Part shown: positions 1 to 64,000 of the stretch, in pieces
How the letters are laid out: each line of letters begins with the position of its first letter
Position numbering within the stretch: position 1 is the stretch's first letter
DNA from: Candidatus Woesearchaeota archaeon
GTDB lineage: Archaea; Nanobdellota; Nanobdellia; SCGC-AAA011-G17; GW2011-AR18
DNA: 64,000 nucleotides
Direction of reading: 5' to 3'
NCBI GenBank assembly: GCA_018302545.1
Contig: JAGVZM010000001.1
Span: 79,033-143,032 of the forward strand
The notes under the pieces: model-generated
What the model saw: the letters and a program-made list of their open reading frames with translations, nothing else
Database searches by the model: none
What the model was told of the DNA's origin: nothing
Made by a program: the position numbers and the translations under genes

Positions 1-311
1 CACTCTCTACAAGTGCATCTTAAAAAGTTAACAATAATATCAGCATATTTTAAATGAACAACAGGCCTAGCTAATTCTAAATAACCAAAGTGGCCCATAC
101 AATCTCTTAAATTACCACCGCAAGTTTTACATCTTAAACCAGGATCTATTACACCTAACCTAACATCCATCAAACCGCCATCTACAGGATAACCTTCTCT
201 ATCATATAATTCAGGAGTTACAACTTTAACAGAAGACATTTTCTTAATTAAGTCAGGACCTAACATACCAAATACAATCCCGCTTATCTTTTTGAAAACA
301 TTATGCTCCAT
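1..311 (-). CDS. rpoA1: RNA polymerase subunit A' (N-terminal part; gene continues beyond window start)
   Basis: Reverse-complement translation from ATG at 311-309 gives MEHNVFKKISGIVFGMLGPD...GGLMDVRLGVIDPGLRCKTCGGNLRDCMGHFGYLELARPVVH, the conserved RpoA' N-terminal zinc-finger/clamp region. Position after rpoB matches the canonical rpoH-B-A1 order. Confidence 0.85.
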   Translation of the reverse strand, partial: MEHNVFKKISGIVFGMLGPDLIKKMSSVKVVTPELYDREGYPVDGGLMDVRLGVIDPGLRCKTCGGNLRDCMGHFGYLELARPVVHLKYADIIVNFLRCTCRE

Positions 312-834
312 CGTAAATCACTACTCCTCTCTCAATTTTTAACCTTCCTGAAGAAAATAAATCATCCTCAACACATCTTAAGTTTCTTAAAGATCTTAAA
401 TGGTTTCTTAATCTATCTTCATGTTCTCTAGCTAAAGCAACAGAAGATCCCCAACATTTAATGTTAGCTCCTCTAACAAGATCATAAAGCTTATCATTAT
501 CTAATTCAACAAGCCTTGAAATAGTACTTGCCATACCATAAACTTGTGAAACAGGATAAGATACTTGTTTTTGTTCTAAACTTCCAACATTAGGTATTAC
601 AAAATCTACAACAGGACCAACAAATAGTTTATAATGATTAACATCTCCTCTTTTAAGACTTCTTAATTCTAATTGTATACCTATGCCATCTCTCGTTGCA
701 ACATATTCAAATCCCCCACCTGCAACATTTCGATGACTAGCACCTTCTATTAAATTTCCTCTTTCAGATCCAGAGCTTCTTTCAATTCTTCTAGGTTCTT
801 CAAGACTAGAATTACCAAAACCTAAAACTGTCAT
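301..834 (-). CDS. hypothetical 177-aa protein inserted between rpoB' and rpoA', R/G/S-rich N-terminus
   Basis: Long ORF in a stop-rich AT-rich genome. Its ATG overlaps the rpoB' stop (TAATG) and its TAA overlaps the rpoA' ATG (ATGGAGCATAA), suggesting translational coupling. No recognisable motif. Confidence 0.5.
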   Translation of the reverse strand: MTVLGFGNSSLEEPRRIERSSGSERGNLIEGASHRNVAGGGFEYVATRDGIGIQLELRSLKRGDVNHYKLFVGPVVDFVIPNVGSLEQKQVSYPVSQVYGMASTISRLVELDNDKLYDLVRGANIKCWGSSVALAREHEDRLRNHLRSLRNLRCVEDDLFSSGRLKIERGVVIYDGA

Positions 835-2645
835 TAATATTTCCTCCCTAATTCTAATTTTGGATAAACTCCTAAAGATTTAAGTTCATCTAATAATAAT
901 TTAAATGCATAACTCATTTCAACAACTGAAATTTTAACATTAGCACCACATTTAGTACAATACTCATTATGCTTAAAGTTATCATAGATCCCTAACATAC
1001 CGCAATTCTCACAGACAAATACATTAGTCTTATCTGAATCAAATCTTTCTTTCAAAAGTAAACTAGCACCATGTGCAACAAAGCAATCTTTCTCCATCTC
1101 TCCAATTCTTAGTCCACCACCTTGTGATCTACCCTCTATAGGCTGTCTTGTCAATAATTGAATCTTACCAGTAGCCCTTGAATGTAGTTTACCAGCAACC
1201 ATATACTTAAGTTTCAAGTAATACATATCTCCAATATAAATCTTAGCCTTAAATTGCTGTCCACTAATACCATTATACATAGTCTCTAAACCACTTTCTC
1301 TAAATCCTAATTCTTTTAGCATCTTTCTTAATTCCTTTTCAGGCATTACATCAAAACTAGTTCCATCAATATATTTTCCAGTTAAACTTCCAACTTTACC
1401 AGCTATTATTTCTATTAAATGAGAAATTGTCATTCTTGAAGGAATACCATGTGGATTAAATAAAACATCTGGAACAATACCACTAACTGTGAAAGGCATA
1501 TCTGCCAAAGGAACTAAATAACTAATAACTCCCTTCTGTCCATGTCTAGAAGCAAATTTATCTCCCACTTCTGGAATTCTTTGCTGTCTCAATCTCATTT
1601 GAACTAATCTATTACCTTCTTCACTCTCAGTAATAAGAGACATATCAACAATTCCATTATCTTTATGAGATAAGGCAATTGAACTCTCTCTTTTAACATT
1701 AGTTGCAATATTAAATTCTTCAAATTCTCCTAAAAACCTAGGCGGACTAACTCTTCCTATTACAACATCATCGCCCTTAACTTTTGCACCAGTATAAACA
1801 ACCCCATCTTCTTCTAATAACCTATAATCCTTTTCACTTCTATACCCTTTTACTTCTTTATCAGGAATACAAACCTCATCAACTAAACCGCCTTGGTATC
1901 TTAACTCTTCAGCATTAAATGGTTTAAAGTATGTAGATCTCGCAAATCCTCTATCAACAGAAGCCTTGCTAACTATTAAAGCATCTTCCATATTATAACC
2001 TTCAAAACTCATCAAAGCTATAACTACATTTTGTCCAGAAGGATGTTTTTCCCAACCATAGATATCATGCATAAATGTTTTAGTTATAGGTTTTTGTGGA
2101 TAATGCAAAACATTAACATCTGTATCCATTCTTAACAGATAATTACTAGCATATAATCCCAAAGACTGTTTCTGGATTTTACTACCCCTAATTAATCTCG
2201 AACTACTTCCAAAATTTGAATATGGAATTAATGAGGTACATAATCCTAATATTACAACAGGAGAAATCTCAAGATGTGTATGTTCTTTAGTAAGATCTTT
2301 CTCATCTAAAGCAACATAACAATTTTCTTCTTCAGCAGCATCAATATATTCTATAACTCCCTCTTTAACTAACTTATCCCATTTTAAAGTTCCATTCTTA
2401 GCTTCTTCTATATAATTATCTGTTAATTTTGATTTTCCATTTTCAACAACTATTAAAGGTCTCCTAGTCCTACCTCTGGTAATATCTAGATATACCTCAT
2501 TATAATCTTCATCCCAATAAAAATTCAATTCATAGTTTAGAACACCTTTTCTTCTCTCACTTCTAATTTGTTTAATAAACTCTTTAGCATTATCCACAGT
2601 TCCTATAAAATTTTCATTTAAAAATACATCTGTCATTTTATGCAA
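834..2645 (-). CDS. rpoB1: RNA polymerase subunit B' (C-terminal half of split RpoB)
   Basis: 603 aa. Contains the RpoB C-terminal signature GEMEKDCFVAHGASLLLKERF and zinc ribbon CENCG...CTKCG. Overlaps rpoB'' by 8 nt. Confidence 0.95.
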   Translation of the reverse strand: MHKMTDVFLNENFIGTVDNAKEFIKQIRSERRKGVLNYELNFYWDEDYNEVYLDITRGRTRRPLIVVENGKSKLTDNYIEEAKNGTLKWDKLVKEGVIEYIDAAEEENCYVALDEKDLTKEHTHLEISPVVILGLCTSLIPYSNFGSSSRLIRGSKIQKQSLGLYASNYLLRMDTDVNVLHYPQKPITKTFMHDIYGWEKHPSGQNVVIALMSFEGYNMEDALIVSKASVDRGFARSTYFKPFNAEELRYQGGLVDEVCIPDKEVKGYRSEKDYRLLEEDGVVYTGAKVKGDDVVIGRVSPPRFLGEFEEFNIATNVKRESSIALSHKDNGIVDMSLITESEEGNRLVQMRLRQQRIPEVGDKFASRHGQKGVISYLVPLADMPFTVSGIVPDVLFNPHGIPSRMTISHLIEIIAGKVGSLTGKYIDGTSFDVMPEKELRKMLKELGFRESGLETMYNGISGQQFKAKIYIGDMYYLKLKYMVAGKLHSRATGKIQLLTRQPIEGRSQGGGLRIGEMEKDCFVAHGASLLLKERFDSDKTNVFVCENCGMLGIYDNFKHNEYCTKCGANVKISVVEMSYAFKLLLDELKSLGVYPKLELGRKY

Positions 2646-4128
2646 CCACCTTTAAACCTAAGCTTTCTAAACCTTTCTTCAATTTATCTTCTTGAACATT
2701 TCCTCTTGAAACATTAGCTAAAATAGCAAAATTCTTTCTTAATCCAATTGGAGTTCCCTCTGGAGTTTCAACTGGACACAATCTTCCCCAATGAGTAGGA
2801 TGTAAGGCCCTAGCCTCAAAGTTTTCTTGAGTACTAGTCAACAATGAAGCAATCCTTTGTAAATGTGAATAAGTAGCTAAAGTATTAGACCTATCTATAT
2901 TCTGGCTAATACCCTTTCTGCCTCCAGTCCAAGTTCCAGTAGCTAAAGAGCTTTTAATGCTAGAACTTAATAACTCGTCTCTGATTATGATCTTAATACT
3001 CTGGAATTTTCCTCTTTTAACTAATCTCTGGAAGTTATATAGTATATCTTGAACTAAACTTCTTAGATTACTTCTCATCAAATCTTCTAATAAATCTCCA
3101 CTTAATTTTAATCTTTTATTCATATAATGATCTTTGTCTGGGAGAGGTAAACCTTCTTCGCTAACTTGTAAAAATCTCTTTATCATTTTACATATGTTGT
3201 ATGCTTTAATCATTCTTTGTTCTGGATTTGTTCCTAAATGAGGCAATAAGTATTTATCCAACTGTTCTCTAGCCCTTTCTAATTTAATCTCTCTTGTCTG
3301 AGCAACACCAATTTTCTTTGCTAGATATTCTAAAGCATCTTCTTCTGTTTTTAATTCTGCAGCATCATAAAGATTAATAAAAATAGAATCATAAGTTTTA
3401 TCTGGAGAGATCATCTTAACTATATCTTGATCTTTAATCATACCCAAACCCTTTAAGACTGGAACTAAAGGAATTCTCCTAAATCTTGTAAAAGTTAAAT
3501 AAAATATGCCATCTTTCATCTGTTCTACTGTATGTGGAATTCTATAACTTCCCATTTCAGAGAAAACCTTAGCAACATACTCACTAGGCCCAATATCCTT
3601 TTTTTCAATAAAGAACCTATTAGAAGCTAAATCTTCAACATTAATCATAACCCTCTCATTTCCATTAACAATAAAGTAACCACCGACTTCATCAGGATCT
3701 TCTCCCTTAGCAATTAATTCATCCCTCTTCAAACCATGTAAATGACAATATTTAGATTTTAACATAATAGGAAGTTTACCTATCATAGTAACAAAACTCT
3801 CTCTTTGTACCTCATCTACATATGCACTAACTTCTAAATATATTGGAGCAGAATAAGTTAAAGCTCTTAATCTAGCTTCACTAGGGTAAATCTCTCTTTT
3901 GCTTCCATCAGCTTCTATTATGTTTGGTTTTTCAATCCAAATCTTTTTTAATTTTATAACAAAACTCTCTACTTCTTGTGGAATAATTGTAGGATTTATA
4001 TCTCCAACTTCATCAACTAGAAGTTGTAACCTTCTTTCAATAAAATCATTAAAACTATTTATATTTGCATCTACAAAAGGATAATCCTTGAAATATGTTT
4101 TAATTAGATCTTTATAACCTTCAATCAT
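2638..4128 (-). CDS. rpoB2: RNA polymerase subunit B'' (N-terminal half of split RpoB)
   Basis: 496 aa ending ...WGRLCPVETPEGTPIGLRKNFA, conserved in the RpoB N-terminal region. Immediately downstream of rpoH. Confidence 0.95.
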   Translation of the reverse strand: MIEGYKDLIKTYFKDYPFVDANINSFNDFIERRLQLLVDEVGDINPTIIPQEVESFVIKLKKIWIEKPNIIEADGSKREIYPSEARLRALTYSAPIYLEVSAYVDEVQRESFVTMIGKLPIMLKSKYCHLHGLKRDELIAKGEDPDEVGGYFIVNGNERVMINVEDLASNRFFIEKKDIGPSEYVAKVFSEMGSYRIPHTVEQMKDGIFYLTFTRFRRIPLVPVLKGLGMIKDQDIVKMISPDKTYDSIFINLYDAAELKTEEDALEYLAKKIGVAQTREIKLERAREQLDKYLLPHLGTNPEQRMIKAYNICKMIKRFLQVSEEGLPLPDKDHYMNKRLKLSGDLLEDLMRSNLRSLVQDILYNFQRLVKRGKFQSIKIIIRDELLSSSIKSSLATGTWTGGRKGISQNIDRSNTLATYSHLQRIASLLTSTQENFEARALHPTHWGRLCPVETPEGTPIGLRKNFAILANVSRGNVQEDKLKKGLESLGLKVVA

Positions 4129-4363
4129 TTACAACCACCCTATAATAATCTGATTCTTTTGTAATATCACTCTTTCTTTTAATTAAAATAAGATCATTAA
4201 CTTTAACGTTTATTGTTTTAAGAGCAGGATCACTAATCTTTATTCTTGGCAATTGTTTTACAGAAACTTTCAATTTATCTAAGAGTTCTTTTTTTTGTTC
4301 TTCACTCAATTTCACATGTTCCGGAACCAAATAGTGTTTTACTACCTTTACCTCATCTGCCAT
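4121..4363 (-). CDS. rpoH: RNA polymerase subunit H (Rpb5 homolog)
   Basis: 80 aa. HYLVPEHVKLSEEQKKELLDKLKV...QLPRIKISDPA...YYRVVV matches the RpoH pattern. First gene of the rpoH-B-A cluster. Confidence 0.9.
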   Translation of the reverse strand: MADEVKVVKHYLVPEHVKLSEEQKKELLDKLKVSVKQLPRIKISDPALKTINVKVNDLILIKRKSDITKESDYYRVVVND

Positions 4364-4392
4364 CTTTTGAATTTGATCTCCTTAATTATATG

Positions 4393-4563
4393 TGGGCCGG
4401 ATGGGAAATACACAAATTAGTATTATACTAAACTTGTTTTGAACCCACGACCACCTGCTTTCCTCAACTTGATTAAAAGGTTCACCAATACAACTCTATT
4501 TTTGTTCAAACTTTTTCTAAAAGTTTGTATTCAGGTGCTCTATCCAAGCTGAGCTACCGGCCC
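4393..4563 (-). tRNA. tRNA with two introns (anticodon-loop intron of about 68 nt and T-loop intron of about 30 nt); identity unresolved, possibly Val/Cys-like
   Basis: Minus strand reads GGGCCGG UA GCUC AGCUUGGAUA GAGC A CCUGA ..[insert].. GCAGG UGGUC GUGGG UUCAAA[insert]U CCCAU CCGGCCC A. Acceptor is 7 bp, D-arm canonical, T-stem GUGGG/CCCAU, discriminator A. Inserts fold into hairpins. Confidence 0.5.
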
Positions 4564-4905
4564 TCTCTTAGCATAATACCCTCTAAAACCTATAAAAACC
4601 ATTGATTTTTATGTATAGCTCAATCTTAGAAGATATCATATTCTTTGACCAACACACCCCATATATAAATCTTCCGATTTCTACTCCTATTTAAAATTTT
4701 ATTTGCTCAAGAAAATAATATTAAAATATAAAATAGACGCATATAATACATATATAGATTATCAAAATAAAAAATTTCGAGATTGTGTTATCAAGAAAAT
4801 TATATCTTAAAAAAGGATTATTTCGATTTTTAACAAAGATCATTTCACCAAACAAATTAATTCATAAAGAATCTATTTAAAATAATCATTAATCTTGGTT
4901 AACAA

Positions 4906-5550
4906 TTATTCCATTAATTTACAAACCTGAAAAGGATAATAATCATATCTTGCAATTCCATTATGTCCTGTTCTTGTAGAAACTCCAAATGTATAAGGGG
5001 GAATTAAATGTCGGGTAGCATAAGCCTTAATTGATCCATCAGGCCTTTTTAAGATGATTTCCGCAGTATCATTTCCAAACACTACTTTCATAAAATACCA
5101 ACCAAGAGTATTACCCCATTCACTCTCCCCATTCCAATAACCAATATTACCACAAGTCGCATAGTTATTACAATTGTAATGATCAATATCACGCATTCTA
5201 ATATCTAAAGGAATACCATTAATAAAGATCCTACTCAATCTGTTTCCCTCTCCAGAATTATAAGAAAATCCATATTGAACTCTTTCACCAGGACGAAAGG
5301 TAGTATTAAGTGTCAAAAGAACACCACTGTTTGAAGTATTAAATTGGGATGTAGAATAAACTCCTCTAGTAGGTTCTACTGAATGATAGGAAAGCATCGG
5401 CCAAGATTCCCAATCTAAAGTTTCATTCCACAAATAGGTATTCAAAGAAGTATTTCTAAAAGAGTCATACAAATTCCAACGGCAATCTACTGCTTCTACA
5501 CTAAAAGGAATAAGCATCAAAAAAAGAAATAAAATTATTAATTTTTTCAT
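4906..5550 (-). CDS. secreted hypothetical protein (signal peptide, W/N/G-rich, possible lectin-like fold)
   Basis: N-terminal MKKLIILFLFLMLIPFSVEA signal peptide. 214 aa with no recognised catalytic motif. Confidence 0.55.
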   Translation of the reverse strand: MKKLIILFLFLMLIPFSVEAVDCRWNLYDSFRNTSLNTYLWNETLDWESWPMLSYHSVEPTRGVYSTSQFNTSNSGVLLTLNTTFRPGERVQYGFSYNSGEGNRLSRIFINGIPLDIRMRDIDHYNCNNYATCGNIGYWNGESEWGNTLGWYFMKVVFGNDTAEIILKRPDGSIKAYATRHLIPPYTFGVSTRTGHNGIARYDYYPFQVCKLME

Positions 5551-5642
5551 AGTATCAATAGGAGCATTTAGATATAAAAGTATTTCTATAAGTATGAGGG
5601 ATATTTATAAAAACAATTTAAGAAATATAATTTAGTAAAATT

Positions 5643-6533
5643 ATGGAAAAGTATATAGAATTAATAAAAGGGGTAATAAAACTTATTCAATCAATCATTA
5701 ATCCTGTTTATCTTTTAGATGATGTTCCTAATAAATACAACCCAAATAAAAAAACAATATTAAAGAACAATATAAAAAAGAAGATTAATAATGAGGAATT
5801 AAATATTGTTTCCTGGAATATTTTAAGAAATTATAATAACAAAAAAATAAAAGAATCCATTTTAAAGATAATTAAGAATGAAAACCCAGATATAATTATA
5901 ATTCAAGAAGCACCAGCATATAATAATAGCAATTTCTGGGACAATAAAATGTTTAAAAATTTTAATATTTATTATGCTCCACTTCATCAAGTAAAAAAAC
6001 AAACTAAATTTTATAATTTTGCACATTCAGGGCAATTAACCTTATCAAGATATAAATTTACAAAAACAAAAACTTATCAGTTGCCATCAGTAGCAAAACA
6101 AACATTAGGAAAAGATCACATAATAAAAAGAATAGTAATTTATACTCAACTAAAATCAAGAAGTAAAACAATAGGAATTTATAATGTTCATCTTGAAAAC
6201 ATCGCATGGCAAGATGGAAGAAGAAAACAAATAAAATATTTATTAGAAATAATAAACAAGAATAAAGACGACATAATTTTAATCGGAGGAGACTTTAATA
6301 CCTTCTTAGGATTTTTAGAAAGGGGAATATCAACCTTAGAAAAAGAAGGATTTGAAAAATTAATGAAAGGATTTAGATATTTCCCTAGGTTAGATCACTT
6401 TTTTGTTAAAGGATGTAAAGCTAAAAAATTATCATTAAAAGGTTCTGGTTCTGATCATCAACCAATAGGCATAGAAATTAAGGTAAAACGCCCTGACCGG
6501 GAGTCGAACCCGGGTCTTGGCCTTTCTTTGTAA
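5643..6533 (+). CDS. endonuclease/exonuclease/phosphatase (EEP, DNase I-like) family protein
   Basis: EEP motifs present: IVSWNI, IIIIQEA, GGDFN, SGSDHQP. The 3' end, about 45 nt, overlaps a tRNA on the opposite strand. Confidence 0.7.
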   Translation: MEKYIELIKGVIKLIQSIINPVYLLDDVPNKYNPNKKTILKNNIKKKINNEELNIVSWNILRNYNNKKIKESILKIIKNENPDIIIIQEAPAYNNSNFWDNKMFKNFNIYYAPLHQVKKQTKFYNFAHSGQLTLSRYKFTKTKTYQLPSVAKQTLGKDHIIKRIVIYTQLKSRSKTIGIYNVHLENIAWQDGRRKQIKYLLEIINKNKDDIILIGGDFNTFLGFLERGISTLEKEGFEKLMKGFRYFPRLDHFFVKGCKAKKLSLKGSGSDHQPIGIEIKVKRPDRESNPGLGLSL

Positions 6534-6611
6534 ACTCAAAAGCTTTTGATTAAACTTTTTCAAAAAGTTTACTCGACAGGGCCAGGTGATAGCCGTTACA
6601 CTACCTTTGCC
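6489..6611 (-). tRNA. tRNA-Asp (anticodon GUC) with anticodon-loop intron of about 50 nt; 5' acceptor strand not canonical, possibly a further intron (5' exon candidate at 6635..6641)
   Basis: Minus strand shows a D-arm GUAGUGUAACGGCUAUCAC. Anticodon stem is UGGCC/GGCCA flanking loop CUGUCG|intron|A. T-arm is CCGGG UUCGACU CCCGG. Acceptor 3' strand UCAGGGC plus G73 is Asp-like. Expected 5' strand GCCCUGA is absent immediately upstream; GCCCUAA lies about 23 nt further. Confidence 0.6.
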
Positions 6612-6704
6612 AAACTAATCAAAAAGATTAAAGTTTAGGGCAGTGTGTAACACACAGAGCGTTAAAAAAAGAATCAAGAGTCTATTTATAAGTTTTTTTG
6701 TTCA

Positions 6705-7262
6705 TCAAGCATGTCCTTCTCTTTTAGGATAATCCTCTCTAACAAACCCAAAATAGGGAACCATAACACCCAGAGCAAAACTCAAAGATTGATTAAGCGC
6801 ATCTAAAGTTGGATCTTTTGGTTTAGGATAATGAAGAGCCCCATGATCAAGAACCCTGCTTCTCAACTTTTCACAAGCACTATCACTATACAAAGCAACT
6901 CTTTTAGTAGGCAAACCTCTCTCTTTTAAGGAAACAATAATATCTATTCCTAAAGGTCCAGGCATATTGTTATCCAATAAGATAAGATCAATATCTCTAA
7001 CATGTTCACCATCAACTAAAATTCTCCTTGCTTTATAACCATCTTCAACAAAAGCTACAGAATAATATTCACTACCTAATCTACCACTAACATGAGTCTC
7101 AACCCCTCCATATATTCTAGATTCGTCCAAAATCTTAAAATCAGTCCCAAACATATCTTCTAAGACTTTACACATTAAAAATCTATTTGGAAGACTATCA
7201 TCTACAATTAGAATTCTATTTATATCCCGATCTAGACTACTATCTTTATTTAAATCTTTCAT
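6705..7262 (-). CDS. single-domain response regulator (CheY-like receiver)
   Basis: ILIVDDS...LILLDNNMPGPLGIDII...KP shows the receiver-domain acidic pocket and phospho-acceptor Asp. Confidence 0.75.
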   Translation of the reverse strand: MKDLNKDSSLDRDINRILIVDDSLPNRFLMCKVLEDMFGTDFKILDESRIYGGVETHVSGRLGSEYYSVAFVEDGYKARRILVDGEHVRDIDLILLDNNMPGPLGIDIIVSLKERGLPTKRVALYSDSACEKLRSRVLDHGALHYPKPKDPTLDALNQSLSFALGVMVPYFGFVREDYPKREGHA

Positions 7263-7332
7263 ACTTACCTCCGGAAACTAAAAATAAAACTTAAGCCTTT
7301 ATAAAACTTTGCATATACTAAAAAATCAAAAC

Positions 7333-7707
7333 TTAAGAAAAACTAGATAAAATTCCTAATAAATCGCCAGGACTAAAAGGTTTATCAATGCATTTAGCAC
7401 CTCTAGCCTCTGCTCTCCTTCTAATACTAGAATCTAGAGTACCGCTACATAGAACAATACCAGAAGGAAGTCTTCCTCTTTCAGAAAATAATTTTTCAAT
7501 AATTGCTATACCCTCAAACTGTTGCCCTTTAAAAATATTATCAAGAACAGCATATTTTGGAGGATCGTTTCCTCTCAAGTAGTTATAAGCTTGTACACAA
7601 TCAGTAGTTATTAACAAATCATACTTATCTTTTAAAATCCTTGTGGCCATCCTTAAAATAGGAGGTTCATCATCAGCATATAATAAAGTAGGTTTTTGTT
7701 CTGTCAT
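7333..7707 (-). CDS. single-domain response regulator (receiver)
   Basis: LLYADDEPPIL...AVLDNIFKGQQFEGIAII...DKPF is the receiver-domain pattern. Confidence 0.75.
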   Translation of the reverse strand: MTEQKPTLLYADDEPPILRMATRILKDKYDLLITTDCVQAYNYLRGNDPPKYAVLDNIFKGQQFEGIAIIEKLFSERGRLPSGIVLCSGTLDSSIRRRAEARGAKCIDKPFSPGDLLGILSSFS

Positions 7708-7749
7708 AATAAAAATTAAAGGATAAAACTTAAAAGCTTAACGAAAAAA

Positions 7750-8040
7750 CTAATCTATAATTCTATGTGTTTCATACATGTATGCTGCATCTTTATTCTG
7801 TTTTTTTAAAGATTTTATAACTTCATTAAATATTTGAGTACTAGTAACTTCTTTTTTAGTATTAATCCATTTCTTTAAATCATTAGCAACAGCATCAGCA
7901 CACTTTTCAGCTTTTTTATGATCCATATGAACATTCAAGCAAGCAGCGTAACTAGAAGCATAAATTTTTCTCTCATCAAAATGTTCTTCATGTCCCTTTC
8001 TTTTAACAATATGTTTTACCAATTTAAACACCTCAACCAA
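7750..8040 (-). CDS. ATP-cone domain protein
   Basis: 96 aa. VKRKGHEEHFDERKIYASSYAA...AYMYETHR resembles the ATP-cone consensus (V.KR.G..E.F...KI...I..A...A..Y..YR). Confidence 0.55.
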   Translation of the reverse strand: MVEVFKLVKHIVKRKGHEEHFDERKIYASSYAACLNVHMDHKKAEKCADAVANDLKKWINTKKEVTSTQIFNEVIKSLKKQNKDAAYMYETHRIID

Positions 8041-8743
8041 AATTTATTGTCCCATTAGCTATTAGCATTAATAACCAACCCATAGCAATCAACAACAATC
8101 CAATAAGTAACCTCATATAAGGTTTATTAGCTTGTTTCCATCTTTTAATATCATGTAACTTTTTACCAAACGCAACCATAAATAAAATTATTATCAAAGG
8201 AGCAACAAATATTATATTATAAAATATTAATAAAAGGAAAGCAGTAAAATCAAAGTATTGGGATAATAAAGTTATAATTGCTAAATATGGTGCACCAGTA
8301 CAGGGTAATTCTACAGCAGCAACAAAAGCACCTAAAAACATTACACCAAAAAAGGTAGCCTTGCTTGTATAATTATGTAATTTCTTAGCAAACACAGAAG
8401 GTATTGTTAAAGAAAACCATCTCCCATACCAAAAATAATCTTTAATTTCTAAAATACCAGCTAAGATAATTAATAACCCTACACCTATAGAGATATATTC
8501 AGTAACAGCTAAAGGTAAAGTTGTAAAGAAATAAGTTAATCCTAAACCAGCCAATAGATAAACTGCAAAAACTGAAAAGATGTATAATCCACCCAACAAC
8601 AATAACCTACTAGTAGATTGTTTCCCAGATAATAAAACAGAGATCATTAATATTAAAACCCCAATAGCACAAGGATTAATTGAATCTATTGCAGCTGTTA
8701 AAAAAACAGTTCCTATTGTAGGTAAAAAAGCTTCAACTGCCAC
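8033..8743 (-). CDS. CcdA/DsbD-family thiol-disulfide transfer membrane protein
   Basis: Polytopic membrane protein with Cys in TM1 (SINPCAIGVL) and a second Cys (ELPCTGAPYL), typical of the CcdA/DsbD transmembrane domain. Confidence 0.7.
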   Translation of the reverse strand: MAVEAFLPTIGTVFLTAAIDSINPCAIGVLILMISVLLSGKQSTSRLLLLGGLYIFSVFAVYLLAGLGLTYFFTTLPLAVTEYISIGVGLLIILAGILEIKDYFWYGRWFSLTIPSVFAKKLHNYTSKATFFGVMFLGAFVAAVELPCTGAPYLAIITLLSQYFDFTAFLLLIFYNIIFVAPLIIILFMVAFGKKLHDIKRWKQANKPYMRLLIGLLLIAMGWLLMLIANGTINFG

Positions 8744-9530
8744 TTAATTCACCTCTTTGTTCTGTAACTTTAAAAGTCTCACACTTCTTATCAGTATAAG
8801 ATCTATCATCTCCAAATTCTATAATTATACAATCACCAGGAGGAACTTGTGATTGGGGTCTTAAAATGTAAGTATCATAACTAACCATTTTAATTTGTTT
8901 ATAATTCCAATTTTTATGATCTTCAGGATTTTGAACTTGTAAAATAAATACTTGTAATTTTCCAGGAATATCTCCACATTTATCTCCATCCTTCATATTC
9001 AAAATTCCTTGATTTGTTGGGATAGTTAAGCTCCCTCTTTGCAAAGTACCACCTATAATCTCAAAGAATTTCCCCAAATTAACATCAGGATACTTAACAA
9101 CAACACCTTCTACATGAATCCTATCATCTCCATGTTCATGCAAAACAGGATTTCCTATTCTATTACTCAGACCAGTAGGATCTAATAAATCAATTTTATT
9201 TCCACAATGCCAAATTTCAAAATCTGCATGCCAATGAACAGGACCTTTAGTATCAGAAACAACATTCAAATAAATAGTACTGCCAGCAACATATAAAGTA
9301 ACTAAAACAACAGGTATTGCTATCCCTAAAAATATTCCCCATTTGAAGCTATCTTTCTTTCTTTTCTCATGTAACATAGAGGCAATAATTAAAACAATAA
9401 CTAAAACACTAACAGCTAAGACAGCATAAACCGAGGTAGTTGTAAATTTTTCAACTAAATCATGATCATGAGCAAAAACAGTTAAAGATGAAATTATTAA
9501 TAATAGAGATAATAAGAATACACTCTTTTT
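8733..9530 (-). CDS. His-rich secreted/membrane-anchored protein, possible metal or redox partner of CcdA
   Basis: Likely start at MKKSVFLLSLLLIISSLTVFA, internal Met of the 8733..9596 ORF. Has a signal peptide, two TM helices, then HWHADFEIWHCG and HEHGDDRIHVEG His clusters and Cys pairs. Overlaps CcdA by 11 nt. Confidence 0.5.
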   Translation of the reverse strand, partial: KKSVFLLSLLLIISSLTVFAHDHDLVEKFTTTSVYAVLAVSVLVIVLIIASMLHEKRKKDSFKWGIFLGIAIPVVLVTLYVAGSTIYLNVVSDTKGPVHWHADFEIWHCGNKIDLLDPTGLSNRIGNPVLHEHGDDRIHVEGVVVKYPDVNLGKFFEIIGGTLQRGSLTIPTNQGILNMKDGDKCGDIPGKLQVFILQVQNPEDHKNWNYKQIKMVSYDTYILRPQSQVPPGDCIIIEFGDDRSYTDKKCETFKVTEQRGELSGS

Positions 9531-9634
9531 CATAATTAATAGAAAAATTAACATATTAATTAACCTTACTAAAAAACAGAAATAAAGGATATCCATTAGA
9601 AAACTACTTAAATTTTCTTAACTAATAATATAAG

Positions 9635-9901
9635 ATGCAAGCCAAAAAAATAGAATATGATAGATTGGAATTCAAAAAAGATCAAGAAATACCTTACTTA
9701 AAAGGAACTAGAATTAGAGCAGATGCAATATATGTGCATGATTATATAACAGAAAATAGAACGCCAGAACACATAGCAAAAGATAGAGATTTATCAATAC
9801 AAGACATAACTCAAGCTATAGAATGGGGTACTGCTAACGAAGGCATAATTAAAAAAGTATTAGAAAGAGAATACAAAAACAGGCCAATATACAAAAAATA
9901 G
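9635..9901 (+). CDS. DUF433-family protein (putative antitoxin-like)
   Basis: LKGTRIRADAIYVHDYITENRTPEHIAKDRDLSIQDITQAIEW matches the DUF433 GTRI...IL..YP.Lt.edI.aAL signature. Confidence 0.65.
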   Translation: MQAKKIEYDRLEFKKDQEIPYLKGTRIRADAIYVHDYITENRTPEHIAKDRDLSIQDITQAIEWGTANEGIIKKVLEREYKNRPIYKK

Positions 9902-9903
9902 AG

Positions 9904-10260
9904 GTGTTAAACATTAGGATTTATTTAGATGATAATCTAGACAAGGAAAGTTTTATATCTTTACTAGTAAAGGAAAGTTTTGAAGTTATAAGTCCTAGAA
10001 CAATTGGAATGCGTCATAAAAAAGATGAAGAACATTTAAAGTGTGCCGTTCTAAATAATGCAATATTACTAACTCTAGATCAAGGGTTTCAAAAATTACA
10101 TAAAAAATTAAATCATGAAGGAATAATAACCATATATCAGCAAATGAATAGGAGAAAAAACATGAATGATTTAGATATTGTTAAAGCATTGAAAAATATT
10201 ATATCTTTAAGTATAGAATTAAAAAACAAAATATTAAGTTTAAATGATTTTGATTACTAA
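9904..10260 (+). CDS. DUF5615/PIN-like protein (putative toxin partner of DUF433)
   Basis: IRIYLDDNLDKESFISLLVKESFEVISPRTIGMRHKKDEEHLKCAVLNNAILLTLDQGF fits the DUF5615 pattern (DENL...G..V..V...G....D..IL..A..E.R.L.T.D.DF). Sits 2 nt after the DUF433 gene. Confidence 0.55.
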   Translation: MLNIRIYLDDNLDKESFISLLVKESFEVISPRTIGMRHKKDEEHLKCAVLNNAILLTLDQGFQKLHKKLNHEGIITIYQQMNRRKNMNDLDIVKALKNIISLSIELKNKILSLNDFDY

Positions 10261-10438
10261 AAAATAGAAATATTTATTTATCTTGATATAAATAAAAAGT
10301 AGAGGTGAAAAACTTGGCTAAAAAGAAAGCAACTAAAAAAGAAGTAAAAAAAGATAAGCACGTTTGTGAATTCTGTTAAATTCCGGAAAGCTTTCGGAAA
10401 TTTAGTAATTTATTTTATAAATCTAAAAAGAATATAAA

Positions 10439-10595
10439 TCCCCGCTGCGGGATTTGAACCTGCAACCTGGCGGGATCTGCTGTCTGTTTTTCATTTCTAG
10501 TTTTTATACCTAAGATCAAACAGTGGATAACCCTACAGCCGCCCGCTCTACCGCTACTCCCAATGTTTAAAAACATTAGTTTGAGCTAAGCGGGG
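10439..10595 (-). tRNA. tRNA-Tyr (anticodon GUA) with two introns (after D-stem 5' strand, about 24 nt; anticodon loop, about 58 nt)
   Basis: Minus strand reads CCCCGCU UA GCUC [AAACUAAUGUUUUUAAACAUUGGG] AGUAGCGGUA GAGC G GGCGG CUGUAG[intron] CCGCC AGGUU GCAGG UUCAAAU CCCGC AGCGGGG A. The C1-G72 pair plus A73 is characteristic of archaeal tRNA-Tyr. Confidence 0.75.
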
Positions 10596-10695
10596 ATCTA
10601 TAAAAACAAAATCCAGAAGTATATTTAAAGTTTTCCCATATTAAAAATCTGAACAAAGAATAACACTTATATACTTTCTAACTAAATAAAAGATT

Positions 10696-11358
10696 ATGAA
10701 TAAAAGAGGTCAAATGTTTATAATTGCAGCATTAATATTTGCATTATTACTTTATACTCTAGTAATTAAATATAATGAAATAACAACATACCCAACACCC
10801 CAAGAATTTCAACAACAAAAAGATGCATATCAAAAAGAATTTCCAAAAGTAATAAATTTCGCAATATATAATTCTTCTGATATTAATTCTCAACTAGATA
10901 ATTTTACTAATGTATTTCTAGGAGAAGCCAGAAAAAAAGATCCAAATTTTGGAATTTTATATTTATACAAAGACACATCAGAAAATGTTCATATAGTAAA
11001 TACCTTAACAGAGAAAGTCCTAACAATTAAATTAACAAACATAGATGCCTCTCAACTAAATTTAAATGTAGTAGGAAAATCAGGATCTGAAGGACAAATA
11101 TGTATATCTGGAGTAGGAGTTGGTTGTACAACATCTACAGTAGACCAATCTCAATTTGGTTCTGGTTTTGATAACAAAGAAACATTAAGTGGAGTACAAT
11201 TTATTGAATTAAGTGTTTCTGGATTAACAACTTTCCCAATACCATTAGACGTGCAAAATTTCACCTCCCTTAATTTAATACAATCACAACAAATATTATC
11301 ACCCCAAAATATTCCAGGAACAAGTGCACAAGTAGAAGTAACATTAAATCAATATTAA
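10696..11358 (+). CDS. archaeal type IV pilin-like protein (class III signal peptide)
   Basis: N-terminus MNKRG|QMFIIAALIFALLLYTLVI has the KRGQ plus hydrophobic stretch typical of the archaeal prepilin peptidase site. Confidence 0.6.
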   Translation: MNKRGQMFIIAALIFALLLYTLVIKYNEITTYPTPQEFQQQKDAYQKEFPKVINFAIYNSSDINSQLDNFTNVFLGEARKKDPNFGILYLYKDTSENVHIVNTLTEKVLTIKLTNIDASQLNLNVVGKSGSEGQICISGVGVGCTTSTVDQSQFGSGFDNKETLSGVQFIELSVSGLTTFPIPLDVQNFTSLNLIQSQQILSPQNIPGTSAQVEVTLNQY

Positions 11359-11360
11359 AT

Positions 11361-12266
11361 TTATTCAATAACAGTTAAAAACAAATCATCAAAAGATTCT
11401 ACATCTTGAGCATCTTTAACAAATAATCTAACTTTGTGTCTACCAACAGTAGCCAATGGACCTTGATTACAACCACTTAAAGACTCAAGAGCAGGTACCT
11501 CGCCATTATGCCACAAAATCCTATATCTCAAATCACTTCCATCAGAAGCACCGTCAGGATCCACACTTCCAGTTCCCATAGAAGAATGCCCCTCTACAAA
11601 AGGAAAGCCAAAACAACCATTAGGTTGTAAATACATACAATGTCTATCAAAATTAAAACATCTAGGATCCCTATACCTAACCATTAAATCAGGACCAGCT
11701 CTAGCAACAGGAGGTAAATTTCCACTCATTACTCGGATATTAATTCTATATAAATCTCCTTCCATTCCTCTAACATCTTTTACCCTAGCAACTAAAGTAT
11801 AATCCCCAATTCCAGGTAATGCATGAATTACTCTGCAATCAGAGTTCCAATCTCTAGAATAACCATCACTAAATTCAAACCTACATTCAGTAGTATCTCC
11901 ATCAGGATCAGAAGTCTCACCTCTATACATATTATCAGTCTGTGGATTAACATTTCTTTCTGTATATGGAACTCCTATAGAATCTACTAATTGAATAGTA
12001 GGTTTTCTATTCATAACAACCTCTCCAGAATCTTCTTCAAAAGCACCAGCATCAAATCTAAATCCAGTATCAGGAACATAAATTCCAGAATCATTTTTTA
12101 CAAAACCAGAATCAACTCTTGTTTGTAATGTGTCCTCAATTCCAGAATCCATAGAAACAATTGGTTTACTTCCATCTTGATCATTAGAATTATTACTCTC
12201 ACTACTGCAAGCGCCTACTAAAACCAATCCAGCAGGTACAATAAGTCTATTAATTAAAGTCCTCAT
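11361..12266 (-). CDS. secreted lipoprotein, hypothetical (D/G/S-rich)
   Basis: Likely start MRTLINRLIVPAGLVLVGAC with lipobox LVGAC. Composition is atypical for this genome, with low K/N/I. Confidence 0.5.
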   Translation of the reverse strand: MRTLINRLIVPAGLVLVGACSSESNNSNDQDGSKPIVSMDSGIEDTLQTRVDSGFVKNDSGIYVPDTGFRFDAGAFEEDSGEVVMNRKPTIQLVDSIGVPYTERNVNPQTDNMYRGETSDPDGDTTECRFEFSDGYSRDWNSDCRVIHALPGIGDYTLVARVKDVRGMEGDLYRINIRVMSGNLPPVARAGPDLMVRYRDPRCFNFDRHCMYLQPNGCFGFPFVEGHSSMGTGSVDPDGASDGSDLRYRILWHNGEVPALESLSGCNQGPLATVGRHKVRLFVKDAQDVESFDDLFLTVIE

Positions 12267-12339
12267 AGCTTCCTTCCCTTTATAATTATAGAATAGAAAA
12301 TTTAAATACTTTACTAAATATATCATTAATTAGTGACAA

Positions 12340-12660
12340 TTATTCATCTAATCTTTCACAATAATCTATATCAGATTCAACAACTATAGCAGCAAGATCC
12401 TCATCTCTTTTTCTTATATCTTCTTCTATGCAATCTAAATTTTCAATAGGTTTTAATTTTCTATAACAATCAATCTGTCTAGAAATCTCTATCCTGGAAT
12501 TTGAAGCACCATCAGCTAAAGCTTTTTCCCTACTAGCAACAGTAATATCATACCAAGAATAACCAAGTACTCCAAAAGTTCCTAAAATTAATGAATAAAC
12601 ACCAACACCTTTAAAAATTTCTAAAAAAGGTCCTCTATAAACAAATTGTTTCTTGTGCAT
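12340..12660 (-). CDS. small membrane-anchored protein, paralog A of a tandem triplet
   Basis: N-terminal TM helix, then conserved EISRQIDCYRKL and C-terminal DYC motif shared with the neighbour 12690..13022. Confidence 0.5.
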   Translation of the reverse strand: MHKKQFVYRGPFLEIFKGVGVYSLILGTFGVLGYSWYDITVASREKALADGASNSRIEISRQIDCYRKLKPIENLDCIEEDIRKRDEDLAAIVVESDIDYCERLDE

Positions 12661-12689
12661 AAAAAAGAATTAAAGAAGGATATATAAAA

Positions 12690-13022
12690 TTAATTGCTAA
12701 ATTTTTCTCCAGTTAACAATTCTAAGCTTCTGCAATAATCAAGGGGGGGATTATTAACAATTTCTTTAATATCACTAATTTGCACTCCTTCTCCAAAAGA
12801 ATATTTTGAATCTAAATGACCTCTTTCTAAAATGTTCAACCTTTTATAACAATCAATCTGTCTAGAAATCTCTTTCCTAGTTAATGAATCCCTAGTTTCA
12901 CTATTTAGAATAGAATCAAGACCATAATTAATAGTAAATCCACTAACAAGAGCAAAAATTCCACTCGCTACAATAGGTATAACATAATCTCGAATTGACA
13001 TATCTTTTAAAATTGCAGTCAA
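12690..13022 (-). CDS. small membrane-anchored protein, paralog B of a tandem triplet
   Basis: TM helix, then EISRQIDCYKRL and LDYC, near-identical motifs to paralog A. Confidence 0.5.
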   Translation of the reverse strand: MTAILKDMSIRDYVIPIVASGIFALVSGFTINYGLDSILNSETRDSLTRKEISRQIDCYKRLNILERGHLDSKYSFGEGVQISDIKEIVNNPPLDYCRSLELLTGEKFSN

Positions 13023-13031
13023 TTTAAAAAT

Positions 13032-13382
13032 TTAGCGGTCAACTTCAGCACAATAATCAGTATTATCCCTTCCTTCTAAAATATCTATAATTTTATCATC
13101 CCTAATCTTAAAAGGTTTATCAGTAACTACCAAAAATTCCTCATCTACGACCCTACCTTCACCTAAAGAAACCGCAAAATCTAAAGAAGGATTTAATTCA
13201 ATAAAACATTTCGCTTGTCTACTATCTTTAAACCTCTTTACATTATTTTCAAGCCTACTCAATCGAGCCCCAGCTTCATAAATTTTAGATTCATAAAAAG
13301 AATTTAAACCCACATAAGTTAATAACAAAGTGCTAACAGAAGCTAAAGCAGCAATACCAAGATAACTATCAAATTTTGTCAT
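13032..13382 (-). CDS. small membrane-anchored protein, paralog C (divergent) of a tandem triplet
   Basis: TM helix, then DSRQAKCF and TDYC motifs. Same size and architecture as A and B. Confidence 0.45.
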   Translation of the reverse strand: MTKFDSYLGIAALASVSTLLLTYVGLNSFYESKIYEAGARLSRLENNVKRFKDSRQAKCFIELNPSLDFAVSLGEGRVVDEEFLVVTDKPFKIRDDKIIDILEGRDNTDYCAEVDR

Positions 13383-13412
13383 AAAAAAGAAATAAACTAA
13401 ACATTTAAAAAT

Positions 13413-14201
13413 TTAATCCTTAAAACCCATCCATTTTAAGAAAGAATTAACAAAACTTGAATTAGGAGTTTGAATACTCTCCTCATATTTCAAATTTAAT
13501 AAATCAGCAGCTAACTTTTTATATTGAACAGCACTAGCACTCTTTGGATGACTTGCAACAACCGGTTGCTTAGAAACTAAAGCATGTTTAACTGCCCTAT
13601 CTTCCGGTATTACACCAATAACAGGAACATCTAACATTGCTTCTATATCCTTTAAAGAAACATCAGGATTCTTAGCATTTGTCTTAGTAACCAAAACACC
13701 TAAAATATCTTTTCTAAGTTCTTTACAAACTTTAACAGTTTTTAAAGCATCAGTCAAAGCAGGCATCTCAGGTGTTGTAACAATAACAACTTCATCCAAA
13801 GCCTTAACAACACTCAAAGCTTCTTTAGTTAAACCTGGAGCCCCATCTAAAACTATAAAATCACTATGTCCATCCAAATCTCTAACAACACCCGTCAGTT
13901 TATGATGATCTATTTTTCTAGTGTCTTTCAAAGCAATACTTCCTGGCAAGAATTTAATTCCACTGCTATGATGAAAAACAGATTCTAATGCTTCTTTTTT
14001 TCCTCTTAAAACATCATGTAAATTATGTTGATTAACAGGATTTCCTAAATACACCCCAACATTAGGAGAAGTAAAATTAGCATCAACTAAAATAACATTT
14101 TTACCAAAATAAGTCAAAGCAGCTGCTAAATTTATAGCACTAGTTGTTTTACCAATACCTCCTTTTGAAGAAATGCAACCTATAACTCTTGAGATAGCCA
14201 T
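13413..14201 (-). CDS. ParA/MinD-family P-loop ATPase
   Basis: Deviant Walker A SSKGGIGKTT near the N-terminus. 262 aa, MinD/ParA-like throughout. Confidence 0.85.
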   Translation of the reverse strand: MAISRVIGCISSKGGIGKTTSAINLAAALTYFGKNVILVDANFTSPNVGVYLGNPVNQHNLHDVLRGKKEALESVFHHSSGIKFLPGSIALKDTRKIDHHKLTGVVRDLDGHSDFIVLDGAPGLTKEALSVVKALDEVVIVTTPEMPALTDALKTVKVCKELRKDILGVLVTKTNAKNPDVSLKDIEAMLDVPVIGVIPEDRAVKHALVSKQPVVASHPKSASAVQYKKLAADLLNLKYEESIQTPNSSFVNSFLKWMGFKD

Positions 14202-14324
14202 ATTTTCTTAGTAGATTAACAATTAATAAACCTTTCCCTGAAATTCAAAAATTATAGAATTGAAAATTATTAAAAAATTATTTTTTTAGAGAGTTATACT
14301 AGAAACCCATTAGAGATATTGATA

Positions 14325-14765
14325 TTAAATCTTATCATAGATAAACTTAACAAATTCTTTAGTTTTGTCTAAATATTCATATAGATCATCAACTTTGACA
14401 ATAAGCGGTTTAGAAGTTTTTGTAGTCAAAGCAACATTTTTCCTAAACTCCTCACTAGCAGTATATTCAGCTTTATCAATTTTTTTTAATAAGTTATACA
14501 AAGCAAAATATTTTTTAGCAGCATTGCCTAAAAGATTCTTAACAAGAATAGATCTTTCTTTAGCAGTACCAGGAACATCAGCTATTTTTTTATTCTTTCT
14601 TAAACTTTCTAAATATGCAATCATAGAGAGTTCATAAGAAGCGATCATTCTTTTAATAGCATTCTTCATAATATCACAAGTTCTAGTATACTTCAAAGAA
14701 ACATAAACTAAGTGATCTGCTCTCTTTAACTCTTCTTGAGGTGAATCAACGTTAATCTCATACAT
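14325..14765 (-). CDS. hypothetical helical protein, paralog of 14758..15237
   Basis: Shares an N-terminal motif (L..A...ADHLVYVS) with the upstream overlapping ORF. Confidence 0.45.
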   Translation of the reverse strand: MYEINVDSPQEELKRADHLVYVSLKYTRTCDIMKNAIKRMIASYELSMIAYLESLRKNKKIADVPGTAKERSILVKNLLGNAAKKYFALYNLLKKIDKAEYTASEEFRKNVALTTKTSKPLIVKVDDLYEYLDKTKEFVKFIYDKI

Positions 14766-15237
14766 TATTTTGTCCCAGACCCCCTATAAACTCTATAAAA
14801 CTACGTATTACTCCTATATAAACCTTAAGCATTGTTATATCTAATGCCTTTATTTTAGAATAATCATTATTACATATAACAAATTTATTTTTTCTAGAAA
14901 ATTCTAAAGGACTTTGCGAATGTTGATTTAGTACAATTTTTAATTCCCTAATGACTCTAATAATTTCTTTATTTAGTTTCATCCTATTAACAACTTGATT
15001 TTCAAAAACAAAAATAATGTTATCATAATCTAAAGGAAGAGTATCAATTCTTTTATTTAATTTCTCATAATATAAAACAACACCAATAGATTTTATTCCA
15101 GATAAATATAAATTATTAGCAATAGCTAAAAGCAATTTGTTATCTTTTAATAAAGGATAACTAACATAAGCCAAATGATCTGCGGTATTAAAAGCTTTAT
15201 TTGCTTCTTTTAACAACAGATTAAACTTATCATCCAT
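14758..15237 (-). CDS. hypothetical helical protein, paralog of 14325..14765
   Basis: KEANKAFNTADHLAYVSYPLL motif. Has an 8-nt overlap with the downstream paralog, typical of an operon. Confidence 0.45.
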   Translation of the reverse strand: MDDKFNLLLKEANKAFNTADHLAYVSYPLLKDNKLLLAIANNLYLSGIKSIGVVLYYEKLNKRIDTLPLDYDNIIFVFENQVVNRMKLNKEIIRVIRELKIVLNQHSQSPLEFSRKNKFVICNNDYSKIKALDITMLKVYIGVIRSFIEFIGGLGQNNV

Positions 15238-15267
15238 ACAACTGCAAAGTAATAAAAATACTTAAAC

Positions 15268-15594
15268 TTATTCTTTCTTTAGTTCTAGAATTGTTTCAGC
15301 TAAATCTCCTTTATTTTTTTCTAATGTTAATTTTGCTTCTTTTCTACTAACTCCAGTTTGACTAACAACAGTTTCAATATCCTCATCTGTAATACTACTC
15401 TCTTGTTCTATATCTCCCGTAATTTGTAAACTTTCTTGCCCCATCATATTAACTTTCATAACTTCAGGATTCTTAATAATGAAATTACCTTCAGGAGTTT
15501 TTAAAACTACTTCATAACACTCAATAGGTTCCTGTTTCATACCCATTTTCTTCATAGCCTTTTCTAGTTGTTTAGGATTCATTCCAGGTATCAT
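15268..15594 (-). CDS. nac: nascent polypeptide-associated complex protein (NAC alpha)
   Basis: MIPGMNPKQLEKAMKKMGM...MMGQESLQITG...VSQTGVSRKEAKLTLEKNKGDLAETILEL covers the NAC domain plus UBA tail. Confidence 0.85.
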   Translation of the reverse strand: MIPGMNPKQLEKAMKKMGMKQEPIECYEVVLKTPEGNFIIKNPEVMKVNMMGQESLQITGDIEQESSITDEDIETVVSQTGVSRKEAKLTLEKNKGDLAETILELKKE

Positions 15595-15641
15595 AAATTT
15601 ACAAAAATATTTGATTATATAAAATTTTCCAAAAAGAAATG

Positions 15642-17117
15642 TCAGTTAGATTTAGTTTCCCAATATTTTAACAACTGAATAGCTAATCTCACGCCCACAC
15701 CAGTTCCACCAACAGGATTTAAAGGTTCACTTTTAGTAGTCCAAGCAGTTCCAGCAATATCTAAATGTACCCATTTCTTGCAATCAACAAATTCTTTTAA
15801 GAACATAGCTGCAGTAATAGCTCCCCCATCTCTAGGTCCACAATTTTTTAGGTCTGCAACATTACTTTTAATATACTCTTTATATTTATCATGTAAAGGT
15901 AATCTCCAAACCTCCTCTCCTGTTTTTTCTCCTGCAATAGTTAACTTCTGAGCCAATTCATCATCTGTACTAAACATCCCAGTAAATATATCTCCTAAAG
16001 AAATAACACAAGCACCAGTTAAAGTAGCAAAATCAATAACAGCTTTAGGCTTAAAATTTTTAGAATAAGCTAAAGCATCAGCCAAAATCAATCTACCCTC
16101 TGCATCAGTATTTATAATCTCAGAAGTTTTTCCATTATAATGTTTAATTATATCTCCTGGTTTGTAAGCATTGCCTCCTGGTAAATTCTCAACTGTAGGA
16201 ATTAAACCAACTAAATGATAAGGCAATTTTAATCTTGCAGCAGCTTCTATTAAACCTAAAACAACAGCACCACCACTCATATCAAACTTCATCTCATCCA
16301 TTGCAGCACTAGGCTTTATTGAAATACCGCCAGAATCAAAAGTAACACCTTTACCAACAAAACAAATTGTTTCTTTCCCTCCCATATATTCCAAAACAAT
16401 AAACTTAGGTTCATGCCCACTTCCCTTACTAACAGCAATCATACCACCCATACCAATTTTTTCAATATCATTCTTATCATATACTATACATTTTAGTTTA
16501 TTTCTTCTAGCAATTCTTTTAGCTTCATTAGCAAGATAAGATGGAGTAACTACATTACTAGGCTTATTCTGCAAGTCTCTAACATAACAAACAGAATCAC
16601 TAATAATCAAAGCATCTCTTATACCCTCATCTATCTCCATAAAGTTATTTGCATTAGCAATAAGTGTAAATTGTTCAACTTTATTAAGATCTTCTAGACC
16701 TTGAGTTTTAAAATGATTAAAATTATATAAAGCCAATTTTACAGCTTCAACAGAACAGTAAGCAGCATTATAAGGTCTTAAATCCTCAAACAAAACTAAA
16801 CTAAATTCTTTTATTGAATTATCCCTTAAATAAACAGCAACTTTGGCTATAACTTGTCTAGCTTTATTAACATTGAATTCCTTTTCTTTTCCTAAACCAA
16901 CTAACACTAATCTCTTTATTTTTCCTTTTAGTCTCAACATAGAGATCTTACAAAACTTTCCAGTAAATTCCTTGTCATTAACTAAATCTCCAACCAAACC
17001 CTCAGAAATAACATTATAGACTCCTAAATCATCCTTATGCATTTCTTCGTATAAACCTACAACTAAAGCTTCAGTATTTAGTTCACCAGGATCCTTAGTA
17101 AATAACACTACTTTCAT
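15642..17117 (-). CDS. pepA: leucyl aminopeptidase (M17 family)
   Basis: M17 signature NTDAEGRLILADALAY and metal-binding region VGKGVTFDSGGISIKP. Confidence 0.9.
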   Translation of the reverse strand: MKVVLFTKDPGELNTEALVVGLYEEMHKDDLGVYNVISEGLVGDLVNDKEFTGKFCKISMLRLKGKIKRLVLVGLGKEKEFNVNKARQVIAKVAVYLRDNSIKEFSLVLFEDLRPYNAAYCSVEAVKLALYNFNHFKTQGLEDLNKVEQFTLIANANNFMEIDEGIRDALIISDSVCYVRDLQNKPSNVVTPSYLANEAKRIARRNKLKCIVYDKNDIEKIGMGGMIAVSKGSGHEPKFIVLEYMGGKETICFVGKGVTFDSGGISIKPSAAMDEMKFDMSGGAVVLGLIEAAARLKLPYHLVGLIPTVENLPGGNAYKPGDIIKHYNGKTSEIINTDAEGRLILADALAYSKNFKPKAVIDFATLTGACVISLGDIFTGMFSTDDELAQKLTIAGEKTGEEVWRLPLHDKYKEYIKSNVADLKNCGPRDGGAITAAMFLKEFVDCKKWVHLDIAGTAWTTKSEPLNPVGGTGVGVRLAIQLLKYWETKSN

Positions 17118-17414
17118 AAAGAAAAGGCAAAATATTGTGTTTATTAAGTTTATCCTGGTTTAGAATATAATTTAAATATCTATAAGAAACTAAATAAAGA
17201 TGAAGAATAAGAAAGTAATTAAAATTATAGGATTAATAGTAATTATAGTTATGATAGCAAACCTTATTCTTTTTGCAGCAGGAGTAATAAATATAATAAA
17301 ATTTTGGGTGATAATAATAACTGGAGCAATAATAACCTATAAGATAATACCTTTAATAAAAAAGTAATTTAAAATAATACTAAAATTTATATAACAACAA
17401 TAGGTCAAAGAAAC

Positions 17415-18122
17415 ATGTTAAAAATATATAACACCTTAACAAGAAAAAAAGAAGAATTTGTCCCATTAAAAGGAAAAGAAGTAAAAGCATTTGAATGTGG
17501 CCCCACAGTTTATGATCATGCGCATTTGGGGCATGCAAAAACAGCAATACAATTTGATATTATTATAAAGTATTTAAGATATAAAGGCTACAAAGTATTC
17601 TACATAAAAAACATAACAGATATAGATGATAAAATAATAAAAAGAGCTCAAGAAAGAAAAACAACATGGGATAAAATAGCAAGAGAATACGAATCATCTT
17701 ATCTAGAAGACATGAAAAATCTAGGCGTTGATTCTGTAAACAAATTCCCAAGAGCAACAGACTACATTCAAGAAATTATTTCACAAGTAAAAAGATTAAT
17801 AAAAAAAGGGGTTGCATATAAAATTTCTGATGGTTATTATTTTGACTTAACAAAATTCCCAGATTATGGAAAATTAGCTAAAAGAAATTCTCAAGAAGAA
17901 GGAGACGATATTTCTAGAATAGATGAAAACGAAGAAAAGAGAAATAAGGGAGACTTCTGCTTATTAAAATTTAGCAAGAAAGGCGAACCTTATTGGGAAG
18001 ATATTCTAGAAATTGAAATTTCCGAAAGAGAGTATGAATCTATTATAAAAGAAGCAATCAAAAATAATGATGAAGAATTTTTAAAATTAAATAATATAAA
18101 TAAAACAAGATGGAAAAAATAA
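17415..18122 (+). CDS. cysS: cysteinyl-tRNA synthetase, N-terminal fragment (split gene)
   Basis: CGPTVYDHAHLGHA (HIGH motif) and NITDIDDKII...KGEPYW follow the CysRS consensus up to nt 17999. A 40-codon non-CysRS tail then runs to the stop. Confidence 0.8.
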   Translation: MLKIYNTLTRKKEEFVPLKGKEVKAFECGPTVYDHAHLGHAKTAIQFDIIIKYLRYKGYKVFYIKNITDIDDKIIKRAQERKTTWDKIAREYESSYLEDMKNLGVDSVNKFPRATDYIQEIISQVKRLIKKGVAYKISDGYYFDLTKFPDYGKLAKRNSQEEGDDISRIDENEEKRNKGDFCLLKFSKKGEPYWEDILEIEISEREYESIIKEAIKNNDEEFLKLNNINKTRWKK

Positions 18123-18980
18123 ACTTATGCAAAGGAGGATGTGAAAATAAGGCAATGTATAGTGGTTGGTGCGGTTTAAGATGGAGAAAGAAAAATAAAA
18201 TTAGTGTAAGTTGTCCTAAACTTGAAGAAAAACGAGGAATGGCAATTTCAAGATATAGAATAAAAGAAGCAAAGTTAGGTCTTAACCCAATGCAAAATCC
18301 CGAAATATGCAAAAATAATCATTCGATAGGGAGGAATAAAAAAGCAGCACAGTCGTTAAAAAGATTAGGTAAACTAAAACTTTTACCACAACAAATTGAA
18401 AGTAAATATAAAAGTAAAAAAAGATTAATGAAAATAAGGCAAGCATTACAAAAACTTGTGGCTGAAGGAAAATTAAATCATCAAATTGAATCCCAAGAAC
18501 AGAAAAAATTAAGACATGAAAAAATATCTAAAACTATAACAGAATTATATACCAAAGGATATTATAAAAATTTTACAAAGAAGAAGATAATTTATAACTC
18601 AAAATCAAATGGAAAAGTATACTTTCGTTCTAAATGGGAGCTAGAAGTAGCAAAGCTATTAGATAAGAGTAATATTAAATGGCTATATGAACCATTTGCA
18701 ATACCCTATACAGATGATAATAAAAAGAAGCATAATACAATACCTGATTTTTATTTACCAAAATATAAAAGTATAATAGAGGTTAAAGGAGATAGAAAAG
18801 ATTTTATTTCAAATATTAAAAATAAAGAGAAAGGAATCAGAAAGAAGGGTTTTAATTTTTACTTATGGATGGAAAAGGAAATAAAAATGATTAGAAAAGG
18901 AAATTCCCAAATACTTTTAGAAAACATAAAAAATGTAGAGGTAGAAAATAATGCCTAAAATAAAATTAAAAATAAAATTC
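18000..18980 (+). mobile_element. insertion interrupting cysS (carries a Zn-ribbon/PD-(D/E)xK nuclease-like ORF); homing-endonuclease-like element or intron
   Basis: CysRS similarity stops after ...GEPYWE (17999) and resumes at RPGWHIE (18981). The intervening sequence encodes the 18110..18958 ORF in a different frame. Confidence 0.4.
18110..18958 (+). CDS. Zn-ribbon plus PD-(D/E)xK (DUF559/Vsr-like) endonuclease-domain protein encoded within the cysS interruption
   Basis: N-terminal 4 Cys (CKGGC...WCG...SCP). C-terminal FRSKWELEVAKLLD...YEP...PDFYLPKYKSIIEVKG matches the D...(D/E)xK nuclease core. Overlaps both cysS fragments by 13 and 8 nt. Confidence 0.55.
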   Translation: MEKINLCKGGCENKAMYSGWCGLRWRKKNKISVSCPKLEEKRGMAISRYRIKEAKLGLNPMQNPEICKNNHSIGRNKKAAQSLKRLGKLKLLPQQIESKYKSKKRLMKIRQALQKLVAEGKLNHQIESQEQKKLRHEKISKTITELYTKGYYKNFTKKKIIYNSKSNGKVYFRSKWELEVAKLLDKSNIKWLYEPFAIPYTDDNKKKHNTIPDFYLPKYKSIIEVKGDRKDFISNIKNKEKGIRKKGFNFYLWMEKEIKMIRKGNSQILLENIKNVEVENNA

Positions 18981-19763
18981 AGACCTGGATGGCATATTGA
19001 AGACACAGCAATAACAGAAAAAGAATTAGGACAGCAGTATGACCTACATGGTGGAGGTTCTGGATTAATCTTCCCACATCATGAAGCAGAGATAGCACAA
19101 ATGGAATCCATATCCGGAAAAAAACCATTTGTAAAATATTGGATGCATACAGGATTATTAAATGTAAATTCTGAAAAAATGGCTAAATCTTTAGGAAACT
19201 TTACAACAATTAAAGATGCTTTAAAAAATTATAATAAAGAAACCATAAGATATTTATTTGCATCCTCTAATTATAAAAATCAAACAGACTTTACTCAAGA
19301 ATCATTAGAAAACGCAAAAAACAATGTATCAAAAATAAATGAATTTGTGTTAAACATAAAAAATTATAAATCAAAATCAAAAGATTTTCCAAATACAAGT
19401 TATTTAATCACTGCAACAAAAACAAAATTCGAAGAAGCAATGGATGATGATTTTGAAACTGCAAACGCACTAACAGTTATTTTTAATTTCATAAAAGAAG
19501 TAAATAAATTAATAGCAGAAGAAAAATTATCTACAAAAGATTGTAAAACAATAAAAAAATTTATGGACGAAATAAATTCAATCTTTGGAATTATAGAAAA
19601 AGAAGTAAAGATTCCCAAAAATATATTAGAATTAGTAGAAAAAAGAAACAAAGCAAGAGAAGAAAAAAATTATAGGTTAGCAGATGAAATAAGACAGTTA
19701 ATAGTTGAAGAAGGTTATTATATTGATGATTCAAAATCAGGAACAATAATAAAAAAATTATAA
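18951..19763 (+). CDS. cysS: cysteinyl-tRNA synthetase, C-terminal fragment (split gene)
   Basis: RPGWHIE, HGGGSGLIFPHHEAEIAQ and KMAKSLGNF (KMSKS) are the CysRS catalytic-core second half. Same reading frame as the N fragment. Confidence 0.8.
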   Translation: MPKIKLKIKFRPGWHIEDTAITEKELGQQYDLHGGGSGLIFPHHEAEIAQMESISGKKPFVKYWMHTGLLNVNSEKMAKSLGNFTTIKDALKNYNKETIRYLFASSNYKNQTDFTQESLENAKNNVSKINEFVLNIKNYKSKSKDFPNTSYLITATKTKFEEAMDDDFETANALTVIFNFIKEVNKLIAEEKLSTKDCKTIKKFMDEINSIFGIIEKEVKIPKNILELVEKRNKAREEKNYRLADEIRQLIVEEGYYIDDSKSGTIIKKL

Positions 19764-20981
19764 ACCAAATATTTCTTCATATGTAGAATCACCAACAAGA
19801 GAAGATAATCTATCATAACCTTGGTTTTTTTCCCATTCTAAAAGTTTATCAAAAAGATCTTTATCTGCTCTATTACTCAAATCAGAAAGCTGTGCTAAAG
19901 TAGATAAATCTCTCGAATCAGCTCTTTGCATATTAAACAATCTATCCCAAAGTAATGTACTTGCAATAGTAGTAGGATAAGCAGCAACAGTTTTAGGCAT
20001 CCTTATCGATGGCACAAGACCAACAATAGCATTGGGCCTAAGGTGATTATAAATATGAATAGAGGAAGAATCCATTTTTGCAGTTTGTTTTGTAAAGACA
20101 TCAGCATGTCTAGGTGATTTTAAAACTCCCCCCAATTCATAACTAAGTAAATCTCCACAAGAAAACCAAATAGAATCAGGATCTAAAGTATAATTAACAT
20201 AAGTTCTATCCCCTGTCTCCAACATTAAACCTAAAGAATCACTATATAATAAAGTAGACAATAAACAAATATGTGTTTTAGGGCTTAATGTTATCCCGCG
20301 CCTAGCTATAGATCCATCAGTTAGTTTAACATTAGATGTTTTTAAACCATTAACATCTTCATAATCAATGTTTCCATTAATCGCTCTACGATGGTTTAAT
20401 CTAATAACACTATCACCATAAACATATCTAGCAGCAAAGTATCCATGATGGACACCACATCCTTTAGCTAAAGAAGTTAATACAGGTAAAACTCTTTTTT
20501 CATTAACTTCAATTATTAATTCTGAAAGAGTAATAATCTTATCAACAATATCAGCAAGTTCTTTATTATCTTTAACAGCTTCTCTAATTTTATCATTAGG
20601 AATATAAGCAACACCATTAGGAGTTATAGGACTTCCTAAAACAAGGTTTCTACCAACAGTAAATCTTTCTACAAATTCTGTAAATCCATATTGCCCGACA
20701 GCTTCAGATCTTATAGGTAAATATCCTCTTTGTCCATTAGTATCATGAATACAAGCTTTCATCCTTTCTTTTAAAGGAAATCCTAAAAATTGATTGAATT
20801 TTTCAAGTAATAAATCCCTTAGGTGATCAAAATGTAAAGCAGCAGGAACACCGTGAAAAGCATTTCTAAGACCTAATAATTTAACATCTCTAAAAACATT
20901 ATACACATCCCTTCCAAATTGAAGAGGATCTTTAAAAATATCTTGATAATCTAAAATAGTTTTAACAACTTCTGTTTCCAT
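19758..20981 (-). CDS. conserved hypothetical protein (407 aa), non-typical composition
   Basis: Long ORF with no motif I can assign. R/L/S/G-rich, unlike the K/N/I-rich norm here. Confidence 0.45.
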   Translation of the reverse strand: METEVVKTILDYQDIFKDPLQFGRDVYNVFRDVKLLGLRNAFHGVPAALHFDHLRDLLLEKFNQFLGFPLKERMKACIHDTNGQRGYLPIRSEAVGQYGFTEFVERFTVGRNLVLGSPITPNGVAYIPNDKIREAVKDNKELADIVDKIITLSELIIEVNEKRVLPVLTSLAKGCGVHHGYFAARYVYGDSVIRLNHRRAINGNIDYEDVNGLKTSNVKLTDGSIARRGITLSPKTHICLLSTLLYSDSLGLMLETGDRTYVNYTLDPDSIWFSCGDLLSYELGGVLKSPRHADVFTKQTAKMDSSSIHIYNHLRPNAIVGLVPSIRMPKTVAAYPTTIASTLLWDRLFNMQRADSRDLSTLAQLSDLSNRADKDLFDKLLEWEKNQGYDRLSSLVGDSTYEEIFGL

Positions 20982-21102
20982 AACTAGAGAACAAAAGAAA
21001 AATTTAAAACCCTAGCTATAAAATTCAGCAAGAGATTTATTAGTTATACTAAGTTTGCAACTACTAATTATAGAAATAAAAAAGATAATAGAAAATCAAT
21101 TA

Positions 21103-22731
21103 TTACATATCCATTCCATGAGAAGGCATACCAGGAGGCATTCCTCCCCTATCCTTAGTTCCAGCAGCTAAAACATCATCTATCCTTAATATTAATTCAG
21201 CAACTTCAGAAGCAGATTTAATTGCTTGTGTTTTAATCTTTAAAGGTTCAACAACACCTAAATCCCAAGCATTAACAACTTTACCACTAAAAACATCCAA
21301 ACCTGCCCATTTTTCTCCTCTTTCATGAGCTGCCTTTAACGCTGTTATTGTATCTATTGGATCTAAACCTGCATTTTCAGCTAAAGTAATAGGAATAACT
21401 TCTAAAGCATCTGCAAAAGCCTCAACAGCTAGTTGTTCTCTCCCACTTAAAGAAGTAGCAAATTTCCTTAAAGAACTAGAAACCTCAACCTCAGTAGAAC
21501 CAGCACCACCTACAATCTTTCCAACTTTCAAAGCAGCACTAATATCTCCTATCGCATCTTTAATTGCTCTCTCTGCTTCATCAACCACATGTTGAGTTCC
21601 ACCCCTAACTAAAAGAGTAACAGACTTAGCTTCTTTACAACCAGTAACATAAGTCATTTCTTCATCACCAAATTTTTTCTCTTCAACTAAAGCAGCATAT
21701 CCCAAATCACTCTGGCTTAATTCATTTAAACTACTAACAATTTTTCCACCAGTAGCTCTAGATAATTTTTCCATATCACTCTTCTTAATTCTCCTACAAG
21801 CATATATTTTATTCTTAGCCAAGTAATGTTGAGCTAAATCATCTATCCCTTTTTGACATAAAACAACATTAGCACCGCTTTTAACAACTTTAGTTACCAT
21901 ATCTGTAATCATTTTATTTTCCATGTCAATAAAAGCTTGCATCTGACTAGGATCAGTTATCTGTATCTTAGCATCAACTTCAGTATTTTTAATCTCTAAA
22001 GCAACATCTAACAAAGCAACCTTAGCATCTTCAACATGACTAGGCATATTAGAATGAACTTTTTCTTTGTCTAAAAGAATACCCTCTATTAATTCACTAT
22101 CTCCAATTCCAGAACCAACTTTCTTCTCTAGTTTAACATCATCAACATGAACAACAATTTTTCCATCTTTAGTTTCTATAACATGTTTAATTGCATCAAC
22201 TATTAACTTGCTTAAATTATCTTTAGCAACTTCCGCACCCTTACCAGTCATAGCAGTGCTAGCAATGTTTTTCAAAACATCTTCCTGACTAAGATTAACA
22301 TCTTGAGAAATATCTTGTAATATTAATTGAGCTTGATTAGCAGCCATCCTATATCCCTTAGCTATAACAGTAGGATGTATATTTTTTTCTAATAATCTTT
22401 CAGCATTTTTTAATAATTCTCCAGCTAAAATAACAGCAGTAGTAGTTCCATCACCAACTTCATTTTCTTGAGTCTTAGCAACTTCAACAACCATCTTAGC
22501 AGCAGGATGTTCTATTTGCATCTCCTGCAAGATTGTAACTCCATCATTCGTAACTATAATATCCCCTAAAGAATCAACTAACATCTTATCCATTCCTTTC
22601 GGACCTAAAGTTGTTCTGACAGTTTCAGCTACTAATTTAGCAGCCATCATATTGTTTCTTTGAGCCTCTCTTCCTGTAGTTCTTTGAGAACCCTCTGACA
22701 AAATAAATATTGGTTGTTGATTTTGTGACAT
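21103..22731 (-). CDS. ths: thermosome subunit (group II chaperonin)
   Basis: [24 protein letters not shown] and C-terminal [14 protein letters not shown]. Start placed at MSQNQQPIF, the internal Met of the 22791 ORF, just downstream of a TATA-like element. Confidence 0.93.
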
Positions 22732-22780
22732 TTTCTTACCTCGAATAATCCAAAAATTCATGAAAAACTTATAAGACTTT

Positions 22781-22800
22781 CTATAAAACAAAATATAAAT
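22781..22800 (-). promoter_or_regulatory. candidate TATA/BRE promoter element for thermosome gene
   Basis: Minus strand TTTATATTT/TTTTATAG about 50-60 nt upstream of the proposed ATG. Sequence-only guess. Confidence 0.25.
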
Positions 22801-22875
22801 TAAAGAAACAACTTTACCGAAAACTATTTAAATAAGATATCTCATCATGTATCTACTTTAGAATGGTGATAAAAA

Positions 22876-23373
22876 ATGAATAAAAATTTATACGCAATTA
22901 GTTTAACAGGATTAACAGCAATAGCATGTGTTACAACTTCTGGAAATACTTCTAACTCTGAAATTGAAATTAAAGTTCAAAGACCAGTAATAATCACAGA
23001 TTCTTTAACAGGAAGAGCATTAGAATTATCAGCAGAACAAACAGAAGCAAAATATACTAATACAAATTGCAGTGAACAAGTTAATGTTTACAAAGCAGAT
23101 GGTAGCTTAGCTCCTAGCAATCAACCATCAGATACAACAGATTATGTTGCTAAAGTTAAAAGATGTGATACAGATTCAGACGGAAACCCAGACTTTACAA
23201 CTGTAGAAAGGGAAGGTTTCATTATCGAAGCAAGATCAAGATTACTTGGTGATACTGGTAAAAAAACAGGTTCATGTTTAGTACTTAAATATAAAGAAGA
23301 CGGTAATAGAGCAAGTTATGCTGAAGATCCATCAATAAAAGACTGTTCTACCTTGTCTCCTTTATGGAGATAA
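22876..23373 (+). CDS. secreted lipoprotein, hypothetical
   Basis: MNKNLYAISLTGLTAIAC is a signal peptide with lipobox Cys. T/S/D-rich mature part. Confidence 0.5.
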   Translation: MNKNLYAISLTGLTAIACVTTSGNTSNSEIEIKVQRPVIITDSLTGRALELSAEQTEAKYTNTNCSEQVNVYKADGSLAPSNQPSDTTDYVAKVKRCDTDSDGNPDFTTVEREGFIIEARSRLLGDTGKKTGSCLVLKYKEDGNRASYAEDPSIKDCSTLSPLWR

Positions 23374-23439
23374 TTAATAACTTCTAATAAGATTAAACCC
23401 TTAATAATCCTTATATAAAGAGACATTCTTACATATTTT

Positions 23440-24036
23440 ATGGTAAAAGACAAGTTTATTTTATTAAATATAGAAGATCCAAAATCAAAAGAATTAGCCC
23501 AAGTCATATCTTCAAACACTTCTAGAAAGATCTTAGATATATTAGCAGAACAAGACCTTTCAGAAACAGAAATATCTAAAAAATTAAATCTACCATTATC
23601 AACTACCCATTATAACACTCAACAACTACTAAATGCAAATATTATAGAAAAAAAGGGATTCATGTGGAGTGACAAAGGAAAAAAGATCTACATTTACAAA
23701 CTAGCAAACAAATTAATTATAATTGCTCCAAAAAATCAGTCAAGTAATTTTTACGAAAAATTAAAAGAAATAATACCTATGTTCACAATAGGAACACTAG
23801 CTTCAATAGGAATATATCTTTATCAAAATATCACAAAATCAAGAGATTTATTTGGTGGATCACAATTAACAAATATAGTGGTAGATAATGAACTGGAAGC
23901 AGCAAAATCATTTGCAACTGAAATAGCTACTTCAGAACCAAATTATGCATTATTCTTTTTCTTAGGTGTATTAAGTCTAACATTACTATATTTGATATTC
24001 TCATATTGGAAATCTAAAAAATATCCTCGCTATTAA
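23440..24036 (+). CDS. ArsR-family winged-helix regulator with C-terminal transmembrane anchor
   Basis: SNTSRKILDILAEQDLSETEISKKLNLPLSTTHYNTQQLLNANII is an ArsR/SmtB-type HTH. C-terminal hydrophobic helix FFFLGVLSLTLLYLIF. Confidence 0.6.
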   Translation: MVKDKFILLNIEDPKSKELAQVISSNTSRKILDILAEQDLSETEISKKLNLPLSTTHYNTQQLLNANIIEKKGFMWSDKGKKIYIYKLANKLIIIAPKNQSSNFYEKLKEIIPMFTIGTLASIGIYLYQNITKSRDLFGGSQLTNIVVDNELEAAKSFATEIATSEPNYALFFFLGVLSLTLLYLIFSYWKSKKYPRY

Positions 24037-24136
24037 AATTTTATATGATAAATAACTTCAATCTAAACTAAAGTCTAAACCAAGTTTAAATATTTTCTTA
24101 TCTATAAAATTTTATCCAAATTATGGAGGAACAAAA

Positions 24137-25381
24137 ATGAACAAAACATTAATTTTTGGAATAACAAATTTAATTTTACTATTAATTATATTACCCAATG
24201 TATTCTCAACAATAGAACCCTATTATCACCCAAACAATCAACAATCAAACTCACATTACTATTCTATATTATTTGATGGAGAAGGTGAAGCTTCAGCTAT
24301 TGCAAAATTAAACATATTAAATTCTAAAAAAGAACCAATAAACAACTTAATTTTAGAGATTCCTGGAAATCAAGCAAGAATAATAAATATATTACAGGAG
24401 ATATCAAATTATGAAACTTATTGTTCTTTATATTCAAATAATGGAAAAGACTGTCTAAATTATGCGACTAGAAAAAGTTATTCCCCTACATATAAGATAT
24501 TAGATTATAAAAAACAGATAACTTCAAACTCAATCATTTTAGATTTAAACTTAGTACAAGGAATAAATTCACAAGAATCAACAAGCATTATTATTTATTA
24601 TAAATCAGAAGATTATACAAAAAAAGAGGGGAATGTATTCAAAATTGATTTCGAAACAATAAAAACAAGTTATGATACAAGTTTAGTACAAGTAGGCATA
24701 AATGTAAACGAAGGTTTATATTTAAAAGAAGGAAAAACTCAAACAAATTATCAAAATAATATATTAGCTTCATCCAATTTATTAACAAAATCATCAATTG
24801 GTGACTATGAATCAAGAATAATAAATAGTAATTTATATTATATTGGCCAAGGAAGTTTAGTAAAAACAACTTATGAAATAGATCCATTAGAAAGTTTCAC
24901 AGTAAATGGAAGATATTCAGATTCATGGTTATCATTAAACATTTGGAAATTCCTAGTAGTTTCATTAGTATCAATAATCATTTTAGGATTAATTATTATA
25001 GCAACAATAAAATCATTTAATTTTATTAAAAAAGAAAATCCGTTAAGTAAGACAATTCTAACTAGTTTATCATTATCATTCTTAAACACTTTGATATGGT
25101 TTTTATTTATATTATTCATAAAATATTTATTTTACGATATTTTTAATTATAAATATGAATTTATGGTAATAGTTTTAGGTCTTTTAATGTTATTATTTAC
25201 AATAATTTTACTATTTGGACCAACAATTTATTTTGCAACAAAATACAAACCAATTTATAGTGTTTGGTACTTTGCCTCATTCTTAGTATTCACAATAATA
25301 TTTATTATAATTGGAATAATAATTGTATTTGCAATTGAAAGAACGCTAATCTATCCCTACAGACCCGGATACATTACTTAA
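24137..25381 (+). CDS. membrane protein with large N/S-rich extracellular domain and C-terminal TM bundle
   Basis: Signal/TM at the N-terminus and about four TM helices in the last 150 aa. No catalytic motif. Confidence 0.5.
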   Translation: MNKTLIFGITNLILLLIILPNVFSTIEPYYHPNNQQSNSHYYSILFDGEGEASAIAKLNILNSKKEPINNLILEIPGNQARIINILQEISNYETYCSLYSNNGKDCLNYATRKSYSPTYKILDYKKQITSNSIILDLNLVQGINSQESTSIIIYYKSEDYTKKEGNVFKIDFETIKTSYDTSLVQVGINVNEGLYLKEGKTQTNYQNNILASSNLLTKSSIGDYESRIINSNLYYIGQGSLVKTTYEIDPLESFTVNGRYSDSWLSLNIWKFLVVSLVSIIILGLIIIATIKSFNFIKKENPLSKTILTSLSLSFLNTLIWFLFILFIKYLFYDIFNYKYEFMVIVLGLLMLLFTIILLFGPTIYFATKYKPIYSVWYFASFLVFTIIFIIIGIIIVFAIERTLIYPYRPGYIT

Positions 25382-25390
25382 TAAATTTTG

Positions 25391-26140
25391 TTAATTAATT
25401 AAACATTCAACAGCAGCATCTAATAACTTTTTAAGATCTTGTTTCACATGTTTTGAATCAAATGCAGGATTCCATTTATCTGGCAGTAATAAATCAGATA
25501 CCACAAATGCGGCAGCCATTTTGACTTTTCTAAATTTAGCAACAGTAAACAAAGCAGAAGCTTCCATTTCTACAGTTTTAACTCCCAATTTTTTATAATG
25601 ATGTAATTCATTTATAGTCTCTCTATAAGGTGCATCCACTGTCCAGGTTTTAGTTTTCTTAAAATTCAAACCTTGTTTTTTAATATATTCCCCAAATTTC
25701 TCAGTCAATTTTTCATCAGGATAAGAGAGTTTACCATGTGCCTCATAATGATAACTCGTACCTTCATCCCTTACAGCAGCTTCACATAAAAATGTTCCAA
25801 AACCATCTAAACCTCCTGCAGACCCAATATTAATATATTCTTTACCACCCAAAGCAAAAATTTCTTCAAAAACAACAACTGCATTAGGGGAACCAATTCC
25901 AGTTAGTGGAATTAAACCTATGTTTTTATATTGATAGATTGTTAAAAGTCTATATAATTTTAATTTTGTAGGTTTATACTTTCTTCTAAAATAATTAAGT
26001 ATATAAGGATAATAAATGAAAATAAATTTATTTGGTTTATTTTTAATTTTTAAATGTTTAAACTTCTCCCAGCTAGTAAAACTTTCTGGATTTATTAATG
26101 CTTTTTCTAAATGTTTATTTTTAAAATTTGGATATGTCAT
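25391..26140 (-). CDS. purine/uridine nucleoside phosphorylase family (PNP/UDP/MTAP)
   Basis: GSPNAVVVFEE...VEMEASALFTVAKF matches the PNP-UDP family phosphate/ribose-binding motifs. Confidence 0.7.
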   Translation of the reverse strand: MTYPNFKNKHLEKALINPESFTSWEKFKHLKIKNKPNKFIFIYYPYILNYFRRKYKPTKLKLYRLLTIYQYKNIGLIPLTGIGSPNAVVVFEEIFALGGKEYINIGSAGGLDGFGTFLCEAAVRDEGTSYHYEAHGKLSYPDEKLTEKFGEYIKKQGLNFKKTKTWTVDAPYRETINELHHYKKLGVKTVEMEASALFTVAKFRKVKMAAAFVVSDLLLPDKWNPAFDSKHVKQDLKKLLDAAVECLIN

Positions 26141-26178
26141 ATTAATTTTTTAAATTTCAAATATTTAAAAGTTATTAA

Positions 26179-26859
26179 TTAAATAAGACCTAAGATTTTA
26201 TCAATTCTAAGAGGTAGGAATCTATTAGTCTTAAATGCCTCTGCATATTTAACACCAATCATAGCTCCTCTATACTGATTTAGACTCTTAGTCTTCTGCA
26301 CTTCTACATCATTAAGTTGTGATTTATAAACTTCTAAAAGTTTCTCTTTAAGAGGCCATTCATCTGTTATGTCAACTATTAAATCCGGTTGTTTAGGAAC
26401 CGAATGCTCCCACTCCAAAACCATTAGAGGTGAAACAGGTTTACCAAATTCTAATTTCCTTTCTTTCATAGCAGTCCTTATAGATTTAGTAGCTATCCTA
26501 TTAGTTTCTAAATGTGTTTCATGATAATCATCCCTATTTGGAATTATAATTATATTAGGATTAACTTCCCTAATAATCTTAACTAAAGCCTCAACATTAT
26601 CCTTATTCATTAACAAACAATGTTCATCATAATTAAGCAAATAGGTTTTCTTCATTCCAATTAGATTGCTTGCTTCACTAAATTCTTTTTCTCTAATATC
26701 AACAATTTTATCTTTGTCTTCTGGATTAGCATATCCGCCACTACCTCCAGTCAATACTACTTCAAATAATTCATAGCCTTTCTTTCTTAATTTATTTAAA
26801 AATCCAGCTCCAGTCATATGATCATCTGGATGTCCTGAAATAAATAATACTGTATTCAT
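26179..26859 (-). CDS. PIG-L/LmbE-family N-acetylglucosaminyl deacetylase
   Basis: N-terminal LFISGHPDDHMTG (PIG-L AHPDDE-type motif) and downstream His/Asp residues. Confidence 0.75.
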   Translation of the reverse strand: MNTVLFISGHPDDHMTGAGFLNKLRKKGYELFEVVLTGGSGGYANPEDKDKIVDIREKEFSEASNLIGMKKTYLLNYDEHCLLMNKDNVEALVKIIREVNPNIIIIPNRDDYHETHLETNRIATKSIRTAMKERKLEFGKPVSPLMVLEWEHSVPKQPDLIVDITDEWPLKEKLLEVYKSQLNDVEVQKTKSLNQYRGAMIGVKYAEAFKTNRFLPLRIDKILGLI

Positions 26860-28049
26860 AGTACTCCCCCTATTAGTAAAGCAAACTCGCGTGCATCAGT
26901 TGTTCTAATATCTTTATAACCATCTACGACAGATTTCACCACATCTTCTTTTCCAAGAAGCATTGCTAAACTCCGCTGCTTTCCTTCAGCAAAATCAGGA
27001 TTAGAAAGGTAAGTAAGTAACGGTTTAGGAAAACCCCTTTCAGCAACAAGAGCAGTGGATACGCATTCATTGTACGTAGATCCTCCCCCAGTAATTCCAA
27101 CGCCATTAAAACACATCGCATAACTTAAAGCTGCTCTACTACTTGCATCTAAACTAATACGATATGTACGAGGATCTTTCATAAGATCAGTCAAGCTACT
27201 CAAGCGAAAACCTGAATTAAATGGATTAAAGATAGCAACATCTTCACGACCAAGACGTTGAACATAAAGTCTTCTGTATCCTGAATCTTGTCCATGAGCA
27301 TCCTCACTTTTAAATACAACATAAAAACCTTTCTTACCTTGAGTTGGTCCTGGAGCATATCCTGAAAAGTCAGTTAAAAAATGTAATGTATCTAAATCAC
27401 TTAAAAGAGCATGTTCAAACTCAGAAAGATTAAGCCTTCTAAATTTAAAAGGAAAAAGTATTCCTTCTAGTTTTTCTCGAAGTGCAATATTAAATTCTCC
27501 AATGCTTCTTTCTTTTCCAGATCCAAAAAGTCGCAATTCTTCAAGAGCAATTTCAGAAACAAGAGGAGTAATATCCTGTTTAGTACTAGAACGAATAAAT
27601 CCAATAGACAAAACAATATATTCTCCACTAGCAGCAGCTTTCGTATAAGTTTGCTGTCCAAGAATTTTACATTGATTAGATCCAAGTAATCCTAGATCCT
27701 TGAAAACTTCGCTATTGCTTCCAAAAGTATCATCATACAAAACATCATGCATATTCAATGCACCTTTTAAACCATGTTCTTTGAGTTTTCTTCGTAATAT
27801 TTCAGCTAAAATTGTTTTACCTGCATTTTTAATAATTGGTGGATCTGCTTGTTCCCCATAAGATAAAAGAGGAGTATCAACTGCAATTTTTCTCATCTGT
27901 AAAAGTTTTTTTCTAGCCAAATCTCTTAATTCTTTAAAATTATCTGAACCAAACTCTCGACTATTTGCTTCAATTACTTTATCTACCAAATTATCCAAAT
28001 CGGTTTCATAGACGCTAGTAACTCCTAATACCATTTTTATTACCTCCAA
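26856..28049 (-). CDS. conserved hypothetical protein (397 aa) in glycoconjugate-like cluster
   Basis: Long ORF coupled (4-nt overlaps) between the GT2 and PIG-L genes. Has a GITGGGSTYNE stretch but no assignable family. Confidence 0.45.
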   Translation of the reverse strand: MEVIKMVLGVTSVYETDLDNLVDKVIEANSREFGSDNFKELRDLARKKLLQMRKIAVDTPLLSYGEQADPPIIKNAGKTILAEILRRKLKEHGLKGALNMHDVLYDDTFGSNSEVFKDLGLLGSNQCKILGQQTYTKAAASGEYIVLSIGFIRSSTKQDITPLVSEIALEELRLFGSGKERSIGEFNIALREKLEGILFPFKFRRLNLSEFEHALLSDLDTLHFLTDFSGYAPGPTQGKKGFYVVFKSEDAHGQDSGYRRLYVQRLGREDVAIFNPFNSGFRLSSLTDLMKDPRTYRISLDASSRAALSYAMCFNGVGITGGGSTYNECVSTALVAERGFPKPLLTYLSNPDFAEGKQRSLAMLLGKEDVVKSVVDGYKDIRTTDAREFALLIGGVL

Positions 28050-28680
28050 AATTAAAAATCTCTTGTTTTAAGCATGATTTAGATTCACTCAAACTATTGC
28101 CAGATCTAGGTTTATCTACTAAAATACCTATATCAATTTCAGCAATCTTAAATCCTAATTTATAAGCCTGTAATAATATGCTAAGATCAACATTCCATGA
28201 ATTAGGAATATTAATCTCATCCAACAATTCTCTACTAGTAATGTAAATCCCACCAGTAGGCCTACTAATTCTTAGATCTGGAAATAATTTCCTTAAATCA
28301 TTTAAAACAAATGAACTATTAGATTGACCATTCGCTCTTACAAAGCTAGCTTTAACTAGATCATAGCCTTCATTAAATTTATTTATTAAAGAAAGAAGTT
28401 TATCCTTAGATAAATTCTCTATATCTGCATCTAAAAATAAAACATCCTCTTCAGTCTGAGATACTCCTAATTTAATTGCATTACCCTTTCCTAATTTACC
28501 CCCAAAGTAATAAATAACATTATCAAAAAGGTTTGCTATTTTTCTTATTTTTTCAGAAATTAAAATATCTGAACAATTATCAATTATATGTATAAAGTTC
28601 AAACTATCAATTTCTTCCAAAATTTCTATTATCCTTTGTAGGTATAAATAATCATTTTTCGTAGGTATAACTACTTCCAA
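28015..28680 (-). CDS. family 2 glycosyltransferase-like protein
   Basis: VVIPTKND, IIDNCSD (DxD-like) and LFLDADI are GT-A fold motifs. Confidence 0.6.
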   Translation of the reverse strand: MEVVIPTKNDYLYLQRIIEILEEIDSLNFIHIIDNCSDILISEKIRKIANLFDNVIYYFGGKLGKGNAIKLGVSQTEEDVLFLDADIENLSKDKLLSLINKFNEGYDLVKASFVRANGQSNSSFVLNDLRKLFPDLRISRPTGGIYITSRELLDEINIPNSWNVDLSILLQAYKLGFKIAEIDIGILVDKPRSGNSLSESKSCLKQEIFNFGGNKNGIRSY

Positions 28681-28946
28681 CTTCTACTCCCGCATATTCT
28701 CAAAGGTATTGTTTTAGAAACAGATTAAAGTGACATAAGCATTCAGTTCCCAAAAAAAACCTTTGGAAAACATGCTTAATGCCATCTAAACATATATCTC
28801 AATAAGTAAAATCTACAAAACATCGACTTTCTTATTGAGTTTGACATAAGAAATAAGACAAACATAAAAACTATATAAACCTTTTCCTTATACAAAATTA
28901 AACACCTAAGAAAAAAGTTAAAATAAGAATCTATTATAAATAGTTC

Positions 28947-29477
28947 ATGTTTATATCATTACAAATTGATAGAGGTTTAGAAAGAAAAGTTGAAAGCTAT
29001 TCAAAAGAAATTGCTACTGGAATATTTAAAGGAATGATTACTTTAGATGCATTCCAAGATGCAACCTTATGGTATCAAAGGATAGATAAGCATACAACAA
29101 CACAATTACCAGTTCTTAGAGAAACTGGAAAACTAGGAAAACCAGGTTACTATCTTCAAATATCTGGAGCAGAAAAGGGTCAAACAAGTGATGATTTAAT
29201 AAGAACTTATGATACAAAAAGAGGAGCTGATTATCTTCATGAATATCCTGCTAATGTAGTTATAACAATAAGTAGATTAGTTGTACAAGCTTCTCCGCAA
29301 AATTTAGAAAAACTAAGAAAAGATCCGGCATTTACTAGAGTTCATGAAACTTCGCTTTTTGATATAATGCAAAGAAATCCAGAATACAAAAAATTGTTAG
29401 AAAAAAGGGGAGTAAGATCAAAAAAAGAGATGATAAAAAGATTTGGTAATGACACACAATATCAATTTACATTTTAG
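28947..29477 (+). CDS. hypothetical protein
   Basis: 176-aa ORF with no recognised motif. Confidence 0.4.
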   Translation: MFISLQIDRGLERKVESYSKEIATGIFKGMITLDAFQDATLWYQRIDKHTTTQLPVLRETGKLGKPGYYLQISGAEKGQTSDDLIRTYDTKRGADYLHEYPANVVITISRLVVQASPQNLEKLRKDPAFTRVHETSLFDIMQRNPEYKKLLEKRGVRSKKEMIKRFGNDTQYQFTF

Positions 29478-29494
29478 GATTAAACTACAAAAAT

Positions 29495-32008
29495 TTAAGT
29501 TCTATCTTTTATTTCTTTAATAAATCTATTAATTGTATTAACCAAATGTTCAGGTTGTGTTCTTAATATTTCAGAAGCCTTTTCAATAACGTCTCCTGAA
29601 TAAATTTCCAAACTAGTCAACTCAAATTTGTGTATTTTATTTTTCTTTTTAACAACACTCTTCCACAGATTAAACAACTCTTCCAATCTTCCAGGAATTT
29701 GATCTTTATTACAATCCAATAGCTTAGCTAATTCTAAAACAAGACCTTGATCTTTATCATCCTCTTCAAAAGCTCTTTTACCAGCAACAAATTCTATTCT
29801 AACAATACTATCTGATATCTTACTTGATTTTAAAATTTTAATTTTCTCAGCTTCTTTAGTATTATCTAAATGAGTTCCACCACAAGCCTCAACATCTATT
29901 CCATTAATATCAACAATCCTAAGCTTTGAACCAATAGGTACTCCTCCTTGATAGATATTAAATCCGTACTTAGTTTCAGCTTCATCTCTGCTCATAAAAG
30001 ATTTATAAATTTTAACAGATTTTTTAATAATTTTATTTGCTTCTATTTCAATATTCTTAAGATCATCTTCACTTAAACTATTGTAATGAGTAATATCTAT
30101 AGTTGCTTTATCTAAAGTCTTCCTTGCTCCAGCTTGATTAACATGTTTTCCTAAAACTATTCTAGCTGCAGCATTTACTATATGCGTACTAGTATGATGC
30201 TGTGCTAATTGTATTCTCCTATTTAAATCAATTTTACCTTTAACTAAATCTCCTTCTTTAAAATCATGATTTTCTAAAACATGAACTATAATCTTACCTT
30301 GCTTAAAAACATCTAAAACCTTAAAATTATTCAAAAATCCAACATCATGTAATTGTCCTCCAGAAGTTGGATAAAAAACAGTTCTATCAAGAACTACATT
30401 TTTACCAATAACTTTCAAAACTCTAGCTTGAAATTCACTTAATTTATAATCAGAATAATATAAAACATCTGTCTCATTAAGATTGCCTAGATTTAACTCC
30501 TTCTCCTTATTAGTCTTAACAATATTAACATTAGTCTCATGTCTACTTGCCACAAGCCCATAAAAATTATCTGGAACTTTAATACCTAAAGGTTTAGCAA
30601 TTAACTCAGGAGATATTCCATTACTATCATACAATTCAATTAATTTTTCAGTATCAACTTTAATTTTCTCTTTAACAATTTTATCAATTATTGATTTAGC
30701 CTTTTGTTTATTATTTTCATATTTTTCTTTCTCAACATTTAATATTTTTTTAACTTGATTTAAATTTTCAGATAGTTCAGGATATTGTTCTTTTAATTCT
30801 TTAGCATGTTCCTTACAAATTTCAAATAAATCAATTTTCCAATTATTTCTTTCAATAAATTCAAAACACCTTCTAGCTAAAATTCTTAGATTATAAGATC
30901 CGCCAACATTAGAAGGTAAACCCCCATCACTAAGTACAAATAATAAAGCCCTTGAATGTTCACCAATACTATAAAGTTGACTTAAAGGTAAAATTTTATT
31001 TTTTAATTCATCAACATTTAATCCAACATTTTCAGCAACGCCTTCCCATGCTTTATTCAAATCTTCAACTTCATCAACATTCAAGTACCCCGCACAGGGT
31101 ATAAATCTGCTCATTAATTTTTTATCTGTCTTTAATCCGGAAATATCATAAAGTTTCTTCATAACTTTAGGGAATGCAGCATCATAAATTGTAGCACAAC
31201 CTTGAGAAAACCAAGCACATCTTTCTTGTCCCATACCCATATCTAAAACTTTTATTGGTAAATCTTTATCTCCATTTGGAGTTTGCTCATACATCATATA
31301 AACTTGATTTCCTATTTCAACCCCTCTTGAAAAAAACTCCATGCAAGGTCCAAAGTTGCCTCCACCTGCCCATGCATCTTCATGAAAAGTAATTTCTTCA
31401 TTAGGTATTCCTAAACCTTTTTTCAACCAAGTGTGAATTTCACTTAAAACTTTATTTTGATCCCACTCATCTTTATTTACAAATTGATGTTGCCCCATCA
31501 TAACAAAACCAGTATGATGACTTCCAGTGATTCCAACATTATCAATATCTACAAATCTCAAAGAAAATTGAGGAATAACTAATTTTTTAGCAGGAGGCTT
31601 GACTTCTCCAGAAATTACAAATGGTTGAAAAGCAGCTATACTAGCAATTGTAAATTCCATTGTTGGATTCCATCTAGCAACAACAGGGTACCTATTTATT
31701 GGGGTATAACCAAAACCCTTAAACATTTTAGAAAATTCTTTCCATACATCTAAGTAACTTAATTTTTTCTTAGCAGGTGTATTTCCTATAAATTTAAAAC
31801 CTCCAGAACAAGAAGAATCACCACAAACATCTTGATTTTTATTTACACTCCAAAAATATTTTTTACATTTAACACAATTATTTCTTTGAAACCCTTCTTT
31901 CTTTAAATAATTAACAGCATAATACTTTTCTGGACTAGAACTAGCTATTTTCCTAAATTCTTTTTTTTTATCCTTATCTGTAAGCATAATCAATAGAAAT
32001 AAAAGCAA
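29495..32008 (-). CDS. alaS: alanyl-tRNA synthetase (archaeal type)
   Basis: Archaeal AlaRS N-terminal catalytic region, HHTSTHIV editing-domain His motif and EACGGTHL. The true start is probably MLTDKDKK at 31987. Confidence 0.92.
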   Translation of the reverse strand: MLLFLLIMLTDKDKKKEFRKIASSSPEKYYAVNYLKKEGFQRNNCVKCKKYFWSVNKNQDVCGDSSCSGGFKFIGNTPAKKKLSYLDVWKEFSKMFKGFGYTPINRYPVVARWNPTMEFTIASIAAFQPFVISGEVKPPAKKLVIPQFSLRFVDIDNVGITGSHHTGFVMMGQHQFVNKDEWDQNKVLSEIHTWLKKGLGIPNEEITFHEDAWAGGGNFGPCMEFFSRGVEIGNQVYMMYEQTPNGDKDLPIKVLDMGMGQERCAWFSQGCATIYDAAFPKVMKKLYDISGLKTDKKLMSRFIPCAGYLNVDEVEDLNKAWEGVAENVGLNVDELKNKILPLSQLYSIGEHSRALLFVLSDGGLPSNVGGSYNLRILARRCFEFIERNNWKIDLFEICKEHAKELKEQYPELSENLNQVKKILNVEKEKYENNKQKAKSIIDKIVKEKIKVDTEKLIELYDSNGISPELIAKPLGIKVPDNFYGLVASRHETNVNIVKTNKEKELNLGNLNETDVLYYSDYKLSEFQARVLKVIGKNVVLDRTVFYPTSGGQLHDVGFLNNFKVLDVFKQGKIIVHVLENHDFKEGDLVKGKIDLNRRIQLAQHHTSTHIVNAAARIVLGKHVNQAGARKTLDKATIDITHYNSLSEDDLKNIEIEANKIIKKSVKIYKSFMSRDEAETKYGFNIYQGGVPIGSKLRIVDINGIDVEACGGTHLDNTKEAEKIKILKSSKISDSIVRIEFVAGKRAFEEDDKDQGLVLELAKLLDCNKDQIPGRLEELFNLWKSVVKKKNKIHKFELTSLEIYSGDVIEKASEILRTQPEHLVNTINRFIKEIKDRT

Positions 32009-32018
32009 TATATTAAGA

Positions 32019-32546
32019 TTATGATTTAATGCTTTTTAATAATGGCAATTTAGATACTTCTTTAGAATATATTTCATAGAAACTAGGACTAATTAATCTC
32101 AAAAGTTTAGACTTAGGAACTTTAATTCTAATATGATTAATAATATCAATTAAAACTTGAGCTTGCTGCCTCAATTCCAAACCAACAACCCTTAGTGTTT
32201 TACTTAACTTAGTTTCATCTTCAGAAAGGGCATCAACCTCATCAAGAGCTTCCATACTATAACCAACTACACTTCTTTTACTAACTAAACCCTTTTTCAT
32301 AAAAGAAACAGATTCTTTAGAAGCTACAATTTTAGAGCTAATGGTCTCGTACTTAAACATTAAATCTAAAAACTTTTGAATATCTTCATTAAAAACACGA
32401 ATTACTAAATTAGGATCATGTAAAGAAATTGAATAATAATCTGAAATAGCAGCTAATTCCTTATCAGATATTGGAAAACTTTCACCTTTTAAAGTTAAAA
32501 CAAAATAGTTTCTTGAATCTCTACTAAAAAAGTCAAAAAATCCCAT
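32019..32546 (-). CDS. hypothetical protein
   Basis: 175-aa ORF upstream of alaS on the same strand. No motif. Confidence 0.4.
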   Translation of the reverse strand: MGFFDFFSRDSRNYFVLTLKGESFPISDKELAAISDYYSISLHDPNLVIRVFNEDIQKFLDLMFKYETISSKIVASKESVSFMKKGLVSKRSVVGYSMEALDEVDALSEDETKLSKTLRVVGLELRQQAQVLIDIINHIRIKVPKSKLLRLISPSFYEIYSKEVSKLPLLKSIKS

Positions 32547-32666
32547 AAATCTCTAAATGAACTAATATTTATAAAATTTTACTTAAAATCAGAAAAATAT
32601 ATATAAACCCCAATTTAACAAAACCTTTATAAAATTTACATTTTTTCCATTACTTAGTGATAAAAA

Positions 32667-34223
32667 ATGAACGATTCATCCCATATAGAAGTGTCAAGTA
32701 TGTCTTTAATAGGAGCTGACGCTTTTTCGCATCTAAGACATGATTCTAGTTCTTTAATTATAAAAGCAGAACTTAGTAAAAAATTGCCAGTTAAAACTCC
32801 AAATGCAACAGAAATAATAGACCACAAAAGATATTTAGAAGTTAGAGAAGAATTAAAAAAAGCAGCAACATTCGCAGGATTCGCAAATGAGGTTTCTTCT
32901 TTAGATACAATAGTTTCACAGTGGTATGAACTACAACAAAGATATGCTAAACAAGTAGTAAAAGAAGTAAATGAAGAAATCAAAGAACAAAAAGGATTAC
33001 TAGACGCAGCAAACGAAGAATTAGCAGCTGGGCAAGTTTTCATAAATGAATTTCATGATTTAAGTAAAAAACCTATAGGTCAATTAGGGATAAATGGAAT
33101 AAAAAAATATACAGAACTAGAAACAAAAGTTAGAGGTTTAGAAACAACTAGAGAAACAAGAGATCTATTACATAGAACTGTAACAAGTATCGGAAGAATA
33201 GAAGAATCATTAACTCAACTAAGAGGATTAGGAAAAGAAGCAGTACATTATGAAATTCTTTCATCTAAAGAAGCATTAGAAAAATTAGGAGAAGAAAAAT
33301 ATGATGGTCCAAAATTTGATCCATTATTGTTAACAAACAAAACAGATATAGTAGATAAATTTAATCGTGATGTAAGTACCACAGCAGTAAGAGCAGGTAG
33401 AACAGCCCAAAAACTAGAAACAAAAATAGACGTAGGCTTGGAAGATCTACCTCCAGTATTATCAGAATTAGTGAGATTACAAAGATATATCTCAGAACAA
33501 GCTCCAGAAACCAGAATACTTGCAGCTGATTTAGTTAAAACATTAGAACTAAAAGAATTAGGATCAAAAGGAATAGGGTCATATTTAGAAGATAATGAAG
33601 TTACATTTGGAGTAAAAACTAATAAAGGACCTACTGGAGCTAGATCATTTACAAGAACAAAAGCAGCAACACCAGATGCAAAAGGATTAGTTACATATAT
33701 GACCGCTAACAACCTAAAGAATTTACAAGGTCCAGATACAAAACAAGTAAATGAATTTTATTTTGGAAAAGCAATAGATTTACTAAGAGAATTACCAGAA
33801 GCATATGAAGGGTTTACAAAAGAAGAATTTCAAGGACTAGCAGCAAGAAATAATTTACCAGTAACACCTATATATATGGCTAGAAGCTTAAGTTCAGGAA
33901 AATATGATACAGACATAAAATGTATAGATCCTTCATTAGAAAAATATAAACTCAAAGAAGTAAAACCAACAGAAACACAATTAAGATACATATTAGAAGT
34001 TGTTAGAGAAGAAGGAGAAAATCAATTCGAACCAAGAAGAATAGCTGAAGTAGTAACAAGGAGGCATAAAGATTATAGAATGATTGAATTAGTAGCTGTA
34101 AAAGCTTTAGAGCAAAACCATACAAATTGGGGTTACAGACAATCAAGTTCCAATCCTATTGCATATCAAAAACTACCTAACAGTAAAAAAGTAGGAGTAG
34201 AAGCTCCTAAAACGTTTATGTAA
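32667..34223 (+). CDS. large hypothetical protein (518 aa), helical N-terminal half
   Basis: Long ORF with no recognisable catalytic motif. Immediately followed (2-nt gap) by the TGase-like ORF. Confidence 0.5.
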   Translation: MNDSSHIEVSSMSLIGADAFSHLRHDSSSLIIKAELSKKLPVKTPNATEIIDHKRYLEVREELKKAATFAGFANEVSSLDTIVSQWYELQQRYAKQVVKEVNEEIKEQKGLLDAANEELAAGQVFINEFHDLSKKPIGQLGINGIKKYTELETKVRGLETTRETRDLLHRTVTSIGRIEESLTQLRGLGKEAVHYEILSSKEALEKLGEEKYDGPKFDPLLLTNKTDIVDKFNRDVSTTAVRAGRTAQKLETKIDVGLEDLPPVLSELVRLQRYISEQAPETRILAADLVKTLELKELGSKGIGSYLEDNEVTFGVKTNKGPTGARSFTRTKAATPDAKGLVTYMTANNLKNLQGPDTKQVNEFYFGKAIDLLRELPEAYEGFTKEEFQGLAARNNLPVTPIYMARSLSSGKYDTDIKCIDPSLEKYKLKEVKPTETQLRYILEVVREEGENQFEPRRIAEVVTRRHKDYRMIELVAVKALEQNHTNWGYRQSSSNPIAYQKLPNSKKVGVEAPKTFM

Positions 34224-34224
34224 A

Positions 34225-35910
34225 ATGCCATTTCCTAAAGCAACCCTAGAATGGGCAAATGATATAAAAGAAGAATTACTATTTAGTTTAGGAACTAAAA
34301 AAGCAATAACAACTTTAGAAAGTATAATCTCTAAAGGTACAATATTTGGAGATGTAAAAAAAGCTATAGAGAAAGTATTCTTAAGAGAAACAACAGCTAC
34401 AGAAACTCCAGAACTACACCCTAGAGAAAAAAAGGCAATAGCTGCATTACTTTATTATGGAATAGGACATAGATATGGTTTTCAAGCATCATTAGAGACA
34501 AATAATTGGATGCCTTATCCACATGAATTAATGGAAGTTAACTGTTACAGTCAAGCAGTTGCTAATTTTGTTGCAACTAAAGCACTTGGATTTGACCCAA
34601 AACTAATTGAGTTTATAGGAATAAGACAAGAAAAACACACAGATCTTGGAGGACATAGTCTAGTTGTAATAAATGTTGGAACTAAAGAATCTCCTGAATA
34701 TTGGACAATAGATCAACCCCAAGGAATGTTCGGTCCAATAAGATTAGAGGATAATAAATTAACAGTAGAAAATCAAGACCAAACTTATTCTAGAAGAAGA
34801 GTAAAATCATTCAATTTCCTGTCAAAACTTGAATCAGGAGAAGAAGAAGTATTAAGTCAAATAGACTCCTTAAGATCAAATCCAAAATTAGTAATACAAC
34901 CAGGACAACGTGTTGGAATTAAAGAATTGGATAGTTGGCAAAGTGAAGAACCAATAAGCGCAGCTTGGTATATAAAATTCGAAGAGACCAATAGAAATGG
35001 TGAACAAGGGGATGTAGTCTCAAGAATATTTTTAGGAAGACCAGGAATAAAAAGTAGAGGATTAGAATATAGACTGAGTATTGGAGAAAAAGGAGATGCT
35101 AAAGAAGAAAGATTATTAGGTTATTATTGTGAAGATTTAATGTGGGCAGATTTTGTAAAGGCAATACCATTAGTTAATTTAGATTATGCAGAAGCAGTTC
35201 CATTATTAGTCGGATTGGATAATATTCCATTAGAAAAAAGATCCGAATTTGAAAGAACTTTAATGAAAGAAAGTGTAAAACCTTCAGCAAAATACAAAGC
35301 AGCATTAGAAGTAGCAAGAGAATCATATAAAAGAGCATTAGCATCAGAGTACAAAGAAATAATATTAACATTAGCAGCAGTAGAATCACTCTATCAATAC
35401 GAAAAAGGAGATAAAGATGATTACTTAACAGAAGAAGAGAGAAGAAAAGAAGTCCAAAGAATAAGAGGAAAAAATATTCTATTTTCTGAATATGCAAAAT
35501 TATCAGGAGAATTAGAACTAAGAAGAAAATCAAAAGGAACGAAAAGAAGATTAAGGATAAATAAACCAGCAGTAGTAGAATACTTAATTCAAGACAGAAG
35601 AGAAGATCCAAGAGTCAGAGCATTTTTAGCTTTAGAAACAGAAGAAGCAATGATTGAAGAAATGATATCCCACAATCCTTTATTTTTCTATGACGCAGTT
35701 GATAGGTTAATATTTTATAATAGAAGAATAAAAGGAGGAATGGATGAAATAAATAGTTTAGCAAGATCTACTTTTAAAGAAAGATATGAAGAAGTTTTAT
35801 TTGGAGGTTATACAAAAATATTTGCAGAATTCTTAGGACATTTCTCAGCAACATTACCAGAATTAAGTCTACAAAAATACAGAAGCAGTATATTAAGAAA
35901 ATTTCAATAA
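34225..35910 (+). CDS. transglutaminase-like (papain-fold Cys-His-Asp) domain protein, 561 aa
   Basis: NCYSQAVANFVATKALGFDPKLIEFIG (Cys), GGHSLVVINVG (His) and TIDQPQG (Asp) match the transglutaminase-like core arrangement. Long helical K/E/R-rich C-terminal half. Confidence 0.5.
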   Translation: MPFPKATLEWANDIKEELLFSLGTKKAITTLESIISKGTIFGDVKKAIEKVFLRETTATETPELHPREKKAIAALLYYGIGHRYGFQASLETNNWMPYPHELMEVNCYSQAVANFVATKALGFDPKLIEFIGIRQEKHTDLGGHSLVVINVGTKESPEYWTIDQPQGMFGPIRLEDNKLTVENQDQTYSRRRVKSFNFLSKLESGEEEVLSQIDSLRSNPKLVIQPGQRVGIKELDSWQSEEPISAAWYIKFEETNRNGEQGDVVSRIFLGRPGIKSRGLEYRLSIGEKGDAKEERLLGYYCEDLMWADFVKAIPLVNLDYAEAVPLLVGLDNIPLEKRSEFERTLMKESVKPSAKYKAALEVARESYKRALASEYKEIILTLAAVESLYQYEKGDKDDYLTEEERRKEVQRIRGKNILFSEYAKLSGELELRRKSKGTKRRLRINKPAVVEYLIQDRREDPRVRAFLALETEEAMIEEMISHNPLFFYDAVDRLIFYNRRIKGGMDEINSLARSTFKERYEEVLFGGYTKIFAEFLGHFSATLPELSLQKYRSSILRKFQ

Positions 35911-35933
35911 TTGATATTAAAAATAAAAAAAAT

Positions 35934-36812
35934 TTACATAAAAGAAGCTGCACTTTCTAAACTAACAGGTTCTCTAGCTGAAGTTGATCCAGATCTAGCA
36001 TAAGCTCTAGCACCTGAAACTGCAGTTTTGCTTCCTGCAACAACATAAGCAGCACCTTCAAGAATCCTTTCTGCATCCTGTTTAACAGGTTGACCATAAA
36101 TTCTTAGTTGTACTGACATTTCATATACTGTAGATTTAACTGACCTTGATTTAGTACTAGTTTTACCCTCTGCTTCTTCAAAAGAAACATTACTAGATCC
36201 AATAGCAATTACTCCTTTTCTATTTTTAATATGATTATCTTTATCTCTAAAAGTAAAACCATCTCTAGGAATATTTGTATCATTTTTATAACCCTTTCTA
36301 GTCTTAACAATAGTATAAGTAGTAGAAAGAGGTTGTCCACTAAGCCTTCCACCATAAGTCTTAGCTAATTGATCAACTTGTGCATCATAAGCAGATTTTG
36401 CTCTTTCTTTATCTAATGCAGAAACAACAAGTGCTTCTACAAAATAATGAACATCAACAGCTCTCGTAAGTTTAACATTAATTTGACTTGGATCATAATC
36501 AAACCCTTTAACTTCCTTTCCTTCTTTTTCAGACAAATCTTTTTCAGCAGCAACTACTGCAGCATCAATAGCTTCATTAATACCCATTGTACTTGTTGCA
36601 GAATATTTTAATTGATCAGAAGGTTTTCCATCTTCCAAACCAGTTAAAGTAACTTCCCAACTTCTAGATAAATCCCAATTAACATCTTTATTATCATGTT
36701 TCAAACCTGTCCTTTCTTTAACAGCAGCATTAAGTTTATCATCTAATCCTTTATGTAACTCTGCTTTCTTAGCAACATGTTCAACTATCAATTCAATTCT
36801 CTCTCTTAACAT
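35934..36812 (-). CDS. hypothetical protein (292 aa)
   Basis: ORF convergent with the TGase-like gene. No motif. Confidence 0.45.
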   Translation of the reverse strand: MLRERIELIVEHVAKKAELHKGLDDKLNAAVKERTGLKHDNKDVNWDLSRSWEVTLTGLEDGKPSDQLKYSATSTMGINEAIDAAVVAAEKDLSEKEGKEVKGFDYDPSQINVKLTRAVDVHYFVEALVVSALDKERAKSAYDAQVDQLAKTYGGRLSGQPLSTTYTIVKTRKGYKNDTNIPRDGFTFRDKDNHIKNRKGVIAIGSSNVSFEEAEGKTSTKSRSVKSTVYEMSVQLRIYGQPVKQDAERILEGAAYVVAGSKTAVSGARAYARSGSTSAREPVSLESAASFM

Positions 36813-36911
36813 AAAAAATTATGAATATCCAATATTAATAAACTTTTCTATAATCATTATAAAATTTTACTACTTGATTAGACGAAAATAAATATTAATT
36901 GTCTATATATC

Positions 36912-37058
36912 TAAAAAATAGCTCCAAATATTAACATAAATAATCCAATTAATATAAAATAAAGGCCTACAATTAATCTAAGAAAATTTGGAAAAGTCAA
37001 AATTAAAATTCCAAAGATAATATTTACAATTGCAATTATTGTTATTGTAGATACCATA
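36912..37058 (-). CDS. small hydrophobic membrane peptide (48 aa)
   Basis: MVSTITIIAIVNIIFGILILTFPNFLRLIVGLYFILIGLFMLIFGAIF has two predicted TM helices. Below the ORF-track length cutoff. Confidence 0.3.
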
Positions 37059-37108
37059 ATAAAATATAAGGCTTAATCTTAATATAAAAGACGTATAAAA
37101 AGTATATA

Positions 37109-37498
37109 TTATAATTTTTGTTTACAAGAAGAACATACACCTATTAATTCAATTTGAAAATGACAGACCTCATCATCAACTAATTCACTTAAAAAATCTG
37201 CATTCTTTATTTTTATATGTTTTAATTTATTACAACTCTCACAAGTAAAATGAACATGGTTTTTTGTGTGATTAGAATAAATCTTTTTATTATTGCAAAG
37301 AAATGAATGTATCTTCATATCTTTTTCTAATGTATTAAGAAAACGATAAATTGTAGCAAGACCTATTTTCTTATTAGTTTTATTCACTTCTAAATGAAAT
37401 TCATAAGCATCAAAAAAAGATTTAAAATTTTTAACTTGTTCATACAAAAACTTTTTTTGAGCAGTCATTCTTCGCATAAATAAGAGAGGATATAGCAT
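37109..37498 (-). CDS. Fur-family metalloregulator (Zur/Fur-like)
   Basis: Winged-helix region LATIYRFL plus HVHFTCESC...CSSC metal-binding Cys/His cluster. Divergent from a ZIP transporter. Confidence 0.8.
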   Translation of the reverse strand: MLYPLLFMRRMTAQKKFLYEQVKNFKSFFDAYEFHLEVNKTNKKIGLATIYRFLNTLEKDMKIHSFLCNNKKIYSNHTKNHVHFTCESCNKLKHIKIKNADFLSELVDDEVCHFQIELIGVCSSCKQKL

Positions 37499-37564
37499 TT
37501 ATATAAATATTATTGAGAATGGTTATCAGTAAAGTTTATATATAGAAAATAATTAAGCAAACTC

Positions 37565-38326
37565 ATGTTAAACATTTGGCTTTATTCATTATTAAGTGTT
37601 TTTATTATAAGCTTAATCTCCTTAATTGGAATAATAAGTTTAAGTATTAAATCAAGAAAATTACAAGATTATTTACTATATTTAGTAAGTTTTTCTGCAG
37701 GTGCATTATTAGGAGACGCATTTATACATTTATTCCCAGAAATAGTAGAAGAGTTTGGTTTAAGTCTAGAAATATCTATAGCAGTATTAATAGGAATAAT
37801 TTTATTTTTTATAATAGAAAAAATAATCCATTGGAGACATTGCCATATTTTAGACAAAAAAGGATCTCACGAAAAAGAACATAAACCATTCGCAATTATA
37901 AACTTAATAGGTGATGCATTTCATAATTTCTTAGATGGAATAATAATTGGAGCTGCATATTTAATAAATATCCCCGCAGGGATAGCTACAACAATAGCAG
38001 TAGCACTACATGAAATACCTCAAGAAATTGGAGATTTCGCAGTTTTGTTACATGGAGGTTTCACAAAAACAAGAGCTTTATTCATGAACTTCTTAACAGC
38101 ACTCTCTGCAATTCTAGGAGTAATATTAGTTTTAATCGCTAGTAATTTAATAGAAAACCTATCAAAGTATTTAGTGCCTTTAGCAATAGGTGGCTTCTTA
38201 TATATAGCAGGAGCTGATCTAATTCCAGAGTTGCATAAAGAAACAACCCCCAAAAAATCAATAGTTCAACTATTATTTTTTATATTAGGAATACTAGTAA
38301 TGATGGCTTTATTATTGTTAGAATAA
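37565..38326 (+). CDS. zupT: ZIP-family zinc/metal transporter (ZupT-like)
   Basis: HEIPQEIGDFAVLLHGGF and HNFLDGIIIG are ZIP signature motifs in TM helices. Confidence 0.85.
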   Translation: MLNIWLYSLLSVFIISLISLIGIISLSIKSRKLQDYLLYLVSFSAGALLGDAFIHLFPEIVEEFGLSLEISIAVLIGIILFFIIEKIIHWRHCHILDKKGSHEKEHKPFAIINLIGDAFHNFLDGIIIGAAYLINIPAGIATTIAVALHEIPQEIGDFAVLLHGGFTKTRALFMNFLTALSAILGVILVLIASNLIENLSKYLVPLAIGGFLYIAGADLIPELHKETTPKKSIVQLLFFILGILVMMALLLLE

Positions 38327-38361
38327 GCTTTATAAACCTTCTAGATTTATCTTATGATATA

Positions 38362-38736
38362 GGCAAGGTACTTAACTACGGATCTATATGGAGATTAAGC
38401 CTTAAAAAGCTAAATTTCAGAGATTCTGAGGAAAGTCCGCCCACTACCTGTGTCTAATGACCTAGGTCCCAGTTTGGGGGTTGCTTACTTTGTAAGTTCC
38501 AGTAATGGAAGGCAACTTTAAAGAAACGAAACGCCCTATAAAATTGGAATGATGTAGCGAAGATTTTGGTGACAAAATCAAGATAACCTGCTGACGTCTT
38601 TATAGGAAACGATGAAACGAAAGATCCCAACCAGTGCAAGTCTTCGAGACGCTTAGTAGAATGTTAAGACAAAGTATCGCGAGAACTGCAAAATAGTTTT
38701 CGTTTGGCTTTGACAAAAGGCGGCTTATTCCTTGCC
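38362..38736 (+). ncRNA. rnpB: RNase P RNA
   Basis: P4 5' strand GAGGAAAGUCCGCCCAC and P4 3' strand ACAAAAGGCGGCUUAU (consensus ACAGAA.CCGGCUUA). P1 terminal helix GGCAAGG...CCUUGCC. Confidence 0.7.
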
Positions 38737-38746
38737 TAAAATATTT

Positions 38747-38902
38747 TTAAACAAACCTATAAAGAAAAATACCAAGAACGATAATCACAACTATAACACC
38801 AACAACGTAAGTAGGAGGAATTTCTAATTTACCCTTATAATCATCAAAATACCTAACTAATCCTCCTCCTGATGAAGGCATTTGAATTTTTTCTTTAGCC
38901 AT
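38747..38902 (-). CDS. secG: preprotein translocase subunit Sec61beta/SecG
   Basis: MAKEKIQMPSSGGGLVRYFDDYKGKLEIPPTYVVGVIVVIIVLGIFLYRFV is the archaeal Sec61beta signature (SSGGGL.RYFD plus C-terminal TM). Absent from the ORF track because it is below the length cutoff. Confidence 0.7.
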   Translation of the reverse strand: MAKEKIQMPSSGGGLVRYFDDYKGKLEIPPTYVVGVIVVIIVLGIFLYRFV

Positions 38903-38932
38903 AAAAAGAAAAGAAAAAACAAGTATATAAAA

Positions 38933-39478
38933 TTAACCAATTAACTTTTTCTTAATAGTATCCAAACCAACTAAGAGAGTAGGAGATATAGTATCTTTTT
39001 CAACCAATTGAAGAATATCATCTAAACCAACCCATTTGGATTCAGAAACATCTTCAGGATTTCCTTTAATATTTTTAGAGTCTACTTTAGAATAAAAAAA
39101 CGAGATAAATCTTTTGATATCTAAAAATTCATAATAACTTTCCCATAAAAAACTAACATCATCAATTCCCAACTCTCTTTTAGCAGTTCTAACTGCAGCT
39201 TCTTCAGAAGTTTCTCCAACTTGAACCATTCCAGCAGCAGAACTACACCACTTTCCTCCCCAAACAGATTGTAAAGGCATTGTAATAAATATTCTATTAT
39301 TTTGATCAATTAAAAAAATATTAACAGTTTTCAAACAATCATTCTTTCTATCTATATCCTTCCTTAATTTAGTTTCTATAAGTTTCCCCTGTTTATCACA
39401 AACAATAACTTTAGATTTAGGATTTTGCATTAATATTAAGAGGAAGATTATAGATTTAAATCTTATTGTTCTTTCCAC
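38933..39478 (-). CDS. Nudix hydrolase
   Basis: Nudix box GMVQVGETSEEAAVRTAKRELGI (G.5E.7REUXEEXGU). Confidence 0.75.
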   Translation of the reverse strand: MERTIRFKSIIFLLILMQNPKSKVIVCDKQGKLIETKLRKDIDRKNDCLKTVNIFLIDQNNRIFITMPLQSVWGGKWCSSAAGMVQVGETSEEAAVRTAKRELGIDDVSFLWESYYEFLDIKRFISFFYSKVDSKNIKGNPEDVSESKWVGLDDILQLVEKDTISPTLLVGLDTIKKKLIG

Positions 39479-39635
39479 ACCAAGGACAAAACCACTCTAA
39501 TTTATCTTCAGGAGCATCACCAATACTCACCACTTCCTACAATATAAACACTCAAAATGATGCAAATTTTCAATAGATTTTTTAACCACAAAAAATAGAT
39601 TACAAAGTTCATATTTAAATTTAAAGTAAGTATTT

Positions 39636-42179
39636 CTAAATCTCAACAGATACTATATTAGAATAGACTTCACCACAAGAGTTAGAATGAGGTAAATATT
39701 CACATACTCTAACATAATAATTTCCAGATCCGTCATACGGATTTATCCAAACATCAGTTACGTTATATCCTCTATGATACTTCATTCCTCCTGTCAAAGG
39801 AGGATAAGTCAAATCTTGATTTTTAGAAAATAAAACTAAAAATTCAGAAGAGTTATCAAAACCAGAAAGCTGCCAAATCAAATGATTTCCCCATTGTTGA
39901 GATAAAACTATAGACTTTGAAGATTGTCTCTGAGGATTATCAGAAGGCAAATTATTTTGATCAATAACTTCTACTCTATCTTCAATTTCACAATTAGAAG
40001 AACAACCATCATTATTTAAACTATTACCATCATCACATCCTTCAGAAGTTTCAAGCAAATTATTTCCACATATCGATTCTTCTACTTCAGGAACATTAAA
40101 ATTCCTATCAACATTAGAAGTGCATCCTTCCCACCAACAAGGATTTCTATCTGAAAATTCAAGAAGTGCATCAAATTTAGGAGAATGTTCTACAGTTTGT
40201 TCTTGCCATTCCTTATAACCCCAATTACCCCAAACACTATCTCTCTGAACACTTGAATAATGAACAAATAATTTTCCACCAATATTTTTCCAACCATTCA
40301 ACAAATCCAAATAAAGATTTTTCATTCTAGGATCTGTTTGTGCTTCCTTAAAAAAATTAACCAAATCTACATTTCTATGATCTCTTGGATGAACAGCTAA
40401 ATGTTGTCCTCCTTCGTAAGCAACAAGATCAATATTAGGATAAGTTCTATTCAAAAAATTATAATCTTCTTCAACATAATCTAGAATTCTTCGAATATCT
40501 ACTTGAAGAGCATTAAATAAATTTGTCATTCCATCACTTCGTTGAGAAGCCCAATTTTTAGCAAAATCATCATTCATCAAATAACCACCAAAATAAGGAG
40601 CAATTCCTAAAGAGTCTATATCTTTACTGCAAGAATCAAAACCATTCCTAACAGCAATTGGACAAGATAATATATTTTGATGAACATAGTCTAACCCAAT
40701 CTGGCTGCCAACAACACAATTAATCCTATTAGATTCTTCATCCCAAACCTCTTTCCAAATCCTACAAATTTCAGTAGAACGTTTACCATACCAATTTAAC
40801 TTAATAGTAAAATCATCCTCTATGGCATCAGGCCATTCTTCTCTAGCTTTCTGTGTAACCCAATTTCCACCAATACTATAAGGATAAGCACCGTTCCAAA
40901 TCTCATTAGTATATTCAACATACACAGTTTGGTCTTTCAAAGATTCTTTAGCTAATGTTGCCATTTCAGTCACATAATTATCATCAGCAGAATAAGGAAT
41001 GTTGACCCAATTATCAACACCTAAAACATTAGATAATTTAAAAGCAATATCAACAGGAGCACCATCTCTACCACTCCATCTAGCATCAGAAAGTTCAACT
41101 CTATCATCCCAATTACCAGGAGGACTATTAGTTATATCAAAAAATTGCATAAATCTAACAACTCTATAATTTTTCATATCGCTTAAAAATTTAGGATGAA
41201 AAACTAAAGAATCGTAGATATCTTCAAAACTAACAAATTCACCATCGCAAGTACTAGAATCTTTATGATAAGTAAATATATCATTATTACAAATTCCTCC
41301 TGGAGATATAATTCTTATATTTCTAATATAATTCCCATTGTTATTAGGATCTGTTTCTTTAATCATCAATAACAAACCACCAAGAGAAGGATCATTAAAT
41401 TCTATTACATCTCTACCTGGCATAGATAACTCCTGATTTTTAATTCCATTTAATCTATATTCTACTCTTCCTTCCCCATCATATAAAACAATATACCTGC
41501 CACTAGGATGATAATTCGAGGCCATTAAATAAGTTGCAACATAATCATATTCTGCTTCTTGATTGTTTAAGGGAGTTAATGACTTAACCCATCCACTTTC
41601 ATCTAAATCTAATTTATTTTGTTCTTCAGTATCCCATATCTCCCAATTACCTTCTATTTGTGTCAACCAATTACTAGAAGATTTCATCATGTCTAAAAAT
41701 ACCCATTCACTACTATAGTAACTAATAGGACCAGCTAAATTAACTCCTAAAGGTACAGAAGTTTTTGCAGCATTATTATTAGAAATTCTACTTTGATGAA
41801 AGGGCAAATTATAATTAGAAAATCTATTGTCTCTACCTTCTCTTTCCCCTGAATCAGAATTACCCTCGAGATTAGAGATATCATAAGAGGGATAAATAGA
41901 AATATTAGAAGAATTAGAACTATTCAAGTTTTGATTATCACAAATTGAATTTTTATCAGAATCCAAACAACATTCCAATCCAACCCTAATATAAGGAAGA
42001 TCACAAATAACCCCCTTATCAGATATTATCTTAAGATCTTTATCACTAAATTGGTTCAGATCAACTTTATTCAAATCTAGATTTTCACAAGAGGATAAGA
42101 TTAAAAGAAAAGAAATACACGCAATAAGAGTAACTATTTTTATAAAAGTTTTAGACATAATTACAATTAAATAAAACAA
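39636..42179 (-). CDS. large secreted protein: possible glycoside-hydrolase-like core plus Cys-rich (Myxococcus-type CxxC) repeat
   Basis: N-terminal signal/lipobox (LILSSC). YTNEIWNG and AYEGGQH resemble GH clan-A acid/base and nucleophile motifs. Near the C-terminus ICGNNLLETSEGCDDGNSLNNDGCSSNC matches the CGNG..E.GEECDDGN..DGC cysteine-rich repeat. Confidence 0.55.
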   Translation of the reverse strand: MFYLIVIMSKTFIKIVTLIACISFLLILSSCENLDLNKVDLNQFSDKDLKIISDKGVICDLPYIRVGLECCLDSDKNSICDNQNLNSSNSSNISIYPSYDISNLEGNSDSGEREGRDNRFSNYNLPFHQSRISNNNAAKTSVPLGVNLAGPISYYSSEWVFLDMMKSSSNWLTQIEGNWEIWDTEEQNKLDLDESGWVKSLTPLNNQEAEYDYVATYLMASNYHPSGRYIVLYDGEGRVEYRLNGIKNQELSMPGRDVIEFNDPSLGGLLLMIKETDPNNNGNYIRNIRIISPGGICNNDIFTYHKDSSTCDGEFVSFEDIYDSLVFHPKFLSDMKNYRVVRFMQFFDITNSPPGNWDDRVELSDARWSGRDGAPVDIAFKLSNVLGVDNWVNIPYSADDNYVTEMATLAKESLKDQTVYVEYTNEIWNGAYPYSIGGNWVTQKAREEWPDAIEDDFTIKLNWYGKRSTEICRIWKEVWDEESNRINCVVGSQIGLDYVHQNILSCPIAVRNGFDSCSKDIDSLGIAPYFGGYLMNDDFAKNWASQRSDGMTNLFNALQVDIRRILDYVEEDYNFLNRTYPNIDLVAYEGGQHLAVHPRDHRNVDLVNFFKEAQTDPRMKNLYLDLLNGWKNIGGKLFVHYSSVQRDSVWGNWGYKEWQEQTVEHSPKFDALLEFSDRNPCWWEGCTSNVDRNFNVPEVEESICGNNLLETSEGCDDGNSLNNDGCSSNCEIEDRVEVIDQNNLPSDNPQRQSSKSIVLSQQWGNHLIWQLSGFDNSSEFLVLFSKNQDLTYPPLTGGMKYHRGYNVTDVWINPYDGSGNYYVRVCEYLPHSNSCGEVYSNIVSVEI

Positions 42180-42245
42180 ATATATAAAATAAAGGCATAT
42201 AAAATTTAGTTGAACAATAAAATATAAACAAATAAGATTAAAAAA

Positions 42246-42647
42246 TTATACTCTTCTTCCCCTTTTACCACCTTTCTTACGGCAAGTATCAGTTGGGAAA
42301 CCAGTAACATCCTCAATAACACCTATTCTAAAACCTAACCTACTCAATGCTCTAACAGCTGCATTAGCACCAGGTCCTGTACTCATAGGACCGTTATGGC
42401 CCCCTGGAGCTCTAACTTTGATATGTAAAGCATTAATTCCTTTTTCTTTAGCTTGTTCAGAAGCAACTTTAGCTGCATTCATTGCAGCAGTAGGAGAACT
42501 CTCCATCCTATGTGCTTTAACAACCATACCACCAGAAGCCTTAGCTAAAGTTTCGCATCCCGTTATATCTGTAATATGAATTATTGTATTATTATAACTA
42601 GAATAAATATGTGCTATGCCCCATCTTGTTTTTTGATCTTTTATCAT
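42246..42647 (-). CDS. rps11: 30S ribosomal protein S11 (uS11)
   Basis: [21 protein letters not shown]...HIKVRAPGG are conserved uS11 blocks. Confidence 0.95.
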
Positions 42648-43294
42648 TCTGCTACAACCTCTCCAACCTCTGCTTCAATTCTCTTTAATTCTTCTTCAGT
42701 TAATTCACCCTCTATTTTAGCTTCAGTTTTCTCAATTTTAGCTTTATTTTTAGCTGCTTCTTGAGCTTTTAATCTCTTAACTCTTTCAGGATGTTCCTCT
42801 GAACTAATAGTTGAATTAGAATTAAATGAAATTAGATCTTCTTCTTCTTTGCTAACTAAATAAGAGGGAACACAAACTTTATTTCCCTTAATTGAAATAT
42901 GACCATGAACAATAAATTGTCTAGATTGTTTAGGAGTTAAAGCCGTGCTCTTTCTATAAACTAAAGTCTGAAGTCTTCTATTTAATATATCATTAAGTTC
43001 TAAAGATAAAACATCAGCTAATTCAATACCTGTAGAAACTAAACCATACCTAACAAGCCTATCTAATAACTGCTTCTCTTCTCTCAAAGCTTGTTGGCTT
43101 CCCTTATTCTTTTCTCTAATTAAACTCTTAACCTGACTCGTGATCCTTTTTAGTTCAGATTTAGCTTTCCAAATTTCTTTTTTATTTTTTAAACCATAAT
43201 CCTTTTTTATAGGCCTCTCTGCTTCAATTCTCCAACCTTCCCACGGATGTCTTGGACCTTTATACGCTCTCCTAGATTTTCCTGGATCTCCCAT
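42644..43294 (-). CDS. rps4: 30S ribosomal protein S4 (uS4) with C-terminal K/E-rich extension
   Basis: [21 protein letters not shown]-terminus and S4 domain. Has about 55 extra C-terminal residues ([30 protein letters not shown]). Confidence 0.9.
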
Positions 43295-43768
43295 TTATCC
43301 TTTCTTTCCCCCTTTAACTTTACTTTTTTGAACTCCAACAGCCTTACCAACTTTCCTAAAGTGCCCTCTTGTTCTCTGTCCTCTAGTAGGCAATCCAACT
43401 GCATGTCTCATACCTCTATAAGACTTAGTTTTTTTCAATCTTTTAAGATCCATATCTAAACTAAATCTAAGATCTCCGCCAGTTACATGTTTATTTTCAC
43501 CAGTTTCCCAATCTTTTCTTCTATTCAAAAACCAAATGGGAAGTTTATCTGAAGAATTTAATAAATTCTCTATATCTTTAGCATCTTTATCTGTAAGCAA
43601 ACCAGCTTTCCTTTTTTTATCAAGTCCTAATGTATTACATATCGCATTAGATAAATTAAAACTAATCCCCTTAACTTTTAACAAAGCCATAGAAATAGGT
43701 TTCGCACCTACCAAATCTGTACTAAGAACCCTAAAAAAAGGTTTAATTTGTTGTTTTTCTTCACTCAT
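43295..43768 (-). CDS. rps13: 30S ribosomal protein S13 (uS13)
   Basis: SYRGMRHAVGLPTRGQRTRGHFRK is the uS13 C-terminal signature. Confidence 0.92.
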   Translation of the reverse strand: MSEEKQQIKPFFRVLSTDLVGAKPISMALLKVKGISFNLSNAICNTLGLDKKRKAGLLTDKDAKDIENLLNSSDKLPIWFLNRRKDWETGENKHVTGGDLRFSLDMDLKRLKKTKSYRGMRHAVGLPTRGQRTRGHFRKVGKAVGVQKSKVKGGKKG

Positions 43769-43816
43769 AACGATTTGAACTAGTGGGTTATTTATAAACC
43801 TTTTTATCTAAAGAAT

Positions 43817-44368
43817 TTAGTATCTAACAAAGAGGTAATGTTTCTCTTCACCTTCTAATTCTAATAATATTCTTTTTACAATTGCTTTCTCAGGATCTGG
43901 AAGAAGTTTTACTCTGTTCTTAATATCTTCAAAATCATCAAATTCTTTTTCCTTTCTAGCTTCTAATATAGCCATCATATGTTTTTTACCTATACCAGGA
44001 AGTAATTGAAGCTGATGTATTCTCATATTAATAGAACCTGCTTTATTAAAAAATTCAACAAATCTCTTCTGGTCTGTTTTAACTAATTCCCCTATTATAA
44101 AATTCAATTCAGATTTAGCAGTCTCAGTTAATTTATGAGGATTTATTTTACCAACTATATGGTGTATTTTATCCCTTTTACCCTCACCTATATAGACATC
44201 CTCATGAGGTTGAAGAAATGCTTCTTTCTTAGGAACTAACTCCAAAAGAACCAAAGTCTGTTTTCCTAGAGCTTGAGCTATAGAAGTCTTCATATGCATA
44301 GGTCTTCTGTCCATTGGATAACCATGGGGCAAAAAATCTAATATTATTGCATTTTCTTCTTTGGCCAT
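43817..44368 (-). CDS. COG1491/DUF655 putative RNA-binding protein (HhH-containing)
   Basis: AIILDFLPHGYPMD N-terminus is typical of DUF655. Conserved neighbourhood with rpoF and L21e. Confidence 0.65.
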   Translation of the reverse strand: MAKEENAIILDFLPHGYPMDRRPMHMKTSIAQALGKQTLVLLELVPKKEAFLQPHEDVYIGEGKRDKIHHIVGKINPHKLTETAKSELNFIIGELVKTDQKRFVEFFNKAGSINMRIHQLQLLPGIGKKHMMAILEARKEKEFDDFEDIKNRVKLLPDPEKAIVKRILLELEGEEKHYLFVRY

Positions 44369-44388
44369 TTTTAAGTTCCTTTAACATT

Positions 44389-44724
44389 TTAATTGCTAAT
44401 CATATCAACTATTTTTTTAAGTTCTTCTTGTTTCAATGATAACGCCTCACCCGAAAATAATACTTTTAAAGTTTCAACATCACTTGGCATAGTATCTAAA
44501 ATTTTAACTATATGTCTGTCTCTTAATCTTAAACCAAGCCCATCCAATTTTTGATAAAGATCTTTAATCTTTTCAAGATCCAAACTAACAAAATCACTTA
44601 AATAAGCATCAACCTTAGTAGCCCTAAAGTTCAATTCCTTATTATCCTTCTTTATACTATCAAACTTACTCTTCAACTCTACCATTGTTAATGGCTTTTG
44701 TTCAATTACATCTATTTCTACCAT
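44389..44724 (-). CDS. rpoF: RNA polymerase subunit F (Rpb4 homolog)
   Basis: 111 aa helical protein. DRHIVKILDTMPSDVETLKVLF matches the RpoF HRDC-like region. Conserved L21e-rpoF-DUF655 order. Confidence 0.6.
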   Translation of the reverse strand: MVEIDVIEQKPLTMVELKSKFDSIKKDNKELNFRATKVDAYLSDFVSLDLEKIKDLYQKLDGLGLRLRDRHIVKILDTMPSDVETLKVLFSGEALSLKQEELKKIVDMISN

Positions 44725-45015
44725 TTATATCCTCTTCAAATGAACTGGATGTACAACAATCATTTTTGATTTATTGAGATCCTTAATCATAACTTCATAG
44801 CAATTTCCCCTTTTACCTAAAACAACACCTGCTTTACCATGGAATCTTGAATGATACAAACTCTTATGAATACTTGGTTCAGCAACTAAACTGACTTTAT
44901 CACCTTCATTAAGTACTTGAAAATATTTTGAAAGTTTAACCTTGCCTTTATCTCTAACGTTCTTAGACATTTTATGTCTAGACTTCCTCCTAGTACCTCC
45001 AATTCTCATTACCAT
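44725..45015 (-). CDS. rpl21e: 50S ribosomal protein L21e
   Basis: TRRKSRHK...PSIHKSLYHSRFHGKAGVVLGKRGNCYEV...VHPVHLKRI are conserved L21e blocks. Confidence 0.87.
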   Translation of the reverse strand: MVMRIGGTRRKSRHKMSKNVRDKGKVKLSKYFQVLNEGDKVSLVAEPSIHKSLYHSRFHGKAGVVLGKRGNCYEVMIKDLNKSKMIVVHPVHLKRI

Positions 45016-45072
45016 AAGTTTATAGAACCAAATATGTATATAAATTTATCGCAAGAGAACCTTATAGAAAAT

Positions 45073-45273
45073 TTATCTACGTTTATAATATAACAAACCA
45101 GCAATAACTAAAATTAAGAGAATAATTATAATCCCAACAATCATAAAAATTCCAATACTTCCAGAATTGAATGTTGTTTCTTCATTAGGAGAATCTACAT
45201 TTTTTGCTTCTTTGTTTTTGCAGTAATTATCAATAAATCTCTTGCAGAATCTAATTCTGTGTGTGTTTGCAGC
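45073..45273 (-). pseudogene. out-of-frame C-terminal membrane-anchor segment of the giant beta-helix protein (frameshift or phase-variable tract)
   Basis: In another frame (offset 1 nt) the sequence encodes ...SPNEETTFNSGSIGIFMIVGIIIILLILVIAGLLYYKRR*, a classic C-terminal TM anchor. It has no start codon of its own and overlaps the main ORF end. T5 runs lie at 45201-45205 and 45215-45219. Confidence 0.45.
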
Positions 45274-48200
45274 CTAACTCTTTGATCATTATCATGGATT
45301 TTTAAAATATAAATATCCCAATCATCTAATTCATCTGAGGTTATACCCAACTCTTGTAGGGGAACTTCAAATCTTAAGTCTATAGGAAACTCTAAAGTCT
45401 CATTTGTGAAATTTCCTCTAAATATTACCTCAAAAAAAGGCCTTCTCCCATTAGGAACTCCTGAACTTCCAGTATTCATAGTAACAACAACACTACCACT
45501 AGAATCTGTATTTGTATTGAATGTTAAAGTGGAGGTCACACCATTTGAAAATGTATTTGTAACTGTATTTGTTTGGCCTACTTGAGAATTAACATTAGTT
45601 GTTTGAGTTTCTCCAGGCTCACCAGCTTCTTGTTGCTGATTCTGATTGTTATTGCTTCTATCTGGCGCACCAGTATTTCCTGGAGAACCTCCCCCACTAG
45701 TTCCGCTAGTACTTCCTGAACTACCAGAAGAAGGAGCTGCATCAAAAGTAACAGCAGCCCAAGGACTAAAGCTAGTTAAATCTCCTATTAATCTTACAAA
45801 TTGTGCAGTTGTATTAATCTCAAAAGTATTACTTAAACTACTCCAACCATTACTATATCTAGCAACAGTTAAATTACTCTCATTAAATGTAGAATTTAAA
45901 TCTGAACTATTATAATATATAGTTAAATTATTAACACTACCATTAATACTTAAGTTATTCATAACTAATAAATTAGAAGCTATGTCACATATCTCACTAG
46001 TGTTACTACAAGTAGTTGCTGAAACTCCTTGGTTAGTTAAATCATTAGTTGCAAAGAAACTAAGATTAGTAGCATTATTAAATGTAAAATTCAAATAATC
46101 AGTTTCTATAATATCATAATTTAATGTATTAACTATCCCTCCATTAGTTATGTTTAATACTGAAGAAGTACTTGGAAGATTAGTTACATAAACTCTATCT
46201 AAAAAAGTAACATTTGCACCATCAAAATAATATTGTATTGCTCCATTACCAGAAGCATTACTATTTGTAAAATTATTCTGACTAGATATTATCTGATAAC
46301 CATATTGAGTATTATTATTAGCAACATTAGAAGTTATATCTAAAGTTGTAGTAGTATTATCTATATATAATCCTGCAGCTAAATTAAAATTAAAAGTATT
46401 ATTTGTAACATTCATATTCAAAGAATCTTCCAAATAAAGACCATAAACATTCCCATTTAATGAAGGATTATTATATATAGAATTGTTGTTTGAAGAATAG
46501 ATTTCTATTCCTTGTCCATTAGTACCATTAAAAATAGTATTAGAATATATGTTATTATTATTTGAAGAAGTACTCATGCTTATTCCTGAAGCAGAATTAT
46601 TAAATAATGTATTAGAAGATAAATCATTATTATAACTAGATGCAAAAGTTATACCTATACCTGTGCTGTGGTTTATAGTATTAGATTGATAAAAACTATT
46701 ATTAGTATTTATTGAATAAACTCCTTGAGAATTATAAGTTAAAGTATTTGAATTAAATGTTAAATTATCTGAATCACTAATATTAAGACCATTATCTAAA
46801 TTCAAATTAAGAGTATTAGAATTCAAAGTAACATTAAAATTATCTGTGATATAAATTCCATCTTGAGTATTTGAATTTGCAGTATTTGAAGTAACAACTG
46901 TATTATTAGTTGAGTTAAGATATATTCCTGTATTTGTATTTGAATTTAGAGTATTACTAATAAAAGTAGTATTATCAGAATCATAAACATAAACACCATA
47001 AACACCAGAAGTAATAATATTATTTTCAAGATATTTATTATCTGAATTATTAATCAAAATGCCATAAGTATTATTTGTAATATTTAAGTTAGTAGAAACA
47101 TTTATCCAAGCATTTCCAAGATCACTAAAATAAATTCCAGCTGCAGTATTAAGGGTATGATTCGTAAAATTATTACTATAAATAGATAAATTTTGGGCGC
47201 TACGCTCAACATATAGGCCAATATTATCATTTCCACTAAACACATTGCCATAAATAGATCCATTTCCATCAACCCAAAGACCATTATACAAATTATTTAT
47301 TAGGCTATTATTTACAAAAGTAAAGTTATTACAATCATTATCTATAAAAATTGCATCAGGAGTTTCTAAAGCGCCATTTCCTTCAAAAGTATTATTAATT
47401 AACAAAGCATTATTAGAATCATCTAACAAAACATAAACAGAATTAAAACTAATGTTATTATTTTCAACAGTAGCATTATCACTCAAACCAACATGAAGGG
47501 GATAACCCACACTAGTTCCTGTTAGGGTGTTATTATAAATAATTAAATTATGTGTAAAAAAGTGAAAGTAAAGACCATCCCTATTACCTGTAAAAACATT
47601 TCCAGTAAAATTAGTAAAGTTCGCATCTCTTGAATAAGTTCCATAAGTATTATTTTCAACCACCAGATTATCATAAATATAATTTACAGCATTAACATCT
47701 CTAATATAAAAACCAGCTGCAGCTCCAGCAGTATGATTATAAACTGAATTAGAAAATGCACTATTATTTGTACTGTTAGTAATATTAATACCAATATTCG
47801 AATTAAGATATACTGTATTTGAAGAAATAACATTATCAGAAGATAATGCAACCAAACCAATTCCATCCCTAGTATTATTATTTAACGTATTAGAATTTAT
47901 TGTTGTATTATGAGAATTAGTTAAAAATATTCCCGTATTTCCATTAAAGGCAATAGTATTTCCAGTTAAGTTAGTTGCATTTGCATTAGTTAAATATACT
48001 CCATAAGTATTATTTCCTATGTTTAGATTATTAGTTATATTAAATTGGTTCTGATCAGAGATAGAAGATAAATAAATACCAGCAGCTAAACCTCTAGTAT
48101 GGTATGTTATATTATTACCATCAATAACATTACCTGAACCTCCTCCACTACTATAAATCCCAGCCTTACTACTATTAATAATTACATTAGAAACAATAGT

Positions 48201-49013
48201 ATTATTTATGTCATTATTAATTATCCTAAACCCTGCTTGGCCGCTTTTATTCATAGTATTATTTTCGAACCTACTATCAACACTAACATCAAGATAAAAA
48301 TTAGCACTATTAGGATTCCCAACAGTAGAATAACTCAAATCACTATCAAAAATATTGTTAGTGAAATTATTATTATTACAAGAACCACCAGAGGAACCAA
48401 CCCAAAAACCATGAACAGAAGAATTAACTAGATTATTATTATCAAACAAACTATTATTCACATTATTAAGATCAATAGATGCCCAAACCGCAGTATTCAT
48501 AATAGTATTATTAAAAAAAGTAAGATTAAGTACATTTGACACAGTCGCCCCCCCAAAATCAGGTGAATCAACAGTGTTTGAAGTAACGTTTATATTAATA
48601 TTAACATTACTAATCCTGAAACCATCACCTGTAACATTATAAATAGTATTATTATAAGCAACAAGGTTTGTAGCTCCACTATCCAATGAGATACCCCAAT
48701 AAAAACCATTAAAATTACAATTTCTTATAGTTATATTGTTCCTTAGTGAAGCTTGAAAACCAATTTCAGCAAAACCCCCATCACCAAAAGCAGTGAACCC
48801 TTGACAGTCTAAAAGAATGTTATTTCCTGTAAAGCTATTAACATCAAAACAGCCTGCAGTAGTAGACACATTTTGTGTTAAAAAATAAGAATCATCCCCA
48901 GCTAGAGTTTGGCAAGAATTAATATCTGTGGCATAAACAAAAGGAATCAAAATTATAATTACTAAGAATAATAAAACCACACCCTTTTTCATATACAAGA
49001 ATAACAAAAACAA
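45195..49013 (-). CDS. giant secreted surface protein with right-handed parallel beta-helix (PbH1-like) repeats
   Basis: 1272 aa with a signal peptide and dozens of N-x-T/S-rich repeats (NNTxYGIYL, NITNN, GIxxxS). There is a G/S/T low-complexity linker before the C-terminus. Confidence 0.7.
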   Translation of the reverse strand: MFLLFLYMKKGVVLLFLVIIILIPFVYATDINSCQTLAGDDSYFLTQNVSTTAGCFDVNSFTGNNILLDCQGFTAFGDGGFAEIGFQASLRNNITIRNCNFNGFYWGISLDSGATNLVAYNNTIYNVTGDGFRISNVNININVTSNTVDSPDFGGATVSNVLNLTFFNNTIMNTAVWASIDLNNVNNSLFDNNNLVNSSVHGFWVGSSGGSCNNNNFTNNIFDSDLSYSTVGNPNSANFYLDVSVDSRFENNTMNKSGQAGFRIINNDINNTIVSNVIINSSKAGIYSSGGGSGNVIDGNNITYHTRGLAAGIYLSSISDQNQFNITNNLNIGNNTYGVYLTNANATNLTGNTIAFNGNTGIFLTNSHNTTINSNTLNNNTRDGIGLVALSSDNVISSNTVYLNSNIGINITNSTNNSAFSNSVYNHTAGAAAGFYIRDVNAVNYIYDNLVVENNTYGTYSRDANFTNFTGNVFTGNRDGLYFHFFTHNLIIYNNTLTGTSVGYPLHVGLSDNATVENNNISFNSVYVLLDDSNNALLINNTFEGNGALETPDAIFIDNDCNNFTFVNNSLINNLYNGLWVDGNGSIYGNVFSGNDNIGLYVERSAQNLSIYSNNFTNHTLNTAAGIYFSDLGNAWINVSTNLNITNNTYGILINNSDNKYLENNIITSGVYGVYVYDSDNTTFISNTLNSNTNTGIYLNSTNNTVVTSNTANSNTQDGIYITDNFNVTLNSNTLNLNLDNGLNISDSDNLTFNSNTLTYNSQGVYSINTNNSFYQSNTINHSTGIGITFASSYNNDLSSNTLFNNSASGISMSTSSNNNNIYSNTIFNGTNGQGIEIYSSNNNSIYNNPSLNGNVYGLYLEDSLNMNVTNNTFNFNLAAGLYIDNTTTTLDITSNVANNNTQYGYQIISSQNNFTNSNASGNGAIQYYFDGANVTFLDRVYVTNLPSTSSVLNITNGGIVNTLNYDIIETDYLNFTFNNATNLSFFATNDLTNQGVSATTCSNTSEICDIASNLLVMNNLSINGSVNNLTIYYNSSDLNSTFNESNLTVARYSNGWSSLSNTFEINTTAQFVRLIGDLTSFSPWAAVTFDAAPSSGSSGSTSGTSGGGSPGNTGAPDRSNNNQNQQQEAGEPGETQTTNVNSQVGQTNTVTNTFSNGVTSTLTFNTNTDSSGSVVVTMNTGSSGVPNGRRPFFEVIFRGNFTNETLEFPIDLRFEVPLQELGITSDELDDWDIYILKIHDNDQRVRLQTHTELDSARDLLIITAKTKKQKM

Positions 49014-49028
49014 CTATAAAAATCTTTC

Positions 49029-49532
49029 TTAAATTTTTAAATATTGTTTAACTTCAGTTTTTAAGTTGTCAATTAAATTTTTAACAAGTTTATCAACATA
49101 ATTTTGTTTCTCATCAGCAACATATTTTCCATACAAAGCCATACTTAATTTCTTAAATGGAGATTTACTCCACTTATCATCATAGTCTCTTTCAACTTCA
49201 ACCTTAACAGATAAATTCAAATTACCTTCCATAACCTTAGCACCATCAACATAAGTTTCCTTGCATTTACTTAATTTAAACTTAAGTTTAATAATCGCTT
49301 TATTATAATCATCTAATTTTTTATCAGCAGCCCATTTTACTGTTAGACTCTTTAAACCACCAGAAGATTCATCTTTATACTCCTTTTCATCTATATCATA
49401 ATCATATCTTTCTAAAAAATTCCTAACTAAAGAAAAGAATTCTTTAAAATCAAAAACTCCTTTATAAGAAATCTCATCTTCTTTAATTAATCTAGAGATA
49501 TAATTGGCCATGAACTTTAAGACTAAAATCAA
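49029..49532 (-). CDS. hypothetical cytoplasmic protein, tandem paralog 1
   Basis: ISYKGVFDFKEF...VKVEVERD. Similar to the 49549..50055 product. Confidence 0.5.
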   Translation of the reverse strand: MILVLKFMANYISRLIKEDEISYKGVFDFKEFFSLVRNFLERYDYDIDEKEYKDESSGGLKSLTVKWAADKKLDDYNKAIIKLKFKLSKCKETYVDGAKVMEGNLNLSVKVEVERDYDDKWSKSPFKKLSMALYGKYVADEKQNYVDKLVKNLIDNLKTEVKQYLKI

Positions 49533-49548
49533 TTAATAATGCTTTCGG

Positions 49549-50055
49549 TTAAAACCTATAAAGGTTAAAGAAATTTTTAATTTCATCCATAATATTCATG
49601 CTATCATTATACAAATCAATTTTAAACTCTTCAGCTCTATCTTTCAATCCTAATTCTCTATAAATTCTAAAAATAAAACTATTTTCATCCCAGCTATTAT
49701 TAGCATTTTCAGTAAACTTAGAATTAAATTCAACTTCTATTCCACAATTATGTAACTTAAGTTTCCTTCCATCTTTTTCAACTTCAACTTCATTTAAACT
49801 ATTAATAAAAAATGTAACATTTAAATCTAATTTAAAATAACCATTCTCCCCTTCTTTACTAGCTTCCCAAAGTATCTCCAAAGTCTTGCCATTAGGTTTA
49901 ATTCTTTCAGAATATTTTTTTTCACCATTCTCACAAGGATCACTATATCCTTGATCCATAAACCATTCTCTAATTTTAGAATATAATATCTCAAGATCAA
50001 AAGTACCTTTATATTTTACTTTAGCACCACTAATTATAGACTCCTCTTTTGGCAT
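49549..50055 (-). CDS. hypothetical cytoplasmic protein, tandem paralog 2
   Basis: MPKEESIISGAKVKYKGTFDLEILYSKIREWF...VEVEKD. Paralog of its neighbours. Confidence 0.5.
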   Translation of the reverse strand: MPKEESIISGAKVKYKGTFDLEILYSKIREWFMDQGYSDPCENGEKKYSERIKPNGKTLEILWEASKEGENGYFKLDLNVTFFINSLNEVEVEKDGRKLKLHNCGIEVEFNSKFTENANNSWDENSFIFRIYRELGLKDRAEEFKIDLYNDSMNIMDEIKNFFNLYRF

Positions 50056-50093
50056 AGTGTTAAATTCAAAAAACTAATTAATAATCTTTTCTA

Positions 50094-50570
50094 TTAATAC
50101 AAATCAAGTTTCTTCTTAAAATATGAATAAACCTCTCCACCCTCTTTGGACAGAGGAATGATATATTTCTTCTTCAAAGTTCCACCAGCAACTTTTGAAT
50201 ATAATTTAAAGAAGAAAATAGACATTTTATCTTGACCATAATTATTTTTATAATCTGTAGTTAAAGTTGCTTTTATTTTTACACTGCAATCTCCAATATA
50301 GGTTGTCTTCAATTTCGTTAATTTTCTAAAAGCAGTTTCAACTTCAATTGTAAAATTAGCAAGAGGATCGATATCTTTACTCATAATAAATTTAAACCCC
50401 ATTTTATGTCCATATTGCTCTGGTTTATCCTCATATTCCTTTTCAACAAAACCATAACCTAATTAAGCAGCCAGTTCCTTAATGCCTTTATAGATTTCTT
50501 CTATATTAAACTCCACACCAGAAACAGAAATATTTCTTTTATACACATCTTTTCCTTTAGGTTTTGGCAT
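50094..50570 (-). pseudogene. tandem paralog 3 interrupted by in-frame TAA (stop at 50463-50465)
   Basis: Same-frame translation from ATG at 50570 reads MPKPKGKDVYKRNISVSGVEFNIEEIYKGIKELAA*LGYGFVEKEYEDKPEQYGHKMGFKF... N-terminal similarity to paralog 2 (MPKE..VKYKGTFDLEILYSKIREWF) spans the stop. Confidence 0.45.
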
Positions 50571-50653
50571 AATAATAATCCATTAAAAAATATATTAATA
50601 ACTCTTTCTATTAAAACAACAAACATATAAATGTTTAGGATTGACTTCAAAAA

Positions 50654-51310
50654 ATGAACTTAAGAGAATTAAATTTAAAATTAACAAGAGAGTCTTTGGT
50701 AAAGGAAACTTCAAGAGATGTATTAATAATCCAAACAATTCATACAATAGATGAATTAATAAAGATAATAAATAGATTAATAGCAAATCTAAGAGAGAGA
50801 TATGGTTATTATGCACCAAGAGCAGCAAAAGAAGAAAATGCTGAAAAATTATTAAATATAATAAATAGAAAAATTAAAGAAGATATAGGTCTTAATTTAG
50901 ATGAAGTAGATTTAGCCTCTATAATAGAACTATCAGAAGAGATAAAGAGATTAATAAATTTAAAGGAATCACAAGAAAAGTATTTAGAAAAAATAACAGA
51001 AGAAATATGTCCAAGACTAAAGAAAACAGCAACATCATTAATAGCTGCTAGGTTAGTTGATAAGGCAGGTTCACTTAAAAATTTAGCTAAATTACCTTCA
51101 TCAACAATACAAGTTTTGGGTGCAGAAAAAGCATTATTTAGGCACCTTAAAACAAAATCAAAAGCCCCAAAATTTGGTATAATATTCGCACACCAAAATA
51201 TAAGTAACTCACCTCAAACAGAAAAGGGGAAGGCAGCAAGAAGACTAGCAGCAGAAATTTCAAAATCTACAAGAATAGATTATTTCAGCAAAGATAAGGA
51301 GGAGGTGTAG
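50654..51310 (+). CDS. nop5: Nop5/Nop56/58-family protein (NOP domain only, minimal form)
   Basis: VLGAEKALFRHLKTKSKAPKFGIIFAHQNI is the NOP-domain signature. 218 aa, so it lacks the usual N-terminal domain. Upstream of fibrillarin. Confidence 0.8.
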   Translation: MNLRELNLKLTRESLVKETSRDVLIIQTIHTIDELIKIINRLIANLRERYGYYAPRAAKEENAEKLLNIINRKIKEDIGLNLDEVDLASIIELSEEIKRLINLKESQEKYLEKITEEICPRLKKTATSLIAARLVDKAGSLKNLAKLPSSTIQVLGAEKALFRHLKTKSKAPKFGIIFAHQNISNSPQTEKGKAARRLAAEISKSTRIDYFSKDKEEV

Positions 51311-51317
51311 ACTACTA

Positions 51318-52412
51318 ATGAGGGATGACAAAACCGAAAGGTTTTTAATAGTAGGGGGAGATAGAAATGAAAGTAGGGGGGTAGTTACAGATATGAGTAG
51401 AAGAAGACATAGAAGAGATAATAAGAGTTATAATCCAAGAAGTGTAAGATCCACATTAAATAATCAAGATTTCTTATCAAAACTATTACTAAAAGACCCT
51501 ACTGAGTATACTGAAGATCTTAGAAGAAGATATGCGATATCATCAATAAAAGCAGAAGAACTAACTCCAGAAAGAATAGAAGAGATAAGAGGAAATACAA
51601 CTTTTATTTATGTAATAGGCAACAAGTTAGCAGGAAAATCCAAATTAAGAGATAGAATCTACGCAGGTCTTTCAGAAGAAGACTATTCAGTTCTACCCTT
51701 AAGAGCTTCAAAAGATGCAAGCGAATCAGATACTGCAATAAGAAGACAAACACTAAAAAGACAAGAAAAAGGAGAAGTAGCTTGGGTACAAGCTGTTGAA
51801 GCTTTAAGAAATGAAGGTTTATCAGCATTAGAAAAAAAAGCATTACCTTTCTTAATGGGAACATCTAAAAGAAAAGCAGTTTTATTTGATAGACATCCCT
51901 TAATAGATACTTTAGTAAAACAGTATTTAGAAGGAGCAAACCTAGAATCAGTAGCCCAATATTTAAGAGGAAGAGACACAAAAACAGAAACAGAATTAAG
52001 TTGTTATATAAAACCAGACATTGTAATATTATTAACTTGTAATCCAAGAGAGATAATGTATAGAGAAATAATGAGAAGTAGTCATAGTAGAGAGGGAATA
52101 TCTGATGATTTCGGATCAGATTTCTTAGAAAAAACTGAAAGAGAAAAAAGAGCTTATCTAGAATTATCTGGAATAAATCCAAATACGGGAAAAATGGAAC
52201 CAGATAGTAGAATATATCCTTGTAGAATCTTCCGTTATGAAGACACAAGTAATTCTAGTATAGATTACAAAAACGAAGCAGAAGCAAGAAGAAAATTAGA
52301 AGAAGATGGCATTGAAAGAACATCAAGGATATTTAATGAAGTAATACTTCCAAATATGAATAAGGGTGGACAAAAAAACGGAAGAACTAAACCTTTAGGA
52401 TACACTGCATAA
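51318..52412 (+). CDS. P-loop kinase-like protein (thymidylate/nucleoside kinase-like core) with R-rich N-terminal and extra C-terminal regions
   Basis: Walker A VIGNKLAGKSKL (GxxxxGKS). AVLFDRHPLIDTLVKQYL resembles the dNMP-kinase DRY/DRH motif. Has 90 aa of basic N-terminal extension. Sits between nop5 and flpA, 8 nt after nop5. R/E/S-rich composition. Confidence 0.5.
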   Translation: MRDDKTERFLIVGGDRNESRGVVTDMSRRRHRRDNKSYNPRSVRSTLNNQDFLSKLLLKDPTEYTEDLRRRYAISSIKAEELTPERIEEIRGNTTFIYVIGNKLAGKSKLRDRIYAGLSEEDYSVLPLRASKDASESDTAIRRQTLKRQEKGEVAWVQAVEALRNEGLSALEKKALPFLMGTSKRKAVLFDRHPLIDTLVKQYLEGANLESVAQYLRGRDTKTETELSCYIKPDIVILLTCNPREIMYREIMRSSHSREGISDDFGSDFLEKTEREKRAYLELSGINPNTGKMEPDSRIYPCRIFRYEDTSNSSIDYKNEAEARRKLEEDGIERTSRIFNEVILPNMNKGGQKNGRTKPLGYTA

Positions 52413-52442
52413 ATTTATTAATCTATAAAAATCAAAATCCTT

Positions 52443-53117
52443 ATGAAATTAGAAAAAACAAAATATGAAGGAATTTATTTCTTGCAAAATAATAGAAGAG
52501 GACTAATAGTAACAAAAAATTTAACACCTGGAAAATCCTTTTTTAATGAAAAAGTAATAGAAATAAATAATGAAGAGTATAGAAATCTAGATCCAACAAG
52601 ATCTAAATTAGCTGCAGCAATAGTAAAGAAAATATCTTTAGTACCAATAAAACAACAAGACAAAATATTATACTTAGGAGCCTCTCATGGTTATACTCCT
52701 TCTTTTCTTTCAGATGTGATAGGAGAAAAAGGAATTTTATTTTGTTTAGATTTCGCTCCTAGAGTTGTAAGAGATTTATTGTTTGTATGCGAAGAAAGAA
52801 AAAACATGATTCCATTATTAGCAGATGCAAATAAACCAGAGACATATAAAGATAGAATAACAGAAGTAGACCTAATATACCAAGATCTAGCACAAAAAAA
52901 TCAAGTAGAAATTCTAATAAAAAATTTACAATTCTTAAAGAAAAAAGGATATGCGATAATAGCAATAAAAGCAAGAAGCATAGATGTAACTAAATCCCCA
53001 AGGATAATATATAAAGAAACTGAAAATAAATTAAATCAATATTTAAAAATAATCGACAAAAAAGAACTAGATCCTTTGCAAAAAGATCATTGTATCTTCA
53101 TATGTCAAAAAAGATAA
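52443..53117 (+). CDS. flpA: fibrillarin-like rRNA/tRNA 2'-O-methyltransferase
   Basis: SKLAAAIVKK, KILYLGASHGYTPSFLSDVIGEKG and DLIYQDLAQ are fibrillarin SAM-binding motifs. Confidence 0.9.
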   Translation: MKLEKTKYEGIYFLQNNRRGLIVTKNLTPGKSFFNEKVIEINNEEYRNLDPTRSKLAAAIVKKISLVPIKQQDKILYLGASHGYTPSFLSDVIGEKGILFCLDFAPRVVRDLLFVCEERKNMIPLLADANKPETYKDRITEVDLIYQDLAQKNQVEILIKNLQFLKKKGYAIIAIKARSIDVTKSPRIIYKETENKLNQYLKIIDKKELDPLQKDHCIFICQKR

Positions 53118-53147
53118 TTTTATATTAATACAAAACCTATATATTAT

Positions 53148-53300
53148 ATGGTTGAAATAATAAAAACTACAAAACAAAAAAAATGTGATCTATGTGATGA
53201 GTCCGCAATATTAAAGATTAAAAAAGAAGAGGAAGAACCTTACATGTATTTATGTAAAGCATGTCATAACGAAATGTTAAGAGCAGATACAGAAGAGTAA
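53148..53300 (+). CDS. small zinc-ribbon protein (50 aa)
   Basis: MVEIIKTTKQKKCDLCDE...YMYLCKACHNEMLRADTEE has two CxxC pairs. Below the ORF-track cutoff. Confidence 0.35.
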   Translation: MVEIIKTTKQKKCDLCDESAILKIKKEEEEPYMYLCKACHNEMLRADTEE

Positions 53301-54245
53301 TTACTTCTCAACCTTTAATCTCAATAATGCTTTAGCTAAATTTCCTGAGTAATCGTTTATTACTCTTATCCTCTCTTTATAGACTATATGTTTAGGATCT
53401 AAACCTTCTAAACAACTTTCAATTTTTTCATAAACTTGCTTTTTCTTAGCAATAACAGAAACAGCTAATTCATAATCCTTAACAAAATTAGATTTCATAG
53501 CATCTTGGTACTGAGTCATAACAGCATCAAATGCCATAACTAATTGATTTGGGACATTAAAATCAGTAAATCTTGGAATCCTTTTAACTTGGTCAGCTAC
53601 CTTCTCAACAAACAAAGCCAACTCCCAATAATAGAACAAGTCATGTAAATCCAACTTTAGTATAGACCTATGACTTGGGTTAAATCCTCCTTTAAGAGTT
53701 TTAAAAACAAGATGACAAAGTTTGTTTATATTCTCTTCCTTATTATCCAAAGATAAGGAAACATCTTGCTCTTTACCACTCAAATAGTTTTTAACATCTT
53801 CAGACATAGAAACTAGAATCCTATCCATTCTCCTAATAGTATCATGAACAGAAACATCATATAAATTAACAGAAGAATTAAGAACAACCCTATTATTAGA
53901 AGTCTGATCAATTATATCCAAATACATAAAATTTTTAGTAATCTCTCTAATATCTTTCAAAATTTTATAGATATCCTTTCCATTAAGATTAATAACATTA
54001 TAATTATTTATATAAGCGTAAAGTATCTGAGAATTTAATCTCTTAAGATTTCCATCAAAATTAATATTTATCTCAGATTGAGAATTATCTTGTTTATGCT
54101 CAATAGAACTTATTTTTAATACATTTTCATCAACAATAACATTAACTACATCTCCTTTCTTTAAACCATTCTTTTCAACCCAATCTTTAGGTAAACTAAC
54201 TACATAAGAAGTATCCCCAAATGCAATTATTTTTCTGTATCCCAA
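53301..54245 (-). CDS. PhoU-family regulator with N-terminal SpoVT/AbrB domain
   Basis: N-terminus KIIAFGDTSYVVSLPKDWVEKNGLKKGDVVNV (AbrB swapped-hairpin). Helical remainder with PhoU-like E..VAD..KR motif (FVEKVADQVKRIPRF). Confidence 0.65.
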   Translation of the reverse strand: MGYRKIIAFGDTSYVVSLPKDWVEKNGLKKGDVVNVIVDENVLKISSIEHKQDNSQSEININFDGNLKRLNSQILYAYINNYNVINLNGKDIYKILKDIREITKNFMYLDIIDQTSNNRVVLNSSVNLYDVSVHDTIRRMDRILVSMSEDVKNYLSGKEQDVSLSLDNKEENINKLCHLVFKTLKGGFNPSHRSILKLDLHDLFYYWELALFVEKVADQVKRIPRFTDFNVPNQLVMAFDAVMTQYQDAMKSNFVKDYELAVSVIAKKKQVYEKIESCLEGLDPKHIVYKERIRVINDYSGNLAKALLRLKVEK

Positions 54246-54354
54246 AGTTACTACCTATATATAACATATATTATATATCTAAAATAGGGGGTAGACTTAT
54301 ATATAAAACTAACTGCTTTTAGTTTAAGTAAAAAACAAGGATGGGTAGATAAAA

Positions 54355-54630
54355 ATGATGGTATTTGCTTTGTTGGGTGTAAACCAAGACAAGATGGAAG
54401 ACGTAATCTTCAAGATAAGGAATCTTGGAGACAAATATATCAATAAAGTCCATTTAGTATATGGAGAATATGATGTAATTGCTGAAATAAAGGCTCATAA
54501 TCCAGAAACATCTGTAAATATTCTAAGAACAATAAAAGAAACAGAAGGAGTAAATTCCCTAAAAACTTATGTTGTCTCAGACCAACTAACAGATGAGGCT
54601 AAATTAACATTACCTCCGGAACCATGTTAA
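54355..54630 (+). CDS. stand-alone AsnC/Lrp-type ligand-binding (RAM) domain protein
   Basis: VHLVYGEYDVIAEIKAHNPETSVNILRTIKETEGVNSLKTYVV matches the RAM-domain pattern. Confidence 0.55.
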   Translation: MMVFALLGVNQDKMEDVIFKIRNLGDKYINKVHLVYGEYDVIAEIKAHNPETSVNILRTIKETEGVNSLKTYVVSDQLTDEAKLTLPPEPC

Positions 54631-54639
54631 TCCTCAACC

Positions 54640-55836
54640 TCATCTGTTAGCTATAATCTCTAGAATATCTAAGTTATTTAATTCATAATCTTTGCCAACA
54701 GTTAATTTACGTCTTACATTAATGGCTCTAATAAAATTCTTACCAAAATCTGTATGTAATTTATAAGCAAAATCTAGTGCAGTACTACCTTTCTTCATTA
54801 AAAAACAATCAGGTAATACCCTACCTTGACTATCCTCTAATTTATTAACACCTCCAGGAAAAATAGCTAAGTATTTAAGTAATTCAAAAACAGCCACATT
54901 TAAAACATCCTGCACACCAGCAGTTCCAAATTTATTTAAAACATTTTCTTTAATAGTATTTAAAGCATTTAATTGGAGATCATTCAATCCTTTGTTAATA
55001 ATAAAATTGTTATCTCCAGGGATATAACTAATTAATCCTCTTTTACTAGCTTCTCTTAAAGCTAACTCAGAATCAGCACTGCATGGAACTATTGTATAAT
55101 CTGGAAACTCCCTTTTAATATTCTCAAGATTGGCCTCAGCACCTTTAACATCAATTTTATTAGCAGCTATAATAATTGGTTTTGTTTTCTTTCTTACTTC
55201 TTTTGCAAAGTGGAATAATACAATTTCATCCCAACTCTTAACATTCTTATCAAAATTTTTCAGAATCAATTCCGCATCATCTTCTGTTAAACGCAAACTA
55301 CTCAATTGTTTAGCCATTGCCTTATGCAATTCCAAATCAGCACTAGAATTTTGCTTAATAAATTTGTCCCATCCCTTCTTTACCATTTGTAAAATCCACA
55401 TATCTAACTCCTTCTCTAAAAACTTAAGATCATTACAAGGATCATAACTTAAAGGTTTTACAGCTTCTCCTTTTTCATTAGTACTCCCACTAATATCCAC
55501 AACATGGATTAAAACATCAGCTTGACTTAAATCATTCAAAAATTGATTTCCTAATCCTTTTCCCTCATGCGCTCCTGGAACCAATCCTGCAACATCTAAT
55601 AATTCTACAGCAACAAACCTATAATCACCTAAAACAAAACCATTTCTAGGATTTGAGGTTTTACCAAAGTCTTTGGCAGGATCTTTAATCTTAACATATC
55701 CTACTGCTCTATTAGGTTTTATGGTTGTAAATGGATAACTAGCAATTTCTACCTCAGCCAAAGTAGAAGCTTTAAAAAAAGTACTTTTACCAACACTCGG
55801 CTTTCCAACTATTCCAATTAACATGAAAATCAACAA
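54640..55836 (-). CDS. ychF: YchF/OLA1-like GTPase (Obg family, TGS C-terminus)
   Basis: IGIVGKPSVGKSTFFKASTLAEVEIASYPFTTIKPN are the G1 and YchF-specific motifs. 398 aa. Confidence 0.8.
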   Translation of the reverse strand: MLIFMLIGIVGKPSVGKSTFFKASTLAEVEIASYPFTTIKPNRAVGYVKIKDPAKDFGKTSNPRNGFVLGDYRFVAVELLDVAGLVPGAHEGKGLGNQFLNDLSQADVLIHVVDISGSTNEKGEAVKPLSYDPCNDLKFLEKELDMWILQMVKKGWDKFIKQNSSADLELHKAMAKQLSSLRLTEDDAELILKNFDKNVKSWDEIVLFHFAKEVRKKTKPIIIAANKIDVKGAEANLENIKREFPDYTIVPCSADSELALREASKRGLISYIPGDNNFIINKGLNDLQLNALNTIKENVLNKFGTAGVQDVLNVAVFELLKYLAIFPGGVNKLEDSQGRVLPDCFLMKKGSTALDFAYKLHTDFGKNFIRAINVRRKLTVGKDYELNNLDILEIIANR

Positions 55837-55869
55837 TAGCTAAAATTTATATATCTTTTCAAGAGGAAA

Positions 55870-57834
55870 TTACACCCTAAAGAAAAATCCAGATATTCCA
55901 AATAACCCTAATATCTTAATATACCAAGGAACATTAGTTATGTTTATTGGATAATCTTCTAAAAAAACATATTCTTTACCATTAATATCTTTATAACTTA
56001 TCTTAACTTCAAAAGAATCATTATCCTTTCTATATAAATTAAGTCCTTGTGCTGGAATAGTTATTCTACTAATTGTATTTGAACTAGGTTGCTGCAAAAC
56101 TTTTTGCCCATTTATCTCTAAAACTAGATCATTCACAGGAACTTTACTAGTAATAATCATATCCAAATTAAAGTTCTCATCATAATTAACAGATTCAGGA
56201 TAATTTACACTCTCAATCATAAGACCTGGATCATTTAAGATCATAAATTTAAGAATCTCCTGAACGTTAATATCTTTACTTCTAGCAGTAGCTTTTAAAA
56301 TATGTTCTCCTACATCTAGATTAATAGAAAAGTTTAGGTTTTTTTCTTCAGTAATAGATAAATCAACATCTTGACAATTCTTTCCAATACAAACACTCAA
56401 ATCGTTTAGAGGAGTATTCCCTAAATTCTTTAAAGAACAATCAATATTTTTTTCATTATAAATAAGCATGAACTCAGGAACATCACATTCAAATCTTAAT
56501 TTTTTAGAAACAATTGAAGTCTCTTCAACTAAAGAATTTTCCTCTATTAAATTTTTAGCTTCATCTAAACTCACTAAACCTAAGTTATTGGCATAAGTAA
56601 GATTAACAAACTCTTTCTTATGAAACTGATCTTCAATCTCAATTAGGGAGGTATAAATATAATTATCCTCTAAATTTTGAGGTATTTTAGTTATCCAAAA
56701 AATTTTTTTTATTTGCCCAGGCTTTAACAAAACATTAATATGATTATCATCAAGAAGTTCAGTAGATTTTATGATAGTATATTTATTAGGAAAATAAAAG
56801 GCATTCTTATTTTTTATCTCAACTTCAATAGGAACATAACTACCAGGAGCAACATTATTGACTAAAGTCTTAACTTTAAAATCAATAGGAAAATCTATTT
56901 TATTACCTTTGTTTTTTACCTTTGTTTTTAAGTCTATAGTCTTACCCTCTAAAGAAACATCTACAGATTTCCAACTATACCTTATTGTAGGGTCTCCAGA
57001 ATCAGGATTATGTTTTAATTTTATATGGGAAGGATCAACCCAACCCATCTGCCCATATGTAACATCAAAAGGTATCCAACCTTCACCAGGAAGATAAACC
57101 TCAGCCCAACCATGAGGCCCCCAATCGTAATTAGTATTTGTATAAGCAACCCCATAAACAAATCTAGCAGGAATTCCTAAAGACCTAGTCATAGAAATAA
57201 ATAAATTAGTCAATTCATCACAAACACCTTGTCTACTTTGCAAAACCCAACTAGACTTCTGAACTACATCAGCAGTTAAAGTAGAAAGATCATATTTGAT
57301 GTTATCATTAACCCAATTGCCTAATTTAAAAACAGCAACATAAGCATCATCTTCACCACTTACAATCTCTTGAGCTTGTTTCCTAATCTCAGGAGTTATA
57401 TCTATAAATTCAGTGGCTCTAGTATATTGGTTATCTATATCTGAAATAGGAAAAGTAATTTTGTCATCAACAATAACTAATGCATTTTCTATTGAAACTT
57501 CTGAATTAATTCCAAAGTTTAGATCCTTTCTATCAGGATTAAACCAAGAAAAAGTTATTTCATCTAAAGATTTTCGCACATCCGCGTTAGGGTCAGAGTA
57601 TGTATTAACAAAAGCAACTTTCTGCATAATGTCTTCCCTAGGAAAAAATGTTAATATAGAAGATACATCTTTAACCTTTGAATTTGAATCTTTAAAAACC
57701 AAGCCAATATCTGCATCTAAATTAAATTCTAATTCTAACCTATCATAGTCATTATAGTCATTAATCTTCTCACTTTGTGCAATTGAAAAAGGGATTAACA
57801 ACAAAAAAATTAAGATAATTGCAACTAATCTCAT
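55870..57834 (-). CDS. secreted transglutaminase-like domain protein
   Basis: Signal peptide. QGVCDELTNLFISMTRSLGIPARFVYG (Cys), HGWAEVY (His) and FDVT (Asp) form the classic TGase-like core. Long beta-rich C-terminal region. Confidence 0.7.
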   Translation of the reverse strand: MRLVAIILIFLLLIPFSIAQSEKINDYNDYDRLELEFNLDADIGLVFKDSNSKVKDVSSILTFFPREDIMQKVAFVNTYSDPNADVRKSLDEITFSWFNPDRKDLNFGINSEVSIENALVIVDDKITFPISDIDNQYTRATEFIDITPEIRKQAQEIVSGEDDAYVAVFKLGNWVNDNIKYDLSTLTADVVQKSSWVLQSRQGVCDELTNLFISMTRSLGIPARFVYGVAYTNTNYDWGPHGWAEVYLPGEGWIPFDVTYGQMGWVDPSHIKLKHNPDSGDPTIRYSWKSVDVSLEGKTIDLKTKVKNKGNKIDFPIDFKVKTLVNNVAPGSYVPIEVEIKNKNAFYFPNKYTIIKSTELLDDNHINVLLKPGQIKKIFWITKIPQNLEDNYIYTSLIEIEDQFHKKEFVNLTYANNLGLVSLDEAKNLIEENSLVEETSIVSKKLRFECDVPEFMLIYNEKNIDCSLKNLGNTPLNDLSVCIGKNCQDVDLSITEEKNLNFSINLDVGEHILKATARSKDINVQEILKFMILNDPGLMIESVNYPESVNYDENFNLDMIITSKVPVNDLVLEINGQKVLQQPSSNTISRITIPAQGLNLYRKDNDSFEVKISYKDINGKEYVFLEDYPINITNVPWYIKILGLFGISGFFFRV

Positions 57835-58856
57835 TTCATCAACTCCTTAATTCTAGATATAAAGATATTAAAATCCTTTTTGTTTATTGAACAACCTCCA
57901 GCATGCTCATGCCCTCCTCCAAAACCATCTAAATTAATTAGAGCTTCTTTTATAGCACCACCTATATTTTTTTTGGAATTTCTCAAACTCATAACATATT
58001 TATTATCTTTCTCTCTAGCAACAATAACAGTTCTATTTGGATACATGTAGTTTAATTTATTAGAAACTTCTCTAGTAAAACTAGTATTCATAGAAGGATA
58101 AGTAAACACAATCATATCTCCATCATCAACTTCTTTTCTAGCTTTTTCAAATAGCTTCAAATATTCTTTGTTAAATTTTTGATATTTTTTAAACACTTGT
58201 TCACCTTCAGGAGTCAATTGATTCAAGACATCATAAGGAGAGGATAAACTTTCTAATTGCTTTAGTGATTGAGCAATATTCTTACCTTTAACATTGAACG
58301 AAATAATATTAAGCAATTCTCCAAATTTAGTCTCATAAGTCAAATAACCTGGATCCTCATTACTGTTTATATCTAAAAGATCAGGATACATTTTTTTAAA
58401 TTCTTTAATGAAATCTGGAGTATAATAATCAAATATACAACCAATTGTCGCTAACCATAAGCTATCTTGAGTTATTTGATAAGCCATATAAGAAGTAGGA
58501 ACATTACGTTTATGTTTTTGAGGATTAAAATAATTAACCCTCTTGAGTTTCAACAAAGGATGATGATCAATTATTAAAACTTCACAATGAATAGAATCTA
58601 TAAATTTTTGTGTAATAACTGCCTTATCTAAGATAACAACCAAATCAGGTCTTTCTTCATCTATTAATTTAAGATAAACAGGATCTATGCCCTCAGCACC
58701 CGCACTATTAGCAGCAATTCCTTGACCTTTCTCAAAATGTTTTTTTAGAATTAGATAAGAACAAATTCCATCAACATCATTATCAAACAAATAGATTGGA
58801 TTATATGAATTAGAAAGCAATTTCCTTATTTTTACAATTTCCAATTTAGTTAACAT
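57831..58856 (-). CDS. DHH-family phosphoesterase (NrnA/RecJ-like, DHH plus DHHA1)
   Basis: LIIDHHP is the DHH motif and GGGHEHAGG is DHHA1. Confidence 0.75.
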   Translation of the reverse strand: MLTKLEIVKIRKLLSNSYNPIYLFDNDVDGICSYLILKKHFEKGQGIAANSAGAEGIDPVYLKLIDEERPDLVVILDKAVITQKFIDSIHCEVLIIDHHPLLKLKRVNYFNPQKHKRNVPTSYMAYQITQDSLWLATIGCIFDYYTPDFIKEFKKMYPDLLDINSNEDPGYLTYETKFGELLNIISFNVKGKNIAQSLKQLESLSSPYDVLNQLTPEGEQVFKKYQKFNKEYLKLFEKARKEVDDGDMIVFTYPSMNTSFTREVSNKLNYMYPNRTVIVAREKDNKYVMSLRNSKKNIGGAIKEALINLDGFGGGHEHAGGCSINKKDFNIFISRIKELMK

Positions 58857-58893
58857 AGTAAAATTTAAATCCTAATGTATATAAAATTTCTGT

Positions 58894-59133
58894 ATGGACA
58901 CTAAAGACATAATATTTATAATGATTGTAATAATAGCCATAATACTCTTCTTAAGACTAGATAAAAGATTATCATTAGTAAATAGAATATTAATAGCAAC
59001 ATCTGGGGCATTGATCTTATTTTTATTATTCTTATTTGTATCCGCAATATTAGGGATAATATTATTGTTGATCGGAATATTATTAATAATTTCATTACTA
59101 AACAAAAATAGAATTAATTTAAAAAAGAGATAA
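58894..59133 (+). CDS. small membrane protein (79 aa), tentative
   Basis: Two hydrophobic helices. The opposite-strand ORF 58872..59105 is N/I low-complexity, so the plus strand was preferred. Confidence 0.3.
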   Translation: MDTKDIIFIMIVIIAIILFLRLDKRLSLVNRILIATSGALILFLLFLFVSAILGIILLLIGILLIISLLNKNRINLKKR

Positions 59134-59287
59134 GACCGAAATTTATTTAAATCTAATAAAAATAATTATTGTATGGCTTTTTTCAATATAATTATGGTCC
59201 TCTTGATAGTTTTAATTTTAATTAGTGGAATAGTTATGATTGTTTTGGAAGAACTAAACAATAGAAAAATTATAAAACTATAAATAT

Positions 59288-59866
59288 TTACTTAGCTAAA
59301 TTCTTATTTGCACCCAAACTAGGTCTAACTTTCTCTCTACCCTTTCCTTTTCCTCTCATACCTCTAGATTTTTTACCAGCAGAAGTTAAGCCTCTAAAAA
59401 CTCTTCCTTTATGTTTTCCAGAACTGATCCAAGAGATATTTTTATCTGACTTTATTTGTGAATGTTGAGGATCAACAAGTATAACCTCAAACCAATAATT
59501 TAACCCATCTTTTCCAACCTTATAAGAATTTAAAACCTCCAAGTTAGGATATTTTTTAACTGCTCTTTGCTCAGCTAGAACTTGATAACTCTTTTTAAGA
59601 ACTAATCTTTGCCTCATATGCCTAGATCTTCTACCATGTCTAATTGAAGGTCTTCTTTTTTGACCTCTAGGTAATCTAACTCTAATTAAAACAAAGCCTT
59701 GTTTTGCTTTATAACCCAATCTTCTAGCAGATAACAAATTAGTAGGATGCTCTATTTTAAGAGGAGTAGGTTCTTTTCTCCATTGAATTAACCTATTCTT
59801 AACAAAATTATTATATTCCTTGCTATCTCCCCTTTGTAAACTTTGTAAATATTTGAATACTCCCAT
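59288..59866 (-). CDS. rpl15e: 50S ribosomal protein L15e
   Basis: MGVFKYLQ...ARRLGYKAKQGFVLIRVRLPRG are conserved L15e blocks. Confidence 0.9.
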   Translation of the reverse strand: MGVFKYLQSLQRGDSKEYNNFVKNRLIQWRKEPTPLKIEHPTNLLSARRLGYKAKQGFVLIRVRLPRGQKRRPSIRHGRRSRHMRQRLVLKKSYQVLAEQRAVKKYPNLEVLNSYKVGKDGLNYWFEVILVDPQHSQIKSDKNISWISSGKHKGRVFRGLTSAGKKSRGMRGKGKGREKVRPSLGANKNLAK

Positions 59867-59930
59867 AATTTAAATCTGCCAAACAGATGTATATTTAAAG
59901 CTTATGGATGCAACACAAAAATATTTATAA

Positions 59931-60128
59931 ATGGTAATATCCCTCCAAAATATTATGAACATAAATGCAATATTAAAAATTGTTATAGGTCTTATTTTGA
60001 TATTAGTTGCAGTTTATTCTATTATTGTTTGGTGGTTAGCAGACTTCTTAGTATTATTAAAAGGAGGCATACCTGTACTTGTATTCTTGATAGGAATAGT
60101 TTTCTTATTATTAGGATTTGAAGATTAA
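59931..60128 (+). CDS. small membrane protein (65 aa), tentative
   Basis: Two TM helices. 2 nt upstream of the M50-like protease gene. Confidence 0.35.
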   Translation: MVISLQNIMNINAILKIVIGLILILVAVYSIIVWWLADFLVLLKGGIPVLVFLIGIVFLLLGFED

Positions 60129-60130
60129 TA

Positions 60131-60697
60131 ATGGCTTTTATATCTTTAATAGAGATAATTCATATAGCGATTGTAATTCTAGGAGTAGGTTATATCTTTA
60201 CAGGATTATTACCTCTAAGAATAACAAAAAATGTTCTAGACTCTTACACTAAAAAATTTAACTGGAAAGAATTCTGGTTTGCTTGTTTAGTTGCTTCCCC
60301 AGGAATAATATTACATGAAATGGCGCATAAATTCGTAGCTCTAGGATTAGGATTACAAGCACTCTTTCAAGTATCATATTTTGGATTAGCATTAGGAATA
60401 ATCTTAAAAATATTAAACACAGGATTCATAATTTTAGCTCCTGGTTATGTATTAATATCAGGAGCTACAACCTTAGAGAGTATTTTAACTGCTGCTGCAG
60501 GACCACTAACTAACCTTATTTTATGGGTAGCAGGTTTCCTGATAATAAAACACTCAAAAAAATTAAGTAGAAAACAAGCAATATTTTGGAGCCTTACAGC
60601 TGAAATAAATAAGTGGTTATTCATTTTTAACATCCTACCCATACCTCCATTAGACGGATCAAAGATTTGGATACCCTTATTTCAAATGATATTCTAG
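60131..60697 (+). CDS. site-2-protease-like membrane metalloprotease (M50 family, minimal)
   Basis: HEMAHK (HExxH) within a TM helix and NILPIPPLDGSKI (LDG motif) are characteristic of M50/S2P peptidases. Confidence 0.65.
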   Translation: MAFISLIEIIHIAIVILGVGYIFTGLLPLRITKNVLDSYTKKFNWKEFWFACLVASPGIILHEMAHKFVALGLGLQALFQVSYFGLALGIILKILNTGFIILAPGYVLISGATTLESILTAAAGPLTNLILWVAGFLIIKHSKKLSRKQAIFWSLTAEINKWLFIFNILPIPPLDGSKIWIPLFQMIF

Positions 60698-60699
60698 AA

Positions 60700-61206
60700 T
60701 TAAGCCTTTAATTCCTCTATAGATTTCTTAAGTTTTATAATATTTTTTTCTTGGTCTTCCAACTCTAATAAAGAACCACACTCAGGACACATAAAATTAG
60801 TTTCCATAGCATTCTCTATATTCATTCTTATACATTTATTTACACACTTATAGAATTCATGTAACTCTTCTCTTTCTAATTTTTTTTCTAGCTTTTTTAT
60901 CTTTTCATCTTTCAGTTTTACAATTAAATCCTCTATATATCTCTGATTCAAAGTAAAGTAATATATGTACCACCCTTTTTTCCTATCTTTCTTCCTAGTA
61001 GATGAAAGAAGGTTATATTGATCAAATTTGTATATAAGATTTCTCAAGGAATTCAAGGAGATCTTCAATTTATCAGCAATAATTAACTCATCAACGTTTT
61101 CTTTACCTTTAAGGACTTTATAGAGTTTATAAGCTAATTCTCCACCTATTTCAAACAAAGCATCCTGAATGCTACTTTCCTTAATGTTTTTCTTCTTTGT
61201 ATCCAT
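60700..61206 (-). CDS. tfe: transcription factor E (TFE-alpha, TFIIE-alpha homolog)
   Basis: N-terminal winged helix and C-terminal zinc ribbon CVNKC...CPECG. Confidence 0.75.
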   Translation of the reverse strand: MDTKKKNIKESSIQDALFEIGGELAYKLYKVLKGKENVDELIIADKLKISLNSLRNLIYKFDQYNLLSSTRKKDRKKGWYIYYFTLNQRYIEDLIVKLKDEKIKKLEKKLEREELHEFYKCVNKCIRMNIENAMETNFMCPECGSLLELEDQEKNIIKLKKSIEELKA

Positions 61207-61343
61207 TTTTTAAAGTAATTCCATTTTGGGTAATAAGATTTATAAATCTTGCTTTGTGTCTTCCCTTTTTAAAAGTTACTACAGAAAGATAATAAAAAAA
61301 GTTTTTAACAGATAATTTTCCTAATAATATTTATAAAATAGAG

Positions 61344-61886
61344 GTGAATTCAATGGGTTTATTTAGTTCAAATAAAAAAAAGGAAGAAGTTAGATCTATT
61401 TCTCAACAGCAAATGCCAAAATTGCCTGAATTTCCAAGTCTAGATGAGGATTCAGGATTTCCAAGATACGAAAGCACAGTAGCAGATATAAAAAAAGAAG
61501 TTGGCAACAGTCTAGGTGAAGATACCTCAGACATTCCAATTAGAAACCAAAGAGGTTTTGGTAGTAAAACAATGATGGGAGCAAACATGAATCTACCTAA
61601 AGATTTTATTCCTCCAAAACAAGAGATGCAAATGGCTCCTTCAAACTCAATAAGGAGAGTATCTATTGAAGAAGACAAACCATTATTCATAAGAATTGAT
61701 AGATATAAAAATGCGATGCATACTTTAGATACTTTAAAAGACAAACTAGAAGATGCAGAACATATTCTTAGAGATTTAGATAATGTAAGATCTGAAGAAG
61801 AAGAAAAAATAAAGTCATGGAAAAGAGACTTACAGAGCATAAAAGAAAAATTATCATCAATAGATAAGAATCTTTTTGAGGTTTAG
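61344..61886 (+). CDS. hypothetical coiled-coil protein
   Basis: 180 aa with a low-complexity N-terminus and helical C-terminus. The 3' end overlaps the next ORF by 11 nt in another frame. Confidence 0.4.
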   Translation: MNSMGLFSSNKKKEEVRSISQQQMPKLPEFPSLDEDSGFPRYESTVADIKKEVGNSLGEDTSDIPIRNQRGFGSKTMMGANMNLPKDFIPPKQEMQMAPSNSIRRVSIEEDKPLFIRIDRYKNAMHTLDTLKDKLEDAEHILRDLDNVRSEEEEKIKSWKRDLQSIKEKLSSIDKNLFEV

Positions 61887-62322
61887 ATTGACAAAGAAAA
61901 AACACCATATAGTTAAGAAAAATATTAGTCCTCATCATGAACATGAAGACAAAGAACCAATTCATGTAAGATTAGAATATTCTAATAGTCTTAGAAAAAG
62001 TATACTCAGATGCACAATAGACTCAACTCACATGTTAAAATCATTAGAAGAGATTAGAGGAATAAAAGAGAGGAAAGAAAAATTATTGGAAAGATTTCAT
62101 ACAACTTATAGTAATATCAAAAGCCTAGTAAAGGAGTTGAATAAAGACCTTCCAAGTCTTCCTCCAGAGCCAAAAAAAGAAGAACCAATACTAGTTAAAG
62201 AAGAGATTCATAAAGAACAGAAAATAGAACCAATCAAATCCAAAATAGAAGAACCACAAGACGAAATAAGTATGTTAAAGAAAGAACTAGCAGAGATAGA
62301 AAGTAAATTAAAAGAAATTTAA
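61876..62322 (+). CDS. hypothetical coiled-coil protein (K/E-rich)
   Basis: 148 aa helical. Possibly one gene with 61344..61886 if a frameshift is present. Confidence 0.4.
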   Translation: MRFRLTKKKHHIVKKNISPHHEHEDKEPIHVRLEYSNSLRKSILRCTIDSTHMLKSLEEIRGIKERKEKLLERFHTTYSNIKSLVKELNKDLPSLPPEPKKEEPILVKEEIHKEQKIEPIKSKIEEPQDEISMLKKELAEIESKLKEI

Positions 62323-62678
62323 AAACTAAATTTATCTTTAAGTTTTATATTCTCCGCATTTTTTAATTCCACAATATATTTACATTTAACATGTGGAATA
62401 AGAGCGATAAATGGTTTAATATTTCTCCTAATTTTTACAACTTCTTTATCATTGTTAAGATAAATAATATCTATAGGGAAAAAAACAAAGAAAGTATGTA
62501 AAGCAACATATTTCTCTTTATTAAACCACAAAATCAAACCATTTTCTTTAGGAAATCTAAACATTAATCCAAGAACTTGCTTAAGAAAAGTATCAGCCTT
62601 AATGACATTAAACGTTTTCTTTTCGCATTTAATTATCATATAATTAGTTTTATGCAAAGCTTTAAAAATATTCCCCAT
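62319..62678 (-). CDS. DUF192 (COG1430) family protein
   Basis: KADTFLKQVLGLMFRFPKENGLILWFNKEKYVALHTFFVFFPIDIIYLNNDKEVV matches the DUF192 GLM.R plus FWM.nT..PLDi.f pattern. Confidence 0.6.
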   Translation of the reverse strand: MGNIFKALHKTNYMIIKCEKKTFNVIKADTFLKQVLGLMFRFPKENGLILWFNKEKYVALHTFFVFFPIDIIYLNNDKEVVKIRRNIKPFIALIPHVKCKYIVELKNAENIKLKDKFSF

Positions 62679-62689
62679 TTGAAAGTTTC

Positions 62690-63928
62690 ATGACCATTAA
62701 GAAAACAAAAGAAATAACAGAAACAATACAACCAGTAGTAAACATTGGTTTAGTAGGTCATGTAGATCATGGTAAAACAAGTTTATTAAAATGCCTAAGC
62801 GGAAAATGGGCAGATGTTCATAGTGAAGAACTAAAGAGGGGTATAACTATAAAGTTAGGCTATGCTGACGTTACTTTTTATAAAACAAAAAACAACACAT
62901 ACACCGTACAACAAACATCTAAAGATGAGAAAAAACTAAGAACAGTTAGTTTTGTAGATGCACCAGGCCATGAAACATTAATGGCAACGATGCTTAGTGG
63001 AAGTGCTATTATGGATGGAGCATTGCTATTAATTGCAGCAGATGAAGAATGTCCACAACCCCAAACAAAAGAACATCTAATGGCCTTAGAAATTCTAGGT
63101 ATAAAAAATATCGTAATTGCACAGAATAAGATAGATGCTGTAAACAAAGAGGAAGTCTTAAAAAACTATAACCAAATAAAACAATTCATAAAAGGAACAA
63201 TAGCAGAAGATGTACCAATAATCCCTATATCAGCAAAGCACGATATAAATATAAGTTCATTAATTGAAGCAATAGAAAATTACATAACAACTCCTGAAAG
63301 AGATTCAAATAAAGATCCAATAATGTTTGTCGCAAGAAGTTTTGATGTAAACAAACCAGGCATAAAAATTGAAAAGATGATTGGGGGGGTATTGGGAGGA
63401 AGTATTAAACAAGGAATACTAAAAATAGATGATGAAATAGAAATAAGACCAGGAAGACTAATTCAAGAAAAAGGAATTGAAAAATGGATCCCCTTAAAAA
63501 CAAAAATAAAAGAATTGGTAACGTGTAATCAAAAAGTTAAGGAAGTTTCTCCTGGAGGATCAATAGCTTTACAAACAGATTTAGATCCATCAATAATAAA
63601 GTCAGATAAGTTAGGAGGAAGTGTTGTAGGTTTAGTAGGAAAGCTACCAGATACGTGGGGTGAACTTAAATTCAAACCTAATCTTCTAGCCCGAGTAATA
63701 GGAACAAAAGAAGAAATAAAAGTAGATGCAATAAAAAAGGGAGAGCCTCTAATGCTAAATGTAAATGCTATGACCACTGCAGGAGTAGTAGTCAATCTAG
63801 AAAAAAACAAAATTCATGTAAAATTAAAAAAACCAGTCTGTGCTGAGATTGGAAGTAAAATAGCTATATCTAGGAGACTAGGAAATAGGTGGCATTTAGT
63901 AGGTTGGGCTTTAATGCAAAAAAATTAG
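62690..63928 (+). CDS. eif2g: translation initiation factor 2 subunit gamma
   Basis: VNIGLVGHVDHGKTSL (G1), DAPGHE (G3), NKID (G4) and the zinc-knuckle insertion in the G domain. Confidence 0.92.
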   Translation: MTIKKTKEITETIQPVVNIGLVGHVDHGKTSLLKCLSGKWADVHSEELKRGITIKLGYADVTFYKTKNNTYTVQQTSKDEKKLRTVSFVDAPGHETLMATMLSGSAIMDGALLLIAADEECPQPQTKEHLMALEILGIKNIVIAQNKIDAVNKEEVLKNYNQIKQFIKGTIAEDVPIIPISAKHDINISSLIEAIENYITTPERDSNKDPIMFVARSFDVNKPGIKIEKMIGGVLGGSIKQGILKIDDEIEIRPGRLIQEKGIEKWIPLKTKIKELVTCNQKVKEVSPGGSIALQTDLDPSIIKSDKLGGSVVGLVGKLPDTWGELKFKPNLLARVIGTKEEIKVDAIKKGEPLMLNVNAMTTAGVVVNLEKNKIHVKLKKPVCAEIGSKIAISRRLGNRWHLVGWALMQKN

Positions 63929-64000
63929 TTTCCGTAACGAGGACCTTCAACATTTAAACAACCAGAAGCAACAATAATAATTCTTCCATTCTGATTAGGT
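63925..64000 (-). CDS. C-terminal end of an unidentified protein (gene continues beyond window end)
   Basis: Reverse-complement translation ...PNQNGRIIIVASGCLNVEGPRYGN* is open to the window edge. Too short to assign. Confidence 0.3.
   Translation of the reverse strand, partial: PNQNGRIIIVASGCLNVEGPRYGN

Follow-up and report, generated by a model that had tools for sequence, protein, structure and literature searches.

A probable three-intron tRNA-Lys(UUU) gene upstream of rpoH in a Woesearchaeota archaeon, and a hairpin module shared among tRNA introns

Which tRNA is encoded upstream of rpoH in this uncultured Woesearchaeota (DPANN) archaeon, where the gene is interrupted by several insertions and appears to carry an ACA anticodon, and what is the hairpin that one insertion has in common with an intron of tRNA-Asp? 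The locus was analysed within a window of 64,000 nucleotides (the whole stretch of DNA under study). The gene spans positions 4563 to 4393 on the minus strand, with G1 at 4563 and A73 at 4393, where a preliminary description had placed a tRNA with several introns. Taking sequence and comparative data together, we consider it very likely that this is a functional tRNA-Lys(UUU) gene with three bulge-helix-bulge (BHB) introns and that the shared hairpin is a module of a family of related introns. The 171-nt precursor and its surroundings are as follows.

4590-4605, minus strand: candidate BRE/TATA promoter of tRNA-Lys, UCAAUGGUUUUUAUAG (window's own promoter motif, PWM 1.76)
4532-4563, minus strand: exon 1, nucleotides 1-30 (acceptor 5' strand, D-arm, nucleotides 26-30), from the BHB rule and 73 orthologs
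4481-4531, minus strand: intron 1, 51 nt, at the non-canonical site 30/31, from BHB, fold and orthologs
4474-4480, minus strand: exon 2, a 7-nt micro-exon of C31 and C32-U-U34U35U36-A37 with the anticodon UUU, from ortholog covariation
4460-4473, minus strand: intron 2, 14 nt, at the canonical site 37/38, from BHB and orthologs
4438-4459, minus strand: exon 3, nucleotides 38-59, from sequence, splicing and orthologs
4407-4437, minus strand: intron 3, 31 nt, at the T-loop site 59/60, from BHB, fold and orthologs
4393-4406, minus strand: exon 4, nucleotides 60-73 (U60, CCCAU, CCGGCCC, A73), from sequence and splicing
4121-4363, minus strand: rpoH (RNA polymerase subunit H/Rpb5 C-terminal domain; Pfam PF01191, E=3.3e-23)

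By the genome's -37 spacing rule, transcription would tentatively start about 5 nt before G1. The start of rpoH lies 29 nt downstream of tRNA-Lys and rpoB''/rpoB' come next; tRNA-Lys, rpoH and rpoB are probably carried on one transcript.

The four exons (32, 7, 22 and 14 nt) join to a canonical 75-nt tRNA, GGGCCGGUAGCUCAGCUUGGAUAGAGCACCUGCCUUUUAAGCAGGUGGUCGUGGGUUCAAAUCCCAUCCGGCCCA; spliced in silico, it forms a perfect cloverleaf with all four stems perfect, and ARAGORN calls it Lys(ttt). The acceptor stem (GGGCCGG/CCGGCCC), D-arm (GCUC/GAGC) and T-stem (GUGGG/CCCAU), previously described as canonical, were confirmed in the sequence; the T-loop reads UUCAAA(31 nt)U. Exon 3 comprises A38, the 3' strand of the anticodon stem (GCAGG), the variable loop UGGUC, the 5' strand of the T-stem, and U54-A59. 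No CCA is encoded at the 3' end of exon 4, and it would be added post-transcriptionally. The gene has the features of a tRNA-Lys(UUU): its anticodon stem-loop is CCUGC-CUUUUAA-GCAGG, the stem of which has 5 bp, its variable loop is short, and it is orthologous to recognised tRNA-Lys genes. The GGGCCGG acceptor and A73 discriminator are typical of archaeal tRNA-Lys.

The spacing from G30 to A38 is 72 nt, made up of the 51-nt intron, the 7-nt exon and the 14-nt intron. The preliminary description had recognized an insertion of about 68 nt in the anticodon region and at least two introns in the gene; the insertion is real and the introns are multiple, but there are two introns around a micro-exon in the 72 nt rather than one, and three in total. 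The apparent anticodon ACA arises because the two anticodon-arm introns were treated as a single insertion. ACA had rightly been doubted, as comparison with orthologs gives UUU, and the identity, then left unassigned, is settled as Lys(UUU) by the two-intron parse, ARAGORN and the orthologs. Non-canonical splicing in the anticodon arm, also proposed there, corresponds to the 51-nt intron at 30/31, and the proposed T-loop intron at 59/60 is borne out by a BHB in the window and by helix covariation in orthologs.

The comparative data comprise 73 orthologs from related Woesearchaeota genomes, each in the syntenic position upstream of rpoH. All of them are parsed by the three-site model, and all eight presence/absence combinations of the three introns are found among them. 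The three introns occur together in 14 of the 73, including the window's eight-genome clade, and six orthologs are intronless, with scores of 67.8-73.7 bits on the Rfam tRNA model; the spliced tRNA-Lys is identical at 71 of 75 positions to the intronless syntenic genes of two genomes, L016 and L066 (73.7 bits). The anticodon loop CUUUUAA is present in every ortholog (73/73): those with none or one of the two anticodon-arm introns read it throughout, and in those with both, the two introns invariably flank the 7-nt segment N31-CUUUUA. On the RpoB'' tree, at least 12-16 changes per insertion site are required. The locus shows clearly how quickly tRNA introns are gained and lost, and the rpoH-linked tRNA-Lys supplies, as a natural series, the gain/loss 'snapshots' wanted by reviewers of the field (PMC4033280).

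All three introns show the BHB form (3-nt bulges around a 4-bp helix) or its relaxed variant. For intron 1, the central helix C25ACC28/GGUG is flanked by the bulges UGA and AAC and by the outer helix A21GAG24/C32UUU35 (H=4/4, outer=4), and CACC/GGUG is present in the MFE fold. For intron 2, the central helix is CUUU/GAGG, with two G.U pairs (H=4/4) and the bulges UAA and AAA; it has no inner helix and is of the relaxed hBH/BHL type, its MFE fold favours a shifted register, and its outer helix has 1 bp in the full precursor versus 7 bp once intron 1 is removed. For intron 3, the central helix UUCA/UGUA contains a U55.U mismatch between the bulges AAA and UUU (H=3/4, outer=5, the T-stem), with an inner helix of 6 bp plus hairpin and a fold z of -3.3. 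Where sequence is AT-rich, as here, BHB-like geometry is frequent by chance (the window scan gave 72 strict hits within 210 nt), so the window alone cannot fix the splice sites and the gene model rests on the comparative data.

In the orthologs, the central helix of intron 1 is paired at 4/4 bp in 40 of 40 intron-bearing genes, with compensatory changes (CACU/AGUG, CAUC/GAUG), and this pairing was not imposed by the ortholog parser. Nucleotide 31, placed after intron 1, covaries with nucleotide 39 as C-G, G-C and A-U, a pairing that is partly built in, as the parser demanded a perfect 27-31/39-43 stem. The intron at 37/38, present in 53 orthologs, has H of 4/4 in 40 and 3/4 in 13, and the 59/60 helix covaries (UUCA/UGAA, UUCG/CGAA). 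An alternative register was considered, with intron 1 at 31/32, exon 2 as CUUUUAAUCA, the 14-nt intron in the 3' stem strand, and the stem CCUGA/UCAGG. It is ruled out by orthologs without UCA at that place (L005, L012 and others) and by pairing, since the residue that follows G30 is able to pair with nucleotide 39 in only 11 of the 40 genes carrying intron 1, and the one before C32 always pairs with it.

The gene is invisible to standard finders until it is spliced in silico. ARAGORN found no tRNA in the raw 64-kb window, and an Rfam search of the raw window missed tRNA-Lys even at E<=5; unspliced tRNA-Asp reached 28.6 bits on the Rfam tRNA model versus a threshold of 29. A structure-based sweep of the window for further hidden tRNAs recovered only tRNA-Lys. 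Such silence from the finders could be expected of a decaying tRNA pseudogene full of insertions, but this reading is very improbable: the four stems are perfect after splicing and the three BHB motifs intact, the seven closest genomes keep the three-intron architecture with near-identical exons (73-74 of 75 positions), the gene occupies a conserved syntenic slot upstream of rpoH, and identical copies of the locus lie on independent metagenome contigs. The misses in the raw window speak about the tools, not about the tRNA-Lys gene.

Still harder to sustain is a model with the T-loop intron and a single non-canonical intron of about 68 nt in the anticodon region, and an anticodon ACA or unassigned; ARAGORN does call the 37/38-spliced sequence tRNA-Cys(aca), but a tRNA spliced in this way would have A31 mismatched with G39, an A at position 32 and an anticodon starting with A34, each anticodon-arm intron has a BHB of its own, and the orthologs read CUUUUAA with zero or one of these introns and N31-CUUUUA between both.

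Splicing of the three-intron tRNA-Lys precursor may be envisaged as follows. In each 3-nt bulge the archaeal splicing endonuclease would cut between the second and third nucleotides, and the exons would be joined by an RtcB-type ligase. The predicted BHB of intron 1 borrows the 3' strand of the D-stem and nucleotides 25-28 and could not coexist with the anticodon stem, which the BHB of intron 2 would need; removal is therefore probably ordered, with intron 1 first, and this order would leave the 7-nt micro-exon covalently attached.

The second part of the question concerns the hairpin in intron 1, for which the following features are relevant.

4500-4527, minus strand: Lys module, hairpin CAAACUUUUAGAAAAAGUUUG (CAAACUUUU-AGA-AAAAGUUUG) plus AACAAAA (nhmmer E=7.8e-5)
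6489-6641, minus strand: tRNA-Asp(GUC) with two introns (ARAGORN Asp(gtc) on the spliced sequence; BHB scores)
6641-6637, 6605-6574 and 6523-6489, minus strand: exons of tRNA-Asp
6636-6606, minus strand: tRNA-Asp intron at 5/6, 31 nt
6573-6524, minus strand: tRNA-Asp intron at 37/38, 50 nt
6543-6572, minus strand: Asp module in the 37/38 intron, UAAACUUUUUGAAAAAGUUUA (UAAACUUUU-UGA-AAAAGUUUA) plus AUCAAAA (nhmmer E=3.6e-5)

The likeness to the tRNA-Asp intron noted earlier holds: 24 of 27 positions of the hairpin regions are identical (local score 39), and the Asp copy is the top non-self match to the Lys hairpin in the window (background 13.8 +/- 3.2 from 12,788 tiles, both strands). The Lys stem is paired at 9 of 9 positions, and isolated intron 1 folds into the module hairpin; in both window introns the 5' arm of the module has an alternative partner, with which it forms the inner BHB helix. 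The module consensus is AAACUUUU-loop-AAAAGUUU-NAWCAAAA, with a core of 27-30 nt. Beyond this core the Lys and Asp introns of the window are no more alike than shuffled sequence (3' remainders p=0.62), and whole-length homology of the two introns was rejected, as the core alone is significant. Within-genome concerted evolution of the two copies was likewise not significant (equalled by 5 of 24 permutations).

A search for further copies, as had been proposed, gave none in the 64 kb (hairpin 19-mer at 0-1 mismatch) but did find them in tRNA introns of related genomes. In about 925 kb of Woesearchaeota DNA, all eight profile hits with E<0.01, one of them not a seed, lie in tRNA introns (Asp, Glu and Lys, at 30/31, 37/38 and 59/60), and copies in Ser, Gly and Arg tRNA introns were found in metagenomes. 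Altogether there are 19 intron copies (Asp, Glu, Lys, Ser, Gly, Arg) at the sites 30/31, 37/38 and 59/60, all 19 in sense orientation, and in every one the module starts 1-8 nt past the 5' splice site. Two stem positions show compensatory changes, and conservation extends to the single-stranded tail AWCAAAA. The module recurs across genomes whose RpoB'' proteins are only 60-66% identical; the window's Asp copy and a Glu intron copy (L021) are near-identical at an RpoB'' identity of only 66%. Only six of the 73 tRNA-Lys genes carry it, and most orthologous introns at the same site are without it. An exact-pattern scan of metagenomes placed four of 139 matches inside tRNA introns; the remainder are mostly unrelated AT-rich palindromes, bacterial repeats and 35-nt tandem arrays. 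Three non-intron copies were found in Woesearchaeota loci, 8-54 nt upstream of genes, and in one genome (L123) the module occurs both upstream of an rps4-like gene and in a tRNA-Gly intron, once each.

This distribution suggests that introns carrying the module are related and form a family that spans different tRNAs and insertion sites. Similar intron sequence is found in tRNAs of differing identity and at differing sites, and common descent of the introns is preferred because the distribution spans different tRNAs, insertion sites and genomes; for the Lys/Asp pair, the similarity is confined to the core and does not indicate transfer of a whole intron. Most likely the module would have spread by duplication or 'transposition' of introns or intron segments, with selection keeping the hairpin paired.

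Selection on the module as an RNA, which would make it a protein-binding or processing signal, a clamp presenting the BHB, or a stabiliser of the circular intron, is an alternative that we regard as unlikely. The compensatory stem changes, the conserved tail, the constant placement after the 5' splice site, the sense orientation of 19/19 intron copies, and the near-identity of the Asp and Glu copies despite the divergence of their genomes would all fit. A processing signal or small RNA had been proposed in the preliminary description, but the tests made here lend it no support: Rfam at E<=5 gave no match in the intron regions of tRNA-Lys or tRNA-Asp, box C (RUGAUGA) and box D (CUGA) are absent from all four introns examined, and the match to the promoter motif is not significant. 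Furthermore, the presence of the module in only 6/73 tRNA-Lys genes indicates that neither splicing nor the tRNA depends on it, and the 5' arm of both window copies can pair elsewhere, in the inner BHB helix. Given the conserved pairing and strict sense orientation, some role at the RNA level may nevertheless exist.

More speculative, and a little less likely in our estimate, is that the module is an autonomous intron-borne element that moves among the tRNA introns of Woesearchaeota and their DPANN relatives and now and then enters other non-coding DNA, with its sense orientation kept through action as RNA. Such an element could stabilise the circular excised intron, could serve as a handle for re-insertion of the intron RNA at BHB-forming sites, or could act as an internal promoter predisposing tRNA genes to split in the manner of Nanoarchaeum. 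If this is true, mobile BHB introns outside the Thermoproteales would for the first time have a recognisable sequence signature.

It is improbable that the module is a DNA-level signal, i.e. a BRE/TATA-like promoter, a palindromic operator or a terminator, perhaps one enabling tRNA genes to split. The promoter PWM rests on 62 genes of the window. Promoters in this genome follow the consensus AGAAAAGUUUAUAAAU, and AAAAGUUUA is found within the module. The best PWM score in the Asp intron, 5.77 (99.95th percentile, marginal), is about the average promoter level here, and the three non-intron copies upstream of genes, together with the paired occurrence in L123, point the same way. However, the Lys intron scores 3.47 (99.55th percentile), a value reached by chance in about one quarter of 50-nt stretches; the real tRNA-Asp promoter scores higher (7.62); no other copy of the module occurs in the 64-kb window despite its 62 promoters; and tRNA-Asp has no co-oriented gene directly after it. 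The non-tRNA metagenome matches are unbiased toward flanking genes (23/27 upstream, 31/28 downstream), and a reading by eye of the intergenic copies as co-oriented terminator/promoter cassettes was dropped on this unbiased orientation count. The case for a putative internal promoter in the intron is weak.

Chance resemblance in AT-rich, low-complexity sequence is hardly credible: the pattern is of low complexity and has many unrelated metagenome matches, but only one of 2000 shuffles reached the score of 39, which lies far above that of the window tiles, both copies sit in tRNA introns at near-equal offset from the 5' splice site, and so does every E<0.01 profile hit in the 925 kb lie in a tRNA intron.

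For the tRNA-Lys gene itself, the practical consequence is that routine tools miss the sole tRNA of this conserved locus, the decoder of the commonest codon of an AT-rich genome. The gene type is already known, and belongs to the BHB multi-intron class.

In Euryarchaeota, the intron of tRNA-Trp harbours a C/D box sRNA. The present module is similarly an RNA element borne by the intron of an archaeal pre-tRNA, if it acts as RNA, but it has no box C/D or Rfam snoRNA match and is found in many tRNAs. The split tRNAs of Nanoarchaeum equitans include those for Lys and Glu. They come from a related lineage (GTDB class Nanoarchaeia) and share with the present gene a BHB-dependent junction at 37/38 (Randau et al. 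2005, cited in PMC4033280); the present gene, in contrast, is contiguous, and the case for an intron-internal promoter in it is weak.

Up to three introns per gene have been described for archaeal tRNAs, and in vitro cleavage of a 59/60 intron has been demonstrated for a DPANN archaeon (PMC3239211). The latter, ARMAN-2 (Micrarchaeota; Fujishima et al. 2011, PMC3239211), resembles the present case as a DPANN archaeon with a T-loop intron at 59/60 and strict or relaxed BHBs. There, however, the site was cleaved by the organism's own endonuclease, an epsilon2-type enzyme, and here it is predicted from sequence; the ARMAN-2 genes were those for Cys and Pro tRNAs, and a shared intron module was not described (PMC3239211). 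An alpha4-type EndA with L3 loop has been reported in several DPANN lineages rich in disrupted tRNAs (Kaneta et al. 2018; PMC5829648). 'Missing' tRNAs of DPANN genome bins may often be multi-intron genes, as Kaneta et al. also suspected (PMC5829648).

The multi-intron tRNAs of the Thermoproteales (Sugahara et al. 2007/2008, summarised in PMC4033280 and PMC3239211) likewise have up to three BHB introns, mix canonical and non-canonical sites, use relaxed BHBs, and are missed by standard finders. Those are crenarchaeal genes found by SPLITS-type searches, whereas the present host is a DPANN archaeon (Woesearchaeota) with a small, very AT-rich genome, and one gene can be traced here through 73 genomes in all intron combinations. 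In the Thermoproteales, similar introns in different tRNAs are also on record in the material cited (PMC4090602, PMC4033280), and it is these 'intron transposition' families (Fujishima et al. 2010) that the module most resembles. In comparison with those families as they are presented there, only a core of 27-30 nt is shared here rather than whole introns, the sharing extends across 60-66% RpoB'' identity, and similar palindromes occur outside tRNAs as well. That introns of six or more tRNA identities carry the module suggests that related intron families exist outside the Thermoproteales too, and the module offers a concrete sequence for testing how BHB introns spread.

The gene at 4563..4393 (minus strand) reads GGGCCGG-UA-GCUC-AGCUUGGAUA-GAGC-A-CCUG... 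in its 5' part and ...GUGGG-UUCAAA[31 nt]U-CCCAU-CCGGCCC-A in its 3' part, and is identified as tRNA-Lys(UUU), interrupted by three introns. ARAGORN called no tRNA across the entire unspliced window. Rfam missed tRNA-Lys at gathering thresholds, where the archaeal RNase P RNA (38395-38739, plus strand; RF00373, 91.5 bits, large insertions relative to the model) was the only match in the window, and again at E<=5, which added the neighbouring tRNA-Asp (28.6 bits; threshold 29). The features are as follows.

4563-4532, minus strand: tRNA-Lys exon 1
4531-4481, minus strand: tRNA-Lys intron 1, 51 nt, site 30/31
4480-4474, minus strand: tRNA-Lys exon 2, C31 + CUUUUA
4473-4460, minus strand: tRNA-Lys intron 2, 14 nt, site 37/38
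4459-4438, minus strand: tRNA-Lys exon 3
4437-4407, minus strand: tRNA-Lys intron 3, 31 nt, site 59/60
4406-4393, minus strand: tRNA-Lys exon 4
4363..4121, minus strand (as tRNA-Lys): rpoH, Pfam Rpb5_C, E=3e-23
6641..6489, minus strand: tRNA-Asp, two introns, spliced sequence called Asp(gtc)
6606-6636, minus strand: tRNA-Asp intron 5/6 in the acceptor stem, 31 nt
within tRNA-Asp: intron 37/38, 50 nt

Spliced in silico, tRNA-Lys yields a 75-mer with the stem-loop CCUGC-CUUUUAA-GCAGG, which ARAGORN calls tRNA-Lys(ttt). The preliminary description had recognized the feature, and the acceptor stem, D-arm and T-stem read as it reported; its interpretation holds only in part, and the gene it left without an identity is now tRNA-Lys(UUU) with three introns. 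The single anticodon insertion of about 68 nt that it proposed contains an exon (CCUUUUA), and a splice behind ACA, which it considered, yields a product that ARAGORN calls Cys(aca) and in which A31 and G39 are mismatched.

The BHB rule comprises two 3-nt bulges separated by 4 bp (PMC5829648). The cut was placed after the second bulge nucleotide, following canonical 37/38 intron geometry. At site 30/31, the central helix C25ACC28/GGUG (4/4) lies between the bulges UGA and AAC, with a 4-bp outer helix (AGAG/CUUU) and an inner helix of 1 bp in a strict scan, or of AUACAA/UUGUAU past a 1-nt bulge when drawn by eye. The 37/38 motif, CUUU/GAGG (4/4, two G.U pairs) with bulges UAA and AAA, is of the relaxed type without an inner helix, and its outer helix measures 1 bp in the full precursor and 7 bp once intron 1 is removed. 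At 59/60, UUCA/UGUA pairs 3/4 with a U55.U mismatch, the bulges are AAA and UUU, the T-stem is the outer helix (5 bp) and the inner helix has 6 bp. An unconstrained MFE fold of the precursor 5' part contains CACC/GGUG; for the T-arm segment, the fold has z=-3.3. The window's motifs alone are unconvincing, since BHB-like geometry is common by chance (72 strict hits in 210 nt). The first register tried, with A31/U39, was discarded; the BHB rule and the relatives favour another.

The exact RpoH protein is present on five metagenome contigs, and an RpoB'' search returned 80 loci of Candidatus Woesearchaeota / Nanoarchaeia bins (60-89% identity); the source of the window is therefore a DPANN archaeon of the Woesearchaeota group. 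L001 and L002, the two of the five contigs that extend far enough upstream, both carry the identical 171-nt gene. The spacer to rpoH is 29 nt (4364-4392), and rpoB'' and rpoB' also lie just downstream on the same strand. In many relatives (loci L005-L084, around 5560-5790) tRNA-Asp is immediately upstream of tRNA-Lys, and the order Asp-Lys-rpoH-rpoB looks ancestral; the window has two genes between the tRNAs (4906-5550, minus; an Exo_endo_phos protein, 5643-6533, plus). A 177-aa ORF (301-834, minus), placed exactly between rpoB' and rpoA' and co-oriented, has no Pfam match, differs from the proteins around it in its high content of G, R, S and V, and is also called on the independent contig L001. 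A sub-threshold Rfam match to the C/D box snoRNA family snoR64 (45351-45439, minus; 26.9 bits, E=0.85) may be an archaeal C/D box sRNA.

tRNA-Lys(UUU) was found directly upstream of rpoH in 73 parsable related loci, with the same three insertion sites in all eight combinations of presence and absence: three introns (14/73), 30/31 and 37/38 (20/73), 37/38 only (14/73), 59/60 only (8/73), 37/38 and 59/60 (5/73), 30/31 and 59/60 (4/73), 30/31 only (2/73) and none (6/73). The six intronless genes score 67.8-73.7 bits with the Rfam tRNA model. The window's predicted mature tRNA is identical at 71 of 75 positions to L016/L066 and at 73-74 of 75 to the genes of its closest relatives after splicing. 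Because the parser accepted only genes with a perfect 27-31/39-43 stem and read nt 31 downstream of intron 1, this pairing is partly built in; in the alternative register, a pair between nt 39 and the nucleotide following G30 is possible in just 11 of 40 genes. The central BHB helices were free of any parser constraint. That of intron 1 is paired 4/4 in all 40 genes, as CACC/GGUG (19), CACU/GGUG (12), CACU/AGUG (4), CAUC/GAUG (3) or CAUC/GGUG (2). At 59/60, UUCA faces UGAA or UGGA and UUCG faces CGAA or CGGA; at 37/38, the partner of CUUU is a purine-rich tetramer with a final G, and all four pairs form in 40 of 53 genes. Intron lengths range over 12-128 nt (30/31), 11-122 nt (37/38) and 12-46 nt (59/60). 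On a neighbour-joining RpoB'' tree, where the window's clade comprises eight genomes with three introns each, at least 14 (30/31), 12 (37/38) and 16 (59/60) state changes are needed, rough lower bounds from a single-gene tree and simple parsimony. This locus illustrates rapid turnover of BHB introns clearly and in a testable way. In two loci labelled 'uncultured Methanosarcinales' (L065, 5618-5728; L082, 366-644), the same rpoH-linked tRNA-Lys has an extra D-loop insertion that would bring the intron sites to four; L082 has, in addition, introns of 122 nt (37/38) and 38 nt (59/60).

The two anticodon-arm BHBs are mutually exclusive: the intron 1 motif occupies nt 21-28, i.e. the 3' strand of the D-stem and the top of the anticodon stem, and the intron 2 motif requires the anticodon stem. 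The precursor would be cut in two folding states, intron 1 first, an order that would also guard against loss of the 7-nt micro-exon; removal of the T-loop intron would be independent. EndA would cleave and RtcB would join the exons, and CCA would be added later, because the gene reads ACAUAU past A73. The promoter motif is very regular in the upstream regions of 62 ORFs. In about half of the 62 genes, the consensus AGAAAAGUUUAUAAAU / AGAAAAGTTTATAAAT begins at -36/-37 relative to the ATG, a spacing that indicates mostly leaderless mRNAs. Applied to tRNA-Lys, this spacing would put the transcription start about 5 nt before G1, from a weak TATA-like site, UUUUUAUAG (4598-4590). The motif scan gave no good promoter between tRNA-Lys and rpoH, so their co-transcription is plausible, and transcripts of the RNA polymerase operon may include tRNAs.

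For tRNA-Asp, the central helix of the 5/6 BHB (UGCC/GGCA) includes one 5' leader nucleotide, and Rfam aligns only 6489-6610 because of this intron. L005 and L013 appear to share it (end ...GGCAAA|GG or ...GGCAAU|GG); L006 and L010 are without it.

The hairpin that the preliminary description noted in both tRNAs is borne out: Lys intron 1 and the Asp 37/38 intron are identical at 24 of 27 positions, with a local score of 39 versus 13.8 +/- 3.2 for all window tiles, reached by one of 2000 shuffles. The similarity is significant in this core alone; between the 3' remainders it is not (p=0.62). When the window and about 925 kb of Woesearchaeota loci were searched with a profile of the hairpin-plus-tail module, eight matches reached E<0.01, all eight within tRNA introns: Asp 37/38 (window, L005, which was not a seed, L010, L011, L013), Glu 37/38 (L021), Lys 30/31 (window) and Lys 37/38 (L033). 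Weaker matches were L006 Asp, L033 Asp and L040 Lys 59/60; inspection by eye and a hairpin survey added L038 Lys 37/38 and Lys 30/31 of L006 and L010, and three more copies lie 8-54 nt upstream of genes. The stem stays paired in 19 intron copies, with U-A, C-G or G-C as closing pair and A-U or G-C at stem position 3, and in 19/19 the tail A-W-C-A-A-A-A follows the hairpin on its 3' side when read in the tRNA's sense direction. The Glu 37/38 intron of L021 matches the window's Asp intron in a shorter form, with identical first 3 and last 7 nucleotides; 2922-3140 of that locus holds this tRNA-Glu(UUC) beside a likely intron-containing tRNA.

A metagenome scan with the exact pattern gave 139 matches, four of them within tRNA introns (Ser-GCU, Gly-UCC, Ser-CGA and Arg-CCU, the last with two tandem copies); the others are heterogeneous, favour neither direction with respect to flanking genes in an orientation count, and are regarded here as largely unrelated AT-rich palindromes. 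The tRNA-Arg(CCU) copies lie in a 119-nt intron (L138, minus, around 3560-3700). The 3.9-kb contig L123 has one copy 20 nt upstream of an rps4-like gene (193-218, plus) and another in the tRNA-Gly(UCC) intron (1416-1441, minus). On L115 (minus, around 1950-2150), the intact tRNA-Asn(GUU) is preceded, about 60 nt upstream, by a partial duplicate of its 5' end with the module behind it, perhaps an integration scar or a further disrupted gene. Tandem palindrome arrays on apparently marine contigs (34-35-nt period, up to 9 copies) and palindromes between GC-rich hairpins on several apparently termite-gut contigs (sigma70-like TTGAAA-N17-TTTAAT context) look unrelated to the tRNA introns (L140, L128, L118).

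We lean slightly towards common descent of the module, by duplication or transfer of intron sequence, because one short sequence recurs across several genomes, in introns that interrupt tRNAs of different identity and sit at canonical as well as non-canonical sites. A function at the RNA level ranks second and appears rather unlikely: compensatory stem changes, the strict orientation of the copies and the near-identity of the window's Asp intron and the L021 Glu intron, despite only 66% RpoB'' identity, speak for it, but a required function fits poorly with absence of the module from 67 of 73 Lys genes and with the module's lack of C/D boxes and of any Rfam match. A promoter is a weak reading, with PWM scores of 3.47 (Lys intron) and 5.77 (Asp intron) versus 7.62 for the real tRNA-Asp promoter. 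Concerted evolution of Lys and Asp copies within a genome was non-significant.

Archaeal tRNA genes with up to three introns and non-canonical sites including 59/60 are established, and a 59/60 intron is cleaved in vitro by a DPANN endonuclease (PMC3239211). A survey with one Woesearchaeota genome reported a rise in tRNA disruption among DPANN lineages, along with unfinished tRNA sets (PMC5829648). The literature searched, of incomplete coverage, held no description of the rpoH-linked tRNA-Lys series or of the module. The three-intron tRNA-Lys is thus of a known gene type, and current understanding is not overturned; the conserved module in tRNA-Lys, whose spread or function could be studied, is at most a variant of a known intron-family phenomenon, and its pattern matches the intron transposition described for Thermoproteales (Fujishima 2010, via PMC4090602, PMC4033280).

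Follow-up and report, generated by a model that had tools for sequence, protein, structure and literature searches.

The question raised by this locus is where the 5′ acceptor strand of its tRNA-Asp is encoded. In the window, i.e., the whole 64-kb stretch of DNA analyzed here, positions 6489-6605 of the minus strand hold all of the other tRNA elements listed in an earlier note on this DNA: a D-arm (GUGU/AACGGCUA/UCAC, 6601-6586), an anticodon arm divided by a 50-nt insert (UGGCC CUGUCG, insert 6573-6524, A GGCCA), the variable loop AGAC, a T-arm (CCGGG UUCGACU CCCGG), the acceptor 3′ strand UCAGGGC (6496-6490) and the discriminator G73 (6489). With the insert removed, the anticodon loop is CUGUCGA, a 7-nt loop with a GUC anticodon, which together with G73 identifies a tRNA-Asp. 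CCA is not encoded after G73 on this strand; a T4 run (6485..6488, minus strand) follows G73 directly and is, from its sequence, a candidate transcription stop. As the same note stated, the complementary 5′ strand is not adjacent to the D-arm. The 7 nt that adjoin U8, GCAAAGG, cannot pair with UCAGGGC, with which they form three central mismatches, and a construct carrying GCAAAGG as the 5′ strand was rejected by ARAGORN. Default ARAGORN reported zero tRNAs across the 64-kb window, and the Rfam tRNA model gave 6489-6610 a score of 28.6 bits, just below the gathering score of 29.

The upstream GCCCUAA to which the note had pointed is present at 6641-6635 and is followed by the hairpin UAAUC-UUUUU-GAUUA. 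We completed the acceptor stem with k nt of GCCCUAA and the (7-k) nt preceding U8, for every possible k. Seven pairs were obtained at k=5 only, where GCCCU plus GG gives G-C, C-G, C-G, C-G, U-A, G-C and G.U, i.e., six Watson-Crick pairs and G7.U66. Based on this completion and on the splice motifs described below, we consider it likely that the locus is a single tRNA-Asp(GUC) gene encoded in cis, with three exons and two protein-spliced (BHB) introns, in what is probably a DPANN-type archaeon with AT-rich DNA.

All the predicted parts of the gene lie on the minus strand. Exon 1 (6637..6641) would be GCCCU, tRNA positions 1-5, which is continued by G6 to give the acceptor stem GCCCUGG/UCAGGGC. 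Intron 1 (6606..6636; 31 nt, AAACUUUAAUCUUUUUGAUUAGUUUGGCAAA) would interrupt the acceptor stem at position 5/6. Exon 2 (6574..6605) would extend from G6 to G37 with the sequence GG UA GUGU AACGGCUA UCAC C UGGCC CUGUCG, intron 2 (6524..6573; 50 nt) would occupy the canonical position 37/38, and exon 3 (6489..6523) would extend from A38 to G73 with the sequence A GGCCA AGAC CCGGG UUCGACU CCCGG UCAGGGC G. The predicted spliced junction, from U6637 to G6605, reads GCCCU-GGUAGUGU, and the order of the exons is collinear with the mature tRNA rather than permuted. Removal of both inserts gave a 72-nt product that ARAGORN called as tRNA-Asp(gtc) with a normal cloverleaf, comprising a 7-bp acceptor stem, a D-arm in which U13.U22 joins three Watson-Crick pairs, and anticodon and T stems of 5 bp each. 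An ARAGORN call in intron mode, ‘tRNA-Ser(tga)’ at 6488-6626, was discarded for its poor stem and wrong anticodon.

The junction was located by scoring all pairs of possible cut sites against the reported BHB geometry, in which two 3-nt bulges enclose a 4-bp helix and the intron pairs with the first two bases of the anticodon (PMC4090602). That each bulge is cleaved after its second base is our own reading of this geometry, and it fits the three canonical 37/38 introns examined here. A strict hBHBh′ motif falls exactly at the 5/6 junction (GCCCU/GG; H 4/4, h 2, h′ 2), with cuts after 6637 and after 6606. Its central helix, UGCC/GGCA, is perfect: the GGCA of intron 1 (6611-6608) pairs with U6642-C6639 through U6642-A6608, G6641-C6609, C6640-G6610 and C6639-G6611. 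The bulges are C6638,U6637/A6636 and A6607,A6606/G6605. The outer helix comprises C6643-G7, A6644-U8, a bulged A9 and seven further pairs up to G6651-C16 (10 bp with one bulge), while the inner helix has just 2 contiguous pairs if the bulges are held strictly to 3 nt. The neighboring junctions scored H 1/4, h 0 and h′ 0 at 6/7 (GCCCUA/G) and H 0/4, h 0 and h′ 2 at 7/8 (GCCCUAA/UA). At the 37/38 intron, the central helix scored 3/4, with a G34.A mismatch, the anticodon stem provided h 5, and h′ was 8. A BHB motif was thus found at both introns, as judged only from counted base pairs and predicted energies. The earlier note's proposal of an intron between acceptor stem and D-arm is supported, with its junction at 5/6 and not after GCCCUAA, where the A6.C67 mismatch and the absent central helix speak against it; this intron is the second of a gene that has two, not a third one.

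Strict BHB pairings are not rare in the AT-rich DNA of this locus, where we counted 10 strict matches in 230 nt, so the relevant test is the joint occurrence of a split acceptor and the motif. When the 97 nt upstream were shuffled 300,000 times, 2.6% of the shuffles contained any split acceptor (at most one G.U), and three (~1e-5) contained a split acceptor together with a strict BHB at the same junction. The 10-bp helix between the leader and exon 2, with its one bulge, had p ~0.003 in 200,000 shuffles. The T-arm consensus GGTTCRANYCC occurs twice in the 64 kb, vs 0.14 expected. Both in its T-arm matches and in the split acceptor and splice motif relative to the shuffles, the tRNA-Asp exceeds what chance would provide.

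Our genome scan yielded two useful relatives, an intron-less tRNA-Asp in a Woesearchaeota MAG (L003, CAYVWZ010000026) and a tRNA-Asp with a 37/38 intron only in a Nanoarchaeota MAG (L004, JBBSWJ010000029); the L002 locus from the same scan was a bacterial tRNA. The spliced window product aligns gap-free with both relatives, which share with it an identical stretch from U8 through the D-arm (18 nt), the anticodon loop sequence CUGUCG, G73 and the GCCC start; the intron of L004 has the same 37/38 position as that of the window gene. The difference lies in the acceptor stem, which carries no 5′ insert in L003 and L004. Their acceptor strand, GCCCAAG, directly abuts UAGUGU, which fixes the tRNA numbering. 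Pairs 5-68, 6-67 and 7-66 are A-U, A-U and G-C in L003 and L004, whereas they are U-A, G-C and G.U in the window gene. Since 5-68 and 6-67 have changed on both sides, the 3′ strand has co-evolved with the upstream U5 and with G6 rather than with the contiguous GCAAAGG, and this co-change argues against a simple decay of the gene.

Such a decay would make the locus a non-functional tRNA-Asp whose 5′ strand has degenerated, with a fortuitous GCCCU and BHB-like pairing and a functional tRNA-Asp elsewhere. We regard it as unlikely, in an analysis that covered the tRNA genes of the window. The resemblance of GCAAAGG to the GCCCAAG of L003 and L004 would be expected from it, but the damage would then be limited to three adjacent bases, with all of the other elements intact and a D-arm identical to that of both relatives. 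The failure of default ARAGORN and the sub-threshold Rfam score of the contiguous gene are also in its favor, as is the frequency of BHB-like pairings given above. Nevertheless, the bases that have changed in the 3′ strand, at positions 67 and 68, fit the split strand with its U5 and G6 and not the contiguous one, the joint chance of the split acceptor and the strict BHB is that of three shuffles in 300,000, and the locus is identical across three independent assemblies.

A relative carrying the same 5/6 intron was found neither in the genome scan nor in the metagenome scan, so the BHB helices are without covariation support. The metagenome pattern GCCC-N(10-40)-TAGTGTAAYGGYTATCAC retrieved 92 loci, all of them unrelated tRNAs (mostly of the Gln/Glu types) with a chance GCCC upstream, and the viral scan returned a viral tRNA array only. 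Synteny was followed through two proteins of the window: the closest homologues of the EEP protein, ~60% identical, have no tRNA adjoining, and the response regulator led only to its own 99%-identity cluster. Of the other copies recovered, L104 and L105 are identical to the window locus and L103 breaks off within it; as they come from the same population and are identical, they provide no covariation information.

Returning to the cis-encoded gene with two introns, we identified a TATA-like box, CTTATAAA, preceded by an A-run (6685..6692, minus strand), which is by its sequence a candidate tRNA-Asp promoter. The end of the box is 24 nt from G6660. In L003, L004 and the tRNA-Tyr of the window, the TATA box and tRNA position 1 are 25, 23 and 26 nt apart, respectively. 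Based on these spacings, transcription probably starts near G6660, which would give G1 (6641) a predicted 19-nt 5′ leader, GCUCUGUGUGUUACACACU (6642..6660, minus strand). The box is ~19 nt farther from G1 than in the three other genes, as a required leader would predict. The outer helix of the splice motif arises from the pairing of leader positions 6651-6643 with G7-C16, and U6642 provides the first pair of the central helix. At the other end of the leader, 6660-6655 (GCUCUG) pairs with C67-C72 of the acceptor 3′ strand in the MFE structure. C6661, which lies just upstream of the predicted leader, can pair with G73.

The predicted fold from G6660 to the T-run has an MFE of -56.9 kcal/mol and already includes the outer helix. 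Rather than being the predicted MFE itself, the full BHB conformer lies 1.0-1.6 kcal/mol above it, at -55.9 to -55.3 kcal/mol, and each central-helix pair has an ensemble probability of 0.11-0.16 in the full transcript. In a truncated context of 55 nt, a competing register is better by 6 kcal/mol; hence, the result of the fold depends on the context.

The pairing of GCUCUG with C67-C72 in the full-transcript MFE also suits another assignment of exon 1, in which the true exon would be GCUCU(G) at 6660-6655, the acceptor strand would be GCUCUGG, and a 50-nt intron (6655-6606) would hold GCCCU as a look-alike. G6660, 24 nt past the TATA box, would then have the position-1 spacing of L003, L004 and the tRNA-Tyr, and position 3 would be the sole difference from the preferred mature sequence. 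This assignment leaves no usable motif at 5/6 (H 3/4, h 0, h′ 0), and 6/7 and 7/8 are worse. It would also replace the C3-G70 of L003 and L004 with U3.G70 and would account for neither the 10-bp helix between leader and exon 2 nor the perfect UGCC/GGCA helix, so we consider it quite unlikely.

It is very improbable that the gene is split, with a 5′ piece supplied by another locus and joined through a BHB in trans in the manner of Nanoarchaeum equitans or the Aeropyrum tRNA-Asp. Aeropyrum and Thermosphaera do have split tRNA-Asp(GUC) genes (PMC3218864), and the divergence of L103 could be a breakpoint inside the intron. However, the same strand offers a fitting 5′ piece with a complete BHB in cis, at a distance of 31 nt upstream, which makes the split-gene alternative of the earlier note unnecessary. 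No TATA-like box was seen between exon 1 and exon 2 on reading the sequence (the one box seen precedes both pieces), and a GC-rich leader like those described for 3′ halves is absent. The separate loci, own promoters and complementary leader/trailer of a split gene are thus not what we found here. L103, a 690-nt contig from another sample, agrees with the window over the leader, exon 1 and 4 nt of the intron; from there on it departs, at GCCCTAAAC followed by AGCATC. The divergent part is confined to the final 32 nt of this short scaffold and may reflect an assembly artefact.

For the cis-encoded gene, we propose the following processing. In the precursor, the leader segment GUUACACAC would pair with G7-C16, and U(-1)G1C2C3 would pair with the intron GGCA, so that C4,U5/A and A,A/G6 bulge out. 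The splicing endonuclease would cut both bulges and the ligase would join U5 to G6, while the 5′-terminal GCUCUG may hold the acceptor 3′ strand as long as G1-C3 sit in the motif. As the leader is part of the splice motif, the 5/6 splice should precede the removal of the leader by RNase P; CCA would be added after splicing. We tentatively extend this proposal to a fuller scenario, in which leader-dependent splicing comes before RNase P, GCUCUG serves as a temporary stand-in acceptor strand for the 3′ end until exon 1 becomes free, and L103 is the same gene broken inside its intron in a sister population. Taken as a whole, this scenario is speculative and unlikely to hold. If the L103 break were real, a cis-intron and a split gene would coexist in one species, which would offer a snapshot of the origin of a split tRNA gene.

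The only other tRNA gene in the window, a tRNA-Tyr(GUA) at 10439..10595 on the minus strand, provides the second T-arm match. It has a 27-nt intron in the D-loop (10580-10554; H 4/4, h′ 8), whose motif is visible in the MFE structure, and a 58-nt intron at 37/38 (10532-10475; H 4/4, h 5), both on the minus strand. The doubly spliced product, with C1-G72 and A73, has 72 nt and was called by ARAGORN as tRNA-Tyr(gta). From these intron maps, both tRNA genes of the 64 kb therefore have one non-canonical and one canonical predicted intron. Four extra ‘tRNAs’ that ARAGORN called in the window at a low threshold were all rejected. By their coordinates, three lie largely within ORFs, and the call inspected, 60048-60253, is AT-rich and has no real arms.

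On the plus strand, the EEP (Exo_endo_phos) ORF (5643..6533) converges on the tRNA-Asp gene, and the two share the final 45 nt of the ORF (6489-6533), which cover exon 3 entirely together with 10 nt of the anticodon intron. This overlap, which the earlier note had found unusual, is real; it affects only a trivial, non-conserved C-terminal tail. All of the 21 aligned EEP homologues (21/21) end a few residues past the catalytic SDHxP motif, near the ...IEIKVK of the window protein. The remaining ~13 aa, which end in ...RPDRESNPGLGLSL, are the antisense translation of the tRNA acceptor strand, the T-arm and the end of the intron. The overlap exists because an earlier stop codon is absent, and it is not a functional arrangement.

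The window has a G+C content of ~29% and carries an archaeal RNase P RNA together with archaeal housekeeping genes, including those of a split RNA polymerase subunit B, thermosome, Nop5, fibrillarin, eIF2-gamma, L15e and TFE. With the nearest tRNA-Asp genes of the reference genomes being those of the Woesearchaeota and Nanoarchaeota MAGs, the host is most likely a DPANN-type archaeon. Pfam scans of the 60 ORFs of the window detected no tRNA-intron endonuclease, and we looked for a BHB motif at the boundaries of the split cysS gene and found none. The same contig is present in the ENA assembly ERZ27254754.

Archaea are already known to have tRNA genes disrupted in this way, and the acceptor-stem intron site itself is unusual. 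Non-canonical or multiple BHB introns have been described in Thermoproteales, ARMAN-2, other DPANN and further archaea, with the acceptor-stem position 3/4 as an extreme case (PMC4090602, PMC3239211), and up to three introns per archaeal tRNA gene are known (PMC4090602, PMC3239211, PMC8450103). To catch introns near the gene ends, tRNAscan-SE 2.0 extends its candidates by 60 nt (PMC8450103). As predicted here, the locus fits the cis, multi-intron class of archaeal tRNA genes, with which it shares BHB-flanked introns, the combination of the canonical 37/38 site with a non-canonical one, and the failure of standard finders to detect it. It differs from this class in the 5/6 site, in the contribution of the 5′ leader to part of the central and outer helices, and in its probable host, an AT-rich DPANN-type archaeon and not a crenarchaeon. 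Position 5/6 is not among the intron sites given in the one review that served for this comparison.

The split tRNAs of Nanoarchaeum equitans resemble the window gene in the BHB-dependent joining of gene pieces, and the split tRNA-Asp(GUC) of Aeropyrum and Thermosphaera does so in the isoacceptor as well (PMC3218864). The latter is split at 37/38, with other tRNAs split at other positions. Split genes have separate loci, their own promoters and a complementary leader, whereas the pieces in the window form one predicted transcription unit. The permuted genes of Thermofilum pendens share a low covariance-model score, a distant promoter and a missing piece located between promoter and body (PMC3218864). 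In those genes, however, the upstream piece is the 3′ half, while in the window it would consist of positions 1-5 of the 5′ strand, with the normal order kept.

Standard annotation would report both tRNA-Asp and tRNA-Tyr as missing from this DNA, given that ARAGORN finds neither and the Rfam score of the tRNA-Asp is just under its threshold. L3-loop endonucleases have been reported from DPANN lineages, including Woesearchaeota and Pacearchaeota, along with increased disruption of tRNA genes and predicted tRNA sets that are incomplete (PMC5829648). The predicted gene agrees with the view in the literature that heavily disrupted tRNA genes are tolerated in some DPANN lineages. The gene would add an acceptor-stem intron site, 5/6, outside Crenarchaeota, along with a splice motif built from the 5′ leader. 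If borne out by RNA, the locus would offer a defined substrate for studying the specificity of the DPANN endonuclease and the order of splicing and RNase P processing.

A second hidden tRNA gene, encoding tRNA-Tyr(GUA), is located on the minus strand at 10439-10595 and contains two introns, one of 27 nt in the D-loop (10580-10554) and one of 58 nt at position 37/38 (10532-10475). This gene was detected neither by ARAGORN under default settings nor by Rfam at the gathering threshold.

The cysteinyl-tRNA synthetase gene was found in two pieces on the plus strand (17415-19763). The first ORF (17415-18122) covers positions 2-182 of the Pfam domain tRNA-synt_1e, while the second (18951-19763) shares this reading frame and accounts for positions 189-300 as well as DALR_2. 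Between them, in a different frame, lies a 282-aa ORF (18110-18958) with a weak match to Phage_endo_I (E 1.6e-6, below the cutoff). No bulge-helix-bulge splice motif was found at the boundaries of the disrupted gene, which could represent either a split gene or the insertion of a mobile endonuclease. Also on the plus strand, the archaeal RNase P RNA (38395-38739; Rfam RF00373, 91.5 bits) differs from the consensus of its family by several large insertions. The region 50654-53117, likewise on the plus strand, includes a short Nop5-like ORF (218 aa) that ends with the Nop domain; a 364-aa ORF without a Pfam match lies between this ORF and the fibrillarin gene.

In the leader of tRNA-Asp(GUC), the segment CGCUCUG (6655-6661, minus strand) is complementary to CAGGGCG, i.e., the 3′ acceptor strand plus the discriminator, and occupies the exact spot expected for tRNA position 1 from the promoter spacing. 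Since the whole leader (GCUCUGU GU GUGU UA CAC) loosely resembles the 5′ part of the same tRNA, it may be the remnant of a partial duplication. L103, a 690-nt contig from another sample (ENA ERZ28563694, ANAN16-1 scaffold_126560), is identical to the window across the promoter and the leader, through exon 1 and as far as the fourth nucleotide (GCCCTAAAC) of the 5/6 intron, the acceptor-stem insert; its positions 648-690 correspond to 6641-6633 and beyond. Beyond this point, the final 32 nt of L103 diverge completely, reflecting either an assembly chimera or a genuine breakpoint within this intron.

In a relative (GCA_964373955.1, CAYJXA010000026.1, 2254-3942), the EEP gene, whose window counterpart (5643-6533, plus strand) overlaps tRNA-Asp at its 3′ end, immediately adjoins a SfLAP/DsbD-like gene. 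In the window, two response regulators, an ATP-cone protein and the tRNA-Asp gene lie between these two genes. When the 185-aa response regulator was used as a homology query, its matches were confined to its own cluster. The intervening block may constitute a lineage-specific insertion.

Follow-up and report, generated by a model that had tools for sequence, protein, structure and literature searches.

In the stretch of Candidatus Woesearchaeota DNA analysed here (64,000 nucleotides; the window), cysS, the gene for the aminoacyl-tRNA synthetase CysRS, consists of an N piece (17415-18122, 235 aa) and a C piece (18951-19763, 270 aa), and a 282-aa ORF between them overlaps both (Table 1). Sequence comparisons make it quite likely that cysS of this archaeon exists as two genes, parted by a mobile nuclease gene of the kind carried by phages. 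The N piece matches PF01406 over positions 2-182 (E = 2e-57) and TIGR00435 over positions 1-194, and the C piece matches PF01406 over positions 189-300 (E = 4.5e-44), DALR_2, and TIGR00435 over positions 201-465. In the alignment with E. coli CysRS (1li5), residues 1-195 of the N piece correspond to residues 1-195 and residues 11-266 of the C piece to residues 202-457, only loop 196-201 being replaced. The conserved part of the N piece comprises the first half of the Rossmann fold and the CP domain and ends with GEPYW-E, and that of the C piece also holds the DALR domain and the anticodon-binding end. In its RPGWHIED segment, an Asp is present where the E. coli enzyme has the Zn-ligand Cys209. 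No second, intact cysS was found within the 64-kb window.

The original prediction, which was made from the DNA letters and their translations, had delimited the three ORFs, their overlaps of 13 and 8 nt and the different frame of the insert, and all of this was confirmed. It had also read the N piece as CysRS up to KGEPYWE and the C piece as resuming at RPGWHIE, in agreement with the PF01406, TIGR00435 and 1li5 alignments, and the HLGH, FPHHE and KMAKS motifs that it named could each be located.

Table 1. Positions of the features of the split cysS locus in the window.
Feature	Position	Strand	Remarks
cysS N piece, CysRS-homologous part (residues 1-195)	17415..17999	+	PF01406, TIGR00435, 1li5 alignment
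Zn ligand Cys28 of N piece	17496-17498	+	
HIGH motif (HLGH) in N piece	17523-17534	+	
N-piece tail, residues 196-235 and stop codon	18000..18122	+	split alleles only; assigned to the cassette
Nuclease gene, free-standing, 282 aa	18110..18958	+	
Cys4 zinc ribbon of nuclease (C7, C11, C21, C35)	18128-18217	+	
Long helical repeats with NPMQN / LLPQQ motifs	about 18215-18556	+	
PD-(D/E)xK core, residues 160-253	18587-18868	+	
E177 of nuclease core	18638-18640	+	
D213 of nuclease core	18746-18748	+	
E224 of nuclease core	18779-18781	+	
K226 of nuclease core	18785-18787	+	
Shine-Dalgarno-like GAGGT, 8-nt spacer to C-piece ATG	18938..18942	+	inside last nuclease codons; read from sequence
C-piece head MPKIKLKIKF	18951..18980	+	assigned to the cassette, with new start codon
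cysS C piece, CysRS-homologous part	18981..19763	+	PF01406, DALR_2, TIGR00435, 1li5 alignment
RPGWHIED in C piece	18981-19004	+	
FPHHE in C piece	19071-19085	+	FPHHEAE, 19071-19091
KMSKS motif (KMAKS) in C piece	19176-19190	+	

The stop of the N piece lies over the start of the nuclease ORF in an overlap of 13 nt (18110-18122; ATGGAAAAAATAA), and the start codon of the C piece overlaps the nuclease stop within 8 nt (18951-18958; ATGCCTAA). These overlaps suggest that the three ORFs are probably translated by coupling from one transcript. The GAGGT in the last nuclease codons may act as a Shine-Dalgarno-like element for the C piece; such a motif precedes the C-piece start in 15 of 37 loci. The start coordinates of the N and C pieces are both divisible by 3, and the nuclease ORF is in another frame. 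The sharing of one frame by the two pieces, which the original prediction had pointed out, does hold in the window but is a coincidence, since the frames differ in relatives (3/2/1 in L002). A -1 programmed frameshift at TGG AAA AAA TAA, by which ribosomes would pass from the N piece to the nuclease frame, was considered but rejected: the sequence of the overlap varies (for example, ...KWLI* in L002), and so does its length, from -4 to 23 nt across loci. An archaeal TATA-like sequence, TTTTTAAAA, is present at 18078-18086, inside the tail codons and centred 28 nt upstream of the nuclease ATG.

The nuclease between the two pieces

As judged from its sequence and a structural model, the 282-aa ORF is a nuclease of the PD-(D/E)xK type with a predicted zinc ribbon, a helical region, and a core resembling T7 endonuclease I. 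It has 113 homologues. In 41 homologues, down to 40% identity, E177, P212-D213 and E224-x-K226 are invariant; the zinc-ribbon cysteines C7, C11, C21 and C35 are conserved, with three Cys invariant in the same 41. A profile search of the PDB retrieved T7 endonuclease I (1m0d, 1fzr, 2pfj; E = 6e-7), with E177, D213, E224 and K226 aligned to its catalytic residues E20, D55, E65 and K67. Unlike the cysS nuclease, T7 endonuclease I (149 aa) resolves junctions and lacks the zinc ribbon and the helical region of roughly 115 aa. The PF05367 score of the nuclease in the window (28.3 bits, covering profile positions 4-69 of 149) is just below the Pfam gathering cut-off of 29.1, and a precomputed match to this family is carried by many of the homologues. 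The phage families PHROG 9019 and 22215 are also matched (E = 5e-14 and 6e-15, respectively).

The AF2 model of the nuclease has a pLDDT of 87.9 (~90 for core residues 160-253). Its best PDB match in Foldseek is the catalytic domain of the homing endonuclease I-Bth0305I (3r3p; probability 1.0, TM 0.64 on target), the core fold of which it has in common; the fold also matches Vsr and TnsA. Among phages, 98 structural matches were obtained, including named homing endonucleases. However, I-Bth0305I has an EDxHD site and resides in a group I intron, neither of which applies to the cysS nuclease. The sequence-profile match to I-Bth0305I and Vsr-like (EDxHD) enzymes has an E value of only 0.03, although the fold matches, and no His is conserved in the core of the 41 homologues, the conserved residues being E, PD and ExK. 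The Pfam scan of the nuclease yielded no match to DUF559. Thus, the original assignment to the DUF559/Vsr-type PD-(D/E)xK enzymes stands for the four cysteines, for the conserved E...PD...ExK pattern and, by fold, for Vsr, but not for DUF559, the nearest relative being T7 endonuclease I. No NUMOD profile was matched in Pfam at E values up to 1. In BFVD, the name "Nuclease associated modular domain 3" is borne by three full-length structural neighbours, and the KNHSxxRNxKA repeats of the nuclease may resemble the NUMOD3 motif. The protein can be considered a candidate site-specific enzyme of a little-studied architecture.

Occurrence, loss and mobility of the insert

The nuclease gene is present at the identical cysS site in 69 of 69 related loci, the hosts of which are DPANN archaea and Omnitrophota bacteria. 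An N piece is found upstream in 61 of them, the other eight having at most 280 nt of upstream sequence, and a C piece downstream in 62, the other seven having at most 145 nt of downstream sequence; in nearly all loci, the nuclease ORF overlaps both pieces. In an Omnitrophota MAG, the insert is located in a typical bacterial neighbourhood, mlaE-mlaD-radA-ispD-ispF-cysS-tmk-holB-metG, and archaeal neighbourhoods contain NAC, thermosome, fibrillarin and Nop56. The window itself carries an archaeal RNase P RNA, and its insert is not anomalous in composition (GC 26.6% vs. 29.3% for the window).

The window stems from a metagenome-assembled genome, and one of the related contigs, L026, is short and chimeric at its end, which might suggest that the split reflects pseudogene decay or an error of assembly or sequencing. 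Such an origin of the split is hardly credible, because 69 loci, from many independent assemblies made with several assemblers, show these three genes in the same order, which cannot be attributed to chance or artefact. Against decay, all parts of the split locus are under purifying selection, and HIGH, KMSKS, Zn and cysteine-site residues are intact.

The original prediction had proposed looking for uninterrupted cysS genes in relatives, and these were found: in the N core, 72 intact alleles have 58% identity or more, and identity to split alleles reaches 73-88% for the closest of them. P0139, which reads ...GEPYWETSLEMGRPGWHIEDTAI, and L026 are examples of empty sites, with up to 73% identity to the N core of the window. 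The split allele P0118 is 88% identical to the intact allele P0146, compared with 75% for the nearest split allele. A third state is found in L072-L074, a lineage represented in 71 assembly blocks, where the nuclease gene is deleted and the tail of the N piece, the head of the C piece, and the overlapping stop and start are kept. A two-piece cysS without the insert, to which the original prediction gave the weight of counter-evidence, does therefore exist, but L072 retains a remnant of the 3' end of the nuclease ORF, which marks a secondary deletion and strengthens the two-polypeptide reading instead of refuting it. Since this abundant lineage keeps its two-piece cysS after deletion of the nuclease gene, the nuclease is not required for CysRS.

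On a bootstrapped neighbour-joining tree of 112 N cores, Fitch parsimony counted 16 changes between the split and intact states (bootstrap range 14-20). Trees of host gene and insert conflict with 90-100% bootstrap support; for example, the host clade {L020, L052, L054} (100%) is opposed by the insert clades {L020, L051, L068} (97%) and {L022, L052, L054} (97.5%). Together with the patchy distribution and the presence in both domains, this conflict argues for continued mobility. Identity between split alleles is only about 4 points higher than between split and intact alleles and is flat along the N core, with no sign of a co-conversion gradient towards the junction.

The nuclease is more conserved than cysS (mean pairwise identity 53% vs. 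46-47%; median distance ratio 0.76), which holds for 84-91% of locus pairs, and its divergence largely tracks that of the host gene (r = 0.67-0.82). A purely selfish gene would not usually behave in this way, so that a further role connected with the host is conceivable. The nuclease might even have been domesticated, for example to serve the split CysRS as chaperone or third subunit, to regulate the operon, or to act as an addiction module, and no longer be a homing enzyme. Besides its conservation, the near-constant overlap with both cysS pieces would fit such a role, as would the failure to find copies of the nuclease outside cysS among the related loci or any relative of it in 2.9 million viral contigs. 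Domestication is nonetheless unlikely in view of the strictly kept catalytic residues, the widely sampled lineage that retains a two-piece cysS without the nuclease gene, and the patchy distribution over both domains with its conflicting trees.

We therefore prefer, with considerable confidence, to read the locus as an intein-less "fractured gene" that would have arisen when a cassette with a free-standing homing endonuclease entered cysS. The nuclease would most likely cut uninterrupted cysS at or near the conserved site, and double-strand-break repair from a copy bearing the cassette would spread it, which would account for the occurrence of one and the same insertion site in numerous cysS lineages, both of DPANN archaea and of some bacteria. 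The original suggestion of a homing-endonuclease-like insertion that left CysRS as two polypeptides is supported, on comparative grounds, by the common site, the empty-site alleles, the intact catalytic site, the patchy distribution, the conflicting trees and the occurrence in both domains. The insertion is not fixed, however, as had been supposed; it is repeatedly gained and lost, and in one lineage the nuclease was deleted while cysS stayed split.

Tail and head peptides and the assembly of CysRS

The proposed cassette would correspond to the interval of about 18000-18980, inserted in a loop of CysRS just before the invariant RPGWHIE strand. It would bring three parts: about 40 codons in the upstream cysS frame that provide the N piece with a conserved acidic tail and a stop; the gene for the homing-type endonuclease, with its zinc ribbon, putative DNA-binding helical repeats and T7-endonuclease-I-like core; and a new start codon with 10 codons that provide the C piece with a Lys-rich head.

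The tail consists of a Glu-rich alternating segment (DILEIEIS), a helix (REYESIIKEAIKN) and EEFLKLNNINKTRWKK. It is conserved in all split loci, with 67, 81 and 55% identity at codon positions 1, 2 and 3, respectively, as in protein-coding sequence, and has a mean net charge of -3.6 (37 loci). The head, with the consensus M(P/K)K(I/V)K(I/V/L)K..G in all loci, has a mean net charge of +4.4. Among the 150 best representatives, intact CysRS of 440-520 aa match the N piece only to about residue 195-201, and alignments of the C piece to CysRS in the PDB begin at residue 9-12. Intact alleles read ...GRPGWH, without the Lys-rich segment. Tail and head thus combine conservation at the protein level, specificity for split alleles and opposite charges. 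In an AF2 model of the N piece alone, residues 204-216 form a helix and the Glu-rich segment is unstructured (block-mean pLDDT 65 for residues 191-200 and 76 for residues 201-210).

Archaeal rRNA introns can carry homing endonuclease ORFs, and six relatives of the window possess a true bulge-helix-bulge (BHB) mini-intron in cysS, at another site, so that splicing machinery acts on cysS mRNA in this clade. By analogy, the whole interval might be an archaeal BHB or a group I/II intron that contains the nuclease ORF and is spliced to a contiguous cysS mRNA, which was the second reading offered in the original prediction. This is very improbable. No Rfam family was matched in 16500-20500 at E values up to 10, group I/II introns included, and a scan of the whole window at the gathering threshold gave only the RNase P RNA. 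For the 981-nt interval, no strict or relaxed BHB configuration could be formed between 17970-18125 and 18900-19000, whereas shuffled sequences gave 2.6 +/- 2.2, and the same scan recovered the intron of L025 as a positive control. The junction regions do not pair in a cofold either, substitutions in tail and head follow the pattern of translated protein, in the same frames as the adjoining cysS pieces, and L072, which has lost the nuclease, keeps a stop and a start between the pieces.

The order of N part, endonuclease gene and C part is also that of the fractured genes described by Dassa et al. (2009), in which a split intein joins the two proteins, and would agree with such ligation in cysS. 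Still, protein ligation can be dismissed almost entirely. Hint halves comprise about 100 and 35 aa, with a nucleophile at intein position 1 and at position +1 of the C-extein, whereas tail (about 40 aa) and head (10 aa) together have only about 45-50 residues. The start of the tail has no conserved nucleophile, position +1 after the head (G-R/Y/F-P-G-W-H) is taken by R, Y, F or A and never by Cys, Ser or Thr, and no Hint or intein family was found in the Pfam scan.

With the fractured-gene reading, CysRS would assemble non-covalently from an N piece with the first Rossmann half and the CP domain and a C piece that contributes the second Rossmann half, KMSKS, and the anticodon-binding domains. 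Such a reconstitution is indirectly supported by the purifying selection on both halves, by their intact motifs and by the lineage in 71 assembly blocks that persists with a two-piece cysS after losing the nuclease. We infer that tail and head hold these halves together, and the complementary charges of the two segments probably help the halves to assemble. It may well be, although we would not quite call it probable, that the cassette is a self-healing gene breaker, which carries its own protein-complementation tags besides the nuclease gene and leaves the gene permanently split upon deletion of the latter. A Glu-rich strand and helix on the upstream half and a Lys-rich strand on the downstream half would then let an essential enzyme survive the cutting without an intein or intron, and would allow the invasion of cysS across the divide between bacteria and archaea. 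If so, split protein genes of the kind typical for DPANN and Nanoarchaeota genomes could arise stepwise, by a route that can still be observed, and the two peptides would be candidate natural tags for split-protein assembly.

Relation to other broken genes

The closest parallel is the intein-less SbcD-like fractured locus (Dassa et al., 2009; PMC2677866), where an enzyme is likewise encoded in two ORFs with an endonuclease ORF between them, without an intein or intron. There, the upstream ORF has a tail of 25 residues and the downstream ORF a head of 9, compared with about 40 and 10 in cysS, and these extra peptides are absent from uninterrupted homologues (PMC2677866). However, that locus is a single case from marine metagenomic DNA, probably of a phage; the gene affected acts in DNA repair, and the nuclease is Vsr-like (later EDxHD) (PMC2677866). 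The cysS cassette instead affects an essential aminoacyl-tRNA synthetase of cellular hosts in two domains, its nuclease shows the canonical site E-PD-ExK, as in T7 endonuclease I, and belongs to a family of more than 100 members, and a nuclease-less derivative exists. In phage Aeh1, according to the summary of the work of Edgell and co-workers in PMC2677866, an HNH gene splits nrdA in the order nrdA-a / mobE / nrdA-b. As in the present case, a free-standing homing endonuclease gene there divides an essential enzyme into two co-transcribed genes, the products of which cooperate unligated; in contrast, Aeh1 as host is a phage, its endonuclease belongs to the HNH enzymes, and activity of the split enzyme was shown experimentally (PMC2677866), whereas the case for cysS is based on sequences.

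In a full-text literature search, no description of a naturally split CysRS was found. Aminoacyl-tRNA synthetases encoded as two separate polypeptides are known from Nanoarchaeum equitans (alanyl-tRNA synthetase) and Aquifex aeolicus (heterodimeric LeuRS). Loci of the L072 type resemble these, with two pieces and no nuclease. In N. equitans and Aquifex, however, the pieces may lie at a distance from each other and the break is not known to be marked by a mobile element, whereas in cysS the breaking agent is still in place. Split genes of N. equitans are also mentioned in PMC3655853.

Breakage by free-standing homing endonucleases is known from phages and phage-like metagenomic loci. The cysS loci would extend its host range to an essential translation gene of cellular organisms, i.e., DPANN archaea and Omnitrophota bacteria. 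All stages are found among relatives: intact cysS, cysS split with the nuclease, and cysS split with the nuclease deleted. Because these three stages survive, one gene family allows a direct test of the model by which Dassa et al. (2009) explain the breaking of genes, and of how split genes arose in reduced archaeal genomes.

The mini-intron of the six relatives, which is not present in the window, measures 28-32 nt and lies at Cys-Gly-Pro|Thr of cysS. In phage T4, the mobile endonuclease gene mobA likewise splits an enzyme gene, into gene 39 and gene 60, and the cassette brings with it a short non-coding interruption that is bypassed by the ribosome. Ribosomal bypass of this type was considered for the gap of 28-32 nt as well; however, folding shows a BHB motif, canonical cleavage of which restores CGPTVY exactly, and the gap is therefore read as a BHB intron, in contrast to the bypassed interruption in T4 gene 60.

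The divided cysS gene

In the window, cysS is carried by two ORFs, the N piece and the C piece, which together encode CysRS and between which lies a nuclease ORF (see the table). In alignments to solved structures, residues 1-195 of E. coli CysRS (1li5) correspond to residues 1-195 of the N piece, and residues 202-457 to residues 11-266 of the C piece. The sole part of CysRS that is replaced is the surface loop 196-201 (SPWGAG in E. coli), directly before the RPGWHIE strand, and the motifs HIGH (HLGH), FPHHE and KMSKS (KMAKS) are preserved in the pieces. The original prediction that cysS is split into two ORFs by an inserted gene is thus borne out by the Pfam, TIGR and structure alignments of the pieces. 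The shared reading frame that it noted has no significance, since the frames of the N and C pieces often differ among related loci.

No second cysS is found within the 64-kb window. The region is archaeal, with NAC, a thermosome gene and an archaeal RNase P RNA; ARAGORN detected no tRNA genes across the whole 64 kb. A MAG named 'Candidatus Woesearchaeota archaeon' has a protein identical to the nuclease. At 18996-19004 (GWHIEDTAI), the C piece has Asp at the position aligned with the Zn ligand Cys209 of E. coli CysRS. This replacement is also present in L001, L002, L012, L026 and many intact relatives (a DPANN/CPR CysRS clade), and GWHIEC is kept by more distant split alleles.

Three other explanations of the interruption were weighed. 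That it is an assembly artefact, an option that the original prediction had left, or a decaying pseudogene is exceedingly improbable; the artefact is excluded by the recurrence of the same arrangement across many assemblies. Removal of the interval as an RNA-level intron, also proposed at the outset, is very improbable: it has no Rfam match at E <= 10, and a scan that does recover the true intron of the related locus L025 finds no bulge-helix-bulge (BHB) geometry between the two junction regions. Hardly any credence can be given to a split intein that rejoins the halves, as the added peptides are too short, the nucleophiles are absent and there is no Pfam intein match. Frameshifting from the N piece into the nuclease was also considered and ruled out, because the overlap sequence is unconserved.

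Features of the divided cysS in the window and in related loci
Feature	Locus	Position	Strand	Remarks
cysS N piece, 235 aa	window	17415-18122	+	PF01406 positions 2-182, TIGR00435 positions 1-194
Tail peptide of N piece	window			EAIKNNDEEFLK
Nuclease ORF, 282 aa	window	18110-18958	+	overlaps both cysS pieces
cysS C piece, 270 aa	window	18951-19763	+	PF01406 positions 189-300, DALR domain, TIGR00435 positions 201-465
Head-core junction peptide of C piece	window			FRPGWHIEDTAITEK
Archaeal RNase P RNA gene	window	38395-38739		Rfam RF00373, 91.5 bits
Two-piece cysS with tail and head, nuclease deleted	L072-L074	3501-4998		Woesearchaeota-type, widely sampled lineage
Mini-intron	L025 (= L065/L066)	1302-1350
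Mini-intron	L009 (= L021, L011, L047)	3333-3384
Mini-intron	L018 (= L067)	1479-1527
Mini-intron	L017	2339-2390
Mini-intron	L044	340-392
Mini-intron	L057	500-549

The nuclease and the added peptides

The middle ORF encodes a nuclease of the free-standing kind known from phages. In 41 aligned homologues, with 40-74% identity to the window protein, C7, C11, C35, NPMQ, QQ, R173, S174, E177, P212, D213, F214, E224 and K226 are invariant. In the PDB, the family profile matches T7 endonuclease I (E = 6e-7 to 4e-5), and RSxWE, PDF and ExK line up in the profile alignment with its catalytic residues E20, D55, E65 and K67. The PF05367 score of the window protein, 28.3 bits, is slightly below the Pfam cut-off of 29.1; PHROG 9019 ('Holliday junction resolvase') and PHROG 22215 are matched with E = 5e-14 and 6e-15, respectively. 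The AF2 model (pLDDT 87.9) combines a zinc-ribbon hairpin with ~115 residues in long helices and an alpha/beta core (160-253). When it is compared with the PDB by Foldseek, the catalytic domain of I-Bth0305I, a homing endonuclease, ranks first (probability 1.0), ahead of Vsr, PvuRts1I and TnsA. A viral structure library yielded 98 matches at E <= 1e-3, and those over the full length include phage proteins annotated as endonuclease I, Holliday junction resolvase, NUMOD3-containing protein and (putative) homing endonuclease. Thus, the invariant residues, the profile, the AF2 model and Foldseek agree with the earlier assignment of the insert as a Zn-ribbon, PD-(D/E)xK nuclease-like protein.

All split alleles have a tail of ~35-45 residues after a conserved Trp of the N part (residues 196-235 in the window), composed of an alternating Glu-rich segment (ILEIEIS, VFEVEIS, VLDMTLT), (D/E)EY, a helix, and then EFLKLN... 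or ...ILEVEDV. Ahead of G(R/Y/F)PGWH in the C part, they also share a head of ~10 residues, M(P/K)K(I/V)K(I/V/L)K(L/I)x. When the 150 best representatives are compared with the query, the alignment of intact CysRS of 440-520 aa ends at about residue 195-201, and the three matches that extend far into the tail are proteins of 230-312 aa. Tail and head are thus, like the nuclease gene, parts of the cassette. On average, the tail has a net charge of -3.6 and the head one of +4.4, and we infer that the two would pair and help the halves to meet. In an AF2 model of the N piece alone, residues 204-216 form a confident helix and the Glu-rich segment is coil. Both peptides show the codon-position pattern of a translated sequence; identity of the tail at positions 1/2/3 is 67/81/55%. 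The conservation of the tail may partly be one of the DNA itself: the LEV codons of one subgroup read GGAGGT at Shine-Dalgarno distance from the nuclease start, and in that of the window, a putative TATA-like TTTTTAAAA is centred 28 nt upstream of this start. In most of 40 non-redundant loci, the start of the nuclease gene overlaps the stop of the N piece, and its own stop overlaps the start of the C piece, which is consistent with coupled translation.

Distribution and mobility of the cassette

Searches identified 113 homologues of the nuclease (E <= 0.01), and 69 loci encoding it were retrieved with flanking DNA. The N part of cysS lies upstream in 61 of these, the remaining 8 having <=280 nt of upstream sequence, and the C part lies downstream in 62, the other 7 having <=145 nt downstream. 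In every locus with adequate flanks, both parts lie on the strand of the nuclease gene and the site within cysS is the same. A search of 2.9 million viral contigs found no relative of the nuclease. The cassette occurs in archaeal gene neighbourhoods and in an Omnitrophota MAG whose local gene order, mlaE-mlaD-radA-ispD-ispF-(hexapeptide transferase)-cysS-tmk-holB-PSP1-metG, is clearly bacterial, and in two types of CysRS, GWHIE-D (the window clade) and the canonical GWHIE-C.

Relatives with uninterrupted cysS, whose existence the original prediction had proposed to check, are present (P0139, L026, P0146). The empty-site CysRS P0139 reads ...GEPYWETSLEMGRPGWHIEDTAI... and that of L026 ...EEPVWHTELGDSRPGWHIEDTAI...; around the insertion site, L026 has ...TGGCATACTGAATTAGGCGATTCAAGACCGGGATGGCATATAGAA.... 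The 3' end of the L026 contig (~1240-1384) is an inverted self-copy, i.e., an assembly chimera, so the 359-aa 'complete' CysRS P0142 is artificially truncated; the junction region used here is unaffected.

To judge from these alleles and from tree comparisons, the insert behaves as a mobile cassette with repeated gain and loss. Intact alleles are up to 73% identical to the CysRS-homologous core of the window N piece, versus 74% for the nearest split alleles. On a neighbour-joining tree of 112 such cores, the split/intact character changes 16 times (bootstrap range 14-20), compared with 33 +/- 2.5 changes for random labels. For 10 of 40 split alleles, the nearest neighbour is an intact one; the split P0118 is 88% identical to intact P0146 versus 75% to the closest split allele. 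Furthermore, trees of host (N+C) and nuclease, built from 32 loci with all three parts, conflict at well-supported nodes: the host clade {L020, L052, L054} (100% support) stands against the nuclease clades {L020, L051, L068} (97%) and {L022, L052, L054} (97.5%), and the clades containing the window (host, 100%; nuclease, 90.5%) differ in membership.

Other observations constrain a selfish reading. Nuclease and host divergence are correlated (r = 0.67-0.82), and the nuclease evolves more slowly (mean pairwise identity 53% versus 46-47%; median distance ratio 0.76), which shows strong purifying selection. This also suggests that the cassette often moves together with its host gene, or long co-conversion tracts; no co-conversion gradient was detected. 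Such constraints fit a purely selfish gene poorly, and the nuclease may have a host function (domestication) as an additional role. Against this, the split CysRS of the L072-L074 lineage persists without it.

The N piece of these loci (P0125, recorded in 71 assembly blocks) ends ...EEFLKLNSINKKFGRNKNA before its stop codon, and the C piece (MPKIKVKFFGRPGWHIED...) begins 8 nt before that stop (ATGCCTAA), the nuclease gene being absent. The last ~20 nt before the C start closely resemble the 3' end of the nuclease ORF of L001 (GGAGAATAAAAATAATGCC), and the window ORF ends likewise (...ENNA and a stop, with ATGCCTAA). This remnant shows that the L072-L074 state arose by internal deletion of the nuclease gene. 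Because this lineage keeps the split gene, the nuclease is, judging by it, dispensable for split CysRS. One clade thus holds the intact gene and the split gene with and without the nuclease.

The architecture is like that of phage 'genes in pieces' or 'fractured genes', such as nrdA of Aeh1, which is split by the HNH gene mobE, and above all the SbcD-like locus without intein described by Dassa et al. (2009; PMC2677866), whose tail of 25 residues and head of 9 residues have no equivalent in intact homologues. It differs from these cases in its host, here the gene of an essential aminoacyl-tRNA synthetase in cellular organisms of both domains, in its nuclease, a canonical E-PD-ExK enzyme that carries a zinc ribbon and is of the T7 endonuclease I type, in the size and age of the family, and in the nuclease-less derivative. 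A full-text literature search found no description of a split CysRS.

Several loci have additional features. In L007 (CP179891.1, 695 kb, labelled Candidatus Nealsonbacteria, a CPR bacterium), a 300-aa TFIIB/TFB-like protein (PF08271 and PF00382; 2225-3127) is encoded immediately upstream of split cysS, near bacterial-type dnaX, dnaB and recR. One subfamily has a HAD-type hydrolase gene (PF00702; L018 2148-2756, = L067) between the N piece and the nuclease gene; its nucleases (392-411 aa in total) carry an extra N-terminal extension of ~100 aa (L009 4001-4300, L018 2758-3000) with no Pfam match. In P0242 (312 aa), the CysRS N part up to DFCLWKF is followed in frame by a nuclease domain of another type, PDDEXK_3 (PF13366, E = 3.5e-13), and a second, unrelated PD-(D/E)xK element may therefore have struck cysS at nearly the same place.

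A probable mini-intron in the cysS of relatives

In six distinct relatives (L009, L017, L018, L025, L044 and L057), the N piece has a second interruption, a probable BHB mini-intron of 28-32 nt that separates the first base of the Thr codon in C-G-P-T-V-Y from the second. At the corresponding region (17490-17535), the window cysS is uninterrupted (FECGPTVYDHAHLGHA) and has no counterpart of it. The mini-intron folds into an outer helix, a 3-nt bulge, a central helix, a second 3-nt bulge and an inner helix of 8-10 bp. The central helix is GGCC/GGCC in L025; each of the other five has a single G.A mismatch there (GGCC/GGCA in four, GACC/GGTA in L057). The archaeal splicing endonuclease cuts after the second base of each bulge, and such canonical cleavage in silico restores CGPTVY..HIGN in frame in all six. 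RNAalifold predicts 16 pairs. Compensatory double changes occur in 5 of these, among them G-C to A-U in the central helix of L057. According to PMC7714728, BHB introns in coding regions of archaea had been reported solely from cbf5 of Crenarchaeota (PMC2738675); cysS would be the second archaeal protein-coding region known with such an intron.
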